NCBI GenBank assembly: GCA_021613535.1 | Contig: CP075493.1 | Coordinates: 12,462,001-12,526,000 of the forward strand | Reading direction: 5' to 3' | DNA from: Adineta vaga | Taxonomy: Eukaryota; Animalia; Rotifera | DNA length: 64,000 bases | Shown: positions 1 to 64,000 of the stretch, piece by piece | How positions within the stretch are numbered: the stretch's first letter is position 1 | How the letters are laid out: the number at the start of each line of letters is the position of its first letter | The notes under the pieces: generated by a model | Seen by the model: the letters and a program-made list of their open reading frames with translations, nothing else | What the model was told of the DNA's origin: nothing | Database searches by the model: none | Made by a program: the position numbers and the translations under genes

Positions 1-1211
1 TTTCTATATCATTTAGTATTCGATTTGTATCCATATTAAGTGATGTTATGTTCATAAATCGATGTGGTATCGAATTGAATACTGAACAATGAAGATATTT
101 GATGTGCTGATCACATGAAAATTCAGGTAATGTAGAATCGAGTGGCCAGTTTGTATAAGGATACTTGACGATAGTCGATAGAAAACGTGGTATGGTGAAA
201 ATCTCTCGTGTATCTGAATCGTCGTAGGCAACAAACCAACGTTTTTGCTCGAGCCAAAATATAGAACGAAATGATTGAAGAATCGTTTCTTCCGAAATAT
301 GATGGAATGAATTGAAAAAACGAATTCGAAAATCGAATACAGATAGATTCAAAACAATGGGTTCCCATTGTTGACCATCAACCAGATCATCAGAGCCTTC
401 AGTATTCAATTGGAAATGTTTTAAATTTGGAGTTTTCGACAACAATTCTTTCATTTGTCTCATCAATATTTTTTCGCCTTAATTGAAAAAAAAGGATTAA
501 AATTCGATTGTATGTATTCGACTTACCATAAGTATTCAGTATCAATGTTTTTAGATGAGTCAGTAATGGAATATTATTCGACCAATTTGAGCCAATACCA
601 CAAGTCAGTGTTATATCCAATGTTTGAAGATTCGGTATCATTGTAAATAGAGTTACTAACTGATGACAACTACAATATTTCAGATTCAAGTGATATAAAT
701 CAGGCAATGAAATGTTTAAAAGATGATTGGTATTGTATGCCATCAATCGATTCAACCGAGGAAGTATATTTTTAATGATTATATAAATTTCTTGGTGATA
801 CGGTTCGAATAGATGAGGTAGATCAAGTGATTTTAATTCTTTAAGTTGATGTAATTTGTTTAATTTCTTGAATGTATCACTGTTCATTAAACTCATATCG
901 AATAAACGAAGACGAGTGAATTGATCGATTTTGAAATATGAAAAGAAAAGCTCAGATTGATCTGGTGTATCATCATCATCAGATAATACCAATGAAATAA
1001 TTTGATCTGGTCGTATAAAACGGCACGTAACATCAAAATGGCATTTAAGAACTGATCGAAAATTAACTAAATATCGATCATAACTAATTAGTATTTTATT
1101 AAAATAGTCCGTTACATTGGAAAATGCATAGATGATTTCATGTGCTGAAAGATAAATAAAAATCTCATGAACCAATTCGACAGGCAAACGATCTAGTAAG
1201 CATATTGACAT
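1..1211 (-). CDS. F-box/LRR-like protein (spliced; continues beyond window start)
   Basis: N-terminal LLDRLPVELVHEIFIYL F-box motif followed by LxxLxL repeats (LRLFDM, LKSLDL, LQTLDI, LKTLIL). Probable intron near 475-527; further coding-like sequence runs to the window edge. Confidence 0.75.
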
Positions 1212-1990
1212 GATGTTTTATCTAAAATGAAAACGAAGTTGCCAGTAAAAATATGATATAGTAGATAATGAATCATACCGAATATATTTGCTCTTCTCTC
1301 TTGACGAATGATTCTACATATAGAACACAAAAAACAACGCGGTATGTTTGTCGTTCTGTTTAAACGTCACTGAAAACGTGTTTTTTATTTCTACTATGAT
1401 CAAAGTAATTCAATTCTTTTTCAAACCCAAAAATTTCATTCTGGTTATATAGTTCACGTTGAAAGATTAACCAGCATATATTATATTTACCCCTCTATCT
1501 GTTAATTAGAAACGATATATTATGTTACTTATAATTTAAAATTGCAAAATATTTTTCAATCACGCGGGTAAACAAAATCAACATGAGCAGAAAACTAAGC
1601 TTAATTTCTCTAAATCATATGTAAATACAGCTATTCAAAGTTAATCGATAATAAGTTAATTTGTAATTTCAATCTCACAATATAAGAACACAAACAATAC
1701 TATGCATACTCATCCGATCCGATAGAAAACTACTTGGTCTCTTTTCAAAATATCGATCAACTAAGATCCAGAGTTAACTGGACACGCCTTCGTCGCAACA
1801 CTACAGAGACCGAATTCGAGCAAAAAGATATTAATCGATAAAATTTTAAAAATAATCTCATTTCGTTTTGTAAAATGAGAATGATTTTTGATTGACTTTT
1901 CAATGATCATTTACAATAACATTTAAGTTTCGTATTTTTTCTTATTCTTATCATATAATCACATGCCATTTTCTATACTAATCATTGTAC

Positions 1991-3680
1991 ATGGATAATT
2001 CACGTTTGCGTGCAATTCTTCTCAATCTTCAAGATCGTCTTAGTAATGATGATCGAAAACGTCTTCATTTCTATCTCGGAAATGATGTTCCACGAAGAAT
2101 TCGAGATGATCCATCATTGAATGGTACCCTTAGTCTATTGGATTCACTTTTCGATCAAGATAAAATCAATGAGGAAGATTTTACTTATCTTATCAATGCT
2201 TTTCAACAAATTCGTTGTTTTGATGCAGCAAGATTATTAGAGTGTTGTTTTTTGCTTTGGATTTATTCAAATTTTCAAAGATTTTCGTTTCTATTTAGAA
2301 TGTATCAATCATAACCGAAAGAAGGGATTGAATGAATCCATGCAAAGTTTATCATTAATCATGCCACCAATACTTGATCAACTCCTTAACGATGAAGTAG
2401 TAGATGATCAACTAGCTATACAAACGTGTAAGTAAAAATTTTCTCATAATTTGATTTTTATAGTTTTCATTTTAGATCAAAATGTTTCTAATAGTAAAAC
2501 AAATTTTAATGAAAATCATCCATCATTGATTGTTGAAAATGAAAGTAATTTATTTTCGATTGAACAAAAAAGATGATTCTTTCGAAAATATTTTCTATTG
2601 TTTATTTATGTATCTATCATGATTTTAATGATTTTCTTTTTGAATTGGAATTATTTTGAAAATCGTCAATTGAAATCAAATCAAAATGGACTCTTTCAAA
2701 GGATACAAAAGAGTGAAGGAAATTTTAGTCATTTTATTAAAACAATAAAACAACTACAACACAAATTCTCAATAATGAAGAATAAAAGTAAGTGTAATGA
2801 ATTTGGTTTTCAGTCCTGTTTAATCAAAACAATTTTCTCAGTACTTTCCTGTAATGACTATGAATATTTTTTTCATTTGTTAGAATAATTAGTATGAAAT
2901 GGTCTTTTCCTCAAAGAAAGAATACCTTTTGGTATGTTTTTCAGATCTGAAATTCAAACAACATGCAATGATTGTTGCGGGAGGAAATGGAAGAGGGAAA
3001 GAATTAAACCAACTTCATACTCCTCATGGTATCTTTATTGATGAAAAGAAAACAATCTTCATTGCTGATCGAGGAAACTCACGAGTGATTCAATGGTTCG
3101 ATGATCAAAGACAAGAAATTCTCATCGAATATATTGCTTGTTCTCGTTTAACAGTGGATCAATATGGATTTCTTTATGTTTCTGATCACGTAAAGAATGA
3201 AGTGAGACGATGGAAAATTGGTGAAAAAGGAAAAGGAACATTAGTTGCAGGTAGAAATGGGAAGGAAGTCAACTTCATCAACTCAATAGTCCTACTTACA
3301 TATTTGTTGATGAAAATCAATCAATTTATATCTCAGATTCAAACAATCATCGTGTAATGAAGTGGTTGAAAGATGCGAAAGAAGGAATTGTTGTCGCTGG
3401 AGGAAATGGTCAAGGAAATAGCTTAAATCAACTGTCTTTTCCTAGAGGATTCTTTGTTAATTCATGGAATCAAATCTATGTGGCAGATTTGGATAATCGT
3501 CGAATAATGCGATGGTATGAAGGAGATCGAGCGGGTGAGATTATTGTTGGTGAAAATGGAAAACCAAATCAGACAAATGAGTTGAAAACTCCTGAGGGTT
3601 TATCGTTTGATGTAGAAGGAAATCTTTATGTTTCTGATTATTGGAGAAATAAAATTGTTCGATTTGACGTAATATTGTGA
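1991..3680 (+). pseudogene. DED - TM - coiled-coil - NHL repeat protein, disrupted
   Basis: DED-like N-terminus (LRAILLNLQDRLSNDDRKRLHFYL...LSLLDSLFDQDKI..EDFTYLINAFQQIRCFDAARLL), a hydrophobic segment near 2590-2650 and NHL repeats (VAGGNGxG, IADxxNxRV). There is a probable in-frame TGA near 2574, a frameshift near 3262 and one NHL segment deleted relative to the paralog at 5188-6077. Confidence 0.7.
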
Positions 3681-4328
3681 CTGCGATTTTCATTAAAAGA
3701 TTTTAATAAAAGCTTAACAAAAGCAACTGAATTATTTGGATTACGATTATTATGTATATGACACGTTCGATACGTATCGAAACGTTTGTTTAAGGTCAAG
3801 CAAAAAAAACTGTACATTGAAATTCTAACATGGTCGAAACTATAGCAAGAGCAATATAATTTACCATTGTTTATTGGTTCAGCTTATTCCATGTTTTATA
3901 ATTAAACTTATCATATTATTTTCTGAAATAATCCTATTCATATCTACTAGGATGACAGAAATTCTATAAGATTCTATCTCCGCTCCACTAGAGAAAGGTG
4001 CAATTATCTCCGTTTTGATATTCATCTCCTTTGTTCAATTTTTCCCATACATTTATGTATAATAACTCTCAATCCTTCCGATTCTATCGAGAGAAAAACA
4101 TGTGACATAAATTCTTCCAAACTATTTTCTTTTCTTCTTTACTCTTTGCTTAGACAAACAACATCATTAAAGCAATGTGTTTACACTTTATTTACATCAC
4201 AACTCGAAAAAAAAACTCATTTTTTTCTTCCTTTTTTGCGTTTTTCAAATCTAGAATTATTGATACAAACACACAAAATTTACTGGTCTTTTTCAAATAG
4301 CAAATTTTCTCTCAACGAGAATTGATCA

Positions 4329-6077
4329 ATGGCTGAAAGAATTATTCCTCAACGTTTTCTTGATGCTGCTGAAGAACCTGATCAGACTCTCACACCAATC
4401 AAAGGATATGAAAAAGCTCCACTTGTTTCACTCAAACAAGCAGTGGAACCAATCAAATCTTTACTTTATGATATCGATGCAATGGTTGCCACCGCATTGA
4501 GAAATTCTAAAAAACCAGCAGATGGATTGACACAAGATGAATCTGCTTCGATTCATTTATATACCATGCAATGGCCTGAACCTCATCTCAGTTTATTTAC
4601 TTTACTGAATAAAAATCTTCGATCGAAAAATCGAAATGTTTTGAAACTATGGTTTCTTTTTCTCAAACTTTTCTTTACAGCTCTATTCAAACTTCCATCG
4701 ACTAAAGGAGTTATTTATCGAGGTGTTCAAGGCAATCTTTTGAATGAATATAATGATGAAGATCATTTTTGGTGGGGAATGAGTTCATGCACTGAAAGTA
4801 TCAATATTATAGAAGGATTTCTTGGAACAAATGAAGATCGAACTATTTTCAATATTGAATGTTTAAATGGAAAATCGATTCGATCTCACTCCTATTTTCA
4901 AGATGAAAATGAGATTCTTCTTCTTCCTGGAAGTTATTTTCAAATTGTTGGAAAACTTAAAGCTGCAAAAAGAGTAACAATTATTCATTTGAGAGAAAAA
5001 ATACCAGAATATGCAACACTCGCCTCGCCTTTTGATAATTCAATGCCAACCATAGAACACTTAACAATTTCATCATCGAATGCAACAGCACTGAAATCAT
5101 CCAGTAGGTTTGTTGTTTAGACTGTGTTAAGAAGAAGAATAAGTTCCACCTAAAGAGAAGATATCTTTTTTTAATCTCTACTTTTAGAAGCAAAATTTCA
5201 ACAACATGGAAAGATTGTTGCAGGAGGAAATGGGGAAGGAACAGAATGCAATCAACTTTCTCGTCCTATTGGAATAATTATTGATGAAAACAAAACGATC
5301 TTTATTGCTGATATGAAAAATCATCGAATTATTCGATGGAAATGTAAAGAAAATAAAGGACAAACCATTGCAGGAGGGAATGGAACAGGAAACAGAATGA
5401 ATCAATTCAATGGACCAGCAGATGTGGTTGTTGATCAACGAAATAACTCACTCATCATTGCTGACAATGGAAATAGACGAGTGACGCGATGGTTTGATAA
5501 TCAGAACCAAGAAGTTCTCATTGACAGTATTGATTGTTCTCGTTTGACAATGGATCAATATGGATTTCTTTATGTTTCTGATTACGTAAAGAACGAAGTG
5601 AGACGATGGAAAATTGGTGAAAAAGGAAAAGGAACATTAGTTGCAGGTGGAAATGGGAAAGGAAATCAACACAATCAACTCTACAATCCGACTCACATCT
5701 TTGTTGATGAAAATCAATCGGTGTATATTTCCGATTGGGGAAATAATCGTGTGATGAAATGGTTGAAAGATGCGAAAGAAGGAGTCGTTGTTGCCGGAGG
5801 AAATAGCGAAATAAGTGAATTGCATCAACGGTTTAAACCTCAAGGATTATTTGTTGATCAATGGAAACAAATCTATGTAGCAGATTTTGCGAATCATCGA
5901 ATAATGCGATGGTGTGAAGGAGATCGAGAAGGTGAGATTGTTGTTGGTGGAAATGGTGAAGGAAATCAGACAAATCAATTGAATACTCCCATGGAAATAT
6001 CATTTGATATGGAAGGAAATCTTTATGTTTGTGATCAACATAATAATCGAGTCCTCCGGTTTGATTTGATATTGTAA
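4329..6077 (+). CDS. ADP-ribosyltransferase (R-S-E type) fused to NHL beta-propeller, about 554 aa
   Basis: ART motifs IYRGV, SSCT and DENEILLL. A phase-1 intron 5104-5187 (GTAGGT...TTTTAG) joins the ART in frame to an NHL-repeat exon 5188-6077. Confidence 0.85.
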
Positions 6078-7100
6078 TAGAAGCATTAATCAAAGAATTC
6101 GATTTTTGTATTTTGGAAATAATATGAAAAGTTTTTTGAACAAAATTTTGTGGAGAATTCATTAAGCAGACGTTTAATCGGATGATAATCAAATAAACAA
6201 ACGAAAGAAGTCAAGAGATATGTCGGATCGTTTCTTGTGAAATAGTGAAATAGTGAGATAGATGAAGAGAAGGAATAATTGTTATATGGCGGAATGTATC
6301 GTCCGCGAATGATATATAAATTTAAATTCTAGAACAATATCATTATTTGCATCGATGTAATGATAAGATTAAATGCACTTAATATGGTTGTTGTTTTTTA
6401 TTAACAAAGTGGATTCTAATTGTTAATTATTAATATTTTTTATATTGAACGGGCAAGTAATATTACACATAAGGTTTCGAAAAGTTCAAGCAAGAATAAT
6501 AAACTTAATTTCTATCCATTACATAAAATAAAAAGTAGTTTTCATGACAAAAAACAATGATTAAGAAAAATTATCAAACGTAAAGAAAAATTGTAGAATA
6601 TTAATTGAAGTTAACAATTTATTGATCTTGATAAGTGACCATCGTCATTGGTTCATTTGTTAATGTTCTATGCTACTAATGAAAAATCTTGAAATTACTT
6701 TATTAATACGATCATAGAGGAGAAAACATTAGAAGAGTATATATACTAATGTGTATAGTTTTAACTCATTTATCAAATCTGAGTCATCGAGTATTACTTA
6801 ACAAAAATCATATTCACTGTATTTACTGGAAGAAGTTCAGCTATTGGGACATCTTCTCATTTCTCCTTGTATTCTAGTTTTACCTTCCGTACCACGTTTA
6901 GTACTCGCTTTTCTACTTGCGGTTGTGTGAAAACAACTGAAGATCTTTGGATTTATCTTGCTGGTTACTTTACCTTTCCAATATTTGTTTTACCTATTCT
7001 CATCTATATAGAAAACAATTCAAAAATTGTCTACACAAAGCAATTACTAGACTAAAATGTCATCATTAATGATCACAGTAGTTTAGAAACTAATTCAAAG

Positions 7101-7166
7101 ATCTTGAGGGTGTGGGCGTACATACACATGATAATAGTATGTCACTTACACACCCACCGTCAAGAT
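7101..7166. repeat. Telomeric-repeat mini inverted repeat
   Basis: ATCTTGAGGGTGTGGG...CACACCCACCGTCAAGAT. Confidence 0.8.
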
Positions 7167-7843
7167 TATTACTGTATGTGTCTATTATCTAGATATTGAT
7201 GATTAACTTGAATATAAACCATTAAAACATTGTCAAAAATATGTAATTCAATATTATTATCGATGGATTGATATTGATCATTATAGTACATCTATAAGAA
7301 CTAATACAAATATTGTATTTCCAACAAATTCGAAATTTAACTTACAAATATTTTAAATTGGTCATTGAATCATACAAAGTCTAACTGACATGGATTGGAA
7401 TTAGTTAATACGATCTACCAAAAAATAATATCAATATATGTCGTTCAGTTCAACATTTTAAATAACTCGAATTGTACTCATCTTCGTTTAGTATTTTAAA
7501 GATTTTTAGATTCAGATTCAGTCTCGGACTTTTATCTACTTTGTTGATTGTTTTCAGAGAATAGATAAATGGATAGGGATACCTTTTCTTGATCTCCAGC
7601 TTATTGTCTTCACGCACATTCCCCGAATATTGTATCTCAGTTTTTTTCCATTATTCCCTTTTTATGAGTGTCTTTAAATTGATTTCAAAGCATAATATTC
7701 GAACGATGGAATTAGATTTTTCTAGGAATTACTAATCCCGATTTTAATTGGAACCTCATATATATATAAGGTAATATATATGTTCCCGATATTCAAAACC
7801 GATTGTTTATTATTTTTTTTTCTTATTAGGAATAGAAAGAAAT

Positions 7844-9299
7844 ATGATGAAAATTCTTATTTTTCTTGTATCAAATTTACTTTTGTTGACTTCTGGAATT
7901 CCAGTCAGTGTTTATATTCTTTTGTTTTTGATTCTCATGACAAAATTTATTTAGATATCTCCGCCAGTAAAGTATTCCTCATCGTCGACCAATAAGAAGA
8001 ACATTAATCCTGAGGAAATCGGTATTTATTCTATTATCTTTATTATGAACTATATGAAGGTTATATAGAGATGTGTCTGCACCCAGAATATTTTTTAAAA
8101 AATAGACAAAATTAAATGAGTTCTATCATGACGTGACAAGTTTTCGTTATCGAACTTTCTTTTGAAGAAAATTTTCATGTCTTCAAATATTTGAAAAAAA
8201 ACCGAGTGCAATTCTGAAAGAGTTAAATATCTTTGCTATAGGTAATGGTTTTGGTGATGATATGCTGTTTCCTATGCCGCTAAATTCCATGTCGTACCGT
8301 GGTGTTGCCTATAATCAAGTAAATAAGTGGCCTAATGGAATTATTCCCTACGATATATCCGCTATCACAAGTAAGTTTAGATTAAAATTCATAGTCATAA
8401 TAATTAATATCAGCATCTCATGAGGTTCATTCATATAGTTAAATTTCGATTCACTATAATCCAATACAGTAAATTTATCTCTATTTTAGATGCAACAGAT
8501 CGCTTAACGATTGAGAATGCAATGCAACATGTTATGTATGACACCGGTTCTCCTATTGCAAATTCAGTATCACGTAATCGTTGCGTTCATTTTCGACCAC
8601 GGTTAGGTAGTGATACTACTTATCTAACCATTGTGTACGGACAAGGATGCAATGCACACGTAAATAACGATCAAAGATCGACTGATATCTTTAACATGAT
8701 TATTGAATAGGTTGGCTATTACCCTAAATATGCATTAAAATTGACATTACAGAAAGATGCACAAGGAAACTGTTTTACCAATGGTGTTATCCAACATGAA
8801 CTATTGCATGTTCTTGGTGAGTAATATCTTTTAAACTGATTAACTTTTTTTTCTTTCTATGAACAGGCTTTAAACATGAACATTCACGACCTGATCGTGA
8901 TAATTATGTTCAAATCAATTATGCAAATATTGATTCACAATGGGTAATAGACAATAAGCAAGATATAGTCTATTTTCTTGATTTAAACAAAGCGAATACA
9001 TCACTTATCACACATAATCACTAATCTACTGCAATAGAATGAAAATTAAGTCTGATGTGTTTTTTTTCCTTCTATAGCATTATGCCTTCGATAAACAAGT
9101 ATGGGGTACAACAGCAGTTGATTTGAAAACTAATTATGATTATGGCTCAATTATGCACTATGGAAGAGATTATTTCTCCAAAAATGGTTTACCAACAATA
9201 GTTCCCAAACAAGACAACGTTCAAATTGGTAATCGCGAAAAACTTAGTCCTACTGATATCCTTGAAGTACGTCGATTTTACGGATGTCAAGCTTATTGA
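7844..9299 (+). CDS. Astacin-family zinc metalloprotease (M12A), about 7 exons
   Basis: Signal peptide MMKILIFLVSNLLLLTSG, KWPNGIIPY, HELLHVLG|FKHEHSRPDRD zinc motif split by an intron, SIMHY Met-turn, and C-terminal IGNREKLSPTDILEVRRFYGC. Confidence 0.92.
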
Positions 9300-10058
9300 G
9301 CCTAACATATACATTAATTACATAACATGATTGTTACTCTAAAAGAATTCAAAACGCAATAAATCTACTAATAGAAGTTGAAAATATCTTTCTGCACTTT
9401 CATATTGACCTGCATTTATAAGAGCAATTCTAAGTGTTGTCAATGCCGTTCTTTCTAAGGAACATCTTTGTTGATATTAATTTTCTATCAGTTAAAACTA
9501 ACTCAATACTCCATCTATATCTTCCGAATAAATTGATTTGAAGTTGTAAAATAGGTCCCGTTACAAATACACTTTAATCGCGTATATTAGCAAATGTCTG
9601 TGTTAATCTATGTTGATTATTTATATCCATTTGATAAATAATCGATTGTTTTTCTGGTCTTTGTTCTCAATCACTGGAATATATACTAGCAAGTTCTTTT
9701 GTTACTGTTATTGAAAGAAAATTATTCATAATAAGAAATGATAACCAGTATGTTAATGAAAATTATTAAATTCATTAAAATTAATACATTGACCACGATA
9801 AAAAATATAAACATCTTCTTTTACTAATGTTTCTTGTTGTTCATTATGTAACATGATCGTTCGATGTACTTTCTTTCTCTCTTGCAATTATACAGACGTA
9901 TATGTCCATCATTCATCTCATCACTCTCTAGTTTGTTTTTCGCGTCGGACGGCCGCTTCAAATACATATATAAAGAATGAGTGTACATCACTTGTGCTGT
10001 ACACATCGACGTTTTCGTCTATTAGTTAATACAAGCAAACTACGACTGAATTTCCAAT

Positions 10059-10514
10059 ATGAAATTAATCATCATCGTCACAATTGTTCTTCTTGGTTAT
10101 GTTGCTTTTAGCGAAGGTAAATTCGAAATATATTCCTGAAGAAAACTTCATACGAAAATTACTTTCTTTAGCACTTCAATGTTTTTCACATGATCTATGC
10201 ATAAGACATTGTCCACGATTAAACAGCACGGTTATAACGTGTGCTTCTGACGAAGATAAATGTTATAAAAGCGCACTTGTATCTGGTGTTATTCGCGGCT
10301 GTGGTAAAGATCGATGCCAATTTCAAGTTTGTTTTACATTGTGGTTCGATTAAAACCATAAATAAATATATTTCATTTGTTATAGGATGGTCTCGCTTCA
10401 AAAATGGCTGATATTTGCTGTGCAGAGGATTTTTGTAACGGAACGTTTGATTGAGAAACACCACTGAGCACTATTCTCGTCATTGTTGCTGCTTTTCTTT
10501 TTGCTCGTATGTGA
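10059..10514 (+). CDS. Ly6/uPAR (three-finger) protein with in-frame TGA before its GPI signal
   Basis: Three exons. Signal peptide, LQCF...C..C...TC...KCYK...RGC...RC...ICCAEDFCN. TGA at 10452-10454 is followed in frame by the hydrophobic tail ETPLSTILVIVAAFLFARM*. Confidence 0.8.
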
Positions 10515-10686
10515 ATGTAGCTAATAATCTATCTTATAAGTGTTAATTTTTGTCATTCATCATGTCTTGAATTGTGTTTTTTGGTAATAGTTAATAAAAC
10601 AATAAAAGAAGTTATATAATTTCAATCACGGAAGTATAGTATTTTTATAGTCCAATGCAAGTTTTATCTTTTCTTTCTGCGATATA

Positions 10687-10753
10687 ATCTCGAGGGTGGG
10701 TGTGGGAGGCCTTTTCTCTTTTATCCATCATCCCTACTCACGCCCATACTCTC
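10687..10753. repeat. Telomeric-repeat mini inverted repeat (degenerate right arm)
   Basis: ATCTCGAGGGTGGGTGTGGGA ... TCCCTACTCACGCCCATACTCTC. Confidence 0.65.
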
Positions 10754-10761
10754 TGTATTTC

Positions 10762-10905
10762 GTACATTTTGTTCAAGACACTGACGTATCATGATCGAAA
10801 AAGTAGACATTTCCAAGGGTTCTCTGTAAAATATGTAAACCGTTCGATCTATACATACTAAAAGAAGCACTATATGAGTAATTGTCGAGGCTGCTGTAAT
10901 ATCAT
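10762..10905 (-). pseudogene. Inverted, truncated copy of the promoter and 5' end of the NYN gene
   Basis: Minus strand matches about 11045-11172 (GCCTCGACAATTACTCATATA shared; MSTFSIMIRQCLE vs MSTFSILTRRCLE). Confidence 0.85.
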
Positions 10906-11134
10906 ATTTCATGTGTCTCTGTAACGGTGTGATATCTAATATGTTATTATACAAACAGAAAGAAAGAAAAATATTTAAGATAAACTGACAGACAGAACGA
11001 TACATTTAATTATTTTCCATCGTTGCGCAATGACAGTGACACATGTAATATTACATCAGCCTCGACAATTACTCATATATAATGTTTTTTTAATATATAT
11101 ATAAATCTACATATTGTACAGTGAATCCTTCAAA

Positions 11135-12199
11135 ATGTCTACTTTTTCAATCCTTACACGTCGGTGTCTCGAATTGAGTGAAATTTGTCCAAAATGTAAA
11201 TGGAATTGTGATCATTACCAATCAAATGGTTTTTGCCGGTGTAGCCCATACGGTAAACGAGACTGTGATATAAGTCGAGAACATTGTTGGACAGACATCG
11301 TAATCCACATTGATATTCCGCCAAATCCTCGACTTTCTGAAGTTAACATAATTATTGATGGTGATAATTTTCCACAACGAATTATAGTTGCATTAATTCA
11401 TCATTTCATAAAGCAAGGATGTAAAACGGTTGGGATAGTTATTTCGCCATCGAAATATATTGGAATTATTAGTGGAAGTTATGGTGACCAGGTTAAATTC
11501 GAGTTTATTCGTCTTGTCGAAGATGGACATGTACTGGTTATTTCGGCAGCTAATTCAATGTATTATGATCACACGGGTGGTTGTGAAGATGCAGTTGTTT
11601 TACACATTGGGATGTATCATCGAGCCATAGTACTCTCAAATGACACATTCAAACCGAAAATTGGTGAAGAACATGAGTTTATTCCAAATACTATTCTTCA
11701 TATAGCTGAAACTAAAATTTCTGACCATGAAATCTTACTAACATTTACCACTCCATCTAATCCCACCCTATCAGGCCCTGATGTTTTAAACTATGTAATA
11801 GATAATGTTCTCGCGCAAAGCACACCAATTGATCCCATATGTACAAGTTCAAATATAGAATCTCATATTCCAGAAATTCTAAAACGACATCGAATTTATA
11901 ATCTGAATAAACATCTGGACCGATGTGATCGTGTTCTTTATGAGCATTATTCAAAATTAGAAAAATATAGTCAACAATTAAATGCGTTTACAAGACAAAT
12001 AGAGAAAGCATCAATTAATGATATGAAATTGATTGAAACATTAAAGGAAAGAAAACAACAAGTGATGGAAAATAGAGAAGAGTATAAAGACAAAATCGCA
12101 TCATTGTTAGAACAAAATATGGGATTTCGAGAAGAAATGGTTCAACAATTAACTATATTAGGTCAGTTAAAACTTTTCGAACAGGAGAAGGAGGATTGA
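11135..12199 (+). CDS. Cys/His-rich N-terminus + NYN/PIN (Zc3h12a/Regnase-like) RNase + coiled coil
   Basis: IIIDGDNF, CEDAVVLHIG and AIVLSNDTF match the DGxN / DD / SND acidic catalytic pattern. N-terminal CPKC..CDH..CRC..C..HC; C-terminal heptad-rich helix. Confidence 0.7.
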   Translation: MSTFSILTRRCLELSEICPKCKWNCDHYQSNGFCRCSPYGKRDCDISREHCWTDIVIHIDIPPNPRLSEVNIIIDGDNFPQRIIVALIHHFIKQGCKTVGIVISPSKYIGIISGSYGDQVKFEFIRLVEDGHVLVISAANSMYYDHTGGCEDAVVLHIGMYHRAIVLSNDTFKPKIGEEHEFIPNTILHIAETKISDHEILLTFTTPSNPTLSGPDVLNYVIDNVLAQSTPIDPICTSSNIESHIPEILKRHRIYNLNKHLDRCDRVLYEHYSKLEKYSQQLNAFTRQIEKASINDMKLIETLKERKQQVMENREEYKDKIASLLEQNMGFREEMVQQLTILGQLKLFEQEKED

Positions 12200-12351
12200 G
12201 ACTAATAAAAGTGGATAGAAATTTTGGCTTCATCTCGTTTCAATGAGGACTATATGAGTTTATGAAATGATCATGGATTGATTCCAAACATTAGTCTTGA
12301 ATCAAAAACTCAGATCAGCTTTCTTTCTTAAAAAAATCATCGTCTTTTTAG

Positions 12352-13130
12352 GTAACATTGATCGTTTTAAACCTGTATCCATCCGCTCCGGCCTTCCGTA
12401 TTACATCTTTGGCTCGGAAAACAGTCTCGATATTGATATTTTAGTCCTTTTGAAAGACTATCAAAAACCGTCGACATATGTTGAATGTCAAAAATTGATG
12501 AACAAGTTCATTTACGAATTTCAAGATTTACACTGTTTGGCAAGTGACAAACCTGTCAATATAAATCTTGCAGTTCTGTCAGATGGTATAATTACATGGG
12601 TATTGAAAGGCATTCCAGATGAAACCAATAACAGTGTCTTTCATACATATCATTTACATAAACAACATTATTCACTCGAAATCCAGCGACTCGTTCCTCG
12701 CGATATTGAAAAGAAAATCATTCGTGCTACACGAGCTATTCTATCTCAGCTAACAAAATCTGAACGACGACATAATGTTAAAAACGCTTTGAAAGCAAAC
12801 CAACTCTATATTCGTCTCGATGCACTTAAGCCAATTCGTTTTCAAGAGCTCGATTTTAAACAATCCGAAGAAGATTTGACTGAAATCGTCAAATTGATTG
12901 CGTTTCAACTTGGTCAGACAATGGCTTTGATAAAAGAAAACAAAGAACTATATACAAAAATACAAGTAGCAGAATATGATCCGAGATTGAGGCCGTATCT
13001 AATGAGAGAAACGGGATGTAATTTGGAAATATTGACGCAAGTTAAAAATGAATATATCGCAATGATTGAACATATGTTTGTTAAACAACCGGAATTAAGA
13101 ACACAAGCAGAAGTGCTAGTTACTGACTAA
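12352..13130 (+). CDS. Pol-beta-superfamily nucleotidyltransferase-like domain (probably exon 2 of a spliced gene)
   Basis: YYIFGSENSLDIDILV fits hGS-x-DhDh and is followed by a helical domain. No in-frame ATG lies before the motif; a TTTTAG acceptor ends at 12351. Confidence 0.65.
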
Positions 13131-13268
13131 GTACAGTGTTTCTACGCCTCGAACTCTGGCTATCACATATGTCTCCAAAAATTTTCGTATATTTTCTGTG
13201 TTTGAATCCACATGTTTATTATTCAATAATAATAAAAAAACATTAGTACAAAATGAGTCTTCAAGAAT

Positions 13269-13369
13269 ACCATGAGGAGGGTAGGTTTGGTTCATGCTTT
13301 TGAAGTAGGCGTTGGTATTGTGTTCATATGTTGCGCAGACCCACACCCAAACCCACATCCTCAAGATGG
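13269..13369. repeat. Telomeric-repeat mini inverted repeat (degenerate left arm)
   Basis: Right arm CCCACACCCAAACCCACATCCTCAAGAT; left arm CCATGAGGAGGGTAGGTTTGG. Confidence 0.65.
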
Positions 13370-14115
13370 TTGTTGTTCCCACTAACGCCAGAAAAAAGCG
13401 ATTTCAACATAGATAAATCGACGATCAGGATTCTCTACTAACGATTCAATGACTGAATCTAAAATGTACTGAACAGCTAGATAGTACTTATAGCCAACCA
13501 ACATCGTCATACGTATGTGGAACAATGTGAACATTTAATTTATTGGATTGCTCTGGATTACAAACCTAAAAAGAAAAACCGATGAATATAAGGCGTTCTG
13601 TCTTTTAACTTGAATCCAACGTACACTATAACCACAACTTTCTAATTGACTGGATGGTATTGTACAATATCCAGCAATGCCGACAGGAATAAATACAAAT
13701 TCATAGTAGATTTCTATGTGCATTTATGGTTTTTCTTTCAGATTTAAAAATGAAATGAAATATGATTGATCTCGTTGATAGGTAGAGAGATGAAAGTTAT
13801 ACCGATAGTCAACACATATTTTGTTTGTCAAAACATAAAGTAAAATGATAAGACACTATGTGACAGCGATATACTTTCGTTCTCTATCGTTAGATGAATA
13901 TCTAATTCAGTATTTTATCAATGTCTTTATTTTTCAAGGAGAAAGAAATCCTGGAGTTCTGATTGAATTTACATTTTTATTGTGTAAACAGAATATATAT
14001 ATATATATTTCTAAAATCTATCAAAATAACGAATTCAATTAGACGAAATCGAATAAAAAGCATATATAAACAATAAAAAATTGAATTTTTTCCTTCGTTC
14101 AGTGAAAAAAGAAAG

Positions 14116-15647
14116 ATGAGTATATTTCAAAAGAGATCAATATACCCTTATTCAAATCAATGGTCTACAGATAAGACGAATATCCATCAATTTGGACATT
14201 CATCTACTGTTTGTATTGATGATGACCGTTCTTCACGTGATGACAATCGAACACGAGGGTGAATTAAGTCATTATGAAAATTATATTAAAATTCTATCGT
14301 TCTTTTTCAGTGATCTATTCATTTGTATGCAATTTTGTTCTTGGTTTTTTTCATCAACGTTTCTGCAAGGTTTTCTCTTGGGAATTTTAACTGGCAGTAT
14401 ACTATTGGCAACGATTATTTCACTTTGGCTGACATCTTCGGTCACGACTATGACTTTGAATATGTCTAACAGTAAGTATTAGTGAGAGAGATCTATGAAA
14501 TTTATTTATTTGTTTTACCGGCACTAACCAATACGATTGGTAAGTTTGAAATTTCAATTTTCAAACAAAGTGCTTTTTTTCACTCGTATATTTTAGCCTC
14601 AACAGTCGCAGGTAGAGATCTTACTCTTTCGTCATTATTTTACGAGAATTTTTATGTAAAGATTTCGAATTAGTTGTAAATAATGTTGAATTTTTCGATG
14701 AAGTAACTGATCTGTAGTAGATTATAGTGATGCATGAAGCAGGCTAAATCATTTGTGCTCCATCAAAATTTCTTTGTTTTATTTTAGTCGTCAGCACAAC
14801 AAGTAGTATTACAACGAGTAAGCTCTTTGTTATATTTGATTGTATCTATTTCAAATTTGTTAAGGCTCAACGAGCATGCCGACGTCTTCAGGAACTAGTA
14901 AGTTTTTGTTTTAAAAAAAAATAGTTCTATACATCAGATTCGTATATGTAACTTAATTTATGTATATCTGTGAAAACCATCCGAGGATATGGTAGGACAA
15001 AACGAAGTATCCTGAAACGTAATAGCATTTGAGTAGCTTTGAATCCTTTATAATTTTGGAGTTTTTTTTATAAATTCATGATTCATGTACAGTAGATTTC
15101 TTTTTTTCTAGCCACAACTACAAGTGGTGAGTATGACTCTTTATCTTCTGTAATCACACATGTGTTCTTTCCATGAATATCAGCATTCAACTGCGCTTCT
15201 ACTATTACGTCGACTTTGAAGTCGTATACAGAAACAAATTGCCCTAAGAATATTTGGCACACATTTCCAAACTCTTTTATTGCATCATACACAGGTATTC
15301 AAACACTCGTTTTTTCCTTTAATGACATAAAGCATGCTATCATGTACTTAACTAACATCAGAGTACATGATACTAGTAATGTTCAGCTTCTCACTAATGG
15401 AAACTTTTCTTCGTCGTCTGGAATAACACCAACAAATTGGCTGAAGTGCTCAGACAATGGTCAAGTTGATGCTACTTGTGATGTTAATCCAACTATCGCA
15501 TGCTACACTATCTCAACTGACGGTGGTACAATTTTACAATCATTTTCGGTAGTATTTGGTGTCAATTATACTATAGAATTCGATCTCTATCATATTTCTA
15601 CATCTGGTAATAGTGATAGCATCACGTTAGATGTTTCCATTATTTGA
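14116..15647 (+). CDS. Type II membrane protein with micro-exon Ser/Thr stalk and C-terminal beta-sandwich (CBM/galactose-binding-like) domain
   Basis: TM segment FLLGILTGSILLATIISLWL. Micro-exons 14522-14539, 14597-14611, 14788-14817, 14865-14897 and 15112-15126. Last exon 15184-15647 contains QLLTNGNF..W...YTIEF. Confidence 0.65.
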
Positions 15648-15872
15648 ATGACATCGCTCACAAACTTATCAACAAATATTTCTATCACGGATCGTTGTTT
15701 TTTTTACAAAATACTGTTTTCTCTGTTTTCAATTAATAAATAAACTTGTAGATACATAGACGGCGATCGTCACCAACTGAGTGACAGTCGTCCATCAATT
15801 GGTCAGGTTTGCATTTACACATATTGAAGATATAAAAAGAAATGTTGAGAAGGTAAAGCTCAATCTCAACAA

Positions 15873-16676
15873 ATGTTTGACAACATGATTTCTTCATTCC
15901 ACATACTACCTACTGAATTCGTTTGTCACATATTAGACTACCTCGATCAGTTAACGATTCTTCTACTATTTCGTAATGTATGTTCAAGAGTTGATGCTAT
16001 TATTGATACCTATCCTCGGTTTCAGGTTACTACTAGTTTTAAAAGCAATAAATGACTCGACAATCACCTTGTATATTTTATTTTTATAGCCATCAATAGA
16101 ATTACATTTGTTAAATAGATTAAAACATTCTATAGACATATATCGTTTATTTAAAGGTTTTGAAAATGATACCGTAATACTATTTCTCACTATTTTATTT
16201 CTACCAGACACACACTACATTGGATATATTATACAATAATATTGGTGATTGGGGAACACAATATTTATGCTTAAAACTCGAAGATAATATGGTGAGATAA
16301 GTCTTCTTATTTGTTGTAGACTCGACGTCATTGACTCTTTCAGGTAACAATATCGATGTAATAGGAATACAAAATCTCACTTATCTGCTAGAAAATAATG
16401 AAGTGAAATTTGATATAAACTCTCAAAAGTTTGGATCTTACAGGAAAGAGAATTAGTGATCTAGATGTACAATATTTAACTCGGAAATTACGAAGTAATA
16501 CAGTAAGAAAACAATGTTCTCGTTGTTTTTTTACAAACCATGTACATCTCATTATATTTTCAATTTAGATGTTGGAAATGTTGGATCTTCGATACAATCC
16601 TATCCCAGCTAGAGGTTTAGAGCATCTGATCAAAGATGAAACTATTTTTGCAGCAAACCATCGATATTTATTGTAA
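15873..16676 (+). pseudogene. F-box + ribonuclease-inhibitor-type LRR gene, degraded
   Basis: FHILPTEFVCHILDYL F-box, and LRR exons LTSLTLSGNNIDVIGIQNL and LEMLDLRYNPIPARGLEHL. Exon continuity is unclear. Confidence 0.55.
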
Positions 16677-16995
16677 TTAAATGTAACAACGAATAGATTT
16701 TTTTCTCTTCTTTTTTTCTAATTTATTTGTTTGAATCAGGAGATAGTTGTTTGAATAATAAATCGAATATATATGAATATTATACTTTCAAATCAAATGC
16801 GTATATACTAATAAAAACAACTACTATAAATTGCAATGTTTTTAACAACGATTCCTGAAATTTCATGTTATTACGAAATCGCGTGTGGGTGTGTTATTTT
16901 TCATATAGAACGTGCAGATATGGCCTATATCTATGTGAATTTAAAGGTTATTTTTTTTCTTTCTATTCTTAAAAGCACATTTACCGATACTCTTA

Positions 16996-18528
16996 ATGAA
17001 AACTTTCAGATTACAATCTATGCATCATTTTACCACTCAATTACGTTATATTCGATTACCACTAATTCATCAAATGATGAATATGACTCAACATATTCCA
17101 TTGGAAAATCGTGTTAAACAAGAATGTATTCGTTTATCGAATGTTGCATTATTATCTTCAATCGTCAAACAATATCAAACTATTCAACCATTCAAAGATT
17201 ATACAATATTAAATATTCAACATGAATTAGGTGATGTTAGTGCTCAAATAGAAGCATTAATTTGTCTTGGTGCATTACCACAACATTTATATTTTCTTCC
17301 ACCATCTTACTCACATAACAAACAATTTGAATCATTCTTAATCAAATATTTCGCAATTCCAAAAGAAAATATGCTCGATTCATCTTCATATCGTTTGCGT
17401 TATACTTATGATAAATATCGTTTATTCAATGTTTTATCGAATTGTAAACAAATGATTCAAATGGAATTAAGTAAAAAACAAGGCCGATCAAATAATTTAC
17501 TTATTTTAGATGATGGTGGTTGTTTTCCGGAATTATTATCCATTTTATTGGACATTGAAGAGAATAATGTACATCCGGCGAATGAATTCATTCATAATAT
17601 TTCTCGATCTGATGTGAAATTTATTTTATCATATTTCAAATCAATTGAAATTCGTCTTGTTGAACAAACATCACGTGGTTTATTTAAATATATTGATCAA
17701 CCGAAAATTCCTCTTGCATTAAAAAAATTTGGCATATCAATGATTGATGTTGCTTCAAGTGAACCAAAGAAACGTTTAGAACCTTCAATTATTGCGGAAA
17801 CATGTTTGAATATGTTATCATATCTATTCTATGATGCTTCTTCTCAATTAAAAATTCCAAAACCATCAAAAATGGATACATGTTTATTACTTGGATATGG
17901 TGCTATTGGACGAGCAATTGCTTATGCTTTAACACATCAAGGAGATTTAGGACTATTTTCGAAAGATTCAGTTTACATATGGGATACAGATATAAATCAA
18001 AGAAAGCTAGCTGAAAATAATGGATTTCAAATCTTTGATCAATGGAATAAGACAGATGAATTTAATTATATTATTGGTTGTGCTGGTCGACGTTCATTAC
18101 CAATATCATCTCTATCTTTATTACGTAACAATTCATATTTAATTAGTGTTTCATCGTCAACAATTGAATTTCCAGTTCATGAAATGATTCAAAATGCTTT
18201 AGAAAAACATTCGGATAATAAACAAATTAGATTATTAAATGAAGATATCAATCAATTAGATGATGAAAATATTCATCGCAATATCAAATTTATTATTGAA
18301 AATAATAAAGAAATAACGATTGTTAATGGTGGAATGCCTATTACATTTTTAGGACTTTTAAATCCAACGATACCTGAAAAGTTTGATCTTACAATTAGTT
18401 TAATGGTTTCTGCAAGTATTCAAGCAACTTTGATGAAAACGAAGAATGATCAAGAAAATCGAATTATACCATTGGATATGAATTTTTCAAATTTGATTTG
18501 CAATTGGTTTGAGAATAACAAATCTTAG
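16996..18528 (+). CDS. Divergent S-adenosylhomocysteine hydrolase-like NAD-binding protein (intronless)
   Basis: LILDDGG, VEQTSRG (cf. EETTTG), Rossmann LLGYGAIG, IIGCAG and VNGGMPITF appear in AdoHcyase order. Confidence 0.7.
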   Translation: MKTFRLQSMHHFTTQLRYIRLPLIHQMMNMTQHIPLENRVKQECIRLSNVALLSSIVKQYQTIQPFKDYTILNIQHELGDVSAQIEALICLGALPQHLYFLPPSYSHNKQFESFLIKYFAIPKENMLDSSSYRLRYTYDKYRLFNVLSNCKQMIQMELSKKQGRSNNLLILDDGGCFPELLSILLDIEENNVHPANEFIHNISRSDVKFILSYFKSIEIRLVEQTSRGLFKYIDQPKIPLALKKFGISMIDVASSEPKKRLEPSIIAETCLNMLSYLFYDASSQLKIPKPSKMDTCLLLGYGAIGRAIAYALTHQGDLGLFSKDSVYIWDTDINQRKLAENNGFQIFDQWNKTDEFNYIIGCAGRRSLPISSLSLLRNNSYLISVSSSTIEFPVHEMIQNALEKHSDNKQIRLLNEDINQLDDENIHRNIKFIIENNKEITIVNGGMPITFLGLLNPTIPEKFDLTISLMVSASIQATLMKTKNDQENRIIPLDMNFSNLICNWFENNKS

Positions 18529-19138
18529 TATATCATTTATTGTCCTTTTCTTTTTGAAAAATAATTCTTCGGAAAATTGAAAATAACAGTCATTAATATT
18601 ACATATTATATCAACGCTAGTCGAAACTGGAAATTTAGATGTATAATCATTTAACATTTCCATCATCAAAATACAATGGTTTCTATTCTCGATGTGTAGC
18701 AGGTTGAACCACGGCCGGCATGTTATGTCGAGCAACGTCACTTGCAACATAAGCATTTGAGCGTTCATTTTCTAGAATATAGAGAATAGTTCGGAATATG
18801 ACACTTGATTTTCGATTTACCTTGACGTTTAAGAAAACGAGCTTCTTGACAGATTGCACAAGGAGCACAAAAACATGTTGCCGGGCAGTCAGGACAATTT
18901 GGATCTTCTTGTAAACCATATTTTCGTCGAAGAGTGCGGCGTTTGAAATAGTGTGGAAACCAACAGTATCCAAAGCAACTGAAAAAGTAATATATAGAGC
19001 ACATAAAACAGCAATTGCTCACTTTCAAAAATACAACTTAGCGATAAGACGTATTCTCTCTTAATCAAAACTCTTTCTTTCTTTCTCTCTCGTTATATCC
19101 TCCTACCTTTTACTCGATCTTCACAGATCTTTTAATAG

Positions 19139-20974
19139 GTGGTAATTCAGGATATGGCCTCAATGGTGGTACCTCTACAAGGTTTCCAAACAATTAATGA
19201 CCAAGCGGAATTGGATTATTGGCAAAACCAAATGAAAAATGATGAACTTTTCGTTCAATTTATGGCCGAAATCTTCCAGAAGAAACAGCTGGAAGCACAA
19301 CGTGAAAGAAGAAACAATAGTATGACTCATCCTACACTAGTACCAAACACATCATCGCCTCCGCCTCCAACTACACAAGAACCAGTGCGACAGCTACCTA
19401 GCCTCATGTACCAACCGATAATGACACCTAGCAACCAACACCAATATTATCAAGCTGTTGGATCACCGATGGTAACAAATAGCAATAAGAATAACTCAAA
19501 TATTGACATTCAATATAGTACAGGAACAGCCCGACGAGCTTTGGAAGAGGCTAGTCCAGAATATCGAACACAACAACGAGTAAAAAGACGTCGACAAGGT
19601 GAAATAACCCCAAAGACAATTCCAAGTAACATCGGACCAGAATCTGGAGCAGCAAATGGAAAAACTTATGAAGTGCTTCCTAGTCATGTCAAAAGAGCAA
19701 TGAACAACAATCTTCCATGTTTTTACATGAAATTCAGGAGCACCAATGATACAGAAGGAATTCAATCACTATCACCAATGAAGGTCGCCGAATTTATTCG
19801 GGAAACAATCTCCCAACAATCGGAGCATTCATTAGAGGATATATCCTTGTTAGTACCGGTGGCCTTGAATCGTTTCAAGATTGGAGTGAAATCGAAGAAA
19901 AGTTTTCTTTTATTATGGCAGTGCAAATGGTCCCGTCAAATGGATAATTATGAATTTGAAGTTGAACGACCACGTTCCTTACCTGATTGCTGCGCACTAG
20001 TTGTACGAAACGTCCCTGCGGACCTACCCAACGAATTTATCTACCAGGAAATCACAAAATCAATTACATCAGCAACATCGCTCACAAAAATGAATTATCA
20101 TCGACAACGAACCACAAATGATTTCAGATTTTGTGTAGCAGATGAAAATGAGTACGACGAAATAATCAAAATTGGAAGAATTGCAATTGGACACGTGCTC
20201 CTCCCGATCACCACCTTCCAATCCAGTTTGAAACTGACGTATTGCAATAGTTGCTGGAAAATTGGTCATTTTAGAGCACAATGTAAAGTAGGTCACTGTT
20301 GTCGTTTATGTTTAGAACCATGGAACCGGGATCACAAATGTGAAAAACCAACAAAATGTGCTCAATGTCATGGTGAACACCTGTCCCTCAGCATGGACTG
20401 TCCTGTAATAAGAAGTTATCGTCGAACATTGAAAGAAGAAGTAGAGAAAGCAATTGAAGAAGCAAGTGCCAATCCTCATCCTCTTCCTAGCCAAGTAAAT
20501 CGAAATAAGAACGTATGGGTAACAACTCAAGGATCAATAACACAACATTCGGAACCGCACGACGATAGCCATCTAAGTGAATTGAACAAGGAAGTTAAAT
20601 ATATACTAGATATAACTCGACGTTTGGAAAACAAACTTGACATTATCACATGGAGAATGGAAGCATCGGATAAAATGGTCGTGATCAACAAACAAGGTTT
20701 AATGGTATTAACCGACATCGTACAACAAACAATCAACGCATTAATAGGACAGAAAAAAACATCTGTCATACAAAACCTGGCAAGCCAGATTGATAAATTT
20801 AAAGAAGATTTTGTGGAAAAATTCAACAACCTCAACAACGAAAAAATCCATATCAAGACAACAACTACTCCAAACGAAAATATCAACAACAATCGAAAAA
20901 CAACAGACACTGAAGATGGTAACAACATTAATCGAAGGTCAGAAATAAACACTATGAACACTATAGATGAATAA
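19139..20974 (+). CDS. LINE ORF1 gag-like protein with zinc knuckles
   Basis: CNSCWKIGHFRAQC (CX2CX4HX4C), CRLC...HKC and CAQCHGEH...C, then a coiled coil. Overlaps ORF2 by 8 nt (ATGAATAA). The first ATG is near 19154. Confidence 0.9.
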   Translation: MVIQDMASMVVPLQGFQTINDQAELDYWQNQMKNDELFVQFMAEIFQKKQLEAQRERRNNSMTHPTLVPNTSSPPPPTTQEPVRQLPSLMYQPIMTPSNQHQYYQAVGSPMVTNSNKNNSNIDIQYSTGTARRALEEASPEYRTQQRVKRRRQGEITPKTIPSNIGPESGAANGKTYEVLPSHVKRAMNNNLPCFYMKFRSTNDTEGIQSLSPMKVAEFIRETISQQSEHSLEDISLLVPVALNRFKIGVKSKKSFLLLWQCKWSRQMDNYEFEVERPRSLPDCCALVVRNVPADLPNEFIYQEITKSITSATSLTKMNYHRQRTTNDFRFCVADENEYDEIIKIGRIAIGHVLLPITTFQSSLKLTYCNSCWKIGHFRAQCKVGHCCRLCLEPWNRDHKCEKPTKCAQCHGEHLSLSMDCPVIRSYRRTLKEEVEKAIEEASANPHPLPSQVNRNKNVWVTTQGSITQHSEPHDDSHLSELNKEVKYILDITRRLENKLDIITWRMEASDKMVVINKQGLMVLTDIVQQTINALIGQKKTSVIQNLASQIDKFKEDFVEKFNNLNNEKIHIKTTTTPNENINNNRKTTDTEDGNNINRRSEINTMNTIDE

Positions 20975-23951
20975 GAACAATAAAAAAATGTGTGTTAGCG
21001 TAGATGCTCCCACTTTCTATCCTTCCTTTCCCATTACTGATGTAAAAGGGTCCGTGGTCCAACGAGTTATTGATTGGGGCTTTCCTAGGAGCTTGGTCAA
21101 CACTATATCAGAAATTCTAGAGGAATGGTATGGAAATAATACCTTACATGGAGTTTTCGAAATATGGGAGAAGAAGAAACAGAAATTTATAAGTCAAAAA
21201 AGCCCCCTCAACATCTTATTATACAATGTAGCAGGCTGGGGAAGTAGGTCACTGGAAACGGTGGAACTAATATGCAAAACTGACAGCGCTTTCTGCATCT
21301 TAACTGAAATAGGTGAGCTATGGAATAGTTTCGCAATTCCGAATTTTAACACATTCTACAAGGAAGGAACAAATGGCAAAGGAGGAGTCATGATAGCAGT
21401 AGGAAAACACCTAAAAGTGACTCGCATAGATATAGATATTGAAAACACAGTCATAGTGGATGTAGATGGACTATCCGAACCAATAAGAGTGGTAGCTATA
21501 TACTGGCCACAGAGTCAACAACGTAAATTAGAGGAAATATCACCATTCATAATAGAGAATACTATAGTAGCGGGAGATTTCAATGGCACAGTACAGGAAT
21601 GGTGTAGCCCAACAACAGATACAAGAGGCAAACTTCTACGAAGTTGGATCGAAGAAGTAAATCTGAGATTTATCCCTGGTACAAAGAACTCTTCAAAACG
21701 CTCGGACAGACATATAGACCTTATTTTTACGAATGTAATAGATGTTAAAGCCGAAACCTTGGAATTAGGGACAAGTGACCATTGGCCCTTAGTGATGACA
21801 AGTGAACACATCGGATTCCAAATAAATGGATACTTCCCGATCGTTAACTGGAAAGCCTTCGAAGTGATGTTACAATTGCTGCAGGAATTCTGGAGGAAGG
21901 AACTAGAAAAACAAGAGGTAGATGGATGGTACTCTATGTATACCAGATTCCTAGCTGCATTAAAGAATAGAGTAACAACTTGGAAAACGGTTGAGAAGTA
22001 CCGCCCGGCTCTACCACCACATATAATTGGAATGTTAAAAAATGTTAGACAAATTAGGAATAGATACTACAGACAACGAAAATGGTTCGGAGGAATAGGA
22101 AATGAAGAGGATAGAAGACTGCTGCGAATGTTAACTAGACAAACAAATATAGAAATAAACCGATATAAGACGGAAAATTGGAGTAAATTCCTATCATCAA
22201 TACAAGAAGCACACGACCTAAGAGGTAAAGCCTTCTGGTCACATCTAGCACGAATTTACAAACCAAAAACTACACCGATATTTAAATTAGCAAAGAATAA
22301 TAAAGTTATAGCTGATCAACAAGAGATAACTAAGGAATTATATGAGTATTACAGTGAATTAGGAAAGCCAGTGAATATTAAGAAACAAGACAAAAATGGA
22401 ATAGAAATCGAAGATGAATATAAACTCATCCAAAACATACTGGAAATAGACAAACAACTCACGATAGAACCGATATCACTAATAGAGCTCAAAAAAGAAG
22501 TGAAGAAATTAAAAAACAAAGAATCAGCAGGCTACGACCTTATATCCAATTGTATGATTAAAACACTACCACCGCAATACCTCCAATGTCTCGTTAACTG
22601 CTTCAATTCATGGTTAAAGGACTGTCGATACCCAGAAGTCTAGAAACTTGCAAGGATAGTTACGCTTAGTAAGCTAAACGCAGGCATCCATCAAGCAGAC
22701 CAGACGCGACCAATTTCATTGCTACCCACGCACTCTAAACTTTTCGAAAAAATAATTTTGAACAAAATCAGATATTGGGCAGAGACTAATCATTCAGTAC
22801 CTAGAGAACCATCTGGTTTCAGACCCGGTGGTTTGCTAAGTACACGTGTACTTTCAATATACCAGGAAATTAAAAACGAACTAGCAGCTAACATGCCATG
22901 TCTGGCGTTGTGTTTCGACTTCAAAAAAGCTTACGATGCTGTATGGCACACGGGAACAATAGTAAAATTAAATAGACTAGGAATGCCTAAGGAATTGTTG
23001 AAAATAGTATTATGCTGGCTAGAGAACAGGAAGGCGTACATCTCCCTGGGAAAGAAAGATTCCACAATATTCAGGTTGGACATAGGCCTTCCGCAAGGAA
23101 GTAGCCTTAGTCCATACCTGTTTATTGTATACCATAGCGATATCGTCCACTGTGCAGGAGCTCACCCAGTGCACGTATATGCCGATGACTTATGTATCAT
23201 AATCAGAGGACCGATAACGAAGAAGCTGCAAAACACGAACGACTATTTAGGAAAAGAAGGTACGGAAATCTGTAAGAAAGTTATGGAATACGCGGAAAAA
23301 TGGAAACAGCCGCTAAATGTTAGGAAAACAGTTGGGCAGGTATTCTACTCCCAACCTGTTTGCCCGGAAATTAAAGTCCTTATCGAGAACAAAGAATTAG
23401 AACTATTGAGGTCGTTCAAATACCTAGGGTTCACTTGGACAAGCAAGCTATCATTACAACCGACAATAGATAATTGCATAGGAAAAGCAGACAGAGCCAC
23501 AGCGAAAATGAAATGGTTGAAAAAGAATAAAATCGTCTCGCTCGAAGTCCTACGTAAATGTCTTTTCATATTTACCTTCCCGCATTTAGCGTGGATCTTT
23601 CCTCTTTACCCCTTCCTTCCACAAGGACAAAAAGAAGCTCTGAATAGGAAATTCAGAGTCGGAATTCGAATAGCACACAGATGCCCCTACATCGAAGCGA
23701 AGGATCTACATACTGTAACGAAAGAGGAAAGTTTAGAATTCTATGTGAAAATGTATATCAGGAAGCAAATAACCAACGCGAATAAAACCGACCTTAGTCT
23801 ATCCCCCTTCTTCGAAGATATATTCAAATGGGATTGGATGAAGAAAAAGAAGAATGACGGAGTCGGACACTTTTTCAGAACGAGAAGAGTGAAGAAGCAA
23901 TTGGAAAGACACGAGGTGCTGCTGATAAAGTGGATAGAATTCATAGAGTAA
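20967..23951 (+). pseudogene. LINE ORF2: APE endonuclease + reverse transcriptase, one nonsense codon
   Basis: EN motifs YNVAG, LTE, AGDFN, IDLIF and SDH. RT motifs RPISLL, DFKKAYD, LPQGSSLSP, YADD and KYLG. In-frame TAG at 22641-22643 (YPEV*K, where W is expected). Confidence 0.93.
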
Positions 23952-24877
23952 GAACGAACCCCAAGAACCGAAACTAAAAAGAATAAGGAAAGAAGACATA
24001 GCTCCCGGAAAAGAAACGACTTGGACCACGGACTTCTTAGCCTACCTCTCTCTCTTTCTCCTTTTTATACAACAAGCCTTGGTTATTGTGTACTTTACTC
24101 TCTTCTTCTCAATTTCGTCAATCATTATCCTTTGATTTGTAAGCACTCCCGAGTGTTACAATAAATAGCTAAAACACACAACAGCAATTGCTTTTATCAA
24201 TTTTTTCAGCATTCTCTCCAAATAAACATGGTCCACAATAATATCTATAGACACATATTTCAATATCATCAGCACATCCAAATAATGTTTCTATAAATTA
24301 ATGAAATTGAACAAAAATGCACGTATGATATGAAAAACATCGTGTATACTGACCATTCCATTCCTTATTTTCTGTCATTGGACAAGTCTCAAACTTCTAA
24401 ATAAATCGTTTCTTTTTCTTCCTATGTGCAAAGTAAAGTAAAATGATCGGCTATATAACGTTATATATAGTTGAAGATCAAAACAAAACAATTGAAACAA
24501 TTCTCTTCCTTTTTCTTTACTTGGAAAGAAAAATAAAAACATCGAAATTGTATTACGAACGTAAAAAAATGATTTTAATTGCACGTTTTGTCAAAATGAT
24601 GAAATAAATGTTTGAATTCGACTAGACTTGGGCGAAATTCTGATATATTATAATTTTCAAAAACAGAAAAACACAGAATAGAACTGAATTAGTAGAAGTT
24701 TTTTATGTAAATAGTTCGAGAGAATATGGATAAGTGAACGGTTGATACTACAATCATGTTCTCAAGTTCGATGAATTGACAGGAACAATTAGAGAGGATT
24801 TATTTGCATGATAAAATGCTATTCATTCAAAAAAAGTATTATCAAATATTTATTGTCGTCAACATTATAAATACCAA

Positions 24878-25860
24878 TTAAGGCTGTATTGATACACTTG
24901 TTGTGATACTTATACTACCCCTTCCAGCCCATTTCGTCCAGAAGCTAACTGATAATTGTCGTCCAACTACAGTACTGTATGTCTGTTGCAGATAAGTCAT
25001 CGATGTTGCTCCATTATATATGTTATAAGTTCCACTATTTGGTGAATTTGCCTGAAGATAGCCGCCACAACCACTGCCACTCCAATATGGAGAACATGTT
25101 CTCTTTCGAAACCACCATTATACAACAGTTCTGTTGACGTTGTTGTATCTATAACAGATACGTCATCTAGATACGTAGATGCGGGGCTATTAATTACGTC
25201 AAATATTAATGTTTTACTTGTGCTCTGAGCTATATAAGATAATGTTACTTGAAAGTAACTACTTTGTGATGAACATGGATTATTCATGTACCATAATGTT
25301 GTAGGTTTAATAAAGAAAGAAAGAAATATATTCATAAAAGATTAAGCAATACAATTAATACGTTTTGATTCTATGTTTTATGTTTTCGATCTTCATTGTT
25401 AATTAATAGAATGAATATATTAACTCTATATGCTAATCTCACCTATTGTTGTCGTAGGTGAACCTATAAGTATAGAACAAATCAAGAGAATTCATCTACA
25501 GATTCTATCATCATATGCAATTCGTGTAAATACAAATTTGAAAGTACAAATATTGCTACAATATAGTTTTACTTACCAGCTGTTGTCGTTGTCGATGCAC
25601 GATTTATCATTGTAAAATAAATGGGTAAGAAAATTGCTAGTGTCAAGATGCACATTTCAACGAGACACGCTATAACGATCAGAAGTACAATATCTGCTCT
25701 TTTGCATCTATTTCAATGGAAAACTATGGAAATAAAAATCTTTTATCATTGAAAAATACAAACCTTCTTGCATCTTTAGTTTGAGACGATTGAGAATTTT
25801 TCTCAAGATCATCAAATAATCTCTCTATTTTTCTTGAACTCGATATACTTTAGTGTTCAT
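24878..25860 (-). pseudogene. Paralog of the 14116-15647 family (TM, micro-exons, ELLYNGGFE domain), frameshifted
   Basis: YLDDVSVIDTTTSTELLYNGGFE, then a frame change near 25100 into ...YLQQTYSTVVGRQLSVSFW...SIQP*. Upstream there are hydrophobic and Thr-rich small exons. Confidence 0.55.
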
Positions 25861-26430
25861 TTCTCAAAAAGAACTGTCAATTTACTTTTCGCTCGACAAA
25901 TGAACTCTAAAAGTTATCTCGGCAGTACAACTTAAGATTAGATATGAACTTCCCTTTGCTTAAGGAAGATCTCTCGTCTTTTTTTCTGTTATATTTATGA
26001 AATGATAAGTATAATAACATGCTGAATTATAAATACTTTTAATCAATCTTACTCGACTTGACGGAGCTAATGATATCGATTGATCGGCATATTTATTACT
26101 TCATGTACTTGATTTCTATCTGGTAATATGAAACAATTTCTATTCTTCTGAATATACTGTCGTATATTTCTTATTTAGAACCCAACTTGATTCTTTTGAA
26201 ATGCATAACTTTTTGATTGGAGTGATGATTTATCTTTGACCTTTGATTTCTAATAAATATCAAATGAAACGTTTTCCTATCAAAAATATGTTGCACAATC
26301 TTCTACTTACGAACATGATAATAAATCGATAATAAAAAATATATATATATAACGTATTGCTGCGTTAATATTCATTCTGTCTTTTCTTTTCATCTTATGA
26401 AAGTTTTAGTCAATCTGAAAATCTGAACAG

Positions 26431-26699
26431 ATGATAGAAATAGAACCTAAGAAGAAAAATCTATCAAATATACTAGTTCATTTGAATCAATCATGGAATT
26501 TAATTAAAACTGGGTATCCTATTCTTACATGGATTACAATGGTAATTTTCGGTATTTGATAAGATCAAACGAGTTTTTCTTTTCATATTTTAGGGCTTTC
26601 ATCTGGAATGAATCGGTTCGACTATGCCCATTCTTGCAGCGAATATTCAAGTTATACAAATAGTGGTATGAGTACAGTACTCGCATCAAGAAGTGCTTA
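26431..26699 (+). pseudogene. 5' fragment of MFS transporter (paralog of 41714-43457)
   Basis: LNQSWNLIKTGYPILTWITM|GFHLE*IGSTMPILAANIQV with the same intron position as the intact copy, then abrupt loss of similarity. Confidence 0.8.
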
Positions 26700-28184
26700 T
26701 TAAAATTTACACCTGATTATCAAAAAGGCGAAAATAGCAATTCAGAGTTAAAACAAAAGGTAGACACATCCTTGGAGAATGCATTCAATACGTCTACATC
26801 TACTTTTGAAGACAAACAAGCGCTGGTTGCTAAATTTCGTAGTAATTTGAAAAATGAGATTAAAGACGGTGAGTTTCATAAGAATTTGAGTGAAGCATTG
26901 AAAGATTTAGGGATAAAAAAAGAACAATTTGATAATGCAATAAAAAAAAGCTTTCACGAAGGCTATATGGAAAGCCATGATCTTTGACCTGCAACCCTGC
27001 GACAGACATACGGCGCACGGACAATTCGTCGCAACTGTGTTATAATTGATTAACATTGAAAAGTTCTCTCTTATTAGTTGACATAGATACAAATGTAATT
27101 CAATTAATAAGAAAACTACACCATTACCAACAATCCTGTTAGTAATATCAACTGAAACCCAATATTCTGGTGCTATTTCGAACAAGAAAATATCAACTAA
27201 TTTGAAAACATGACGCAAAATATTCCCAAAGTACCAAAAAGTGAAACAGAATTTAAACTACGAAAAGAATTTGTTAGACAGATTTTAAAAGAAAAACATT
27301 ATTCTATCAGACAAAAAGTTCATTTTGTTCTAAATATTAATAGGTTTTTCAATGTCGTCTATTGAGTAGAGATTCAAGCAAACTTCAGCTCTACGAAAAT
27401 ATTTTGCAAATGAGCTGATGGTCTTTATCATATTTCATTTAGTTAATATTCATCTCTTCATTTTAAAATGTTTTTTTTTTGTGAATGAAAATTCGAAGTT
27501 TTTTTCTTCAAATCCAGATTAGTTCGCAACAATAATAGTTATATGTAAAATGAGTATTATCTCCAAATATAGATTTTTGATAGATCACGGTTTCAGCTAC
27601 TACTGCTGCTTTATAGTATACATAATGAATTATCAAGAACTTCTTTTCTTATTTATCAAGTCTTAGAGTTTCCTTATTTACACGGTCTTCAATGAAAGCC
27701 TAATCACAGAAGCTATTTTATTCAGGATTGTGAGGTTTTCTTGACTTAATGTTTGTTAAGTTTGTCTTGTGCGTTGGACTTCATCGATTTTTTGAAAAAA
27801 TTATATTGTTTATGTTTTACAAACATAATCACTTTCGCGAGTGGTTTAACTCTCTCCCTCTCTCTACCTGTATATTTTGTTAATCTTGTTACAATTAATT
27901 AATTCTGCGACGAATTGTCCGTCGACGAGACACACCAACGAATTTTTATTTTTTCTTCATTTGTTTTCGACACAATATCCTCCTTTCAGTGGACGGGAAA
28001 AGATCCTGAGAAAATTTCGAAAAAATAACATCATATTCGTGTTCTATGATCCCGATTACTCTTTGGTTGAGTTTTATTCTGATTACTGAAAAAACTCATT
28101 TTATGACCTTTGACCCTGATACAGACAGACACACCTGTGACAATCTAAACGATTGTACACATTCTCTCCTTTTCTCTTTTCATA

Positions 28185-28461
28185 TGATGTGAGGTTCGTC
28201 CTTGACGCATACTTCTTTTCTTATACGGACATTTCGGATTGTACATGGTGTGTTGACACCTCATATCGTGTGGAGTATTTTTAACCTGTTCTAGATATAG
28301 AAACTCTATATACGCTTTAGCTTATCCCTATATTTGGATCGAGACTGTATCTTTCTGAGTCCTATATAAAGAACGAGGAAAGTACAGAATCGGTGCGATT
28401 TCTTACCAGAATAAAAAGGATTATATATATACATATTCTTACATTGTTCTGCATTACATCA
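28185..28461 (+). mobile_element. Possible solo LTR
   Basis: Termini TGATGTGA...TTACATCA, internal TATATAAAG (28363) and AATAAA (28410). No TSD found. Confidence 0.3.
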
Positions 28462-28514
28462 GAAATCGTCTGAACACCAACTTTTTTTTCATATCGCCCT
28501 TCTTTCAGCCGAGG

Positions 28515-29340
28515 GAATTAATTTAAGATAAACAGGTAGATGTGAAATACCACAAATGTTTCAATTTAATTTTAAAGATTTTAATAAGATTTTACTTTTA
28601 TTTTTATAATTCTCTAAATTATCTTCGATTTGATAAAAAATTTGCTGAATATATTCTTCAACATTTTCATCGGTAAAAACAGTTAAATCCATTTGGATTT
28701 TATATGAGCATTTATTTGAATATGAACGAGATGTTATTATATGGTGTGAAGTTTTTTATAATTTTTTAGATAAATCTTTAAGATGTTCAATAGTTTCATC
28801 ATATCCATCGAAAATTCAAATAGTTTTATTTAAATTGAAATATTTTTCTAATGATTCATTCATTTTATTTGATAAATTAAATTTATATATTTCTTTTTTT
28901 TGATAAGACCACGAAGAGAATTATTTTGTCCAGATAGATAACGATTTGTTATTAAACGATGTAATGGAATAGGAATAAGTAATTCATATTCTATAAAATA
29001 TTTTCTTGTTGTCTATCGATAAGCAACATGACGAGTAAATGTTGATTTACCAATTCCTCTTCGTTCAAAAATAAGTATTTGCTTATTTAAATTTTTAACA
29101 AAATTTAAAAATATTTTTAATATCGATTGTTGTTTTCCTTCCATAAATTTCTTCAAATGTATTTAAAATATTTTTCAGTTGATTTATATCTTGAAGTTGT
29201 TTTTCTTTTTCTTTTTGTTCTTTATTTGTTACAATTGATAAAGTAATATAACTTTTATATATTGATAGTGATGTTGATGGATTCTTTGATCGTTCGATAC
29301 GAATATTTTCCCGGATATTCTTGTTTTATCCATTCAAATA
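28515..29340 (-). pseudogene. NACHT/STAND NTPase relic (not in ORF track)
   Basis: Manual minus-strand reading gives LSIVTNKEQKEKEKQL, ILIFERRGIGKSTFTRHVAYR* (Walker A), YELLIPIPL, FDGYDE (Walker B), IITSR and GISHLPVYLKLI, with several stops and frameshifts. Confidence 0.8.
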
Positions 29341-30305
29341 ATTTATTCGATTCACTAAACTTATATATATATATATACATATATAGATGTCATTCAAGAC
29401 AATTCGAAGTTCACAATGTTTTCCCATCCATCGAAACAAGTTCATTCGATTCAAAATTTGATTCTGTATAGATCTGAATTAAATTTAGTGATATTAGCAT
29501 CACATCCATCAATATTGAAGGAGCAATTCTTGATGGGGACCTCTAGTTTCAGCATAAACCTCGTATTATTTCTAAAATGGGAGTCGGAACGATGAGCACA
29601 TGGGCATTTGAGCACACAAGAGTCTGAGTGAGGGTGAGGGCGAAAGTCGAGAAAAGGCAGCATCTATGTATTCCTTTATCCATTTTGATTCATATTTATT
29701 TTGTTCGGTTTTGATTTCCTCAATATTATGGATCTAAACGGTCGTGTGCTCGTCGTTTCCGCGCTTATCGTTCACGAACCTTCTAAAATAAAATAATATT
29801 CTTTCTTATGGTTCATCTTTTAAGAAAATCGAATTATTAAAGCTCAAGCATTTTATGAGACATGATCGTCTTTCAATAATTTTGCATGTGATCTTTTTTT
29901 TTTGGAAGCAAATCTATCGTATAGTGGCGCCCTCACTCGTGATATCTTTTATTTTTATATTAATAATATAAAATTAACTTAATGTATTTAGAATGAAATA
30001 TGTCTATTTCTGACTATATTCACATAGATAACGTAACAGAATGTTGAATAGTGACAATTTCATTGCTGCATTTTGATTGGTTTCTCCGGATGATATGAAC
30101 AGACGTTGCTCCTTGTTTCGCAGAATAAAGAAAAATTGAATAAAGTATTTCTGAAGAATATGAACAGAATTCTTTCTCAGTAACATATTGGTTTGTTTCC
30201 TTCTTTGATAACTTTTGAAATTTTCATTTATTTCTTCAGAAAAACTAATTGTTTGATAAAATTTATTCATTTTCTAGAGTAAAAAAAAGAATTTAATTAT
30301 TTCCA

Positions 30306-31881
30306 ATGTCTGAAAATCGTTCCACAACTAAGAGTCACGATTCATTTAATCAGAACGTTGTTAAAAAACGAATTCAAGATTTATATCCAGATGATCTTTC
30401 AGTACAAAATAATCCTTATTATATTCAATTATACAATCATGTAAAATCCTGGTTGTTCACAACGAATCTTTCTAATATCAATGAAAAAGATCTTCAATTA
30501 AATTTTCACCAAAATTGTATAAAGAAATGTGATCAACATATTAATAATAGATTGAAATATGCTGATGGTTTTAAAGGAACGATTTATAAAGCTGTATTTG
30601 GACGATTAATGCCTGATTTTTGTCTTGTTGATTATTATAATTCTCATGTGAAATCATCAACAAGTGGTTTAGATTTAGAATTTTTACCACTTCATATAGT
30701 TTCAGTTTTAGAATTAAAAATAAAATTGAAGGATTCAGATATTGGACAATTATTACATTATCTTCGTATTATATTAGATTATTCTCCATCATCACGTTCA
30801 TTCATCTTAGGTGCTATAACTGATTTTCATGACATACAATTTGCTGTAGTAACAAGATCAAATAATAATGATGAAATAGAATATGAAGCTTCAATAAGAA
30901 GTTCTCAAAATGAAGATGAACATTTATTACATTATTTAACAATGTTTCTTACAGCTGATTTATCAAAATTTGGTTATTATCGTGTAGAAGCATTACCTAA
31001 TAATATTCGTATTGATAATAAACTATTAGGTATTGGTGCAAATTCATTGGTTTTTAATTGTTATTTGATCAATGATCAATTAAATGAATATACTTTAAAA
31101 ATTAGTAATGAATCTGTTGATAAAGAAGTATCGATCTATGAAAAATTATATGTTGACAAATATAAAATCATTCAAGTTCATCAATATGCTTTTTTATTTC
31201 TTCATCCACCTGGTCAAATTCTATCCGAAGAAAATTTATTCAACAATATTCACGTGATATGGAAACAAATAAAAAAAGCACATACAAATAATCTTTTACA
31301 TCGTGATATTCGAAGATCAAATATTATCGAAATTTTTAATAATCAAACAAAAAGGTAAGACAAACAAGATTTCATTAATTTGGGTTTTTTTTCTTTTTAA
31401 ACATAGTAATGAAATTTTATTGATTGATTGGCATAGTGCAATTGAAATTGGCTCAAATGTTAAATATAGTGGAACATTATCTACTGCATCGAATTTTATT
31501 CTTGATAAATTATCAAAAAATTCAAATGAGACTATTCAATCTCTTCCAATCGATGATATTATTTCACTGATGAAAATGATTTTATTGGAAATTATTCCAA
31601 AAGGTTTTAAAAAGAATATTTTATCAGAAGTTCGACAACATTCATATACAGGAATTCGTTGTATTTACGATGAAATGAATGATTATTTTAAAAATAAACA
31701 ATTTATTACATTACAAATAATTAATTTATTAGAAAAACATCGTGAAAGTTTACCTAAAGAAAGATTGAATTATTTTATTGATAAATGTGTTGAAAAATAT
31801 CAATGTTTATTAGAATTAGAAAATCAACAAATAGATGTGAACTATTTCCATGATTTAATAAAAGAAATATTTCCATCTTGA
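30306..31881 (+). CDS. PD-(D/E)xK nuclease-like + atypical protein kinase (Crinkler/CR-effector-like), about 507 aa
   Basis: LMPDFCLV...VLELKIK...DIGQLLHY, then kinase motifs LGIGANSLV, TLKI, HRDIRRSNI, LIDW, YSGT and DDIISL. Intron 31355-31406 restores the frame. Confidence 0.78.
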
Positions 31882-32820
31882 TTATTTCTTGGTTATACTG
31901 TAAGAATCAATCTTTGAACTTAATGATCAAAATTAATTTGAATTCTTCTCAATCGAATTTATTTATTTCAATTGACTCGAACATATTTATCATTGAAAGA
32001 GGAAAACTATTTGTTAATATCTCAATTTTCAAACAATTCAACTGACAACGATTAAATTCTCAATGATTTCCAATAAGAAATCAATTTTCTTTGTATTCTT
32101 TCCTCGAACTATTGAAAATCTTATTTTCTTTTTCATTTATATCCGAAATAAACTCTATTGTTGTTGTTGTTTTTTATCCTACTTTCATACCTTACTGTCG
32201 ATTTAGTTCTAAGTTTTCTTTATGATTCTCTATATATTTCTATAAAAAGTTAAGGAAAATCTATATGTTCTTGATCATCTTACATTGATATACAAGAATC
32301 TATATTAGTAGAATATTATGTTTTGAAATTATTTCGAGGAAGATATTCTTTCAATCATGATGTGAAGGAATTTCTTAATTTAATCGACATATGGAATGAT
32401 GATGCTCGTTTTACAACAATGATTATATCTCTATAAATCTTTTATAAATTTATTAATATCTTTTCTATTCCGACAATTCACATATGTTCTTCTATATTAA
32501 AGAGACTATCGAAAAATAAACCTCCACATTGTTATTCGACTAGAATTCTTATGCAAGGAAAAATTCAAGGATGTATTCAAACGCGTTTAATGGAAAATGC
32601 CGAGCAAAGTAAGAGAAAACTTCCATATATGCATATTTTCTTTTCCACATTCTCCACCAAACCTTATTCAAAATTTTCATCATAAATTATGACTGTTTTT
32701 TTTTCAACATAGTTAAATATTATTATTCGCATTCACTCATACTTTCTAAATTGTCTGTTGGCATAAACACACATCGTTATTCTTATCTTTCTTCTCTTCT
32801 TCCAACATTCACGCTGTTAA

Positions 32821-35091
32821 GAGAGAGTCCGTGAGAGGAGACCCCTATTCTATGCATATCGCGCCGCGGAAAAAATTTTTTTTTTCGATTTTATTTTTTA
32901 AAATGAAAGGTCTGATTGAACTATATATAAATCCAAAATATTAGATCATTTGAACTTACCTATGAAAAATGCGAGCAAAAACACGTTTTATGGGTCAATT
33001 TTTATGCTGAAAAATGGATGAAGAATAATGTACTCAGTATTTTGACGATAACTCGCGATTGACTTGACTGTTTCAGGTCGGGGACGTCTCATTCGAGAGA
33101 GAATCATATAGGGTATAAGTCTAACTCATCAAAGTCTTTCATATATATAGTTTGGAAAATGCTGTAGGTCAAGAACCTCCTAGAACTCTCAATTTGGAAT
33201 ACTCCAAAATACCAGTATTTTCGACTTTTCTCGCACTGTGATAATGGTCGCACGCTGAATTTTTTACTGCAGATAGGTGACATGGAGACACATCTTTTTG
33301 TATAAGATCATCCCAGTCGGAAACACTCGGAAGTACTACTTAGTATGAGTCACACTGTAACTGACCGACAAAACTCGGATCGAAAAAACCCTCATATGAT
33401 ATGAAAAAATATTTCAGAGATAGAAGTAGACTTCAGATTCGGAATCAGCACGCAAAACTGCATTAGAAAATGTATTTTAAAATATTATTTTTCATGAATT
33501 TGAGGAGATGAAAATTTTGGGTTCCATCTATGAGTAAACTATCAATTTGCTATACTTATGCTGGCTTGCAATTCTCAAATGAAGAAAAATATTGATCTGG
33601 ACTTTTTTGCACACGAGAGACTAGATGCCTAGCTTTAAAACCACGTACTCTTCAAGCTTCGAAAGGTATGCTAATAAAAAGAACAGGTGAACCTCTTGAA
33701 CACGACCGAGGTTTCCGCACCACTCGGACCCCTTCTTTGTCTGAGACTGGTGATAATAGTTGAATTTTTATATACAAAAGTATCAGATTCGGAATCACCA
33801 TCAAAAAATACATCGACAAACATTGATTTCAATGGTTTTGCAGATAGTTCATTTTTTCATGAAAAATCTGGCCTGTAGCTCCCTCCAGGGAGGGGTCAAA
33901 AATGAAACTCTGTCAAAAACCTCTTTAGATGTGTTTTTCACATTTGGTTTTCATTCTATAGTTATTCTGAAAGTATCCGCATTATAATTTCACAGAGAAT
34001 GTATTAAATTTCCAACTTTCGATTTTTTAGGTAGCCCTTAGGGGGAGTACGGGCAAGATTTTTGATGAAAAATTTGCAGTCTTTAAAATTAACTAAAATT
34101 ATATAGATCAACTCAGTTTTTTATCCTGATCTCAAATCTGATGTTAGTTTTGCTTTAGTATTGGTTATTTCGAATAGTAAATGTACAATACGGACCCGAA
34201 ATGTTAGGGTTTGGGGGTTCTTAACAATCAGCCAGGATCTATCGATACCATCAAGAACCTTTGAACATTTGAAAATATGTGATTTCATAGTACATTTGAT
34301 TGAGCTTTTAATTGACACTAATTCGCCATTTATAAGTAGCACGATACATCGCCATTTCTTTGAATATCTTTCGCCTATTCATCGTTTACTCATAGATGGA
34401 ACCCAAAATTTTCATCTCCTCAAATTCATGAAAAATAATATTTTAAAATACATTTTCTAATGCAGTTTTGCGTGCTGATTCCGAATCTGAAGTCTACTTC
34501 TATCTCTGAAATATTTTTTCGTATCATATGAGGGTTTTTTCGATCCGAGTTTTGTCGGTCAGTTACAGTGTGACTCATACTAAGTAGTACTTCCGAGTGT
34601 TTCCGACTGGAATGATCTTATACAAAAAGATGTGTCTCCATGTCACCTATCTGCAGTAAAAAATTCAGCGTGCGACCATTATCACAGTGCGAGAAAAGTC
34701 GAAAATACTGGTATTTTGGAGTATTCCAAATTGAGAGTTCTAGGAGGTTCTTGACCTACAGCATTTTCCAAACTATATATATGAAAGACTTTGATGAGTT
34801 AGACTTATACCCTATATGATTCTCTCTCGAATGAGACGTCCCAGACCTGAAACGGTCAAGTCAATCGCGAGTTATCGTCAAAATACTGAGTACATTATTC
34901 TTCATCCATTTTTCAGCATAAAAATTGACCCATAAAACGTGTTTTTGCTCGCATTTTTCATAGGTAAGTTCAAATGATCTAATATTTTGGATTTATATAT
35001 AGTTCAATCAGACCTTTCATTTTAAAAAATAAAATCGAAAAAAAAAATTTTTTCCGCGGCGTCGTTGGGGTCCCCTATGGCGGACTCTCTC
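32821..35091. mobile_element. Non-autonomous foldback DNA transposon, about 720-bp inverted arms, TTAA TSD (Kolobok-like)
   Basis: TTAA at 32817-32820 and 35092-35095. Termini GAGAGAGTCCG / CGGACTCTCTC. Arms about 32821-33540 and 34384-35091 are near-identical. No transposase ORF. Confidence 0.92.
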
Positions 35092-35109
35092 TTAAAATCC
35101 TTTTTGCCA

Positions 35110-36380
35110 ATGGCAACATCAACTACTGATACACAATGTATCACTTGCAAAAAAGATACAAGCACATTTAGATGAGATGGATGTTTACAATCATTTTTTT
35201 CTAAGCATTTAACAGATCATCGACAACCATTGAGTTTACAATTGGAGAAAATTCAAGTTACTAAAGGGCTTTTTCGTCAGACACTTGCAAAATATTCCAA
35301 TAAACCTAATGAAAATCATCAACTCATTCAACAAATCAATCAATGGGAAGAAAATTCAATCAAGACAATTAAACAAACAGCAGAAGAAACAAGACAAATT
35401 ATACATAAATATACAAATGAAGCATTATCTAAACTTGAAATAAAATTAAATGAATTAACAAAACAACTTTGAGAAAGTCGAAAAGAAAATGATTTTATGA
35501 AAAGAGATCTTCAACAATGGAATCAACAATTAACTGAAATGAATAAAGAATAAAATATCCCAGCAAATGTTCGAATCACACAAAGTTCATTACCATTGAT
35601 AAAGAAAATCAATGTTGAGATAATTATGGGTAAGTTATGAGATTTAAAAAAAAAGAAAAAGAGAAGAGAATATATATGTTGATGATATTTGCGAATCAAT
35701 TTTGAAAGAATGATTAAAATGTGAAAATGATTTCTTAGGTATGGTTGAATATGTTTTCGTAGAATCGTTGGGTAAACCACAGATGAGTGTTGATGCAAAA
35801 TGGATACGAAATGGCATTACAATAGCTGGAGGAAATGGACAAGATAACAAAATTAATCAACTAAATCGTCCACACAGCATTTATATTGATAATGATGAAA
35901 CTATTTATATTGCTGATCGTGATAATCATCGTATTGTCGAATGGAAGATTGGAACAAAGAAAGGTCGTATAGTTGCTGGAGGCAATGAACCGGGAAATCG
36001 AAGTGATCAATTGAATCGTCCAACAAATGTGATTGTGGATGAAGAAACTGATTCTTTTATTATATCTGATTCTCAGAACAAAAGAATAATGAGATGGCCT
36101 CGTCAAGAAGAGAACAGTGGAGAAATCATTATTTTTAATGTTAGTTGATTTGGAATAACAATGGATAATGAAGGATATTTGTGATTGTGAGAAAGACGAA
36201 GTACGAAAATGGAAAATTGGTGATCGAAATGAAAAAATAGTAGCAGGTGGAAATGGAGATGGACAAGGAAGGAATCAATTGTCTTATCTTTTGGATTTGT
36301 CATTTGATCGACAAAATAGTTTGTATGTTGTTGATAGTAATAATCACCGAATACAAATATTTCATATGGAATCAAATTGA
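35110..36380 (+). pseudogene. B-box/coiled-coil - NHL (TRIM-NHL-like) gene, disrupted
   Basis: MATSTTDTQCITCKK..FR*DGCLQSF..KHL.DHR, coiled coil QQINQWEENSIKTIKQTAEE and NHL repeats, with several premature stops. Confidence 0.8.
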
Positions 36381-37777
36381 ACTGAATATTATTTAGAAGT
36401 AAAGATACATTGACAGGATATTTGTTTTTTTCATGTTCGTATGTGATGAACAAACAAATAGAAACAAATAAAAGCATTTTCAATTCTCTATTAAATTTGA
36501 TTTTTCTTATTAATTTGATCAACTATTCAGTATTTTATGCTAAATTGTTTTCTTGAATCATACAACAGAAGTTAACGTTAGACTTCGATTTCTGTCCTTA
36601 CTTTGCAAGTTCTTTGTTTCTAGAATGACAAAGGAAACGAATTTTTTTGAGAAATATTAAAAATCGATCTTTGCTTTGCAGTTCATATTGATCATTTTTG
36701 ACATAAATTTAATGTTAAATGAATAAAAATTTTTTTATAAATTATAGAAAAAAGAAAATCGACAATAAGATAATTGTCATATGTATGAATTAAAATTTCG
36801 AAATAATTTTATGATTCAAAGTTCAAAATCCTAATAAAATGACAATTAAAAGCATATAGAATTGAATTATATTTTCTTTATAAACTATAAATGTGATGTG
36901 TATATCCGAATAAATATAATTCAATAATATTTTTAATTAATTTATATTTTATAGAAACGATCTTTAAAAAAGAAAAAGAAAAAAAATATATTTAAATCAA
37001 TTTCAGTTTGAATCGTATTATTAATTATTAATTTCCAATAAAATTTATTAAATTCAGAATACAAATCTAATTTAAATGAATATCAAAACGTGGATATTTA
37101 AGAAACGAGACAATCAATACTATAGAAGAATCGATTTTAATACATAAGATTTTTCTATTTAATCAAATTTTGATAATGTTGATGAATATTATTCTAATTT
37201 AAAATAAGGTGAAGAACAAAAATTTGTTTATAAAAAATAGAAATTAATGAATAAATTATTATTTAATTTGAGAAGAATAGAAAACATTTGTAAGAATAAA
37301 TGATTATTTTTTTAAATTTTAATTAATCTTAAAATATCGATATCATAAGTTTTTCTAAAAGGTTTATTTTCGTGCTTAATTTGAAGGTAACGAAGTAAAC
37401 TAAACTAATAGATAAGATGTTAATATTTTTCATTATGTGATTATAAACTATCTCTCTAGATATATGAAAAGTTTGTCCATTGAATTTTTGTTTTTAAAGT
37501 AAATTATTTGCATAAAATAAAGAATAGAAAATGAAATATTAAACCTTTAGAAGATCATAAAGAATAGTTATCGCTCACAAAGTTACATTTCATTAAATCA
37601 TTTTGTTAAGATTGGTAAGTTAAAAGGAAAACATTCTGCAAACATTAGATGAGAACGATTGTTAGCTTAAATATAGTTTGTACATTTTCTCTCTTTCTTT
37701 CTGTGATGATTACATATGATTTTGCACTGTTTTCCAGAAATTTTTCTTCTTCGATCGTTCGTATATGAAATAGAAGA

Positions 37778-38180
37778 TGTAACTGTGAATTTAACGAAGA
37801 GAATTTATTAGACAGATGGTCGGTGTAAAGCTAGCACGACGGAGGTAGCTTCATACTGGTTGCCTTTTCTAACCAATTCTGCTTCAACTCTTTCTCTACT
37901 TCAGTTCAAACCTAAAATAACTTTAGGCTCTTGGTTAAACTTTTATCTATCGCGAATATACACACATTCACGATAAAGCTCGCTAGTCCGTAGAATCTTG
38001 TATGAAAGTGAGTATCTTATTATACTTATGAATCGCTCTCGCTTCCGTGTTATTATCGATATCTTGATTACCTTAGCCATTACGTAACCGTCAAAGTGAA
38101 TTTTCACCCAGATACGTTCGTCGACCTTCCCTGAAATCTAGGGAAGCATCGTGGAAAGTTTCATGGTCGTAGCTATTACA
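37778..38180 (-). mobile_element. Possible solo LTR
   Basis: 403-bp GC-richer island bounded by TGTAA...TTACA, with AATAAA near the minus-strand 3' end. No TSD. Confidence 0.35.
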
Positions 38181-38566
38181 GGGATTGGATGCATAGAGGA
38201 CAAACAAACTTTCTTCTTTATATATATAGAAGATAGAAGATTACAAAATTTATATTATCGTTAAGTTACTCTGATCTTAAACAGAATGAAAGATTTTGTT
38301 TTTCATTTCAATCGTTGAGAGAAAAAAGAAAATATGATAAATTGGAAAAAACCAACTGAGAATGTTTTTTCAAGTAACTTGAACATTCACTTTTACATCG
38401 AAGAAATTTCGTCGCTAATACATGTTTGTCTTTCTGAGCGGATAAGTTTGCTTGATCAATTCTGTCTAACGTCATTAGCACAATAAAATGTTTGTTATTT
38501 TTCTTTTTCTTTTGATTAATTCTTCAAAGAACGTTTTCTTTCATTCGGTTTTATTAGTTTTTTTCA

Positions 38567-39219
38567 ATGGCTACCCCAAATATTAGTTCTCTTCCTATTA
38601 ATTCACGACGAAAACTAGCACATGTCATAGGTATAAGCGATTATCAAGAAAATATTCGTTTACCGAACGCAATCAATGATGCAACACAAATGGGATTTCT
38701 CATTCATGATAATGAACCAAAACTTAATTTAACATATCACGAAATGCGTCATTGCATGTTGGATTTTGAATGTTCTGTAAAAGAAGATAGCATAGTTCTC
38801 TTTTATTTTGCTATGGTCATGGAACACAATGGGAGGTAAGAAAATTATTATTATTATCAAAATCTCATCGTCTAGTTCTTTTAGAACCAAAATTATTTGA
38901 TTCCAATTGATAATTTTATTGAAGATGTGGATAACAATCGTATAAATAAAAGGTTTCCTCTTAGCGGAGCAGATTTAGGAACACGTACGATTAATGCACA
39001 AAAATTTCTCCATGATATTAGTGAACGATACTCATTTTTGACAGTATCTTTCTTAGATTGTTGTCGAACGTATCATTTACATCCTGATGATTCACAAAAG
39101 AAAACTCGAAGTTTAACTATAGTTTGTCAGTGCGGATTACAAATAATGCCTACAAAAGTTGGATCATTAGTTGCATTTGCATGTACACCTGGAACAATTG
39201 CTGATGATGAAAACAAAGG
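38567..39219 (+). pseudogene. Caspase-like peptidase C14 (metacaspase/paracaspase-type), frameshifted and truncated
   Basis: RKLAHVIGISDY, LPNAINDA, VLFYFA/GHG (frameshift at the catalytic His motif), FLDCCR and AFACTPGTIADD. The sequence then runs into a telomeric hairpin. Confidence 0.85.
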
Positions 39220-39257
39220 TGGGTGTGGGTACTCTTTGATTAGGACCCACACCCACC
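39218..39257. repeat. Perfect 13-bp telomeric-repeat hairpin
   Basis: GGTGGGTGTGGGT-14 nt-ACCCACACCCACC. Confidence 0.9.
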
Positions 39258-39778
39258 CTCACCCATTTTTTAAACTTTTTTGCATGACTTCTACATTTCT
39301 TTTCGAGCTAAAAGACTAATTTTCCGAAAAGTGGACACTGTCTTATTTTCTTTATTAACTTCGACTAAATAAAATCGTGCCTATTAATAAAATGCATATG
39401 CTGTTTATACGATAACTTATTATAAAGTTTACATTCACAGTGTGAGAGTGATAGGATGTGGATAAGAATGGTAGTTCTTCCTCACCTTCATACCTCGTTT
39501 CGATTACACATATTATGGTCAAAGGAAATTTGATATTATTTTAGGTTATTATTTTCAAGGATTACAAACAACTGAAAATTTTTTTGAGAAGATAGAGCTG
39601 ATATTTTATTTACTAAACAAAATTGATTTAGCGTATACCATAGCAAAGTACAAGATCAATTATTTCCAGAATATTATCAAGGGTCACATGAAATAATTAA
39701 AAAGAATTCTATCGATCTTATCTATTAGAATTTATAAACTATGTTAATATATTTGAAGACCATAACAAGTTTTTTTAT

Positions 39779-41046
39779 TTATTTTGTATTTTCTTTAAAA
39801 AAATCATTGAATGTCCATTCTTGATCATATTTCCATGCTATATCAGTTAAATTTACCATTCTATTAAACCATGTATTTGCAATGATTTGATTTTTCTCTA
39901 TAGCTTCATGTAATAGAACATAATCAAGACTTTCAATCGAACAAACTAAAAGTACGTTTGTAGCAACACATGGACAAGGATTTGAACCAACACAATAGTA
40001 ATGTTTTAATTTCATATTTTCATATTCTTCTTGAAATGGATAAGAATCGATATTCGAAAAATTCAGATCATTATTTCGTTTGATTTGTTGATCTATTTGT
40101 TCATCAGTCGCTGATAAACGAGTTACACGAAGACAAGTTAAATGTTTCCCATCAGATATATTTTTTTGTAAATCATCAAAAATAATATGAAAAAGTGACC
40201 AAAATTTTGTTTGAAGAGAAATAGTAATATCATTTAAAATCATCACTCCAATAGCAAGACCAACATGTTCATAACGATCAAATGGTGAAGGATAAGGATG
40301 ACGTAAATTAACATCCAAATCTTATTTAAAATTTGAAAATTTCGATGAAGAGTTATGAAGCCTATATAGCATTATTAAAAGAAAATTTTTTGAAATAATT
40401 AGTTTAATCATATTTTCAGCTTGTCCATGATGATATATAATTGAATTTCTACTCATTGATATTTCATAAGGAATAATATGTTTCCATTGACGTTTATATT
40501 CAAAAATATTTTGAAGTAAATCTTCTGTTTTCTTTTCCTCTTCATTTGTTAAATTTGGAAATGGTATTATTTCACTATCAGAAAGATAAGGAAGTATTGA
40601 TAATTTTTGATCATTATTAAAATAATCATTTCTGATGTTCCATCAGCAATTGAATGATGATATTTTAATAAAATATAATGTAGATGATTATTTAGATTTT
40701 TATTATATAAAATAATTAATTTAAATAAACTTTTACTTTCATCATTCAATTTAAATGGATTATGTAATTCATCATCAACAATTTGTTTCCATTCATCTTG
40801 TGTCTCAAATTTCAGATATAATGGAGTGGAATAAGGTTGTTTAATAAAATAAAAATGATAGGGTTTTACAGTTGAATTTATGTTTAATCGTAAATTATGA
40901 TATCGATCAATACATTTATTTAATGATGATTCAAGACGTTCTCAATAAAGATATTTTTCACAATCAAATTCACAAATATCTATAACTACTGCTTCAATAT
41001 CAACTAGATGTGATTTAAGCCAAGCTAATTTGTGATAAGATTCCAT
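39779..41046 (-). pseudogene. Condensation-domain/alcohol acetyltransferase (PapA5/ATF-like), disrupted
   Basis: LKYHHSIADG (HHxxxDG), DVNLR and VATNV; stops and frameshifts split the gene into fragments. Confidence 0.7.
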
Positions 41047-41713
41047 AGTTGACTTTCTTTGCAAGTAAGAAATATTCGATATATATATATACGCCTATCT
41101 GTAAATAAATCCTTTTCTTTTTCTTTCCTTAAGTACATAAGCCGATTTAATTGGCAAAAAACATGTTATTTTTACACAGATTCTTTTATTTTATTGTTTG
41201 TTATGTCGAGAGGAATCTCGTTAAAAATTTATGTGTATGTTATTAAAAAACAAATTTGGCTGTTGTTGAACAACATTTCATCAATTGGATCCTAGGTGTT
41301 TCGAATTTGATAATACAAGTGAATCTATTGCTGAACTCAAATCTAGTTCTAAATGTTCGATGAATTAAACACATTGTACTTCGAAATAAAAACAGTGAAA
41401 AATCAAAACAATATCTACTACTCTCCGAAGCATTTGAAACAAAAATACTTTCCCTGATGCAAATATATATTCAAAATAAGTAAATGAAAGTTGAAACTTG
41501 ACTGTTCGATTTTATAGAAACATTTCTCGATATGTAAAAGTAAAAATAACAGAAATCTGATACCTATCCTCACTCTCACCTTTTTATTTATTCGAGATTT
41601 TGTCATCATACCATATACGATATATCATATTCTTGTTTGTGCACATTGATAACCATACTCAGTTCGTTTTTTCTTCTTCGGACGACAATAGTCAACCTGA
41701 GCAAGTCAAAAAA

Positions 41714-43457
41714 ATGGTAACAGACTCAAAAAAACTATCAAATATACAAGTTTATTTGAATCAACCATGGAATTTAATTAAAACTGGATTTCTAATTCTA
41801 ACATGGATCATGATGGTAATTGACATCGTTTGAAATAATGAAACGAACCTGTTCTTTTTCTCATATTTGAGGGCTGTCATTTGGAATTAATCGGTCCATC
41901 CATGCCAATTCTTGCAGTCAATCTTCAAGTTACATATACTGGTATGGGTTCCGTACTTGCATCGAGAAGCGCTGGATACTTAACCGCCAATTGCCTTGGT
42001 GCTATTTTGCAAAGTATTGTCAAAAATCATTCTGAAGGTCTTCTATTCTGTGCATTTATTTTACCTGCGATTGGTAAAATATTTTCATCGAAATTATCAC
42101 AATTTGTTTTCGCTTTGTTTGTCTTTTTCAGCTACGTCTGCTACACCATTCGTCACATCATTCATACTAATGTGTGCTATTTCTTTTGCTCAAGGACTTT
42201 CAAAAGGTTTTACAGATCTAGGTGAGTCACTATTACCAAACTCCTTATTCCAATAGCTACATATAGGTGGTAACAATCTTGTATTGAACATGTGGGGTGT
42301 CTATGCTGCAGCTCCATTAAATGCAGTTCATCTAGGATACGGACTTGGTGCTCTTCTTGCGAATTTACTCATTCGTCCATTTATTACACATACAAAGAGT
42401 TCATCTACCAGTGAATGGAAAATTAATCGCGATATTATTATTCCATATTCAATCACTGCAATCATGTGTTTTTTTATTGCTGTTGGGCACTTATTACTTT
42501 ATATTTTAGAATTTCGAAAACGAAGACAAAAATTAGAAGTAAAACCGGTAATTATCGATTGAAGAGACAATGATTAATTATAGAATTGGTATATTTAGGA
42601 TGATGAGAGCGTTGCAAAGACGAATTCTAAAAAATCTTCACCATATTCTCCTCGTACATGTGGACGTGGATTTTTTCAATATGGTTTAACATTGTCAACA
42701 ATATTTATCCTTTACACATTTTTTCTCGGTGGAAATTATCAAACATTTTCCAAATTCTTTTTTTCTTTTCTTAAATTTGACAAATTCAATTTATCCAATG
42801 AAGCTGCTAGTTGGGGAATGATTATTTTTTGGGTTTCTGGTTCTGTAAGTCTTATTATTATCATAATCGTATTAACATTCTTTTAATCAATAGATCGGAC
42901 GATTGAGTTTCGCTATTATTTCTATCTTTTTATCAGTAAATATCTGTCTGAATATAATTTGGTTTGGAGCTTTATGTCTTGCAATAGTATGGCTTCTTTA
43001 TGTTTGGATAATTGGTTTAACAAGTACAAGTTTATTCATTCTCGGTGCAATAACTGGTTTGATATTTGCACCAATATTTCCATTATCATTTGCTTATTTT
43101 AATCAACGATTAAATGTCGTACCAATGCTTCTTGGTTTACTCCTAAGTGGAACAGCACTTGGAGCAATGATATCGAACAAAATAGCTGGTAAATCTTCTC
43201 ATTAAAATAGTATAGTTGAGTTACTTTCTGAAATCTTTTTAGGTATAGTTATGGATCATAATCCAAATCATTTTCCAACACTTTTAGCAATTTATATCTT
43301 AATGACAATCATTCTGTATATTGCTTCGTATGTTGTTTACTTTTTTCATCAACGATCGGTATTGAATAATAAGAAAATTCGTTCTCCTAAGAATACGATT
43401 GAAGACGACGAAGAAGGACAAGAAATGGTGTTAAAAGATAAAAATAATGACAATTAA
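41714..43457 (+). CDS. MFS transporter (MFSD4/Na-dependent glucose transporter 1-like), multi-exon
   Basis: ELIGPSMPILAVNL, QGLSKGFTDLG, LNAVHLGYGLGA and APIFPL, with many TM helices across about 8 exons. Confidence 0.85.
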
Positions 43458-43648
43458 TAATAAATTTCATTTGCGTTACCTTTTATTTTTTTATCAGCAT
43501 CTCTTGATATACTATGAAGTTGAGATATTGTTGATATTCGTGTAGTTTATCATTTTCTTTTGTATATGAAAGTGGTGTGCTTCATAAATCATAGGTAGCA
43601 TTTTCTGTATACATTGAAAAGCTTCACTAGACAGAATATCTTTTCATT

Positions 43649-45019
43649 ATGGTCAACAACAAATATATCTTTTATGGAACGATCATAGACACACCTGATG
43701 CATTAACATTACGAATTAGAAAACAACATATTTGTGTTGTGAACAGAGGCAAAATCGAAATTATTGAACCGTGTATTAATTTAAATTATGATATATATCA
43801 AGATTATGCAATTATTAACTTGAGTGAAAGTCAATTCATTTGCCCAGGATTTGTCGATTTACATTGTCATGCTCCTCAATATCGACAAGTAGGAAGTGCA
43901 ACGGAAGTTCCTCTACTCCAATGGCTTGAAAAATTTACATTTCCAAATGAAGCTCGTTGTTCTGATCTTTCATATGCTCGAGATCTTTATACAAAACTAG
44001 TCTCGAGATTATTACGTAATGGAACGACGACAGTTCAATATTTTGCCACAATACATCTCGAAGCAACAAAACTTCTCGCTGATATTTGTCAAGAAAAAGG
44101 ACAACGAGCATATATTGGTAAAGTATGTGCAGATCAATATTCACCAGATTTTTACATTGAAACAACAGAAGAAAGTGTTCGAAATACAGAAGAATTCATT
44201 AATTACGTTCATCAGATGGAAAAAGGAAGAGATATTGCCGGGTTGAAAGCTTTAATACATCCTGTCATTACACCTAGATTTGTACCGACATGCTCCTTGA
44301 ATTTACTTAACCAGCTAGGACAATTAGCAAAGAAATATAATGTCCATGTACAATCGCATATTGCAGAAACTGCAGATCAGGTTGCATTCGTACATTCCCT
44401 TCATCCGAGCATTGGAAATGGACGAGATGTAGCTATTTTTCACGAAACAGGTCTCTTAACAAATAAAGCAGTTTTCGCTCATGGAATCTATTTGGCAGAC
44501 AATGAGGTAGATCAAATGGTTCGAAGTGGAAGCGCCGTAGCTAGTTGTCCAATATCGAATTTTCTTTTTTCGAAAGGAATCACGGCGATAGAACGTTTTA
44601 AAGGAAAAGGTTTGAAGGTGGGTTTGGGAACGGATGTTGGCGGAGCATATTCAAGTAGCATGCTTCCTGTTGTACGTGCTGCTGTTTTTGGAAATAGAAC
44701 AGTAGATTTTGTCTCCTTTGATCGTACAATTGTTGCACTACCAGAATTTCCTGAGCATAAAGATCCGGATATTGATTTTAAATTCGCTTTTTATTTGGCT
44801 ACTCTTGGAGGTGCACAGACTTTGAACATCGAATCACATATCGGAAGCTTTGAAGTCGGAAAAGAATTTGACGCATTGCTTATTGATTGTAACAAAGATA
44901 ATCAAGCGTTCGACTATTGGAAAGAAGATGGAATGGATATTATATTTGAAAAATGGATAAATGCTGGTGATGACAGAAATATTAATGGAGTTTGGATTCA
45001 AGGAATAAAAGTATGTTAA
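43649..45019 (+). CDS. guaD: Guanine deaminase (amidohydrolase), intronless
   Basis: PGFVDLHCHAPQY, PLLQWLEKFTFPNE, ITPRFVPTCS, QSHIAE, CPISN, GLGTDVGGA, GSFEVGKEFDA and GDDRNI. Confidence 0.93.
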   Translation: MVNNKYIFYGTIIDTPDALTLRIRKQHICVVNRGKIEIIEPCINLNYDIYQDYAIINLSESQFICPGFVDLHCHAPQYRQVGSATEVPLLQWLEKFTFPNEARCSDLSYARDLYTKLVSRLLRNGTTTVQYFATIHLEATKLLADICQEKGQRAYIGKVCADQYSPDFYIETTEESVRNTEEFINYVHQMEKGRDIAGLKALIHPVITPRFVPTCSLNLLNQLGQLAKKYNVHVQSHIAETADQVAFVHSLHPSIGNGRDVAIFHETGLLTNKAVFAHGIYLADNEVDQMVRSGSAVASCPISNFLFSKGITAIERFKGKGLKVGLGTDVGGAYSSSMLPVVRAAVFGNRTVDFVSFDRTIVALPEFPEHKDPDIDFKFAFYLATLGGAQTLNIESHIGSFEVGKEFDALLIDCNKDNQAFDYWKEDGMDIIFEKWINAGDDRNINGVWIQGIKVC

Positions 45020-45112
45020 TTGGATGATCTATGTTTTTTTGTATCTTTTTTATTTATAATTAATTATTTTAATATATATGCGAGTTGAACAGATATCATA
45101 AAAAGAGGTATC

Positions 45113-45212
45113 GGTGGGTGTGGGTGTGGGAATAATCTAACTTCAAACACAACCTTACACATATACATTCGCCACGACTCATACTCACATTTATTCACAT
45201 CCTCATCCTCAA
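45113..45212. repeat. Telomeric-repeat mini element containing a duplication breakpoint
   Basis: GGTGGGTGTGGGTGTGGGA on the left; degenerate C-strand arm CACATCCTCATCCTCAA on the right. Confidence 0.65.
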
Positions 45213-45382
45213 TAACGATCTACGTAACATACTTGGATAAAAAGAAAAGAAAAGAAAAGAGAGAAATATGTTATACAACGAGAAAAAGATTCAGAATGAA
45301 TGAAAAGATGTATATGAGATACGAACAGACAAAAATAGAACGGCAACGTCACTGCATATTAGGTACATGAATTGATTGAAGT

Positions 45383-46321
45383 CTATTTGCACAAAACTGT
45401 ATTTTTAATTTCCTTTCGAAATGTTTTCGATACAATTAAATTTGTATAAAAACTAATCGAAAATGGAATATAATAAATAAAAGAGCTTATACTTGTCAAA
45501 AATAAATCCACTTGACTTTCTACAGAGCTTTTGTTTTGAAATTGAGTGATTTGTTTGTAAATAGCAACGCTGACAGGAACCAAAGTAAAAATGATGTAAA
45601 CACTGGCATTGATCAATACAATTCCAATTAGTTGACGATCTTTCGAACGTGTAGGATTGACAGCACTACCAATTGCTGTTGATACAGGAGCAACTGTTGC
45701 GTGACGTGTTGATCGAATATGTTTTATTGTAAATACTTCACAAATCAGCATCACTATTGGTATTAAGATAGTTTTCACTAATGCATAGTAATTTGTAAAT
45801 GCTAAATATATATTCGAATCGGAATAACATACCAAATAGCTTGGGATGATCTCGATCACTTTGAAGAAGATTAATGTATGAGAGTGGATTAACATCCAAA
45901 CTATTGTGCCACCAATAATGCATTTATAGGCAAGTTGATGAGTACTATGACGGCGTATACGTGCATCTCGTGAAGTGACTAACATTCGATCGATGGAGGC
46001 TAAAATCAGATAGAATGGACTGAGAATATCCAATACATATCCTAGATAATAATCGATACGACAAAAACTGTCGTTGAATGTTGAAATATTGATGTTATAA
46101 CCGTATGCTAACATTCCCTGAATATGTAACAGAGTGAGTTGACAAAGATTGGCAAAATTGTATGCAATAAAATAGAATGAACATGGATTTTTGCGAAGAT
46201 TCTTCTTTGAAAAGATTATTAAACTGAGTATACAACCTAAACCTCCACCAATAATTAAAATTACACTGCCAATTTGATATACATATGTTTGTACTGATAG
46301 TAATGTTTGAATGTACTCCAT
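45383..46321 (-). CDS. Rhodopsin-class orphan GPCR (copy 1)
   Basis: Seven hydrophobic segments, LRKNPCSFY, FCR, ASIDR, KDRQL and SKTFR; intronless. Confidence 0.9.
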   Translation of the reverse strand: MEYIQTLLSVQTYVYQIGSVILIIGGGLGCILSLIIFSKKNLRKNPCSFYFIAYNFANLCQLTLLHIQGMLAYGYNINISTFNDSFCRIDYYLGYVLDILSPFYLILASIDRMLVTSRDARIRRHSTHQLAYKCIIGGTIVWMLIHSHTLIFFKVIEIIPSYLVCYSDSNIYLAFTNYYALVKTILIPIVMLICEVFTIKHIRSTRHATVAPVSTAIGSAVNPTRSKDRQLIGIVLINASVYIIFTLVPVSVAIYKQITQFQNKSSVESQVDLFLTSISSFIYYIPFSISFYTNLIVSKTFRKEIKNTVLCK

Positions 46322-47387
46322 TTCGAAATGAATGAGAAAATAAAAGTGCGTTCGACTGACTGAGAAACAATCTTTACTTGCTTGATAATACTCAATGTTT
46401 AAATAAGAACTTTCTTTCTTGAAAATATTTTTTAATCATTACTACCTGTTGTCAAATAAAAATGAATTAGTTTCCATGCAAGCTGGATTAAAATAGATTA
46501 AATGGGAAAAGAATTAGTTATCATAAATGTTGTCATTTACATTTACATATATAGCTGAATCATCAACTAAGATTTAATGTCGATGTTTCAAAATAAATTC
46601 TACTGACTTTCAATACGTGTGGATACGAATGATACCTTAATTTTCGTTCATCTTTTATTAGTCAGATTATACTGCTATACATTAATATAAATTTGTGAGT
46701 TAGCTCAATTTGGCACAAAAGAGAAAAGACAGGATTTGGAGTGGTACTTTAACTTTATCTTACTTTGGAAGTATAAAGTAAATTAAATTAAAGAGGCAAC
46801 TTAACTTTATCAGATAAAGTAAACATAAAATAAGTCGCTTTACTTTAACCGGTAAAGTGACATGTATTATGGCCGTGGATGAGAGAGAGAGACGTGTAAG
46901 TTCGAGATTATCATAGAACAAGATATATAACACCCTTCTCCAAGCCAAAAAAGTGTTTTGTTCACGAAATACTTTTGAAAAAATAGTGGAAGAAAAAACT
47001 TAACTGAATGTAAAATATCTGACAAAATATCAGCAATGAAGATGGAAAAAAAACAGTTCACGTTTTACTTTGATAGCAGATGTAGAACAAAATGATAATG
47101 GGAAAAGAGAAGAAACGAAAAAAAGATAATATTAATAGAAAATGACATACGCACACAATGACGACACCGGCCACAAGAGGATCACCATCGGTTCCTTTTT
47201 TTGTAATGGTAATAACTTCGACGGTTGAAGATATTTAATGCCAAATTATGTTCAATTTCACGCTGAATTTCTTCGTTCTTCAGACCAGTTACGACGTCAT
47301 CACCGTCCATTTTGATGTGTACGGATCGTACATGATACATTTGAAGAATTCTTCGAATCATATACGATTTGAATCGATGATGTACTC

Positions 47388-47446
47388 GTGTGGGTGTGGA
47401 TGTGGGTGTGGCGTGTCGATATCTCCTCTTCTTTCACACCCAAACA
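47388..47446. repeat. Telomeric-repeat mini inverted repeat
   Basis: GTGTGGGTGTGGATGTGGGTGTGG ... CACACCCAAACA. Confidence 0.7.
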
Positions 47447-48215
47447 CTCCAGAAATTGAGTTTTTTCCAATTGAAAAATGCGCCGAAACTTCCTCTTTCC
47501 AAATACATGCATATTTCTGCAATTTTGGAAAAAGCTGCATTATCTCAATAAGAGGAGAGCCAAACAACCTGACAGTGGTACATAGAGATAGCTTATTATG
47601 GCACTTACGCGCTTTAAAAAATTCAATGAAAAAAATTGAGATTATCACATTTTTTATAACTTTTTTGGATTTAAACGGATAAGTCAACTTCTAAAGCTTA
47701 TTTTGCGTTTCTCGCAAAACATGATTTTCAATCAGAAAAATTGGAATCACTCGCTCATTTTTTGAGCTATATCCAATATTTTTTTTGCTTGTAATGTGTC
47801 AACGAGAGAAAAATTTTCGTCAAACACTTTTGCTTAAATCGAATCCTGAGCTGAGAAAAGCGGAATTTACTATGGCTAGGACACCATTTTTTTAGACATA
47901 TCTACTAAAATATCTATAAAAAAGCAATAGGATATTATTTCAAAATTCTGTCTGCTGAAAAGTTGCGTCTCGACGTGGGCTTTAATTTGAGATCAGTCCG
48001 AGCTCTGTACCACGTACCGTGACCAAATGACGTCAATTTTTCTGAAGGCTAAAGTGACCTAAAAATCACGTATAAATCCGTTATAGTACGACCGATCGGG
48101 CTGAAATTTTTACTAGAAGTGTATCTTACTAGGGCCACTCATTCCTAAAAATGTCAGCCTAAAAGGACCATCTTAGGTAGGGAATCGTTCTTGAGGGGGG
48201 TCCCCTGAAAAATAT
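47447..48215. mobile_element. Probable non-autonomous DNA-transposon relic
   Basis: GC-richer non-coding island with GACCGATCGGGCTGAAATTTT and GGGGTCCCC (the latter also near the right end of the 32821-35091 element). No TIR or TSD resolved. Confidence 0.35.
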
Positions 48216-49550
48216 TCAATTCAATACAAAAATTATATTATTTATATGGAAAAAGTCAGATAATTCGATTGTATAAAATAATTGTTCCAGTAAAATAGGG
48301 ATTTTATTTCAGTCCCATTAATACCATGACATATCAAAACTCTTAATCATTTTTTTATTATGGAATATGTTTTTATCCACGAAAGAACAACTTTTTCTTT
48401 CTTTTCTATTGTTCTAAATTAATTAGAGTTTTGTATTTTTAGCAAAATTCTATAAAAAAAGATTGATACTGGTCTCAAGTCTGAATTAATTTATCAGATA
48501 AATAATTACAGCCAAGCATAATAATATTGGATATCGATTTACAGATAATAAGATGAGTGAACCCTTTATTTTCTATTAAATAAATAAAATAAAATAAAAC
48601 AAAACAAAAATAAGAATTACGTTAATATTATTCATTGATAAGATAATTATAATATAGTTTTTTAGTTTTAGTACCTGATAAATCTCTTAACATTCTTATT
48701 GTTCTTCTTGTCAAGCAATCATATTATAGGATCATTCATATTTATAGTTTTCGTTTTTAAAAATTATTTTCATTCTTATAACATATATAACCAGTTGATG
48801 TTTTTCGACTGAAAACATTTTCTCTTCATTTTCTTAATTTAAAATGAAAATTCCCTCTAAAACAAGTGTTTAAATCTAGACAAAGTCAAGAGCTCCTATA
48901 TCGTAAAAGACAGCGAAATCCACTCTAAGAAAGGATAATTTTTCTATAAAAAAGTTTTGTTAAGACTATTATAAATCCACATTCTCATCTAAGTCATGTT
49001 ACATTCTCGAAAAGATTAAATATCCTTCTAAAAATACTTGTAAAAAGTTTCGTATTATTTTTCTGAACTTTTTAGTTAGATGCATACAATTATACAGAAA
49101 ATTTTTATGCATCATATTCAGTGGATAAGAGTTTTCGAATTTATTGGAACTCGGACAATATCTTCCATACTTATAGTGTTGTCTTTATCTCATTAAACCG
49201 TTTTGAGATCTTCTTTTCACAAAAACAAAACATTTACATCGAAAATGCGTTTGAATGCGGCTATTGTATGGAATATTTCTTAAAATGCGTTCTTATTTCA
49301 AACGCGTCTGAATACACTTCTTACTCCAAACTCATACTCACATTTATTCACATCCTCATCCTCAATAACGATCTACGTAACATACTTGGATAAAAAGAAA
49401 AGAAAAGAAAAGAAAAGAAAAGAAAAGAGAGAAATATGTTATACAACGAGAAAAAGATTCAGAATGAATGAAAAGATGTATATGAGATACGAACAGACAA
49501 AAATAGAACGGCAAAGTCACTGCATATTAGGTTCATGAATTGGTTGAAGT

Positions 49551-50489
49551 CTATTTGCACAAAACTGTATTTTTAATTTCATTTCGAAATGTTTTCGATA
49601 CAATTAAATTTGTATAAAAACTAATCGAAAATGGAATATAATAAATAAAAGAGCTTATACTTGTCAAAAATAAATCCACTTGACTTTCTACAGAGCTTTT
49701 GTTTTGAAATTGAGTGATTTGTTTGTAAATAGCAACGCTGACAGGAACCAAAGTAAAAATGATGTAAACACTGGCATTGATCAATACAATTCCAATTAGT
49801 TGACGATCTTTCGAACGTGTAGGATTGACAGCACTACCAATTGCTGTTGATACAGGAGCAACTGTTGCGTGACGTGTTGATCGAATATGTTTTATTGTAA
49901 ATACTTCACAAATCAGCATCACTATTGGTATTAAGATAGTTTTCACTAATGCATAGTAATTTGTAAATGCTAAATATATATTCGAATCGGAATAACATAC
50001 CAAATAGCTTGGGATGATCTCGATCACTTTGAAGAAGATTAATGTATGAGAGTGGATTAACATCCAAACTATTGTGCCACCAATAATGCATTTATAGGCA
50101 AGTTGATGAGTACTATGACGGCGTATACGTGCATCTCGTGAAGTGACTAACATTCGATCGATGGAGGCTAAAATCAGATAGAATGGACTGAGAATATCCA
50201 ATACATATCCTAGATAATAATCGATACGACAAAAACTGTCGTTGAATGTTGAAATATTGATGTTATAACCGTATGCTAACATTCCCTGAATATGTAACAG
50301 AGTGAGTTGACAAAGATTGGCAAAATTGTATGCAATAAAATAGAATGAACATGGATTTTTGCGAAGATTCTTCTTTGAAAAGATTATTAAACTGAGTATA
50401 CAACCTAGACATCCACCAACAATTAAAATTACACTGCCAATTTGATATACATATGTTTGTACTGATAGTAATGTTTGGATGTACTCCAT
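49551..50489 (-). CDS. Rhodopsin-class orphan GPCR (copy 2)
   Basis: Three amino-acid differences from copy 1. Confidence 0.9.
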   Translation of the reverse strand: MEYIQTLLSVQTYVYQIGSVILIVGGCLGCILSLIIFSKKNLRKNPCSFYFIAYNFANLCQLTLLHIQGMLAYGYNINISTFNDSFCRIDYYLGYVLDILSPFYLILASIDRMLVTSRDARIRRHSTHQLAYKCIIGGTIVWMLIHSHTLIFFKVIEIIPSYLVCYSDSNIYLAFTNYYALVKTILIPIVMLICEVFTIKHIRSTRHATVAPVSTAIGSAVNPTRSKDRQLIGIVLINASVYIIFTLVPVSVAIYKQITQFQNKSSVESQVDLFLTSISSFIYYIPFSISFYTNLIVSKTFRNEIKNTVLCK

Positions 50490-50997
50490 TTCGAAATGAA
50501 TGAGAAAATAAAAGTGCGTTCGACTGACTGAGAAACAATCTTTACTTGCTTGATAATACTCAATGTTTAAATAAGAACTTTCTTTCTTGAAAATATTTTT
50601 TAATCATTACTACCTGTTGTCAAATAAAAATGAATTAGTTTCCATGCAAGCTGGATTAAAATAGATTAAATGGGAAAAGAATTAGTTATCATAAATGTTG
50701 TCATTTACATTTACATATATAGCTGAATCATCAACTAAGATTTAATGTCGATGTTTCAAAATAAATTCTACTGACTTTCAATACGTGTGGATACGAATGA
50801 TACCTTAATTTTCGTTCATCTTTTATTAGTCAGATTATACTGCTATACATTAATATAAATTTGTGAGTTGGCTCAATTTGTCACAAAAGAGAAAATGCAT
50901 GATTTCGTCTAGTTTTAGGTTCTTCTGAAGTACGAGTGAACTATACGCACTTCCAAAGCCTGCAATATCATCTGAAAGACGTCTTATTTCTGAACAT

Positions 50998-51044
50998 AGG
51001 GTGTTTGTGTGTAAAAGATTGATTCACACCCACACCCTCAAGAT
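50998..51044. repeat. Telomeric-repeat mini inverted repeat
   Basis: AGGGTGTTTGTGTG-13 nt-CACACCCACACCCTCAAGAT. Confidence 0.8.
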
Positions 51045-51869
51045 TAATAATTGCTGCGCAATTTGTTTCTAATAGTAACTACGATTGAAATATTTTTCCG
51101 GAAAAAAAATTAGCTAATGGAAATGTTTTCCATCACTATTGTCTAATTTTTCCTCTTGTCATATTTGTTTGTTTAGTAACCTTTTTATGCATAATGACAG
51201 AGAAACAATTTAATTACGACGATGTATGATAGAAATAGGAAAATGTTATTTACTTCAAATACTCATTTCATCATTTCAGACACCTTTTAACGATGGTTAT
51301 AAGAATATCCGTATGATATTTCTATTTCTCTTTACTACAGAAACAATCGAAGAAGAAATTCGATGGATTAAAATGACTTTATTGATTGATTCGAAATTTC
51401 GATGTGCTGAAACAACTTGTTTAGCATATGAAAATATTTTAAACATCAAATATTCGTCAATGTCAAATAGCTTGTTTAAATCAAGATGTCTGTAAAGCAG
51501 TTACTTTTCATTCATTAACTTCAAACTGTCAATTATTTAATGATACGCAGTTAATCAAAATGGAAATTTAACATATGATATAAATACGGTAACAATGATT
51601 GCTATTCCTAGAACACGATATCTACCTGGTTAGTATTGATTTAAATAGATCCATATGATTTATATTGGAATTCTTCACTCTTAATATAGAATCGACTACA
51701 ACACCAACATTGTCAACAACGATAAGTCAGTTAATTTACTCTATCAGTAGATAAAATGTTTATTTTATTAAAATTTCAATTTAACAACGACATTTGTTTT
51801 AGTTAATCCTTGTAAGTACATTCATTGCCATCATTTTTATGTGTTTTTCTATTCTACATATATGTGAAG

Positions 51870-52541
51870 GTATTACTTATAACTTAATTGGAATGTTACT
51901 GCTATCCAAGTCGCAGGTACTGGAACATTAGGTCCTCCTTTGAACCAATTATCTTCGCCAACCGGAATATTTCTCAGTCAGAATGATATTTTATACGTTG
52001 CTGACTCGGGGCAATTATCGTGTGTTGAAATTTGTACCTAACAACACAACTGGCACTCTTATCGCTGGTGTGACAGGTTCTAGTGGAGCTGATTTAAATC
52101 AATTTTCTACGACTATACGTTATTTGTATGTTCCTGATACTTACAATAATCGTATTATGTATTGGGCAAATGGTTCATCTACTAGTATCCTCGTCGCTGA
52201 TAATGGAACATACGGAACGACACTGAATCAGATGGCTTATCCTTACGGTATATGGCCCGATTCAAATTCAAATATGCATATTGCAGAATATCAATATCAT
52301 CGTGTAACAAAATGGGCATCAAGTGCTCCATCAGGTATTCTTCTTGCCGGAACGGGAACATCAGGTAAAAATAAGTTCTATACACAAAAAAAAAGCATAT
52401 TTCAATTCATCAATATTGATTCTAATTCAAAGGAGCAACACCAGATAAATTAACAACTCCGGTTGGTCTGTACTACGATGAAAATAGGCAGACTTTGTAT
52501 GTTTCCAATTCTGGTAGTAGTGCTTATACAGTAATGAAATA
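51870..52541 (+). pseudogene. NHL-repeat gene remnant
   Basis: WNVTAIQVAGTG...NQLSSPTGI, frameshift near 52010, LYVPDTYNNRI and NQMAYPYGI. Confidence 0.7.
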
Positions 52542-54352
52542 AAATTATGAATTGCACCATTCAATTAAAATTAATCTACATTGACATTAATCATTCTCTT
52601 TCTCTCTCTCTCTCTCTCTTTCATTTTTTCTATTCACTTATCGGATATATAAATTTAAAAATGCATTTCATTTACTATTTCCTCTCGCTTCTTTTGAATT
52701 AATTGATATTAAGAAAGAAATATATGTAGTATATCTATCCAAAAAAGTGAAATTTATATTTTTTTCAATCATTTCTTCGTATTGATAAGATTTGTAGCGG
52801 ACTAGTTTTTGTATTTGAAACTCGCATCTTCAAATATTCAACTTATCTTGGATATCCCAGTCGTATAGAATAAAAATTCAAGAAGAATACTATGATTAAC
52901 TTCTTCTGTTTTGTTTTAAAATAGGAATTGTATCTAAAATGCAAAATCTAATTACGTTTAGTTTCTTTATCTTATCGTGCATCTTAAATATCATCAGAAA
53001 AACAAAAAAGACACACACATAGACATGTATGAATATCGAGGGAAAGGAAAATGTTGCATATCCATAGCTTTTTTTTATTTCTGACGATCTATTGTGTAAG
53101 TTCTATATTGAATTGTATCGATTACGTATGTTAATACAACTACCGTATCGTTATTAAATCTTAAAATAGCTGACAAATTTGATGAATATATTGTATTAAT
53201 CATCGGCATTAATGATAGTCAACATTTATTTAATAATCTTTCAATGATGATTAAACATGATCGTCTACAGTTATTTGATGATATCGAAACAAGTCTTAAA
53301 TCTATCATACCCATTCGATGCATGACATTGAATCCAAATCAAGTGATTGCTTAACTTCATAACGATATTAAAAAATTCAGCAGTCGGTGGTCCTTCGAAG
53401 CAAAATCATTTGAAAAAGCGACAACATTATCATTTCAATGGTATTATTTATTTCTATTAATTATCTATTATCAGTCAAAGTCAATAAGATCCTCTTTCGA
53501 TCAACAACTGAAGAATGCTACGAAATGGATAGCTTTGTTCGAAAAATATTTAGAACCGCTATGTATGCAAGACACGAAAGAAATCGTTAAACTTCTTGAA
53601 ACAGATGGGAAAATGTACGAAAATATAGCAGATATAGAATCAGCAAAGAAATGCTATGAAAAGCATCAGCGCTAAATGTCGATGACAAGTATAAGATGAA
53701 TAGAACAAGTAGAAAGATAGGGAAAACCTCCCAAAACCGAAGCAAACGATGACTAATGAGCATCGATCAATACCAGATCACAAGTATTGGACCAAACTTT
53801 TAAAGCTTGTTCTGATGATATATCTTCTATATGCCATTGCTTAGGACTGACATGATGCGACTGATTGTAAGATTACTCTTCGCTTACCATTTGAAGAGAA
53901 TGAAGATTTTTCGTTCAATTATTATCGACTCAAGTTTTTTTAGTTGTGAGCAAACATATAATATCGAGGGGAACATCAACAACGAATGGAACTAACGATT
54001 GTGTTCTCCCTCAAATCGATCGTTTACTGAACAAACTCAGTGTGCTAATTCCTATATGAACAATTTATATATATCATTCATCAACGTAATCAAGGCAAGA
54101 TTCAAGAGTTTTTTCTTCTGTTAATCAAAAAATAGATATTAACCAGACCTTTAAAGAATAACAAATAATAAAGGAGAGAGGAAGAAAGGAACTCTTTCTT
54201 TTTATGTTCTATATCGACAATTAATAATTTATTCTTTTCTATCTGCTCTTTGTTCTTCCTTCTATCAAACTGAAAACAAAAAAGAATCAAGGGTGTTTTA
54301 ACAATCAGTCTGTAAAAACACACAGATTTCTACCACTTTCTTCATTTTAATC

Positions 54353-54961
54353 ATGGTCGAACATATTGATCGTGCTCGATTAGATACCGATCTTCGATAT
54401 CGCTTTGATTATCTATCTAAATTTATCAATTTTACGTCTAATGATATAACAGCATTGAATACATTCGCGAAAATTGCCAATCCATTCATTCAATCTGTCG
54501 CTGAAATCATCTATGACAAGTTATTACATTTCGACATCACAAAAAATCATTTTCTTCGTACAACTCATGATTTTCAAGGTACAATGACAACTGATGAAAA
54601 TCAACTCACACTACAATCAGAACAAATTCTCTTTCGTATTCATAGTATTCGCAAGTATCTCTGTCGAATCTTACGACAATCGACATGGAATGATGCATTT
54701 CTTGAATATATATCTAATGTGGGTAAAATTCATACGAATTCAGCAGGAACACATTCGATTGATGTTGATTATATTCATATGAATGCATTGTTTGGATATC
54801 TTGAACATGTGTTTATCGATGGTGTTTTGAATAATGATGAAATTGATGGAACATTGAAGAAAGATATCATAATTGCATTGAACAAAGTATTCTGGATTCA
54901 AAATGATTTCTTTTCAATGCATTATATAGGTGGATCAAAGAAAGAAAATAATGCCAAATAG
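54353..54961 (+). CDS. Protoglobin/sensor-type single-domain globin (copy 1)
   Basis: RFDYLSKFINFTSNDITAL, IYDKLL.FDITK..F, YISNVGKIH (proximal His), VDYIHMNALFGY and ALNKVFWIQND. Confidence 0.85.
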   Translation: MVEHIDRARLDTDLRYRFDYLSKFINFTSNDITALNTFAKIANPFIQSVAEIIYDKLLHFDITKNHFLRTTHDFQGTMTTDENQLTLQSEQILFRIHSIRKYLCRILRQSTWNDAFLEYISNVGKIHTNSAGTHSIDVDYIHMNALFGYLEHVFIDGVLNNDEIDGTLKKDIIIALNKVFWIQNDFFSMHYIGGSKKENNAK

Positions 54962-55394
54962 ATTAAACATTTTCATCAATTAATTGAATCCATATTGTAT
55001 TACCTGTGCTTTATGTTATTTTTTCATGCATTACAAATTTTAAATAAACTTTATTTTCATTGACGCATATTTTTACCTAGATGAATAATAATATGAATAA
55101 CCTACTCGCCCTCATTATTTTATATAGGAATATTTTCATATTCATAAAAGCGACAGAACTCAATATTTGCATACAAAGATTTCGAGTTCTTTTTTTTATT
55201 GGTCCACACGCACTTCAATGGCATTAAGTTGTTGTTTGGACTAATATTGTCATTAGAGAAACAAAATACTTACAGAACAGAACGAAAAAAATAAAAGCAG
55301 AAATTAATACATGAATAATTCTGTATAAAAGGCAATGAGAAGTATCGATACGACATTCAAACTCCATTTTTTTCTCTCGAGTACTTACAACATA

Positions 55395-55866
55395 ATGCAT
55401 ATCACATTTGCAGGTAATTTCTCTTGTAAAAATATCTTGTCACACATTTATTGTGTTTTCATTTAGTTTTCTTTCTACTAATTGCTCATGCTATTAGTTA
55501 TCCATCTTTACGTAATATTGCGTCAGATGATGACGAAAGTAATGAAGGTTTACAATTAGAACTTCGCTCAATTTTAAAACATCTCGCCAATGAACAAATC
55601 GAACGATCTATTACATCAGGTGAGACGATCAACTTTTATCGATCATGTTCTCGTGGTTCATAGAATAGAATATTTTAGATGAAGATAGTTCTGATGACTA
55701 TGAAAAACGACAAGGTGGTTACAATATAATTAAAGCAGATCTTAAATGTGAAATTGAGTGCGTTGGAAACTTACGAAATCCAGAAACAGGAAATGGATTA
55801 TCAATAAAAAAAGCAACTGAAGCTTGCAAAAATATCTGTGCACAAGCATACAAAAAAACGAACTAA
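55395..55866 (+). CDS. Secreted prepropeptide, 119 aa, with CX3C...CX3C mature peptide
   Basis: Exons 55395-55413, 55467-55619 and 55679-55866 join in frame. Signal peptide, acidic pro-region and KR site are present, with TATAAAA at 55324. Confidence 0.8.
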
Positions 55867-56442
55867 TTACAACATGATGATAACAGACATTTTCTATTAT
55901 TAATAAAATACCTTTTCATACATACATATATATCAGTTTTTTTTATTATATCATTTATATCTATATCTATATATATATATAAATCTTGACATTTGTGATG
56001 TAAAAAGGTTAATAAATTATAATATACAAGTGACTGGGAGTTGAGGATGTAATAGTTTTTTGTTGTGTCACACTTACACCATTATCTATCCTCCCTTATT
56101 CTTAAGATTTAGTCGTTTTGTCGCATGATACGACCCAGTAATTAAATATAAATAGATGGAGAAACATCGAAACACTGAAAGTCTCATTACCATCTTGAGA
56201 GTATGCATTTCAGTGGTATAATAAATGTGAAGATAAACATATGTACCGTCGGGATAAAAGTGATGAATGAGTTTAACACGCTTACTCTCACTTCAACTTA
56301 ATCCATTCTTTTTTATGTGTTTAAGTTTTAAGCTGATTTATGTGCATTGATGTGTATCATCCTTTTTCTATGCATATATAAACACATGTGTTATACACTT
56401 ATTCGCATATGATTATCGAGTAAAAACAAGTGTACACAGAGT

Positions 56443-57354
56443 ATGTCTCGCACTGTGTTAATAACTGGTGCTGCACAAGGAATTGGTCGTGCAATTGCTA
56501 TTCGTTTAGCCAAAGATGGTTTTAATATCGCTGTTAATGATATTCAAACAAATTCTTCTAAACTTACACAAGTTCAAAAACAAGTCGAACATCTTGGTCG
56601 ACGATCATTAGCTGTCATTGGTGATGTATCGCAAGATAAAGATGTAGAAAGAATGATGAAAACTACTCAAGAAAAATTTGGTAGTCTTAACGTAGGAATT
56701 ATATCAATAGTATTTTACGATCTGTTTTCTTTCGATTATATATTTTCTAGGTTGTTATAGCTAATGCGGGAATCTGTCAAGTAAAACCATTTATAGACAT
56801 AACAACTGAAGACTGGGATCGAATGTTTGCAATTAATATGCGAGGTGTTTTTCTTTGTTATCGAGAAGCAGCTAAAATTATGATTGAACAAAAACAAGGT
56901 GGAAAAATTATTGGTGCTTGTAGTTCTGCTGGTTATGTTCCGTTTCCAATGTTAAGTCATTATTCAACAACAAAATGGGGTATACGTGGTTTAACACAAG
57001 CTGCTGCTTTAGAATTAGCAAAATATAATATAACAGTTAATGCATATTGTCCAGGTTAACTTACTTCGTTTTTTTTTCTTCTTGAAAAGATAACAATATC
57101 GAATTGCTTCTTTTATTTTCATAATAGGAATAACTGAAACTGCCATGTGGAATATGATCGATGAACAAGTTGGAAAATCTCAAGGAATTAAAAAAAGAGA
57201 ATTTACAAATAATCTTATCAAGAGTTATGTTGCACTTGATCGTACGGGAAAACCAGAAGATATTGCAAATTTTGTATCATTCCTAGCTAGTACAAATTCG
57301 GATTATATGACTGGACAAAATGTTTTAATCAATGGTGGAGCTGTACTTTCATAA
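56443..57354 (+). CDS. SDR, acetoin/diacetyl (2,3-butanediol dehydrogenase-like) reductase, 3 exons
   Basis: [25 protein letters not shown] and NAYCPG; introns at about 56692-56750 and 57056-57127. Confidence 0.85.
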
Positions 57355-57672
57355 ATTCTGTTTGTGTTCTGTTCTGCTAAGATTAAATAAATCAAAATGA
57401 ATGCATCGGACTTATAAAAAAGAAGAGAGAACATGGTTATGGCATTGAAATCATTCTTTCTCAGGAGTCAAATTTCTAAATGTTATATGAGAATAAGATA
57501 AGAATAGAGAAAATTGTTTCTCTTTACATTCTATATTGATAATTAAATTATAGTTCTCTTTTCTTTCTCTTATTCTAATCAAAATGAGAACAGAAGAAAG
57601 AAAACAAACTGATGTATCGAATGATAAATATTTATAATAGTACAGTTTCTTGCCGTTTTTTCTTTTACAATC

Positions 57673-58290
57673 ATGGTTGAACATATTGATCGTGCTCGAT
57701 TAGATACCGATCTTCGATATCGCTTTGATTATCTATCTAAATTTATCAATTTTACATCTAATGATATCACAGCATTGAATACATTCGCGAAAATTGCCAA
57801 TCCATTTATTCAATCTGTCGCTGAAATCATCTATGACAAGTTATTACATTTCGACATCACAAAAAATCATTTTCTTCGTACAACTCATGATTTTCAAGGT
57901 ACAATGACAACTGATGAAAATCAACTCACACTACAATCAGAACAAATTCTCTTTCGTATTCATAGTATTCGCAAGTATCTCTGTCGAATCTTACGACAAT
58001 CGACATGGAATGATGCATTTCTTGAATATATATCTAATGTGGGTAAAATTCATACGAATTCAGCAGGAACACATTCGATTGATGTTGATTATATTCATAT
58101 GAATGCATTGTTTGGATATCTTGAACATGTGTTTATCGATGGTGTTTTGAATAATGATGAAATTGATGGAACATTGAAGAAAGATATCATAATTGCATTG
58201 AACAAAGTATTCTGGATTCAAAATGATTTCTTTTCAATGCATTATATAGGTGGATCAAAGAAGGGAGCTGACAACAAGAAAACCAAGTAA
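57673..58290 (+). CDS. Protoglobin/sensor-type globin (copy 2)
   Basis: Protein identical to copy 1 except for the last few residues. Confidence 0.85.
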   Translation: MVEHIDRARLDTDLRYRFDYLSKFINFTSNDITALNTFAKIANPFIQSVAEIIYDKLLHFDITKNHFLRTTHDFQGTMTTDENQLTLQSEQILFRIHSIRKYLCRILRQSTWNDAFLEYISNVGKIHTNSAGTHSIDVDYIHMNALFGYLEHVFIDGVLNNDEIDGTLKKDIIIALNKVFWIQNDFFSMHYIGGSKKGADNKKTK

Positions 58291-59111
58291 TTTAAAGACT
58301 TTTCATCTAAATATTATATTTTAGAAATAAAATAGAAACACTCATTCTAATTTAATAGTATTCATTCGTGAATAATAGAACATAAGACTTATTTTGCCTC
58401 GAAAGTATCTGCATCTGTTAAATCCAATGATTCATCGTGCCATACTGCTGTTAAAATGTCATTTGTTAGATTGTTAATATCAATAATCTGAAAATGTGCA
58501 AGAATCACACTTTTTTCTATCTAAAACGTGATTTGTCAATCCTTCATTGTACATAATATATTCTGTCATACCAATTAGCTTCTTTAGAGAAAAAAAAATG
58601 TGCATATATACATCGCTTTCTTCTGGTCGTGTACGAAAGTGCAAACAATGTCGAAGCCATGTTCTACTATGATATTTGATACTGATCCAAAATGAAACAA
58701 GTTCACATAACAAAGAAATTATAGTCGTAATCTCTAGATAAGAACTCAATTGCTATCTGCAAATCATTTTATTCAGCTTGAGCTTATATGCCTATAGAAT
58801 GTTATTGAAGATATTCTATGGGCATTTACTTATTAAATAAGCTAATGAATTTTCCAGTTTGTCAGATTTAAAGCTTATAAATCTTTGTATTTATTTTAAT
58901 ATATATTACAGAAACATCGATATGGAGAGATACCGATTATAGAGGCACGTCTCATGTGAATACTGAACGTGATCATCAGAAAAAACATACTTTGAAATTT
59001 GATCTTCTGTAGACGTATAAAGATTTCATATAAAAAACATTAGAATCATAGTGAGTTTTATATCTTTTGAAAAACAATATTGCAAGTCATTTAGCTTGCT
59101 GCTCAGATCCC

Positions 59112-60276
59112 ATGAAGGTCTGGTTTGTCTTTGCTGTTTTTAGTCTTTTTCCATCGATTAATGGTCTCGCATGTATAAATCACACTGATGATGTAGTGAT
59201 ACAATTGCACAGTTTTCATATACGTTACTTGAAAACTCAACTTGAAGGACTTTCTGTTAGTCATGGTGAAAGTGTATGTCGTGCAATAATTGTTATTAGT
59301 TATAGCGCTCAATTAATGAACGTAAGATTTACAAAACATCTGGCACTGAAAAATACGAACTTGCCCAATAACAATTATCAATTCTCAAACACTATAACAA
59401 CTGACGAGCATGGACAATATGGGCATGTTAGTGCGCTTGAATATGCTTGTTCAGACTATGATCGTTGTGAACAACAATTTGTACTCGATTATGTTGATTG
59501 GTTAATCACAATAAATCGGTCTGAATTTTGGCAAAATACGACTCCATTATTGATCGGTCAGAATCAGTCACCAGGTAAGTGCCATACTTCTCAAGATAAA
59601 ACTAGGAAATGCTCTGTTTTGATATTTGATATTTGTCATTCTCTATTGATATGTTGTTTGACTAATTATAGGAGAATGTTTTTTTGGATATAACGTGAGT
59701 AAATCATGTCCGGCAAATACTAACTGCGTGGCACAATGGACGCTTTTGAGCGAACAAGTGAAAGTTGATTGCAGTGATTATAAAAATACCTTCAGTACTA
59801 TTGTCAGAGTCAACATGGTGGATTACACAGCACAATATGGGAATACGCTGTTATGCAACTACCATATGTGCAATCATCCTAATGTTCTATTCCAATTAGA
59901 ATCACATTTACATCAGTATTATAATCTTAAATTTTTCAAGATATTGTCCAACATAAGTAAATCAGTCGGAACAACACAGATTACATCGATATTTCCTGAG
60001 TTGAATTATTCTAAAGATTTACAACAGACAACTATAACAAAATCATCATCAAGTACTATTAGTTCATCAAAAACTAGTTCTAAAACAACGACTCCCATTT
60101 CTTCTTCGGCAACGTCACCATCTGTAACCAGTGCGAGCAGTGTAGCTATCAATTCCTCAAATACTCATCCCCCTGTAAGTCGTGGCTGTTCGTACCAATC
60201 AAAACAGACAACAGCATTCATCGCTTACGGTATAATGATATTCGTTGCAGCTAATTATCGATTTGATTTCAATTGA
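59112..60276 (+). CDS. Secreted or GPI-anchored Cys-rich protein with Ser/Thr stalk
   Basis: Signal MKVWFVFAVFSLFPSING, LAC, YACSDYDRC, CNYHMCN, S/T-rich tract and hydrophobic tail; intron about 59575-59671. Confidence 0.7.
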
Positions 60277-61006
60277 ATAGGAAGTGAAAACTTTGTCGTT
60301 TTGCTTTTGTCATGCAAGATAGCTTCTGCTTCAAAGTTGAAAGACATTAATTGTGGCACCTCTGCTCTTTTGTACAGTTAATAATTGTCTTGTTATCAAT
60401 AAATTTTTGAGCTGCTTCACAATAACGAAAAATAGATTATTAAACTATAGCAAGAGGCCGTATTTTCATTCATTCTTGCACGTCATCTGAAGTAAAGTGT
60501 ATACATTAATTAGATTGTGGTTAAAAAAGAATCTATTCACTTTTGATTCTTCTTCAAAACAGCCATGAACAACATGCTATTGAGATAATCTTGCTCGATT
60601 TACGACTGTTTTTGTATGATTTTTTTATTGAATTGACTAAAAGAAGTATGATTAAATTAAACCAAGTCAAAAGCCTATGTTATCATGTATAAAATTAGAA
60701 TTTTATTAATAGAATATACTTGGAAAATGAATCATCATCCGTAATTCCGCTTCGTCGTACTTTCATTGTACTTTAAAGAAGTACGTAACCCTCTCTGTTT
60801 CTTCCTTGCTGGAAATTTCATCTGTTTTCGAAAGATGACAGACAACAAGAAATTAATTATTTTTGTGTGTTTGACAACAGATAATGATGAATAAAATTCA
60901 TTCGAAACAAAGACGTTTCTTTCTATTTTACATCAAATATTCTCAACTAAGTAAAGATTGTGTCTCAGTCAGTCGAACGCATTTCTATTTTCTCATTCAT
61001 TTCGAA

Positions 61007-61945
61007 ATGGAGTACATCCAAACATTACTATCAGTACAAACATATGTATATCAAATTGGCAGTGTAATTTTAATTGTTGGTGGAGGTTTAGGTTGTATAC
61101 TCAGTTTAATGATCTTTTCAAAGAAGAATCTTCGCAAAAATCCATGTTCATTCTATTTTATTGCATACAATGTTGCCAATCTTTGTCAACTCACTCTGTT
61201 ACATATGCAAGGAATGTTAGCGTACGGTTATAACATCAGTATTTCAACATTCAACGACAGTTTCTGTCGTATCGATTATTATCTAGGATATGTATTGGAT
61301 ATTCTCAGTCCATTCTATCTGATTTTAGCATCCATCGATCGAATGTTAGTCACTTCACGAGACGCACGTATACGTCGACGCAGTAATCATCGTCTTGCCT
61401 ATAAATGCATTATTGGTGGCACAATAGTTTGGATGTTAATCCACTCTCATACGTTAATCTTCTTCAAAGTGATCGAGATAATCCCAAGCTATTTGGTTTG
61501 TTATTCCGATTTGGATATATATTTAGCATTCATAAATTACTATGCATTAGTGAAAACTATCTTAATACCAATAGTGATGCTGATTTGTGAAGTATTTACA
61601 ATAAAACATATTCGATCAACCCGTCACGCAACAGTTGCTCCTGTATCAACAGCAATTGGTAGTGTTGTCAATCCTACACGTTCGAAAGATCGTCAACTAA
61701 TTGGAATTGTATTGATCAATGCCAGTGTTTACATCATTTTTACTTTGGTTCCTGTCAGCGTTGCTATCTACAAACAAATCACTCAGTATCAAAACAAAAG
61801 TTTCGTAGAAAGTCAAGTGGATTTATTTTTGACAAGTATAAGCTCTTTTATTTATTATATTCCATTTTCGATTAGTTTTTATACAAATTTAATTGTATCG
61901 AAAACCTTTCGAAATGAAATTAAAAATACAGTTTTGTGCAAATAG
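61007..61945 (+). CDS. Rhodopsin-class orphan GPCR (copy 3, inverted)
   Basis: Close paralog of copies 1 and 2, same length (312 aa from ATG 61007). Confidence 0.9.
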   Translation: MEYIQTLLSVQTYVYQIGSVILIVGGGLGCILSLMIFSKKNLRKNPCSFYFIAYNVANLCQLTLLHMQGMLAYGYNISISTFNDSFCRIDYYLGYVLDILSPFYLILASIDRMLVTSRDARIRRRSNHRLAYKCIIGGTIVWMLIHSHTLIFFKVIEIIPSYLVCYSDLDIYLAFINYYALVKTILIPIVMLICEVFTIKHIRSTRHATVAPVSTAIGSVVNPTRSKDRQLIGIVLINASVYIIFTLVPVSVAIYKQITQYQNKSFVESQVDLFLTSISSFIYYIPFSISFYTNLIVSKTFRNEIKNTVLCK

Positions 61946-63328
61946 ACTTCAATCAATTCATGTGCCTAATATGCAGTGACTTTGCCGTTCTATTTTTGTC
62001 TGTTCGTATCTCATATACATCCTTCATGCATCTTTAATCTTTCTCTTCCTATAAAACATATATCCGCCTTTTCTTTACTTTTCTTCTTATACACCTATGT
62101 TACATTACGCCCTAACTGATCATCAATGAAAACAGACATCCTTTTTATTTTATAATTGTATTGTTGCAAATATATTTATCATAGTCTTATTTCTTTTTCA
62201 TTATCTTTCCCTTTTCATGTTCTTTCGTTGGTCATGTTGGAGAAGCATACAAACATATGCTTTCCCTGAAACAATGCGAAATGTGATATGAAAATTTTAA
62301 AAAAAGAGGTGAAGTTCTATTAACGTTAAAGTTTCTTCTACATAAATTCATCATAATTATTTTATTGTTGTTGTGTTTCTTTTCAAATGAAATTCATCGG
62401 TATCGTTACTTGTGTTGAAAAAAGTCTTTGTATCACTATGGTTTTCATACAAAAATATCTTATAAATAAGAATATTACGGAGTCAAATAGAAATATTTCC
62501 TTATTAATATAGCATATATAAATTCATGGTTTTCTAGTTATTACTCATGTGTATGCTGTCAGTGGCGATAAATATATAACCTTTCATGGTAATATCAGAG
62601 TATTGTCATTTCTTTCTCTTTTTCTTCTCATATAAACTTAGGTTCTATTGTGAGACAGCTCAATTAACAACTATACAGTAGACGAAGCATTCTGTAGCCT
62701 GTACAAAAATTGATTGAATGAATACGAGTCTGTTGTTCATATGAACAAAACATAATCCAACGATTCAATAGTGCACCGAAGAAGAGGAAAAAACGAACAG
62801 GCGCTTGATGTACAACTCTATTGATATGTTGTGCAAGCGTTATAGGTATGATATTATTGCTACATCTACTCTCCTCACCGGCTCATCTTTCGTCACGACA
62901 AAGAAATTTACTGTAGAATTATCTCAGCTGAACAAGTTACTCATTTTGCTTTTACTTCTTTTTTTACATGAAGCTTATGTTCTTCAATAAGTAATATAAA
63001 GTTGTTCATTCAACAATTTTCCAAGTCGAAATTTTTCCTTTCAAACTTATTTCTATTTTGTTTTCGATACATAAGTTTTAATAAATCGAGCTTAGAAAGT
63101 ATTTTGATGAAATGCAATTTAAAAGAATGTGACTTCTCATAACCCAGTGCGTTCTAATTCATATAGTCGATAATCATTGAAGAGGATTTCAACTTCTGCA
63201 GATAAAAGATTAGAAATATCTTAAGAAAATCACGACAAAAATAGCAATGACTAACATAGAATAACAAGTCATTATATGTATCTGCGTACATACAGATAGT
63301 TTAGATTAAAATTTTAATCAAGAGAAAC

Positions 63329-63400
63329 CAGGGGCGTCCCGAGGGTGGGGGGCGCGTGGGGCGTAACGCCCCCTGCTTTTGACACCTCGGGACACCCCTG
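63329..63400. mobile_element. 72-bp hAT-type MITE
   Basis: 8-bp TSD AGAGAAAC (63321-63328 and 63401-63408); TIR CAGGGGYGTCCCGAGG matching 15/16. Confidence 0.92.
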
Positions 63401-63877
63401 AGAGAAACTAATGTTTTTCATAAAAGAAACGAGAAAGTACTTGTATCTAAATAGAGACAAGCATCCCAATGCTTCTTTACAGGAATACTATAAAATAAGA
63501 AATCACCCGCTGAGATAGAATTTTCAAAATTCATTCAAAGTCATATAATCCACATCCTTGAGATTTTATAGAGACGATTTGTTCTACACCTGAAATATCT
63601 TCTCCCTTTGTCGTTGTGTTTGTCAGTACTTTCTTCCCACCTTCTCTTTTTCACAACTATGATTTCTATAATAAGTCAGCTCTATTTTAATCCAGTTTGT
63701 CTTGTAATTGAATTTGTTTTCAAAAAGATGACAAGCAACAAGAAATGAATTAGATTTATGCGCTTGACAGCCGACAGTGATTATTAAATATCATTCTGGA
63801 CAAAAAAATATTGTGAAGGAAGTAAGAATTGTTTATCAATTGCTCGAAAGTATTTCTATCTTCTCATTCATTTCCAA

Positions 63878-64000
63878 ATGGACTACATTCAAACATTACT
63901 ATCAGTACAGACATATTTATACAGAATAGGTGGTGCAATTATAATGGTTGCTGGATGTCTAGGTTGTATACTCAGTTTAATGATCTTTTCAAAGAAGAAT
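63878..64000 (+). CDS. GPCR copy 4 (partial, runs off window)
   Basis: MDYIQTLLSVQTYLYRIGGAIIMVAGCLGCILSLMIFSKKN. Confidence 0.85.
   Translation, partial: MDYIQTLLSVQTYLYRIGGAIIMVAGCLGCILSLMIFSKKN

Follow-up and report, generated by a model that had tools for sequence, protein, structure and literature searches.

A spliced gene of the bdelloid rotifer Adineta vaga encodes an NYN ribonuclease-type domain and a nucleotidyltransferase-fold domain in one chain

Introduction

In this study we asked what is encoded at a locus of Adineta vaga where an open reading frame resembling an NYN ribonuclease is followed, after a short gap, by a second that resembles a nucleotidyltransferase (NTase): one protein or two, acting on what, and derived from where? 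All positions refer to the window, that is, the whole stretch of 64,000 nucleotides that was analysed. An earlier reading of the letters alone (hereafter the sequence-only reading) had joined the two frames into a single chain, and we followed up that proposal with assembled contigs, homologous proteins, predicted structures and profile searches. Enzymes of both types are already known to cooperate as separate proteins, since in C. elegans the NYN protein RDE-8 is physically coupled to the nucleotidyltransferase MUT-2 and the cleaved RNA gains a 3' tail (preprint 10.64898/2026.09.04.749402). In the literature on bdelloid Zc3h12a and on giant-virus NYN and nucleotidyltransferase proteins we found no description of the present gene or fusion.

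Results

One transcribed and spliced gene

The gene model comprises the following features.

11135..12161, + strand: exon 1, 342 full codons and base 1 of the Gly codon interrupted by the intron (from the ORF and its coordinates)
12162..12351, + strand: spliceosomal intron, 190 nt, GT..AG, phase 1; holds the read-through stop and an AATAAA
12352..13130, + strand: exon 2, the two bases finishing the Gly codon, 258 codons and TAA
13131..13248, + strand: 3' UTR, with AATAAA at 13231-13236; 13248 is the end of the contig from run X2

Exon 1 opens with the ATG at 11135 (window numbering, + strand) and ends at a donor reading TATTAG, then GTCAGT from the first intron base at 12162; the acceptor reads CTTTTTAG up to the last intron base at 12351, followed by GT, and the codon split across the splice (G+GT) encodes Gly. 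Neither exon frame has a stop, so that 1027 + 779 = 1806 nt give 601 codons and the TAA at 13128-13130. The splice sites, the phase and the product length (1806 nt, 601 aa) were all found at the positions given by the sequence-only reading, which had also observed that the NTase frame has no ATG of its own ahead of its GS..DID motif; indeed, the first in-frame Met of exon 2 comes only at ORF residue 68.

A single 1064-nt contig of run X2 covers 11993-12157 and then 12348-13248, skipping 190 nt with GT..AG ends; because four letters match both sides of the cut, the junction was assigned to 12161/12352. In run X1, a contig beginning at 12348 has an overhang of 17 nt whose letters are exactly those of 12141-12157. 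RNA-like contigs span 11185-12163 (exon 1) and 12348-13248 (exon 2), with none from X1 or X2 in 12164-12347 or in the gene flanks. Run X8 covers everything and therefore behaves as DNA, and its DNA-like contig at 12059-12502 is contiguous across the intron. The junction is based on assembled contigs from one study, and the RNA label of those runs is a guess. Read-through of the donor would lead to a TGA at 12197-12199 and then to an AATAAA at 12204-12209, from which an RNase-only isoform had been suggested; in the runs examined, no contig supports an isoform using this AATAAA.

Independent evidence comes from other bdelloids. For Adineta steineri an independent gene model (P0002) gives a fused protein of 601 aa, with an intron at the same position as in A. 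vaga (length 252 nt), and in Didymodactylos carnosus one unbroken ORF without an intron runs from the NYN domain to the NTase end (L003 3603-5243). The junction contig and this continuous ORF bear out the single chain of the sequence-only reading. Exon 1 shows 87% protein identity between A. vaga and A. steineri, with a dN/dS of 0.24, and dN/dS is 0.17 for exon 2. The fusion gene is single copy in the 100.8-Mb, six-contig bdelloid assembly, where a six-frame search for paralogues returned only the locus itself.

Two things might suggest two separate genes, or a viral contaminant or misassembly in place of a rotifer gene: the nearest non-rotifer relatives are virus-like, and many of the gene calls in databases end with the first ORF (P0001, P0003-P0006). 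The short calls are nonetheless explained by read-through into the intron, and apart from the junction contig and the D. carnosus ORF, a spliceosomal intron whose position is conserved within Adineta, orthologues on record under three bdelloid genus names, and placement on a chromosome-scale contig, with ART/NHL genes and a non-LTR retroelement as neighbours, all speak against this reading, which we regard as barely credible. The locus is one transcribed, spliced gene for a 601-residue single chain, in which a Cys4 motif is followed by a divergent Zc3h12a/Regnase-type NYN endoribonuclease domain, then by a helical hairpin, and last by a nucleotidyltransferase of the Pol-beta fold together with its helical bundle. 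In the gene model and in the two fold assignments (NYN and NTase) our confidence is very high.

A divergent Regnase-type nuclease in the N-terminal half

The N-terminal half contains three parts.

11186..11251, + strand: Cys-rich motif, residues 18-39 (C18, C21, C25, C34, C36, then SPY), a putative zinc knuckle
11324..11815, + strand: divergent Zc3h12a/Regnase-type NYN (PIN-like) domain, residues 64-227 (assigned from fold, family profile and conserved acids)
11858..12154, + strand: antiparallel two-helix coiled-coil hairpin, residues 242-340 (AF2 model)

The NYN domain aligned with ZC3H12C (7ndj_A) at Z 10.9 and rmsd 3.7 over 146 of 166 residues (VIA-align), and its top Foldseek matches were KHNYN, Regnase-1/Regnase and ZC3H12B/C, with target-normalised TM of 0.5-0.6. 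When the family profile was run against the PDB, all 10 matches were ZC3H12A/B/C or KHNYN (best E 3.3e-4). The A. vaga protein itself gave no match to PF11977 at E <= 1, whereas the homologue P0157, at full length, scored 23.4 bits (gathering cut-off 23) and P0162 has a precomputed match; membership of PF11977 is therefore via relatives only. Taken together, the fold matches, the family profile and P0157 uphold the Regnase-like nuclease proposed from the sequence. PRORP-like tRNA 5' processing was rejected as a function for this domain, PRORP ranking 45th in Foldseek, far below Regnase and KHNYN.

Residues D75, N78, E151, D152, N169 and D170 are invariant in the NYN family. The active site of ZC3H12A consists of D141, D225, D226, D244 and D248 (PMC5499597). 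In the HMM alignment to ZC3H12A, E151-D152 lies opposite the DD motif and S168-N169-D170 opposite SND, so that E151, D152 and D170 align with D225, D226 and D244, and P174 with D248; D75 is paired with D141 by motif position (IDGDN) and structural range only. The rotifer protein shares the nuclease fold of the group of Regnase-1/ZC3H12A-D, KHNYN and N4BP1 (PF11977), along with its IDGxN, acidic-Asp and SND motifs, and on this pairing would keep four of the five acidic positions. It differs from that group in being too divergent for the Pfam model, in the Pro at the D248 equivalent, and in what surrounds the domain: the CCCH finger that directly follows the nuclease in the Regnase subfamily (ZC3H12A-D) is absent, its place being taken by a short linker and then the helical hairpin, and none of those proteins has a hairpin and an NTase after the nuclease. 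As a separate observation, the canonical Regnase-like genes of the same genome are interrupted by introns.

The sole Cys cluster of the rotifer protein precedes the nuclease and is built from Cys only. Its pattern, C-x3-C-x8-C-x-C, is that of a putative zinc knuckle, with C25 invariant and C21, C34, C36, S37, P38 and Y39 nearly so among bdelloid and virus-like homologues, and it was modelled at pLDDT 72-78. Of the zinc finger named in the sequence-only reading, what stands is this conserved Cys4 pattern. The coiled coil predicted after the nuclease fared better: in the AF2 model the helices 242-291 and 297-340 form a hairpin at pLDDT 86-97, which has numerous helical-hairpin structural matches (Z 9-10.7), while the Pfam scan of this region returned coiled-coil noise only. 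The hairpin would probably serve oligomerisation or the binding of a partner protein.

A minimal nucleotidyltransferase with an atypical motif

Exon 2 encodes two further parts.

12393..12674, + strand: Pol-beta-fold NTase core, exon-2 residues 14-107, with the motif FGSENSLDIDILV (G20, S21, S24, D26, D28)
12696..13103, + strand: helical bundle, KNTase_C/AadA_C/HEPN-like, exon-2 residues 115-250 (assigned from fold matches and conservation)

The C-terminal half was modelled (AF2) at pLDDT 94.5 as a Pol-beta NTase with a helical bundle, and its best full-length PDB matches were all Pol-beta NTases (Foldseek E 2e-4). The closest were ANT(3'')(9) (7uy4_B, Z 8.3), AAD(9) (6sxj_A, Z 7.9) and HalB (9dbh_A, Z 7.3), with 174-182 residues aligned in each, followed by ANT(4') at Z 5.9 and the MNT antitoxin at Z 5.4; Z-scores of 7-8 for this domain are only moderately above background. 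The bundle matched HEPN-type and LinB/ANT C-terminal domains at Z 5-6, and shape matches in the Atlas (TM 0.51-0.66) included clusters with AadA_C and NTP_transf_2. The matches in BFVD and the Atlas at TM 0.63-0.75 are viral proteins, some of them carrying a nucleotidyltransferase label. A minimal Pol-beta NTase unlike metazoan TUTases, as originally proposed, is therefore what the confident model and the ANT/AAD/HalB-type and viral fold matches indicate.

Sequence searches were silent on this point. Neither exon product gave anything over cut-offs in Pfam, NCBIfam, PHROG or PADLOC scans, the protein reaching 13.8 bits on Polbeta PF18765 (cut-off 26.9). When the exons were compared singly with the PDB sequences by phmmer, coiled-coil or chance matches were all that came back (the natural database proteins P0002 and P0157 served for searches at full length), and the C-domain profile found a single, spurious match in the PDB, to fibrinogen. 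The NTase assignment consequently comes from fold and motifs, and not from homology to solved enzymes.

Across 51 homologues that are 31-44% identical, G20, S21, S24, D26, D28, N71, G86 and N93 are invariant and D89, E90 and N92 nearly so. F19-G20-S21 and D26-I-D28, likewise invariant or nearly so (n=51), sit in the model where strand 16-19 ends and where strand 27-33 starts, respectively. The resulting motif, GS-x4-DxD, has only the four residues E-N-S-L in between and no helix there in the model, while members of the Pol-beta superfamily usually have 9-13 residues and a helix between GS and DxD. The modelled strand 68-76, the expected place of the third carboxylate, appears to carry N69 (at least 90% of sequences) and the invariant N71 with no Asp or Glu; D89 and E90 come at the start of the helix that follows it in the model. 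The retention of GS/DxD and of D89, E90 and N92 at such low identity argues for a working active site. In the bundle, R116, K121, R124, R127, R139, K143 and K180 (exon-2 numbering) are conserved basic residues. An HEPN RNase active site in the bundle was ruled out, the family having no conserved Rx4-6H motif.

Relatives of the C-domain in giant viruses and huge phages

The C-domain belongs to a family of at least 558 cluster representatives (50% clustering) for which there is no Pfam, PHROG or PADLOC model, and none of 51 members examined had a convincing match among PADLOC models. It is present in Klosneuvirus-like giant viruses, where named Klosneuvirus, Indivirus and Terrestrivirus proteins have the same fold, and in huge phages, the phage matches being limited to genomes of 440-636 kb. 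One standalone member is gp208 of Bacillus phage G. Some members are fused to an HAD_PNKP phosphatase (P0074, P0046) or to a T4-type (Rnl1-type) RNA ligase (P0120), and on one 244-kb viral contig the C-domain gene adjoins five genes for tRNAs as well as one for an R2K ATP-grasp protein and one of the Ro60/TROVE type. Partners that heal and seal RNA ends argue that the family, too, acts on RNA ends. Along with the fusion to an NYN nuclease and the atypical active-site motif, they suggest that the C-terminal family may represent an enzyme for RNA ends, so far undescribed, in these viruses and phages.

The sequence-only reading had advised a search for the same fusion elsewhere, and apart from A. 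steineri and D. carnosus we found it, complete, on a giant-virus-like contig (the one encoding P0157) that is 93% coding, intron-less and 31% GC and has genes for an aminoacyl-tRNA synthetase, a kinesin, JmjC and EF1G. Both domain orders of the NYN/NTase fusion exist (P0157 and P0010), and in a quick, unrooted tree of C-domains those from fusions of the same order group together as a single clade (SH-aLRT 98).

Discussion

We confirmed that an NYN domain and a nucleotidyltransferase-fold domain are joined in one chain in A. vaga. Each type is known, and their combination is a variant of these. The closest functional parallel is the C. elegans CPUG system (RDE-8 with MUT-2/RDE-3), where, as in the rotifer fusion, a Zc3h12a-like RNase is joined to a nucleotidyltransferase; the CPUG enzymes, however, are separate polypeptides on scaffold proteins, whereas the rotifer enzymes share one chain and their tailing activity is our proposal. 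MUT-2 is moreover an NTase of the poly(A)-polymerase/TENT type, in contrast to the ANT/KNTase-like minimal NTase of the rotifer, which belongs to an unrelated, virus-rich family. The two-lobed build of NTase core and helical bundle is common to the C-domain and to ANT(3'')(9)/AadA, AAD(9), ANT(4') and HalB, at an identity of 10-13% and without a match in sequence profiles; the substrates of those enzymes are antibiotics, or in the case of HalB the product is tyrosine-primed dA (HalB function is summarised in PMC13434031), with no link to the RNA-enzyme fusions of the C-domain family. Likewise, the similarity to the Hailong system (HalA/HalB) is at the level of the HalB fold only, as there was no such PADLOC match and the neighbours of the A. 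vaga gene are those described above.

By analogy with CPUG, it may be that the NYN domain would cut RNA in a metal-dependent manner, leaving a 3'-OH, and that the tethered NTase would add one or more untemplated nucleotides at the cut 3' end, which would mark or remodel the RNA fragment. To this cut-then-extend mechanism we give even odds. Judging from the sequences, it would fit the fusion in both orders, as well as the C-domain fusions to end-healing and end-sealing enzymes and the viral gene neighbourhood with tRNA and Ro60/TROVE genes; a further parallel is the addition of NMP to RNA 3' ends by RlaP, described below. Counting against it are the scores of the A. vaga protein below the Pfam cut-offs for both domains, the Pro at the D248 equivalent, the short spacing between GS and DxD, the Asn residues at the expected place of the third carboxylate and the moderate Z-scores of the NTase fold. 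In the rotifer, such an enzyme may serve RNA defence, RNA decay or RNA processing.

The same viral fusions can be read in terms of RNA repair or maturation, in which the nuclease would cut back an end that is damaged or belongs to a precursor, such as that of a tRNA, and the NTase would rebuild the missing 3' nucleotides. A precedent is RlaP (PF10127) of bacterial RNA repair, which extends damaged RNA 3' ends by one or two NMP (PMC12776372) and is, like the C-domain family with its Rnl1 ligase and PNKP-type 3'-phosphatase partners, a small Pol-beta NTase tied to RNA ligases and end-healing. The five-tRNA cluster and Ro60/TROVE gene beside the C-domain point the same way, as does the occurrence of the family in viruses with their own tRNAs and aminoacyl-tRNA synthetases. 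Yet that neighbourhood is a single case, the A. vaga gene has neither a ligase nor a kinase fused to it or seen in its neighbourhood, and the motif spacing differs from that of RlaP, whose partners are gene neighbours and not fused nucleases; PF10127 matched none of the 51 family members at E <= 0.1. The nuclease, furthermore, is nearest to Regnase and KHNYN, enzymes that degrade mRNA and viral RNA, and much less close to the tRNA-processing PRORP. We therefore consider repair rather unlikely as the role of the rotifer protein. That the NTase fold has other chemistry or none (a phospho- or pyrophosphotransferase on RNA ends, an AMPylase, or a dead RNA-binding guide) is in our view doubtful. 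The atypical GS-x4-DxD spacing and the Asn at the expected place of the third carboxylate would be consistent with it, as would the adenylyltransferases DrrA and GlnE among the structural matches and the PNKP-phosphatase fusions, in which the C-domain takes the position held by the kinase in T4 Pnkp; the conservation of the GS/DxD residues and of D89, E90 and N92, and the fact that genuine nucleotidyltransferases lead its structural matches, argue against it.

The sequence-only reading had also entertained a signal-and-cleave device. In such an enzyme, a nucleotide or oligonucleotide made by the NTase would switch the attached RNase on or off, by the logic known from OAS/RNase L, CBASS or HalB. 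HalB, an oligo-dA-synthesising NTase, is among the top three structural matches, and cGAS and CdnE do appear far down the Foldseek list, but at a TM of about 0.2. Unlike those systems, the rotifer chain has no ligand-sensing domain, be it ANK, CARF, SAVED or a HalA-like channel (Pfam, PADLOC and fold searches), the 51 family members lack a convincing PADLOC match, and the RNA end-healing and end-sealing partners of the family favour RNA ends as the substrate. With no sensor in the chain, this part of the earlier proposal is not supported, and we deem such a device very improbable.

A viral origin of the fusion gene, raised in the sequence-only reading, is plausible in view of the complete fusion on a giant-virus-like contig and of the occurrence of the C-domain family in Klosneuvirus-type viruses and huge phages, the supporting tree being quick and unrooted. 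Bdelloid rotifers are noted for keeping foreign genes. The gene most likely passed from a giant virus into an early bdelloid and would have been retained there under purifying selection, the intron being gained in the Adineta lineage. The most far-reaching form of this reading, to which we assign a probability of roughly 0.3, is that the protein would be a giant-virus-derived, one-chain cut-and-tail enzyme, domesticated before the bdelloid radiation, which cleaves viral, transposon or aberrant RNAs and whose NTase, the founder of a new GS-x4-DxD family, tails the 3' ends and so directs them to decay or small-RNA amplification; in giant viruses and huge phages, the same NTase family would repair the 3' ends of RNA.

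In summary, the C-terminal half of the A. vaga protein leads to a large family with an atypical active-site motif. If the cut-and-tail reading is true, the fusion constitutes a natural one-chain form of the coupling between an NYN RNase and a nucleotidyltransferase for which C. elegans needs a multi-protein complex, and would therefore offer a compact system in which to study the coordination of cleavage and 3' tailing. It would also be a concrete example of how an RNA enzyme of several domains and viral origin was taken up by bdelloids, acquired an intron, and is expressed and conserved in them.

Gene structure and transcript evidence

Re-examination of the sequence bore out the sequence-only reading of this gene in its start, donor, acceptor, frames and AATAAA. 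Its features are as follows:

11135, plus strand: ATG start codon, opening the exon-1 frame that runs to the donor
12162, plus strand: first intron base of the splice donor, TATTAG/GTCAGT
12351, plus strand: last intron base of the splice acceptor, CTTTTTAG
12161 (G) and 12352-12353 (GT), plus strand: split Gly codon
12197-12199, plus strand: TGA stop reached by donor read-through
12204-12209, plus strand: AATAAA after the read-through stop
13128-13130, plus strand: TAA stop codon, gene end
13231-13236, plus strand: AATAAA in the 3' region

The exons together give 1027 + 779 = 1806 coding nt, with no stop in either frame, and the exon-2 frame has no ATG upstream of the GS..DID motif, its first Met being ORF residue 68.

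Public sequencing runs were found with a 2.3-kb stretch, and four of them were compared as assembled contigs (X1, X2, X5 and X8). A single 1064-nt contig of run X2 consists of 11993-12157 followed directly by 12348-13248, leaving out 190 nt that begin with GT and finish with AG; four letters at the joint fit both sides, so the cut was assigned to 12161/12352. A contig of run X1 that begins at 12348 carries 17 additional letters identical to 12141-12157, a loose end that agrees with the junction crossed in X2. Neither run has a contig within the intron, upstream of 11185 or past 13248, and both therefore behave as RNA, the RNA label in the record being a guess. Run X5, from another study, has contigs over parts of exon 2. 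In run X8 every bin is covered, flanks and intron included, and a contig at 12059-12502 is unbroken across the intron; the joined form is thus absent as DNA in that run. The gene encodes one chain. An RNase-only isoform ending near the AATAAA at 12204 had also been suggested, yet no contig in the runs compared supports intron retention or a transcript end there, although contigs drop rare forms and a minor one could escape such data. The X2 contig stops 12 nt beyond the AATAAA at 13231-13236, plausibly at a poly(A) site. At 11326-11467 and 12059-12163 two sequence variants, differing at 4-5 sites per stretch, occur in the RNA-like runs and the DNA run; they look like two alleles, both transcribed.

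Orthologues and selection

Each exon was searched separately, and the natural proteins P0002 (the fused product of Adineta steineri) and P0157 (a virus-like full-length homologue) were used for full-length searches. All named relatives in the word search were bdelloids, and the fusion is present both in A. steineri (P0002; 601 aa, 86% identical) and in Didymodactylos carnosus (P0008; 504 aa), while a later search added a protein of Adineta ricciae. The A. steineri intron lies in the same codon as in A. vaga and is 252 nt long. The D. carnosus contig has an unbroken ORF (L003 3603-5243) that covers the nuclease from its IIIDGDN motif onwards and the whole second domain, its intron being placed elsewhere, after the Cys-rich exon. 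Comparison of A. vaga with A. steineri gives dN/dS values of 0.24 (exon 1) and 0.17 (exon 2); purifying selection acts on both halves of the gene, which has one copy in the assembly (100.8 Mb, six contigs).

A divergent Regnase-type nuclease

Against Pfam and NCBIfam the exon-1 product gave coiled-coil noise only, and a single-sequence phmmer search of the PDB gave no match. An AlphaFold2 model of the N-terminal half, built from an alignment of 12 homologues, reached pLDDT 83.9 and pTM 0.81. Its top match in an exhaustive structural search was ZC3H12C (7ndj_A; Z 10.9, rmsd 3.7 with 146 aligned residues, covering residues 64-227 of the model), and the Foldseek leaders were KHNYN, Regnase-1/MCPIP1, ZC3H12C and ZC3H12B (target-normalised TM 0.5-0.6). 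A sequence profile of the NYN domain matched only ZC3H12A, ZC3H12B, ZC3H12C or KHNYN in the PDB (10/10 matches; best E 3.3e-4), and P0157 scored 23.4 bits against PF11977, for which the cut-off is 23. The active site of ZC3H12A comprises D141, D225, D226, D244 and D248 (PMC5499597). When aligned to ZC3H12A, E151-D152 lie opposite the DD motif and S168-N169-D170 opposite the SND motif, and the position of D248 is P174 in the rotifer protein. All 12 aligned homologues share D75, N78, E151, D152, N169 and D170 without exception. Together, the fold and profile matches, the PF11977 score and the invariant residues indicate that this domain belongs, in divergent form, to the Regnase-type NYN group, in line with the initial assignment, and that it has probably kept its catalytic centre.

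The Cys pattern preceding the nuclease (C21, C25, C34, C36, then SPY), kept in viral homologues as well, is plausibly a zinc knuckle; Regnases have a CCCH finger, whereas the rotifer pattern is something else. After the nuclease, residues 242-340 are modelled as an antiparallel two-helix hairpin, which agrees with the predicted coiled coil.

An atypical nucleotidyltransferase family

The exon-2 product matched Pfam Polbeta below threshold (13.8 bits). An exhaustive HMMER search with P0002 returned at least 558 cluster representatives at E <= 1e-3, of which 396 at E <= 1e-10; among the 150 matches listed, nearly all stand alone, are about 230-260 residues long and align to the C-domain (P0002 residues 357-599) at 33-44% identity. 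Pfam, PADLOC and PHROG assigned no family to any of the 51 aligned members. G20, S21, S24, D26, D28, N71, G86, N93, T98, R116, R124, R127, K180 and F184 are invariant, and N69, K85, D89, E90, N92, H102 and Q104 nearly so.

The AlphaFold2 model of the C-domain (pLDDT 94.5, pTM 0.89) best matched, among solved whole-domain structures, ANT(3'')(9) (Z 8.3), AAD(9) (Z 7.9) and Hailong HalB (Z 7.3), followed by ANT(4'), DrrA, GlnE and a structural-genomics 'nucleotidyltransferase-like protein'. Its second lobe (residues 115-250) matched HEPN-type and LinB-type helical bundles, and Atlas shape matches (TM 0.5-0.66) were viral 'nucleotidyltransferase' clusters and AadA_C plus NTP_transf_2 families. 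From these matches the modelled fold is that of a Pol-beta NTase whose second lobe is KNTase-like, and the suspected Pol-beta identity was borne out in both Foldseek and the exhaustive search. Two features depart from the usual pattern: the gap from GS to DxD is four residues, with no helix there in the model, and the next core strand has N69 and N71 at the expected position of the third carboxylate.

A translated search of phage genomes matched only those 440-636 kb in size (Lak phages, Bacillus phage G gp208, Salicola phage SCTP-2 and one uncultured phage); IMG/VR matches lie on contigs of 85-373 kb. BFVD returned uncharacterised proteins of Terrestrivirus, Indivirus and Klosneuvirus (query-normalised TM 0.63-0.71) and an unnamed entry at 0.75. 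The nearest stand-alone homologues share their contigs with genes such as those for ankyrin, XPG, SBDS and GMP-synthase. Other database proteins fuse the C-domain to a PNKP-type HAD phosphatase (P0074 and P0046) or a T4 Rnl1-type RNA ligase (P0120). P0010 has the reverse order, with the NTase domain followed by the Cys motif, NYN domain and coiled coil; it sits on a 1951-nt contig. In P0013 (L010 3596-5308) the C-domain follows 300 unrecognised N-terminal residues, and the contig also carries ankyrin and XPG genes. On a 244-kb IMG/VR contig (L016 2372-8880) a stand-alone C-domain gene at 5010-5723 comes just after five tRNA genes, and its neighbourhood is RNA-related:

L016 3928-4515: five-tRNA cluster, preceding the C-domain gene
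L016 7165-8880: Ro60/TROVE protein, beyond the C-domain gene

A dATP/dGTP diphosphohydrolase-like ORF also lies beyond that gene and an R2K ATP-grasp ORF upstream of it.

Origin and genomic setting

P0157 (576 aa) has the same domain order as the A. vaga protein. Its 69-kb contig is giant-virus-like in being 93% coding, at 31% GC, without introns and with genes for an aminoacyl-tRNA synthetase, kinesin, JmjC, EF1G and Tpt1; the fusion thus also exists outside bdelloids. Full-length relatives outside bdelloids were found only on virus-like or unassigned metagenomic contigs, and all animal-named sequences are bdelloid. A quick unrooted tree of C-domains placed A. vaga, A. steineri, D. carnosus and the database protein P0009 in one clade (SH-aLRT 98), nested in a group that otherwise consists of members from giant-virus-like contexts. 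The junction intron is present in the Adineta copies but absent in D. carnosus. Of the bacterial or viral origin proposed earlier, the viral one gains support: the simplest account is that the gene came from a giant virus before bdelloids radiated and later gained an intron, with the direction of transfer not proven.

Other features of the surrounding sequence are:

2899-3357 and 5313-6077: NHL-repeat ORFs, upstream of the gene
4329-5120: NAD:arginine ADP-ribosyltransferase ORF, upstream of the gene
19139-23951: non-LTR retroelement (AP-endonuclease ORF 20967-22643; reverse transcriptase ORF 22719-23951)

A 611-aa ORF without a Pfam family precedes the retroelement domain ORFs. An inverted repeat surrounds the 5' end of the gene (10772-10907 and 11043-11173; two pairs of arms, one of 66 nt at 83% and one of 37 nt at 92%); it takes in the start codon and first 13 codons, so that a truncated mirror copy (MSTFSIMIRQCLEQ...) lies upstream on the minus strand. 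One contig of run X8 contains an opposite-strand joint at 11004/11048. In A. steineri the corresponding position also carries an inverted repeat, of 99 nt at 73% (L005 3716-3814 / 3893-3991). The repeat may be a bidirectional promoter or an old palindrome.

Proposed activity

Literature searches turned up no account of the gene, of the fusion or of the C-domain family. Each fold, like the concept of coupling a nuclease to an NTase, is already known; new are the combination in a single chain and an NTase family that has no name and carries an atypical motif.

The protein combines a Regnase-type nuclease fold, in which the acidic centre is conserved, and an NTase fold, in which GS and DxD are; the two domains are found fused in both orders. 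Metal-dependent PIN-like nucleases leave a 3'-OH. We propose, with a probability of about 0.5, that the NYN nuclease would cut RNA, leaving a 3'-OH, and that the tethered NTase would then add nucleotides to the new 3' end. This is suggested by the swap in domain order, a classic sign of two activities on one substrate, and by the other partners of the C-domain, which act on RNA ends (3'-phosphatase, RNA ligase). It is also consistent with two precedents: in Caenorhabditis elegans RDE-8 is coupled with MUT-2 (preprint 10.64898/2026.09.04.749402), and the NTase RlaP extends damaged RNA 3' ends by one or two NMP (PMC12776372).

An enzyme of RNA repair or maturation is an unlikely alternative, and a C-domain that has another chemistry, or is dead, seems somewhat less likely still. 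A signal-and-cleave enzyme appears improbable, as the chain has no sensor domain and no PADLOC match, and we give hardly any weight to separate genes or contamination. Should the protein act, as we favour, by cutting RNA and then modifying the 3' end through nucleotide addition, roles in decay or defence and in processing would both fit.
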